Assembly: GCA_046533775.1 (NCBI GenBank)
Contig: JAWDOO010000013.1
Location: 1 to 12,777, forward strand
DNA: 12,777 nt
Reading direction: 5' to 3'
Origin: Candidatus Nanopusillus sp.
Lineage (GTDB): Archaea; Nanobdellota; Nanobdellia; Nanobdellales; Nanobdellaceae
How positions within the stretch are numbered: the first letter of the stretch is position 1; each line of letters begins with the position of its first letter. Positions 1-12,777 of this stretch are shown here, one piece after another. Position numbers and translations under genes: made by a program. The notes under the pieces are model-generated. The model did not search any database. It saw only the letters and a program-made list of their open reading frames with translations, and was not told the origin of the DNA.

Positions 1-377
1 GGAAACTTATTTCCCTTAGAAACATTAACAGAAACAATTACAACTTTATTAGGATCTAAACCTATATTTTTTGCATTATTTTCTAAAGAATTTAATAATT
101 TAATGAAATATTTTGAAACCTTAATTGGATATCTTCCATATGGAACTTTTCCCATTACATTTTTATGGTGTGCCTGTTTTTTATGATATCTATAATATGG
201 AACTGCAACCTTTTTTTCAATAACCATTTCTAAATATTTTTTTGCATATGGTATTGTCAAATATTTAATAAATTTCCCAACCATTTCAGAATCTTTTCTA
301 GATATTGGTAAATTATTAGATGATACAGTAACAATTTTTTTATTCTCTTTTAATAATGATACTAGTTTTGAATCCAT
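1..377 (-). CDS. rpl22: 50S ribosomal protein uL22 (L22p/L17e family), N-terminal ~125 aa; 3' end runs off the window
   Basis: Not in the ORF track because it is open at the window edge. Minus-strand translation from ATG (377-375) has no stops: MDSKLVSLLKENKKIVTVSSNNLPISRKDSEMVGKFIKYLTIPYAKKYLEMVIEKKVAVPYYRYHKKQAHHKNVMGKVPYGRYPIKVSKYFIKLLNSLENNAKNIGLDPNKVVIVSVNVSKGNKF... The pattern ISRK..., A.KYL..VI....VP, H...G...GRYP.K......KLL.N...NA..GLD is typical of archaeal uL22. Confidence 0.85.
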   Translation of the reverse strand, partial: MDSKLVSLLKENKKIVTVSSNNLPISRKDSEMVGKFIKYLTIPYAKKYLEMVIEKKVAVPYYRYHKKQAHHKNVMGKVPYGRYPIKVSKYFIKLLNSLENNAKNIGLDPNKVVIVSVNVSKGNKF

Positions 378-419
378 TTAGACATCTATATATAAAAATA
401 TTTATAAAATATATAATAT

Positions 420-812
420 ATGCTAGATAGGTTTTTTGAATTATTTGTAATCATTTTAGTAATATTTTTTATTACTTTATTATTAATGGAAAAAGTCTCT
501 TATATTTATAATATTAATGAAAAATATCAAATTATATATAATCAATTTATGGATGGAAGAGTTTTAATTAAGGAAATTACAGAACAGTATACTAACAATA
601 TTTGTAATTTAACATCAAATAATTTTAATCCAAATATAATGGATAATTTAGCAAGTTTTCCGTATGAAATAATATATGAAAATTTAAGTAATATTAGTCA
701 AGAATATATTTTTAGTAATGATAATATAACAAACATGCAAAATTATATAGAATTTAATAGGGTTTGTTATTATGATGGCTCATTATTTTTAGTTAGTGTA
801 TTGGTTCAATGA
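420..812 (+). CDS. hypothetical small membrane-anchored/secreted protein, pilin-like N-terminus (1 of 3 tandem)
   Basis: ORF track, 130 aa. ATG at 420; TGA at 810-812 overlaps the next ATG (ATGA). N-terminus MLDRFFELFVIILVIFFITLLLM is a short charged leader followed by ~20 hydrophobic residues. The rest is N/Y/I-rich with 4 N-x-S/T sequons (NLT, NLS, NIS, NIT). A 130-codon stop-free frame in DNA this AT-rich is unlikely by chance. No family recognised. Confidence 0.55.
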   Translation: MLDRFFELFVIILVIFFITLLLMEKVSYIYNINEKYQIIYNQFMDGRVLIKEITEQYTNNICNLTSNNFNPNIMDNLASFPYEIIYENLSNISQEYIFSNDNITNMQNYIEFNRVCYYDGSLFLVSVLVQ

Positions 813-1153
813 GATCATTTAGTATATCAATATTTATTGAATTGATAGTTGTAATAATTGTTTTATATTTTATTTTAACTTCAACATATTATAGTAATTT
901 TTATATTAGAGGATATAATAAAGAAGATCTATATGCATCATTAATATCAATAAATTATATGGATCTAAATAATACACAACAACTAAACAATAGTTTGTAT
1001 CAAATTGTTACAAATATTTTACCATATTATTATGTTGAAATAAATGGACAGGTTGTATTTAATAATATAAATTTAAATGAAGCTGAGCAAGGAATTGAAA
1101 CATTTTATATTATTAATGGCTCAATAGATTATGTAAATATATATTGGGAATGA
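809..1153 (+). CDS. hypothetical small membrane-anchored/secreted protein, pilin-like N-terminus (2 of 3 tandem)
   Basis: ORF track, 114 aa. ATG at 809 sits in an ATGA overlap with the upstream stop. N-terminus MRSFSISIFIELIVVIIVLYFIL has R-S followed by a long hydrophobic helix containing a Glu. Three sequons (NNT, NNS, NGS). Stop TGA 1151-1153 overlaps the next ATG. Confidence 0.6.
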   Translation: MRSFSISIFIELIVVIIVLYFILTSTYYSNFYIRGYNKEDLYASLISINYMDLNNTQQLNNSLYQIVTNILPYYYVEINGQVVFNNINLNEAEQGIETFYIINGSIDYVNIYWE

Positions 1154-1428
1154 GATCCCAATTTATTCTATTATATTTAATTTTAATATTATTTATTACA
1201 TTATACTTTATTTCAAATTTGCAAAATAATTTCTATTATCAACCAAATATTGGTGAATATATTGCAGAAGATTTTTATGTTAAATTATTATTATATCCAA
1301 ATTATTCTTCCATTATAAATCAAACATATTATAATATCTGTTTAGAAGAGAATATAACGTGTTATGATAATGGAACAAATATAATAGTTATAACCCAAAA
1401 TTCTGAATATATATTAAATAACCCATAG
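1150..1428 (+). CDS. hypothetical small membrane-anchored/secreted protein, pilin-like N-terminus (3 of 3 tandem)
   Basis: The track starts at TTG 1144 (MGMRS...). I prefer ATG 1150, which reproduces the same AATGAGATC stop/start junction and the same MRS- start as the upstream gene: MRSQFILLYLILILFITLYFISN... Four sequons (NYS, NQT, NIT, NGT). The TAG stop at 1426-1428 shares its G with tRNA position 1. Confidence 0.55.
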   Translation: MRSQFILLYLILILFITLYFISNLQNNFYYQPNIGEYIAEDFYVKLLLYPNYSSIINQTYYNICLEENITCYDNGTNIIVITQNSEYILNNP

Positions 1429-1502
1429 CCCCCGTCGTCTAGTCAGGTCTAGGATACGGGGTCCTCATCCCCGAGACCCGGGTTCAAATCCCGGTGGGGG
1501 CA
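1428..1502 (+). tRNA. tRNA-Glu (anticodon CUC), no encoded CCA
   Basis: Cloverleaf drawn by hand. Acceptor GCCCCCG (1428-1434) / UGGGGGC (1495-1501, one G-U). D stem GUCU/GGAU. Anticodon stem CGGGG (1457-1461) / CCCCG (1469-1473) with 7-nt loop UCCUCAU, giving anticodon CUC at 1464-1466. 4-nt variable loop AGAC, as is usual for tRNA-Glu. T arm CCGGG-UUCAAAU-CCCGG (1478-1494). Discriminator A1502. By my count 49 of 75 nt are G+C, in an AT-rich context. Confidence 0.9.
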
Positions 1503-1511
1503 AATTTGAAG

Positions 1512-1516
1512 TTTTT
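1512..1516 (+). terminator. oligo-T tract downstream of tRNA-Glu (candidate archaeal terminator)
   Basis: TTTTT lies 10 nt after the tRNA discriminator base. Archaeal RNA polymerase terminates at oligo-T runs. T-runs are common in this AT-rich DNA, so specificity is weak. Confidence 0.35.
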
Positions 1517-1618
1517 AATTAATATATTATTTTTAGTAGTATTTAGATATTCATTCATAATAAGTGGCCAATTTAATTAAACTTAATATTTTTATAAAAT
1601 ATAAATTAAGAAAAAATT

Positions 1619-1822
1619 TTATTGTCCAGCCCAAACATATTTTCCACCTTGTTCCTTTATCATTCCTTTATTTACGTATCTTGTAATTAATGCTTTTACA
1701 ACTGATGGTTTCTTTCCTAATTTGTTTGCTATTTGTTGTGCTATTTTATCTACTTCATCCTTTGATACACCCTTTTTAAATGCAGATTCTACCTCTGCTC
1801 TTAATTGAGATTGTGTTACCAT
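1619..1822 (-). CDS. small (67 aa) basic protein, winged-helix-like (hypothetical DNA/RNA-binding)
   Basis: ORF track: MVTQSQLRAEVESAFKKGVSKDEVDKIAQQIANKLGKKPSVVKALITRYVNKGMIKEQGGKYVWAGQ. The predicted pattern is helix-helix-helix followed by a GG-containing beta hairpin (MIKEQGGKYVW), as in wHTH domains. Codon composition is visibly less AT-biased than neighbouring genes. No family confidently recognised (not a histone fold, Alba or Sul7d). Confidence 0.65.
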   Translation of the reverse strand: MVTQSQLRAEVESAFKKGVSKDEVDKIAQQIANKLGKKPSVVKALITRYVNKGMIKEQGGKYVWAGQ

Positions 1823-1874
1823 AAAGAATATATAGGTGAAATGATTATAAACTTTAAATAAAAAATTTTATAAA

Positions 1875-2345
1875 CTATTTATTTAAAACCTCTTTTTCAT
1901 TCTTTAATATTCCTAAATCCTTAAGATAAATTAAAATAGCTCTTTTACTCTTAAACTCATTACTTTTAGCTCTTTTATATAAATTCCTATATAACTTTTT
2001 ATCAATTATATTCTTCTCCTTTAATTCTCTTAATAAATTCCTTATTGCTCTTATTCTTCTAATCCAATTTTCTTTCTTGTCTAATCTAGCTTTTCTACCT
2101 CCTTTTCTAGATCCTGCTCCTCTTCTCCTTCCTTTTTTCTTTTGTTCTTTAATATAATTTGCCCATGTTCTAGACTGACCTTTAACTTTTTTTACTCTTA
2201 TTATTCCTTTATCAATTAAATCTAAAATGTCAGATCTACTTAAAGCTTTAGATACATCTTGTATTTTACTAGGATCTATCCATATCCTATCTTTTCCAAC
2301 ACCAAGGATTTCAGATGCTAATCTCTTTTGTAATGATAGATCCAT
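1875..2345 (-). CDS. rpl19e: 50S ribosomal protein eL19 (L19e)
   Basis: 156 aa: MDLSLQKRLASEILGVGKDRIWIDP...KGQSR...GRRRGAGSRKGGRKARLDKKENWIRRIRAIRNLLRELKE. This is the canonical L19e N-terminal (QKRLA..vLgvG..rvW.DP) and basic central motif. The ATG overlaps the uL15 stop (TAATG). Confidence 0.95.
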   Translation of the reverse strand: MDLSLQKRLASEILGVGKDRIWIDPSKIQDVSKALSRSDILDLIDKGIIRVKKVKGQSRTWANYIKEQKKKGRRRGAGSRKGGRKARLDKKENWIRRIRAIRNLLRELKEKNIIDKKLYRNLYKRAKSNEFKSKRAILIYLKDLGILKNEKEVLNK

Positions 2346-2791
2346 TATTTAATTATTACCTCTCCACCAATGTTTTTAACCTTTTCTATTGCTCCTTTTG
2401 ATGCTTCTCTTACATATATTTTCATTTTTTTGCTAATTTTTCCAGCCCCCAATAGTTTATCAACACCAATTTCATCTAAATCTATTACATAATATTCTCC
2501 TTCATTTTTTATTATTCCTTCCGATAATAAATAATCGAAATATTCTTCTATATCTCTTAAATTAATTATAGATTTTTCAATATTATATTTAATACTTGTA
2601 AATCCTTTTTTATCTTCAAATCTTTCTGGATATTCTTTAATTAATTTAATATATTTCTGTTTCTTAAACCTCCATCCAGAGAAACCCGCACCACCCCTAT
2701 TTCCTCTACCTCTATTTCTATCATTATATCCCCTTCTAGCATATCTTTGTCCAAGATATTTCCTATATTTTCTCTTTCTATGAGCGACCAT
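2345..2791 (-). CDS. rpl15: 50S ribosomal protein uL15 (L15p/L27Ae family)
   Basis: 148 aa. Basic Gly/Arg-rich N-terminus (RKRKYRKYLGQRYARRGYNDRNRGRGNRGGAG). C-terminus ...VIDLDEIGVDKLLGAGKISKKMKIYVREASKGAIEKVKNIGGEVI matches the uL15 K(V/L)LG.G.i....v.....S..A.ekIe.aGG pattern. Confidence 0.9.
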   Translation of the reverse strand: MVAHRKRKYRKYLGQRYARRGYNDRNRGRGNRGGAGFSGWRFKKQKYIKLIKEYPERFEDKKGFTSIKYNIEKSIINLRDIEEYFDYLLSEGIIKNEGEYYVIDLDEIGVDKLLGAGKISKKMKIYVREASKGAIEKVKNIGGEVIIK

Positions 2792-2834
2792 AGATAACCA
2801 AATATTTTATTAAACAATTTTTAAATTTAATATA

Positions 2835-4124
2835 ATGTATAATTTGCCATCAGGATTAAGAGATTTTCCTACTGAAATAAAAATATTAAGAAATAAAATA
2901 TTTAGTAAAATAGAAGAAATATTTCAAAGATTTGGATTTGATCCAATAGAAACTCCAACAATAGAATATTGGGATACAATGAAAGGGAAATATGGAGAAG
3001 AAGCAGAAAATAAATTAATATGGAGATTTAAATTACCATATTCAGATAAAGAATATGCATTAAGATATGACCAAACAGTACCTTTAGCAAGATTTTTTTC
3101 AAATCATAGACCAGCTTTACCATTTAAAAGATATGTAATAGACAAATCTTATAGATATGAAAATCCACAAAAGGGAAGATATAGAGAGTTTTACCAGGCA
3201 GATTTTGATATAGTGGGATCAAAGGAGCCAGAATCTGATGCAGAGATATTAAATATTGTAAATTTTATATTTAAGGAATTTAATTTTTCGAATTATAAAA
3301 TTATAATAAATGATAGAGAATTTCTAAGATTTGTCTTTGAGAAAAATTTAAATATAAATGAAGAAAAAATAAAGAAAGTATATACAATAATAGATAAGTT
3401 AGATAAAATTGGAATAGAAAATATAAAAAGAGAGTTAAATAATGTTGTTGGAGAATTATCTGATAAAATTGTTGAAATAATATCATTAAGGAACCAAGAA
3501 TTAATTGATTATTTATCAAAATATGAAGAAATATCAAAAGAAATAAATTATTTTAATAATATTTTAGATCTATTAAATGATAAAAGTAAAATAGAAATAA
3601 ATTTATCATTAGTAAGAGGTTTAGATTATTATACTGGTATGATATATGAAGCGATTGTTGAAAAACCAAGAATTGGATCCTTATCTGGTGGAGGAAGATA
3701 TGATAATTTGTTAAAATTATTTACAAATGAAGAAATACCTGCTGTTGGCGGAAGTATTGGAGTAGAAAGATTAATTGATGCAGGAATAGAATTGGGAATA
3801 TTTAAGATTGATAAAAAAACATATACAGAAATATGTGTAGTATATTTTGAAAATACATTTAAAGATGCATGGAATATATGTAATAAATTGAGAGAAATTG
3901 GATTAAATTGTTATATTGATTTAATGAGAAGAGATTTTAATAAGCAAATAAAATATGCAGTAGATAAAGATATAAGGTTCTTATTAATTGTTGGAAAAAA
4001 AGAATTATCAGAGAATAGTGTTTTATTACAAGATAGAGATACAAAGGAAAGAATTAAAATTTCAATTAATAATTTGGAAGATATCTACAGAATAGTAAAA
4101 AATAGGATTGACAATAGACATTGA
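2835..4124 (+). CDS. hisS: histidyl-tRNA synthetase (class IIa)
   Basis: 429 aa. G.RDF.P start; motif 1 region FGF.PIETP; RYD.TVPLARF; motif 2 FKRY.I...YRYE.PQKGRYREFYQ.DFDIVG; LVRGLDYYTG.IYE; motif 3 GGGRYD.L; C-terminal anticodon-binding domain (LLIVGKKELSENSVLLQDRDT). Confidence 0.95.
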   Translation: MYNLPSGLRDFPTEIKILRNKIFSKIEEIFQRFGFDPIETPTIEYWDTMKGKYGEEAENKLIWRFKLPYSDKEYALRYDQTVPLARFFSNHRPALPFKRYVIDKSYRYENPQKGRYREFYQADFDIVGSKEPESDAEILNIVNFIFKEFNFSNYKIIINDREFLRFVFEKNLNINEEKIKKVYTIIDKLDKIGIENIKRELNNVVGELSDKIVEIISLRNQELIDYLSKYEEISKEINYFNNILDLLNDKSKIEINLSLVRGLDYYTGMIYEAIVEKPRIGSLSGGGRYDNLLKLFTNEEIPAVGGSIGVERLIDAGIELGIFKIDKKTYTEICVVYFENTFKDAWNICNKLREIGLNCYIDLMRRDFNKQIKYAVDKDIRFLLIVGKKELSENSVLLQDRDTKERIKISINNLEDIYRIVKNRIDNRH

Positions 4125-4197
4125 TAGGTTATTAATATTATAAATATTTTTTATTAGGATAAAGAAAATCTTAAAAATTCTATTTATAAAATTTATT

Positions 4198-4303
4198 AAA
4201 GTAAAATTTATAAATTTCAAAAGAGTATATATAAACACTAGTTTATACAAAAATAAAAAGTGGTGCTATATATTATGCTTTTGAAATTTATAAATTTTAC
4301 TTT
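4198..4303. repeat. perfect 26-bp inverted repeat (arms 4198-4223 and 4278-4303) with 54-nt spacer containing a nested 7-bp hairpin
   Basis: Arm 1 is AAAGTAAAATTTATAAATTTCAAAAG. Arm 2 is CTTTTGAAATTTATAAATTTTACTTT, its exact reverse complement. Each arm contains the 14-nt palindrome AAATTTATAAATTT (4204-4217 in arm 1). The spacer holds TATAAAC-ACTA-GTTTATA (4230-4247). The repeat lies between convergent hisS and the GT2 gene, and arm 2 covers the GT2 stop codon (4297-4299). Confidence 0.9.
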
Positions 4304-5355
4304 CCATATACAATACCTTTTGTAAATACCCAATTAATTATAGCAGCAATAAATATTGCAATAAGTTGTGATATCAAGTAATTTATTCCAAATATATAAT
4401 AAAATAATAAGGCAGACAAATATTGAACAGGTTTTGATAATAAACTTCTTCCTCCAAAAAATAATAAAAATCTTTCTAAAAGTTTTCTCTTTTTAATTTT
4501 AAATACAAATAAATCATTTAAAATGAAATTCCATATAATTGAAATTAAAATTGCTAGGAAAGAGGAAATATAAAAAGGAAAATAAAATATTAATAAGTAT
4601 AAAGCTAATAAGTTAATAAAAATTCCAGATAATCCTACCAAATAGAACTTTATAAATTGAGAAATATTGAATAATAAAAAAATCTGTTTTAAATATGAAA
4701 AAATTATCTTTTTATCTAATTTAGATTTTCCATGTTTTCTCTCTTTAAATGTATATGGTATTTCTATTAATTTATTATAATTTACTTTTACTAATATATC
4801 TAATAGAACCTTATAACTAAAGGGATCGGAAATTTTAAAGTTATTTAATAATTCCTTTTTTATTAAAAAATATCCACTTAATGGATCCTTTACTTTTAAT
4901 GTTTCTGGTAGAAAAATATATGCAATAAATATCGCAGTTTTTGATATAAGTTCTCTTATAATATTCCAATTCTCTATTTTTCCTCCTTTAACATATCTTG
5001 ATGCGATAACCAAATCATAACCCTCTAAAGCCTTTTCATACATTTTTCTTAATAATTCTGGGGGATGTTGTAGATCAGCATCCATTAGTACAATATATTT
5101 TCCATTAGAATTTTTTACTCCATCTAAAAAAGCAGAAGATAAACCTTTTCTATATTTCCTTTCAATGATTTTTATATTTTTATATTTTCCTTTTAATTTT
5201 TCTATTTCTTCAATTGTCCCATCTTTTGATCCATCGTCTACAAAAATTACTTCATATTTTATATCATTTAAGCTTTCTTTTATTCTTTCTACTAACTCAT
5301 TAATATTTTCTTTTTCATTTAATGTTGGTATTATTATTGATATATCTATATTCAT
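4297..5355 (-). CDS. GT2-family glycosyltransferase (dolichyl-phosphate hexose synthase/Dpm1-AglD-like) fused to a C-terminal GtrA-like membrane domain
   Basis: 352 aa. N-terminus SIIIPTLNEKENI...VIFVDDGSKDGT...MDADLQHPP is the GT-A fold DxD/DAD signature of Dpm1-like GT2 enzymes. The C-terminal ~120 aa (FIKFYLVGLSGIFINLLALYLL...IIWNFILNDLFVF...AAIINWVFTKGIVY) matches the 4-TM GtrA-like pattern. Confidence 0.9.
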   Translation of the reverse strand: MNIDISIIIPTLNEKENINELVERIKESLNDIKYEVIFVDDGSKDGTIEEIEKLKGKYKNIKIIERKYRKGLSSAFLDGVKNSNGKYIVLMDADLQHPPELLRKMYEKALEGYDLVIASRYVKGGKIENWNIIRELISKTAIFIAYIFLPETLKVKDPLSGYFLIKKELLNNFKISDPFSYKVLLDILVKVNYNKLIEIPYTFKERKHGKSKLDKKIIFSYLKQIFLLFNISQFIKFYLVGLSGIFINLLALYLLIFYFPFYISSFLAILISIIWNFILNDLFVFKIKKRKLLERFLLFFGGRSLLSKPVQYLSALLFYYIFGINYLISQLIAIFIAAIINWVFTKGIVYGK

Positions 5356-5411
5356 CGATTATTTTAAGTCCTTTATTTACTTTAAAAATATTTTCTTTAT
5401 ATTATCATTAA

Positions 5412-5576
5412 ATGACAAGATTGGGTGGTACAAATAAAGTAAATCATGTTATATGTAGAAGATGCGGTAGAAAAACATATAATCCTGATAAGGGATATTG
5501 TTCACACTGTGGATTTGGAAGAAGTAGCAAAATAAGGGCCTATGCATGGTCATATAAATTTAAAAGAAAATGGTAG
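5412..5576 (+). CDS. rpl37e: 50S ribosomal protein eL37 (L37e), zinc-ribbon
   Basis: Below the ORF-track size cutoff; found by hand. ATG 5412, TAG 5574-5576, 54 aa: MTRLGGTNKVNHVICRRCGRKTYNPDKGYCSHCGFGRSSKIRAYAWSYKFKRKW. It has the canonical L37e H..CRRCG...Y......C..CG(F/Y) CxxC...CxxC pattern. It overlaps the uS5 ATG (5570) by 7 nt. Confidence 0.9.
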   Translation: MTRLGGTNKVNHVICRRCGRKTYNPDKGYCSHCGFGRSSKIRAYAWSYKFKRKW

Positions 5577-6328
5577 AAGAACAAAAAGAAGTTGAAGAAG
5601 TAAAGAAAGAGCAGGAGGCTTTAGAAAAAATAGGATCACAAAAGTTTAATTTGGAATCTTGGAATCCAAAAACAAATCTTGGTAAATTGGTAAAAGAGGG
5701 AAAAATAACTTCAATTGAGCAAGTATTTAAAAATGGGTATAAAATATTGGAACCAGAAATTGTAGATGCATTAATACCAGATTTAAAATATGAATATATT
5801 AGATTATCATTATCTAAAGGTAAATATAGAAGGCCAAAGTTTGTAAAGATGGTTCAAAGAAAAACTGCTGAAGGTAATAAAACATCTTGGGTTTCTGTTG
5901 CTGTTGTTGGAAATGAAAATGGATATGTTGGGGTTGGAATGGGAAAATCTTCAGATATTGCTTTATGTATGGAAAAGGCATTAAGAAATGCAAAATTAAA
6001 TATTATACCAATTGCTAGGGGCTGTGGATCATGGGAATGTGCATTTAAGACACCACATTCTTTACCATTTAAAGTTGAAGGATCTTATGGTTCTGTAAGG
6101 GTTATATTATTACCAGCTCCAAGAGGGGTTGGATTGGTAGCACCAGAAGAAATGAAAAAGATATTTAAACTAGCAGGTATAAAAGATCTATGGATGAAAT
6201 CTTTTGGACAGACTAGGAGAAGATATAACTTCGCAATGGCAATTTATAATGCATTAAGAAAAACAGTAGAATATAGAATTAAGGAAGAATATGCAAAATA
6301 TTCTGGATTAAAGATTGGATTTGTATAA
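5570..6328 (+). CDS. rps5: 30S ribosomal protein uS5
   Basis: 252 aa. W.P.T.LG.LV.EGKITS.E dsRBD-like N-domain; core VAVVGNENGYVGVGMGKSSDIALCMEKALRNAKLNIIPI...GSVRVILLPAPRGVGLVA. Glu/Lys-rich N-terminal extension. Confidence 0.95.
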   Translation: MVEEQKEVEEVKKEQEALEKIGSQKFNLESWNPKTNLGKLVKEGKITSIEQVFKNGYKILEPEIVDALIPDLKYEYIRLSLSKGKYRRPKFVKMVQRKTAEGNKTSWVSVAVVGNENGYVGVGMGKSSDIALCMEKALRNAKLNIIPIARGCGSWECAFKTPHSLPFKVEGSYGSVRVILLPAPRGVGLVAPEEMKKIFKLAGIKDLWMKSFGQTRRRYNFAMAIYNALRKTVEYRIKEEYAKYSGLKIGFV

Positions 6329-6329
6329 A

Positions 6330-6800
6330 ATGGGATTATTGGCTATTGTAAGGATAAAAGGAACTATTAAGGCAAATGAAGAAATAAAAGACACATTATA
6401 TTTGTTAAGATTAAGAAGAAATAATTACGCAGTAATAATGAAAGATACAAAAGATATAAGAGGAATGATAAAAAAAGTTGAACCCTGGGTTGCATGGGGA
6501 GAAATAGATAAAGAAACATTAAAAGAATTATTATTAAAGAGAGGAAGATTGGAGGGAAATAAAAGATTAACAGAAGATTATATTAAAAAAACATTAAATA
6601 TGGATATTGATACATTTGTTGAAAAATTATTAAATAATGAAATAGATTTAGATTCAATACCAAAAATAAAAAAAGTATTTAGACTAAAGCCTCCATCAAA
6701 AGGATATCCAAGAAAGGGTATAAAGGTTCCATATAGTCAGGGTGGAGCATATGGGTACTATGGAAAAGATATAAATATATTATTAAAGAAAATGATATAA
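6330..6800 (+). CDS. rpl30: 50S ribosomal protein uL30 (L30p/L7e)
   Basis: The track starts at TTG 6315 (MDLYKMGLL...), overlapping uS5. I prefer ATG 6330, 2 nt after the uS5 stop: MGLLAIVRIKGTIKANEEIKDTLYLLRLRRNNYAVIMKDTKDIRGMIKKVEPWVAWGEIDKETLKELLLKRGRL. This is the canonical archaeal uL30 pattern (RirG......i..TL..LrL.r.n.av......GML.kv..yv.wGE). The choice of start is uncertain by 15 nt. Confidence 0.9.
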   Translation: MGLLAIVRIKGTIKANEEIKDTLYLLRLRRNNYAVIMKDTKDIRGMIKKVEPWVAWGEIDKETLKELLLKRGRLEGNKRLTEDYIKKTLNMDIDTFVEKLLNNEIDLDSIPKIKKVFRLKPPSKGYPRKGIKVPYSQGGAYGYYGKDINILLKKMI

Positions 6801-6801
6801 A

Positions 6802-7359
6802 ATGGCGAAGAGACCCTGGAGAATATTCAAAGAAATTGAAAGACCTTATACAAGATTTTCATATAGTAAATCATATAATAAAATCCCAGGTGCTCCAGTA
6901 TCAAAGTTAAGAATGCAAATTATGGGAATGATGAATGTACCGAAAGATCAATGGAAATATGTTGGACATTTAATTGCATTACATAATGTTCAAGTATCAG
7001 ATTATTCTTTAGAATCTGTAAGAACAAACATATTAAAATACTTAGAAAATGAAGTAAAAGAATTCTTATTTATTGTAAGAAAATATCCCCATCATGTTGT
7101 AAGAGAACATGCATTAGTATATGGTGCGGGTGCAGATAGAATTTCACAAGGAATGAGGCATGCATTTGGAAGACCTTATACAAGAGCTGCGCAAGTATAC
7201 TATAAAGATATTGTTTTATCAATATATTATAATAAACAAGAATTTACAAATAGGATAAGTTTTTATTTAGATGTAGCAAGAAAAAAGTTAGCAGGAAAAT
7301 ATAAGAAATATATAGGGGAAAACAAACCAGAGGAAATTATTTTATCATCTGTTGTCTAG
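6802..7359 (+). CDS. rpl10e: 50S ribosomal protein uL16 (L10e type)
   Basis: 185 aa. RPYTR.SY.......PG.P.SK...F.MG start; central RKYPHHVVREHALVYGAGADRISQGMRHAFGRPYTRAAQV matches the L10e signature (hPhhVlReNkm...AGADRl..GMr.afGkp.g.aArV). The last 23 nt overlap the convergent VWA gene. Confidence 0.93.
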   Translation: MAKRPWRIFKEIERPYTRFSYSKSYNKIPGAPVSKLRMQIMGMMNVPKDQWKYVGHLIALHNVQVSDYSLESVRTNILKYLENEVKEFLFIVRKYPHHVVREHALVYGAGADRISQGMRHAFGRPYTRAAQVYYKDIVLSIYYNKQEFTNRISFYLDVARKKLAGKYKKYIGENKPEEIILSSVV

Positions 7360-8431
7360 ATATTTCGTATTCCAATAATAATAGCTTTTTCAAATCTTTT
7401 ATATCCTTAGAGATAAATAATCTTCCCCTTCCATATTTTACTATTTCTTTTGCAATTTTTTCTCCTTCATTATTTAATTGTATTCCAATTATAGATATAT
7501 AATAATATTGACTTAATTCTCTAGCTAACCTTAAAGTTCTTTCTACAGGATCTTTTCCTTTTGTTGGTAATGCATCTGTTATTAATATTACATGCCCATT
7601 TTCACCTTTATTTAATAAATAATTAAATACTAAAGCAATATCTGTACTTCCATTTGGTATAATTTTTAATATATCTATTATATCTTTTAATCCTCTAACA
7701 TTATTATATTCTTTAATAATCTTATCATTAAATAATATTATATCTAATAGGTTATTATCTTCTAATATCTTTGATGTTAATAATATTAAAGCCTTTTTTG
7801 CTTCAAATATTTTTTCTCCAATCATACTTCCAGATACATCTAATAGAATTATATATTTACCACCCTTATTTTCTCTATTAACATTAACAATAAATCTTAC
7901 AAAATCTTTATTCTTTATATATTTTCTTATTGTTTCTTTTATATCAATTTTATTATATTTATCCCCTATACTAAAATATTTTTTATAAAATTCTTCATCA
8001 TCTCCAATATAATATGAAAAATATTTTCCATATTCAAATATTCCTTCAATTTCCTTTTCTATATTTCCTATTAAATATTTAGAATATTCTATTAAAGATT
8101 TTTCAGTCAGTTCTCCATTTTCATCTATATATCCTTCACTAGTTAATATTTCCTTTATTTTATTTAAAGATTTCCTAAATTCTTTATTAAACCTATAATC
8201 TTTATCCTCCCTTATTCTTTTTTCATCATATTCAGTTAATTTTGATAATATATCTGAATATTCTCTTTTATTTTCCATAATTTTATCTATATCAAATATT
8301 GGATATCCTTCTTTTATCATTTTTTCAATTAATTCATTTATATTTTTCTCAATATCTTTTGAACTATATTTAAAGGATTCTCCCTGTCTATTTATTAAAT
8401 TTTCTGAGTCAACTCCGAAAGTCCTTTCCAA
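7337..8431 (-). CDS. von Willebrand factor type A (VWA) domain protein, ChlD/BchD C-terminal-like partner of the upstream AAA+ ATPase
   Basis: 364 aa. The C-terminal half has KYIILLDVSGSMIGEKIFEAKKAL, a MIDAS DxSxS motif, followed by ...NGSTDIALVF...HVILITDALPTKG (MIDAS T and D). The N-terminal ~190 aa are acidic/helical and unassigned. The track start is TTG at 8431, overlapping the ATPase gene by 23 nt. The first in-frame ATG is 37 codons downstream (about 8320), so the start is uncertain. Confidence 0.85.
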   Translation of the reverse strand: MERTFGVDSENLINRQGESFKYSSKDIEKNINELIEKMIKEGYPIFDIDKIMENKREYSDILSKLTEYDEKRIREDKDYRFNKEFRKSLNKIKEILTSEGYIDENGELTEKSLIEYSKYLIGNIEKEIEGIFEYGKYFSYYIGDDEEFYKKYFSIGDKYNKIDIKETIRKYIKNKDFVRFIVNVNRENKGGKYIILLDVSGSMIGEKIFEAKKALILLTSKILEDNNLLDIILFNDKIIKEYNNVRGLKDIIDILKIIPNGSTDIALVFNYLLNKGENGHVILITDALPTKGKDPVERTLRLARELSQYYYISIIGIQLNNEGEKIAKEIVKYGRGRLFISKDIKDLKKLLLLEYEISRQQMIK

Positions 8432-9449
8432 TTATAAAAGAATTCCATTGATTTTTTATATATTCCTCTTCATTTATTTCCATTTTATATGATGGTTTTA
8501 ATCTTATTCTATGTGGTAATATTGATAATAAAGACTCAAATATATGTTGAATTTCAACATTTTCTTTCTTATCTATTATCGCCAAAGCTTGTGCTTTTTC
8601 ATAAATACCAATTGTAGATCTAACTGATGGTTTCTTTTCTAATTTATCATCTTTTCTTAATTTTTGTATAAATTCAATTGTCAATTCCAATAATTTTTCA
8701 GGAAAATTAACATCTAAACTTTTCCCATATTTTAATATAATCTTCTTTTCTTCTTCAATATCTTTTGGATAATCTAAATTTATTATATCAAATCTATCCA
8801 ATAATACATCAGATATTTTTTCAGTTCCATAATAATTTTCAGGATTCATTGTAGCAATAAATATTATATCTAATGGTATTTGAAATTCATATGTTCCAAT
8901 TGTTATTTTCTTTTCTTCTAATAATTCTAATAAACTATTTTGAACCTTTGGAGGTGCTCTATTTATCTCATCAAAAAACAATACACCATGATGTGCTCTA
9001 AATACTTTTCCAGGTATAAAAGATTCTAAAGAATGTATTCCATATTTTAATGCTTTTGAAGGATCGATATCTCCAATTAAATCTTCTACTGATAGATCGT
9101 AAGAACCTTGTATTCTAATAAATCTATCTTCTCCTTTTATTTTTATAAAGGGACCTTCTTTCCATTTTTTTCTATATTCTTCAGGGACAAATGGGAATTC
9201 TTCATATGCCCACAAAGGGATACCATCTGGAAAATCAATTTCAGGTAAAAGTTTTGCTATATTTTTTGCTAGAGTTGTTTTTCCAGTACCAGGAGGTCCT
9301 ATTATTAATATATTTCTCCCAGAAATTAATGAAGATAATATTTGTCTCTTTGCATTTTCTTGTCCGATTATAGAATCAAATGGATCTTTTCCTTCCTTAA
9401 TATAATTATTAATTATTATATCCTTTATCTGTTCTCTTATTTTGATCAT
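8409..9449 (-). CDS. AAA+ ATPase, Mg-chelatase subunit I (ChlI/BchI)-like / MoxR-class
   Basis: 346 aa. IIGQENAKRQILSSL; Walker A ILIIGPPGTGKTTLAK; then RIQGSYDLSVEDLIGDIDPSKALKYGIHSLESFIPGKVFRAHHGVLFFDEINRAPPKVQNSLLELLEE (Walker B hhhhDE plus sensor region). This is collinear with the ChlI/BchI pattern (LP.gatEDr..G.iD.ekAl..G...fePGlLa.AnrGiLyvDEvN). ATMNPE and LLDRFD motifs are present. Confidence 0.85.
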   Translation of the reverse strand: MIKIREQIKDIIINNYIKEGKDPFDSIIGQENAKRQILSSLISGRNILIIGPPGTGKTTLAKNIAKLLPEIDFPDGIPLWAYEEFPFVPEEYRKKWKEGPFIKIKGEDRFIRIQGSYDLSVEDLIGDIDPSKALKYGIHSLESFIPGKVFRAHHGVLFFDEINRAPPKVQNSLLELLEEKKITIGTYEFQIPLDIIFIATMNPENYYGTEKISDVLLDRFDIINLDYPKDIEEEKKIILKYGKSLDVNFPEKLLELTIEFIQKLRKDDKLEKKPSVRSTIGIYEKAQALAIIDKKENVEIQHIFESLLSILPHRIRLKPSYKMEINEEEYIKNQWNSFIIGKDFRS

Positions 9450-9487
9450 ATTAATTATTTTATATTTTTCTTTAAAATATTATAATT

Positions 9488-10177
9488 ATGGTTATATTTT
9501 ATAATTTAAAAGGAGTAATATTAGATCTTGATGGGACACTTATAAATAGCTTAAAAGTTTATGATGAAGCTCATAAAAAAATATTGGAAAAATATAATAT
9601 AAAGTCAGAAGGTTCATTGGATAATTCTGGAATGCCTATAGAAGAAATAATATATAATATAATAAAGAAATATAATTTAAATATATCAATTGAGAATTTA
9701 AAGAAAGAATTTGAAAATATAATATTAAATGAATATATAGAAAAGATAAAATTTAATCCAGGAGCAAAACAAATATTAAATTATTTTAAGGATAAAAAAT
9801 ATAAAATGGCAATCTTTACTTCAAATACTAGAAAATTAACAATAGAGATATTAAAACATTTGCATATAGATAATTTATTTGATATTATAATAACTTCTGA
9901 TGATGTAGAACATACAAAACCAGATCCAGAAGGTTATATTAAAATAGTAAAAGGATTTTCCTTATTACCAAACGAAATATTAGCAGTAGAAGATTCTATA
10001 TATGGTGTTATTGCTGCAAAAAGGGCTGGAATAAATGTAATAGGGGTTGCTAGCGGTGTAAATAAAAAGAGAGAATTAATTTCTGCTGGTGCTGCAATGG
10101 TATTTAAAAATTTAAAGGAATTATATGATTACCTTATAGAAGAAGATAATAAGAATAATCAAAATAATAATCAATAA
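9488..10177 (+). CDS. HAD-superfamily hydrolase, subfamily IA (phosphatase / beta-phosphoglucomutase-like)
   Basis: 229 aa. Motif I VILDLDGTLINS (DxDxT); motif II FTSNT; motif III KPDPEGY; motif IV EDSIYGVIAAKRAG. Cap-domain helices lie between motifs I and II. Asn/Gln-rich tail EEDNKNNQNNNQ. Confidence 0.9.
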   Translation: MVIFYNLKGVILDLDGTLINSLKVYDEAHKKILEKYNIKSEGSLDNSGMPIEEIIYNIIKKYNLNISIENLKKEFENIILNEYIEKIKFNPGAKQILNYFKDKKYKMAIFTSNTRKLTIEILKHLHIDNLFDIIITSDDVEHTKPDPEGYIKIVKGFSLLPNEILAVEDSIYGVIAAKRAGINVIGVASGVNKKRELISAGAAMVFKNLKELYDYLIEEDNKNNQNNNQ

Positions 10178-10357
10178 AATAATTAATAATATAATTGATA
10201 GTTGGTAAGAATTTGATATTAATATTGGTATTGGACCTATCAATATCAATCCAGCAAATTTTGTATTAGAAGAATTTGATAATGAGTAAATAAATAATAA
10301 AATAATTGAAATAAATAGGAAAATAATTGATAAAATCAAAAATATATTATTATTCAT
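10121..10357 (-). CDS. small two-TM membrane protein, DUF131-like (archaeal conserved hypothetical)
   Basis: 78 aa. TM1 IFLILSIIFLFISIILLFIY; central AGLILIGPIPILISNS; TM2 LSIILLIILLIIILIILIIFF. The G..(L/I)IGPIPI motif between two TM helices is what I remember for the archaeal DUF131/TIGR00304 family (from memory, unverified). The ATG overlaps the upstream Dph2-fragment stop by 8 nt. The 3' end overlaps the convergent HAD gene by 57 nt. Confidence 0.55.
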   Translation of the reverse strand: MNNNIFLILSIIFLFISIILLFIYSLSNSSNTKFAGLILIGPIPILISNSYQLSIILLIILLIIILIILIIFFYKVII

Positions 10358-10622
10358 TTAAATTTAATTTATAAAATTTTGAATGGCCAAAATGAATTAT
10401 TAAATCAAATCCATATTTATCTAAATATATTGGTATATCACATCCACCAAAATCAGATCCAAACCAAATATATATTTCAATATCTTTATATTTTTCCTTT
10501 ATTTTATCATATATTTCTTTTGAATATGGTTTTAGTCCATCGGGAAATTGTAATAATATTTTTTTGTATTTCTTTTTATCCAAAATCTCAAATATTTTAT
10601 CTAATTCAAAATCTATTTCCAT
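10350..10622 (-). CDS. dph2: N-terminal fragment (90 aa) of diphthamide synthesis protein Dph2 (radical-SAM 2-(3-amino-3-carboxypropyl)histidine synthase): split gene or truncated remnant
   Basis: MEIDFELDKIFEILDKKKYKKILLQFPDGLKPYSKEIYDKIKEKYKDIEIYIWFGSDFGGCDIPIYLDKYGFDLIIHFGHSKFYKLNLNE. This matches the start of archaeal Dph2 (..v.lQ.PeGL...a.......e......v...G...YGaCD.......g.D.liHyGHs). Full-length archaeal Dph2 is about 330-350 aa. Here a stop follows about 10 residues after the GHS motif, and the next gene (unrelated) starts 8 nt before that stop. Confidence 0.7.
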   Translation of the reverse strand: MEIDFELDKIFEILDKKKYKKILLQFPDGLKPYSKEIYDKIKEKYKDIEIYIWFGSDFGGCDIPIYLDKYGFDLIIHFGHSKFYKLNLNE

Positions 10623-11368
10623 TTAAATATTTTTAATATATTATCTATAAAGCTATTCCTAACCTCCAATTCTTTTCCAGTTATTTTTTCTGCAATTTTT
10701 ATTATATCTCTAGAAGCTATAGAATTTATATTATAATCTATTAAAGGTATACCTTTATTCATTGAAATTTGTACATTTTCATCATAATGAATTATCCCTA
10801 TTATTTTCTTTTTAAAAAATTTTTCAGCGTTTATATAATTTATATCCTTCTTTATTTTATTTAAAACAATTCCAAGAGTTTTTATATCTAAGTTATCTAA
10901 TACTTTTGTAACTCTATAAGCATCAAACATTGCAGATTTTTCATAGTTTGTTATAATTATAACTTCTTCAGCAGCTTTTAGTGCTTCTAAAGCTTCCTTA
11001 CCAATTCCAGCAGCAGAATCTATAATAATATAATCAAAATCATCATATATCTTCATTATTCCATTATGTAATTTTTCCGTGGAAATATATATTAAATCTT
11101 TTATATCTAAACTTCCAGGAATTATATAAAGATTTTCTTTATATTCCTTTATACAAAAATTTATGTCAATTTCTCCCCTTAGAAATTTATGTATATTATT
11201 ATTTTCATTACCTAATCCTAGATTTATTGATACATTTGGTGTACTTAGATTAAAATCAATTAATAATGTTCTAAAATTTAATAATGAGAGAGCTCTTGAT
11301 AAATTTATAGAAAAGAAAGTTTTTCCTACTCCACCTTTTCCAGAAGATATTGTATATACTTTTGCCAT
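10613..11368 (-). CDS. minD: MinD/ParA-superfamily P-loop ATPase (archaeal MinD-like)
   Basis: 251 aa. Deviant Walker A ISSGKGGVGKTFFSINLS with the signature Lys; LLIDFNL (switch I/Walker A'); IIIDSAAGIG (Walker B). C-terminal NSFIDNILKIFKWK looks amphipathic. The ATG shares 1 nt with the upstream stop, and the 3' end overlaps the Dph2-fragment ATG by 10 nt. Confidence 0.9.
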   Translation of the reverse strand: MAKVYTISSGKGGVGKTFFSINLSRALSLLNFRTLLIDFNLSTPNVSINLGLGNENNNIHKFLRGEIDINFCIKEYKENLYIIPGSLDIKDLIYISTEKLHNGIMKIYDDFDYIIIDSAAGIGKEALEALKAAEEVIIITNYEKSAMFDAYRVTKVLDNLDIKTLGIVLNKIKKDINYINAEKFFKKKIIGIIHYDENVQISMNKGIPLIDYNINSIASRDIIKIAEKITGKELEVRNSFIDNILKIFKWK

Positions 11369-11820
11369 TATATATATTTATTAATAATTGTAGAAAATTT
11401 TTTAACTGATTCTGCAATATCTTTTAATGTTTTTATATTTATTTCAAATTCTTCTCCACTCAATGTCCTAAATTTTACAACCATATTTTTTCTATATTCA
11501 TTTATTATCCTTGCATCGGAATTTAAAGCAAGCTTTAATAGTTTATAATATTTTAATGATTCTTCAAGTTCTTTATCTTTTGTAATTTCAATTATTTTTT
11601 TATATCTTTTAATTGGACTATCTGGAATTTCATCAATCTTTTTATTTTCATATAATTTCCTAAAATATAATTCAATTGCATAATCATAATATTCAATAAC
11701 TGCCTTTATAAAGCTTCTAACAGTTTCCAATCCCTTATTATTTTTCAATGAAACATTAAATATATGTAAAACCTCCTTATATCTTCTATTGTATTCTAAA
11801 TCTTCTTCTAAATTAGGCAT
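11368..11820 (-). CDS. hypothetical protein (150 aa, mostly helical, charged), translationally coupled to the MinD-like ATPase
   Basis: ORF track: MPNLEEDLEYNRRYKEVLHIFNVSLKNNKGLETVRSFIKAVIEYYDYAIELYFRKLYENKKIDEIPDSPIKRYKK...NMVVKFRTLSGEEFEINIKTLKDIAESVKKFSTIINKYI. No family recognised. The long stop-free frame in AT-rich DNA and the 1-nt overlap with minD support a real gene. Confidence 0.7.
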   Translation of the reverse strand: MPNLEEDLEYNRRYKEVLHIFNVSLKNNKGLETVRSFIKAVIEYYDYAIELYFRKLYENKKIDEIPDSPIKRYKKIIEITKDKELEESLKYYKLLKLALNSDARIINEYRKNMVVKFRTLSGEEFEINIKTLKDIAESVKKFSTIINKYI

Positions 11821-11966
11821 GATATATAGATATTTGCAATGTATACTAAAGCCGCGAAAATAATTATAAATATTATTATTTTATTTCTATTTAATTTTAT
11901 TTTTGATTTTTCCTTTCCAAATTTATATAATCCAAGATATGTAAATATGGGTAATTGGTCTGGCAT
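11808..11966 (-). CDS. possible tiny (52 aa) tail-anchored membrane protein, first ORF of the minus-strand array
   Basis: Found by hand, below the track cutoff. ATG at 11966-11964, TAG at 11810-11808: MPDQLPIFTYLGLYKFGKEKSKIKLNRNKIIIFIIIFAALVYIANIYISCLI. It has a basic middle and a C-terminal hydrophobic helix. It overlaps the next ATG (11820) by 13 nt. A TATA-like box on the minus strand ends 22 nt upstream of the ATG. It is short and compositionally biased, so it may be non-coding leader sequence. Confidence 0.3.
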   Translation of the reverse strand: MPDQLPIFTYLGLYKFGKEKSKIKLNRNKIIIFIIIFAALVYIANIYISCLI

Positions 11967-11968
11967 AA

Positions 11969-11976
11969 TTTATATA
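11969..11976 (+). promoter_or_regulatory. TATA box (TTTATATA) for the structured RNA gene
   Basis: TTTATATA spans -30 to -23 relative to G11999, the first paired base of the RNA terminal helix. This is the canonical archaeal TATA-to-start spacing. TATA-like strings are frequent in this DNA, so support rests on the spacing alone. Confidence 0.45.
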
Positions 11977-11987
11977 TTTATAAGAAA

Positions 11988-11995
11988 TATATAAA
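11988..11995 (-). promoter_or_regulatory. mirror-image TATA box (TTTATATA on the minus strand) for the minus-strand gene array
   Basis: Plus-strand TATATAAA at 11988-11995 is the exact reverse complement of the box at 11969-11976. It ends 22 nt upstream of the minus-strand ATG at 11966, implying a leaderless or near-leaderless transcript. Confidence 0.3.
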
Positions 11996-11998
11996 AAA

Positions 11999-12228
11999 GT
12001 GGCCGTAGGAAGGTCTGCTTACCGATAAGCCACCGAGGAATCGGAGGGGGAAACCCCTGGCTACATAATAAGAAATCACGGACATATATCCAATGAAGAT
12101 GAAGAGTTAATACCTGGAGGTAACTCTGGGTAAACTCGGAGAGGATATATGTACCTTGAGAAATATGTCCTGGCGGTACAAGGCCTATCCGCTTAGAAAA
12201 ATATATACTAAAAGCAGCCTACGGCCAC
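11999..12228 (+). ncRNA. rnpB: GC-rich structured RNA, best interpreted as a reduced RNase P RNA
   Basis: Hand fold. P1: GUGGCCG (11999-12005) / CGGCCAC (12222-12228). Then UAGGA-AGG-U-CUGCUU (12006-12020), which resembles CR-I GAGGAAAGUCCG. P4: AGG[U12014 bulged]CUGCUU pairs with AAGCAG-CCU (12212-12220). P5: ACC (12021-23) / GGU (12175-77). P7: GCCA (12029-32) / UGGC (12171-74). P8: CCGA-GGAA-UCGG (12033-44). P9: GGGG-GAAA-CCCC (12046-57). P10/11: GG..ACAU (12059-66) / AUGUCC (12165-70). P12: long hairpin 12080-12155 with a GUAA apical loop (12120-23) and a K-turn-like CC-AAU-GA / GA-GG internal loop. ACAAGGCC (12178-85) resembles the J5/15 (CR-IV) segment. Flanked by a TATA box at -30..-23 and an oligo-T run after the 3' end. 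An alternative register gives an 11-bp terminal helix (11999-12009/12218-12228) with a bulged AAGGU. Family assignment was not verified with a covariance model. Confidence 0.65.
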
Positions 12229-12229
12229 A

Positions 12230-12777
12230 CTAATAACTTTTTCCTATATATACATAATATTTTGCATCTTTATTACAAAATATACATTTTTTATTTTTTG
12301 CATCTTCAGGTATAATATCAGTTCCTCTTACATCTAGTGAATATTTTTCTTTAATATTTTTTGCACATTCTTCTTCCATACAGAAAGGAACCTTAAATGC
12401 TATATTTTTATCTAAATTATTTTCTAAATCTTTTAAATTATCTATTTTTAATATTTTATTTTCAAAATATTTTTTTGCCCTTTCTTTTAGATCTTTATCA
12501 TATTCAATAATTAATCTATTTAATTCATTTAATAAATTTTCCAATTTTACTTCATAATCTTTTGCTTTATTATTATATTGCCTTACAGATATTGTAACTG
12601 TATTTTTTTCTAATTCTCTTTTACCAATAGATATTCTAAATGGAACTCCTATTAATTCATATTGGTTAAATTTCCATCCAGGACTCTTTGTATCATCTTT
12701 ATCAATTTTTACTCTATATTTTTCCTTTAATAAATTATATACATTTTCACAATATTCTAATATTTTGTTTTTTTCAT
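12230..12777 (-). CDS. proS: prolyl-tRNA synthetase, archaeal/eukaryotic type, C-terminal ~182 aa (5' part beyond the window)
   Basis: The track lists only 12230-12544, starting at an internal TTG. The same frame stays open to the window edge: ...EKNKILEYCENVYNLLKEKYRVKIDKDDTKSPGWKFNQYELIGVPFRISIGKRELEKNTVTISVRQYNNKAKDYEVKLENLLNELN...VPFCMEEECAKNIKEKYSLDVRGTDIIP...KCIFCNKDAKYYVYIGKSY. The motif D.R...SPG.KFN.wEL.GVP.RI..G.R.le..tv belongs to the class IIa anticodon-binding domain. The Cys-containing C-terminal domain ending in ...Y is typical of archaeal-type ProRS. Confidence 0.9.
   Translation of the reverse strand, partial: EKNKILEYCENVYNLLKEKYRVKIDKDDTKSPGWKFNQYELIGVPFRISIGKRELEKNTVTISVRQYNNKAKDYEVKLENLLNELNRLIIEYDKDLKERAKKYFENKILKIDNLKDLENNLDKNIAFKVPFCMEEECAKNIKEKYSLDVRGTDIIPEDAKNKKCIFCNKDAKYYVYIGKSY
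12238..12242 (+). terminator. oligo-T tract 10 nt downstream of the structured RNA (candidate terminator), inside the proS coding region
   Basis: TTTTT at 12238-12242 follows the 3' strand of the terminal helix (...CCUACGGCCAC ACUAAUAAC UUUUU). Specificity is weak in AT-rich DNA. Confidence 0.35.

Follow-up and report, generated by a model that had tools for sequence, protein, structure and literature searches.

A short RNase P RNA (RPR) was reported in Nst1 (Ca. Nanobsidianus stetteri) by Podar et al. (2013), who detected it with Infernal (PMC3655853). Samanta et al. (2016) suggested that its catalytic domain is remodelled and tied this to the missing protein Pop5 (PMC4919917). A PNAS paper of 2026 reported the deletion of P3 and P2 in the Nanoarchaeales (Nanopusillaceae) and took it as an argument for regarding P4 as secondary and P2 as tertiary structure (PMC12974513); in Fig. 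S12 of its supporting information, the RPR of Ca. N. stetteri without P2/P3 is drawn beside the yeast mitochondrial Rpm1r (PMC12974513 SI). On the protein side, Rpp21, Rpp29, Rpp30 and L7Ae have been reported from Nst1, with Rpp30 (p30) described as divergent, and Pop5 was not found (PMC3655853; PMC4919917). In the holoenzyme of Methanocaldococcus jannaschii, Rpp30 is bound to P2-P3 and Pop5 to CR-IV, and the dimer is organised by the two proteins jointly (PMC6565675).

The window analysed here, the whole stretch of DNA with a length of 12,777 nucleotides, carries the same gene as Nst1 (L002), and in both it is located downstream of proS. Its RNA is 97% identical to the published Nst1 RNA and represents a strain or species variant with no difference in kind. 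The description in print, a short RPR without P2 and P3 and hence without the P2 pseudoknot, agrees with the structure found here. Therefore, the P2/P3-less RPR architecture of the Nanopusillaceae is already known, and the novelty implied by a first-pass annotation of the window, which had spoken of a distinct minimal architecture, has to be withdrawn: the short RPR has been in print since 2013 and the P2/P3-less structure since 2026. The published text on the Nst1/Nanopusillaceae RPR mentions the deletion of P3 and of the 3' portion of P2, whereas both P2 strands are absent here and an unpaired linker takes the place of P15-P17. Added by the present analysis are quantified covariation support across 12 genomes, the exact coordinates, the promoter, the reduction of P15-P17 to a conserved unpaired linker, and a note on the Rfam threshold.

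Identification of the RNase P RNA gene

The gene and its immediate surroundings comprise the following features:

11962-11976, forward strand: putative archaeal promoter, BRE-like GGCATAA and TATA box TTTATATA (11969-11976), -30 to -23 from G11999
11999-12228, forward strand: RNase P RNA (RPR) gene, 230 nt long with P1 at both ends, with an Rfam RF00373 match and nhmmer homologues
12238-12242, forward strand: T5 run, likely terminator, within the coding region of proS, which is read from the opposite strand
12230-12777, reverse strand: 3' part of proS (prolyl-tRNA synthetase), Pfam HGTP_anticodon and ProRS-C_1, convergent with the RPR gene, stop codon at 12230-12232

The Rfam model RNaseP_arch (RF00373) aligns in full (model positions 1-288) to 11995-12232 of the forward strand, with a score of 68.7 bits and an E value of 4e-19. 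Because of its deletions, the window copy falls short of the gathering score, by which members of RF00373 reach at least 84 bits; it was seen solely in E-value mode, and a scan of the whole window at the curated Rfam thresholds listed a tRNA-Glu at 1428-1502 only and not the RPR copy. Its membership of RF00373 follows from homology to the three most divergent copies, those of loci L009, L010 and L011, which score 85.6, 86.6 and 85.5 bits, respectively, all past the gathering score, and to which nhmmer ties the window RNA at E values of 1e-37 to 1e-43. All Nanobsidianus/Nanopusillus copies checked (window, Nst1 with 71 bits and N. acidilobi with 68 bits) thus lie under the gathering score, and default annotation would miss them. 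In the covariance-model search that the first-pass annotation had proposed, RNaseP_arch was aligned end to end, and neither SRP RNA nor another Rfam family was found within 11900-12330 at E values up to 10, apart from two chance matches with E values of at least 8 mainly in the A/T-rich flanks.

The RNA is collinear with the RF00373 model in its conserved blocks (UAGGAAGGUC vs. GAGGAAAGUCC; CAAGG vs. GCAAG; CGCUUAG; ACUAAAAG...CCUAC vs. ACAGAAGG...CUUAC). Departures from the consensus in the core are ACUAAA for ACAGAA and GGAAGGUC for GGAAAGUCC. The gene had been noticed at first as a GC-rich island, and its G + C content is indeed 46% compared to 24% for the window, the sequence being identical to the one transcribed then. 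Folded in isolation, the RNA has a z score of -7.1 relative to dinucleotide shuffles, none of 200 of which folded as well.

The initial reading as RNase P RNA is supported by the RF00373 alignment, the covariation among 12 genomes, the flanks and the identity of the host. Positions 11999-12228 (forward strand) very probably encode the functional RPR subunit of a nanoarchaeon of the Nanopusillaceae near Ca. N. stetteri, and this RNA is predicted to be catalytically active.

Host, flanking genes and transcription signals

The genes in the window are archaeal and encode L19e, L18e/L15, HisRS, S5, L30, L10e, a split Dph2 fragment, a MinD-like ATPase and the C-terminus of ProRS. With this ProRS fragment as query, 11 loci of the Nanopusillaceae were recovered. 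ProRS identity is highest, at 93-94%, to two genomes of Ca. Nanobsidianus stetteri, among them Nst1. It is 88-92% to Nanopusillus spp., with N. acidilobi represented by a complete genome, and falls to 65-67% for two MAGs of the Nanopusillaceae and for YN1, likewise a complete genome. Judged by these identities, the host is a hot-spring nanoarchaeon of the Nanopusillaceae, near Ca. Nanobsidianus stetteri and related to Nanoarchaeum equitans, in keeping with the earlier guess of an archaeon with a nano-sized genome. A protein search with the same fragment, aimed at intermediate relatives such as N. equitans, yielded no match at E values up to 1e-20, and the other DPANN and Asgard loci obtained via ProRS showed no RPR beside proS.

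A homologous RNA was present in 11 of the 11 related loci and in synteny, convergent with proS and directly past its stop codon. This was the outcome of the comparison of orthologous loci that had been recommended for the region between the 3' end of proS and the MinD array. The 11 homologues were found with nhmmer E values of 2e-71 to 1e-37 and are 80-97% identical to the window RNA; together with the latter, they form the alignment of 12 sequences used for covariation.

Upstream of the RNA, the motif GGCATAA(T/C)TTATATA is conserved in the 12 genomes (variant GGCATAGATTATATA in L009), and the conserved GGCATAATTTATATA motif sets the TATA box at -30 to -23 from G11999. From this spacing the promoter is predicted to be used, and the transcript ends are likewise predicted. 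A T5 run follows P1 in 10 of the 12 genomes, being absent from L010 and L011, and likely terminates transcription of the RPR. The TATA box and the oligo-T run of the first-pass annotation were thus both recovered. The proS stop codon lies one base past the end of P1 at 12228. With the promoter at -30 on one side and the convergent proS stop codon on the other, the flanks offer no room for P2 and P3.

None of the ORFs within the window encodes Pop5, Rpp30, Rpp21, Rpp29 or L7Ae. An ORF of 150 amino acids (11368-11820, reverse strand) was considered as the missing Pop5 and rejected: it is without a Pfam match, and its association with the MinD-like gene persists in a distant locus of the Nanobdellota where no RPR is close by. 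An exact-protein look-up of this ORF gave no record.

Catalytic side and absent helices

The strands on the catalytic side of the predicted structure are:

11999-12006, forward strand: 5' strand of P1, GUGGCCGU, pairs with 12221-12228 (8 bp, 100% paired)
12007-12010, forward strand: linker AGGA from P1 to P4, aligned with conserved J3/4 within CR-I
12011-12020, forward strand: 5' strand of P4, AGG-U-CUGCUU, with bulged U12014, pairs with 12212-12220
12021-12023, forward strand: 5' strand of P5, ACC, pairs with 12175-12177 (GGU), one compensatory pair (AU to GC in L011)
12178-12183, forward strand: J5/15-like ACAAGG, corresponding to GCAAGG of E. coli M1, aligned to GCAAG of the model
12184-12211, forward strand: A/U-rich single-stranded linker in place of P15-P17 and the 3' strand of P2, holding CCGCUUAG and then AUAUAUACUAAA, which runs into P4
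12212-12220, forward strand: 3' strand of P4, AAGCAGCCU (AAGCAG 12212-17, CCU 12218-20)
12221-12228, forward strand: 3' strand of P1, ACGGCCAC, adjoins P4 without spacer

The closing helix is P1 topologically, as its 3' strand directly follows the 3' strand of P4. The termini of the RNA do pair, as the first-pass annotation had stated, but P1 comprises 8 bp; the 11-bp pairing of the minimum free energy (MFE) fold borrows the CCU of P4 and was rejected among the alternative pairings. Compensatory changes in P1 lead from UA to CG and from CG to UA in L009. The linker between P1 and P4, originally read as UAGGA, is AGGA (12007-12010).

P4 has 9 bp, all of them paired throughout the alignment, and consists of AGG 12011-13 with CCU 12218-20 and CUGCUU 12015-20 with AAGCAG 12212-17. 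The single bulged U that had been proposed for this helix is found at U12014 and is invariant among the 12 genomes, and two pairs are compensatory, with a series from CUGCUU/AAGCAG to CCGCUU/AAGCGG to CCACUU/AAGUGG. For CCU 12218-20 two options exist, namely AGG 12011-13 of P4 or a 3-bp extension of P1 via AGG 12007-09. Position 12007 varies (A, C or G) against an invariant U12220, which leaves the extension of P1 unsupported. The data that discriminate between the two are a single substitution, A to C at 12007 in L009, and the homology to CR-I, and on these we favour pairing with the AGG of P4.

In the covariance-model alignment, model positions 12-34 (5' strand of P2 and hairpin P3) and the 6-nt 3' strand of P2 are deleted, and the 41 positions in the interior of P15-P17 are reduced to 5 nt. 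P1 and P4 are 4 nt apart, and this P2/P3-less junction is the same in 12 of 12 genomes. The earlier claims that P2/P3 and P15-P17 are missing are thereby borne out. Any remnant of P15 amounts to at most 2 bp, an invariant GG/CC. By the criterion applied to the alternative pairings, i.e. breakage in divergent genomes or invariance, a 3-bp mini-P2 was rejected as well. CAAGG of J5/15 is found in 11 of the 12 genomes (AAAGG in L004), and the linker pattern CCGCU.AGAA..AUAUAUAC.AAAAG is invariant among the 12. As P2 is absent, P4 is nested and the RNA is without pseudoknot; P1, P4 and P5 are modelled as a single nested rod, with P4 stacked on P1, whose interruptions are the AGGA linker and bulged U12014.

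Split genes are a known trait of the Nanoarchaeota (PMC3655853), and an ordinary type A or type M RPR that obtains P2/P3 from its flanks or from a second RNA piece has to be considered accordingly. However, 4 nt between P1 and P4 on one side and 0 nt on the 3' side are hardly compatible with such helices, the flanks are an A/T-rich promoter and a convergent proS stop codon, and the boundaries are the same in 12 genomes. A P3 supplied in trans would have no anchor because both P2 strands are missing. This explanation can practically be dismissed, and the RNA is read as an RPR that is complete within 11999-12228.

Specificity domain

The 3' side of P5 is preceded by the specificity domain, which is composed of:

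12029-12032, forward strand: 5' strand of P7, GCCA, pairs with 12171-12174 (UGGC)
12033-12044, forward strand: hairpin P8 with GGAA loop, one compensatory pair
12045-12058, forward strand: hairpin P9 with GAAA loop, two compensatory pairs, loop invariant
12059-12067, forward strand: 5' strand of P10/P11 (GG, CU bulge, ACAUA), pairs with 12164-12170
12068-12079, forward strand: J11/12 with CR-II-like AGAAAU (12071-12076), invariant in 12 genomes, aligned to the ACAGAAA block of the model
12080-12155, forward strand: P12, proximal stem, double-K-turn-like motif and distal hairpin (12104-12137) with GUAA loop
12156-12163, forward strand: J12/11 with CR-III-like UUGAGAAA; ACCUUGAGAA (12153-62) invariant in 12 genomes

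The P7-P10 cruciform recognised in the first-pass annotation, with GCCA/UGGC, two GNRA hairpins and GG..ACAUA/UAUGU..CC, is present and its helices co-vary. Three of the four P7 pairs are compensatory (ACCA/UGGU, GGCA/UGCC, GUUA/UAAC), and P10/11 has the compensatory variants ACGC/GCGU and ACAC/GUGU. L8 is a GNRA loop solely in the Nanopusillus/Nanobsidianus group and has 6 nt in L009-L011. A contact between L9 and P1 is known from other RPRs (PMC6565675, PMC12974513).

The two stems of P12 contain 11 compensatory pairs, and the K-turn-like motif between them consists of AAU-GA-AGAU-GA (12092-12102) facing GGAGA (12138-12142), with AUGAAGAUGAA opposite GGAGAG being invariant in 12 genomes. The K-turn CC-AAU-GA / GA-GG that had been noted in P12 is present, but the motif looks like a tandem double K-turn and the earlier description is corrected in this respect. 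Such a tandem double K-turn has been described for euryarchaeal RPRs (PMC5499556); the motif resembles it, with a predicted register for the second turn, and L7Ae would presumably bind at these K-turns. In the predicted structure, the specificity domain is complete and type-A-like, comprising the P7-P10 cruciform with P8, P10/11, CR-II/CR-III and P12.

Covariation and selection

Applied to the 12-sequence alignment, the structure model yields standard pairs in 98.7% of the cells. Both sides have changed in 24 of the 66 pairs, a number of compensatory pairs that none of 500 shuffles reached, and sliding the register lowers pairing to 29-42%. The compensatory pairs are distributed over the helices as follows: P1 2, P4 2, P5 1, P7 3, P8 1, P9 2, P10/11 2 and P12 11. 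P1, P4, P7-P10 and P12, the helices for which the first-pass annotation had suggested a covariation analysis, thus all show compensatory changes. RNAalifold independently found P1, the distal part of P4, P8, P9, P11 and P12 and differed around P5/P7. Its GCC/GGC and CUGGCGG/CCGCU.AG pairings break in divergent genomes exactly where P7 co-varies and were rejected. The AGGUCU/AGGCCU helix, which MFE folding of the single sequence had given, also breaks in divergent genomes and was rejected too. The single-stranded core motifs are invariant while ProRS identity between the same genomes is only 65%. These comparisons show strong purifying selection on the structure of the RNA and on its predicted catalytic and tRNA-recognition motifs.

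This bears directly on the question whether the RNA is a decaying relic en route to a loss of the N. equitans type, maybe still transcribed but without function in tRNA processing. Podar et al. called the Nst1 RNA partially degraded and could not fold it (PMC3655853), Pop5 has been reported absent (PMC4919917), and the window copy is under the Rfam threshold. Decay is, however, contradicted by the number of compensatory pairs and the nearly complete pairing, by the invariant core strands, and by a promoter conserved despite the low ProRS identity; moreover, the deletions take out entire helices cleanly and are not scattered damage. A relic is highly improbable in view of these findings, and a functional RPR remains the preferred reading.

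A metagenome scan for divergent copies used a pattern built around CR-I, CAAGG and the J/P4 block, with the Nanopusillus-type base excluded. It returned five loci, all of which are chance matches in protein-coding or G + C-richer DNA. Three of the five are near-identical copies of one coding stretch, read as metK.

Comparison with known RNase P RNAs

With type A RPRs (RF00373, e.g., Pyrococcus furiosus), the window RNA shares P1, P4 with the bulged U, P5, the P7-P10 cruciform including P8, and P10/11, and furthermore CR-II/CR-III, P12 with a double K-turn-like motif, and CAAG of J5/15. It differs from them by the absence of P2, P3, P15 (beyond approximately 2 bp), P16, P17 and P6, by a P4 that is nested and not part of a pseudoknot, and by its size of 230 nt compared to the 288 positions of the consensus model. 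Type M RPRs are without P8, whereas the window RNA has P8. Shared with the type M RPR of M. jannaschii, as known from cryo-EM (PMC6565675), are the lack of L15, P16 and P17, the lack of a CCA-binding loop, and P12 K-turns of the L7Ae type, and a P1-P9 contact is plausible in the window RNA too. Type M keeps P2/P3 as platform for Rpp30 and dimerisation as well as a short P15 (PMC6565675), whereas P2/P3 are absent from the window RNA, which for this reason does not qualify as type M.

The RPRs of Pyrobaculum and relatives (type T) are likewise natural miniature archaeal RPRs with a reduced protein set (PMC4919917), but the reduction is opposite. In type T the specificity domain is trimmed, the catalytic domain is full and RPP21 is lost; the window RNA combines an intact specificity domain with a trimmed catalytic domain, and the protein reported lost is POP5. 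With a complete specificity domain and no P2/P3, the window RNA does not fall into type T either. The yeast mitochondrial Rpm1r is also without P2 and P3 and keeps P1 and P4 (PMC3790967; PMC12974513 SI). In contrast to the window RNA with its complete specificity domain, the mitochondrial RNAs have additionally lost this domain and most conserved regions and need a large protein.

Proposed function and significance

We propose that the RNA would cleave the 5' leaders of pre-tRNAs as part of a ribonucleoprotein whose proteins would make up for the absent helices. The parts needed for chemistry and for measuring the tRNA appear to be kept, namely P4 with the bulged U, the single strands AGGAA, CAAGG and ACUAAA, P1 and P5. 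The CR-II/CR-III T-loop module would read the tRNA elbow, and the tandem K-turn of P12 would serve L7Ae. The 3'-CCA of the tRNA would go unrecognised, given that L15 is absent and that no CCA is encoded by the only tRNA gene of the window. This gene, the tRNA-Glu (n = 1 in the window), also has no TATA box positioned for leaderless transcription; loci L001-L011 contain no tRNA genes. As a single case, these features accord with an L15-less enzyme that is still needed.

Alternatively, an RNase P-derived RNA may have been repurposed for another substrate or as a scaffold, with the 5' ends of tRNAs being made otherwise. The losses of P2/P3, P15 and possibly Pop5 would remove the leader, CCA-end and Rpp30 contacts of M. 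jannaschii (PMC6565675), and a sister lineage lives without RNase P (PMC3655853). On the other hand, exactly the T-loop elbow module, P4 and J5/15 are the invariant parts, HARP has been reported absent from DPANN (PMC6380272), and the sole tRNA gene lacks a TATA box placed for leaderless transcription (a weak point with n = 1). Repurposing is thus very unlikely, and a role in tRNA maturation is the interpretation followed here.

The loss of the Rpp30 platform of the RNA and the reported loss of Pop5 would match each other. The RNA is strongly selected and no longer has the elements that Rpp30 contacts, and it is tempting to speculate that the P2/P3-less and P15-less RNA may be the core of a Pop5-less RNase P without Rpp30-P2/P3 contacts, which would be monomeric and pseudoknot-free and a living intermediate toward the loss in N. 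equitans; this idea is tentative.

The RPR bears on the minimal catalytic core and on the loss of RNase P in the sister lineage N. equitans, two points that are already in print (2013, 2026). P2, P3 and P15-P17 are all removable from a cellular RPR in which P4 and the specificity domain remain strictly selected.

Genes in the Left and Central Parts of the Window

Three successive small ORFs, each encoding a hydrophobic N-terminal segment, precede tRNA-Glu, the first base of which is overlapped by the stop codon of the last of them. None of the three has a family match, and they could encode pilin- or archaellin-like secreted proteins. The 67-aa ORF, located in a locally G+C-richer stretch, yielded winged-helix-like matches only, all of them weak (E of 0.003 or worse). 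The MoxR-type ATPase and the VWA-domain protein represent a typical MoxR-VWA chaperone pair, here in a very small genome. The 90-aa ORF matches the diphthamide synthase (Dph2) profile and covers just positions 1–58 of its 302 positions, which fits the split Dph2 gene included in the gene list of Nst1 (Podar et al., 2013; PMC3655853).

Features of the window
420-1428, plus strand, three small ORFs of 130, 114, and 94 aa
1619-1822, minus strand, 67-aa ORF
7337-9449, minus strand, MoxR-type AAA+ ATPase (346 aa), then VWA-domain protein (364 aa)
10350-10622, minus strand, 90-aa ORF, Dph2 profile match
10613-11368, minus strand, MinD/ParA-like ATPase gene
11368-11820, minus strand, 150-aa ORF

Genomic Neighborhood of the RNase P RNA Gene

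The 150-aa ORF, for which a profile search gave no Pfam match, adjoins the MinD/ParA-like ATPase gene with a one-base overlap, and this pair is kept in all 11 Nanopusillaceae loci. Since the same pair also occurs in a distant Nanobdellota MAG (L020:3337-4489) with no RNase P RNA nearby, the 150-aa protein is probably a MinD partner and not an RNase P protein.

On its other side, the RNase P RNA gene is convergent and nearly overlapping with proS, the prolyl-tRNA synthetase gene, the region concerned being positions 12210-12244 on both strands of the window. P1 ends at 12228, the proS stop codon (12230-12232) starts two bases later, and the T5 run of the RNase P RNA lies within the proS coding sequence. 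A terminator-like hairpin and TTTT, located on the minus strand shortly past the proS stop, are the reverse complement of P1/P4, and proS transcripts may therefore end antisense to the RNA. In related genomes a 23S rRNA gene is located on the opposite side of proS, which corresponds to a position past the right end of the window.

23S rRNA genes in related loci
L002 (Nst1), 1807-4742, minus strand
L005, 1804-4739, minus strand
L010, 1806-4740, minus strand
L011, 1807-4738, minus strand

The RNase P RNA, proS, and 23S rRNA genes thus form one conserved block.
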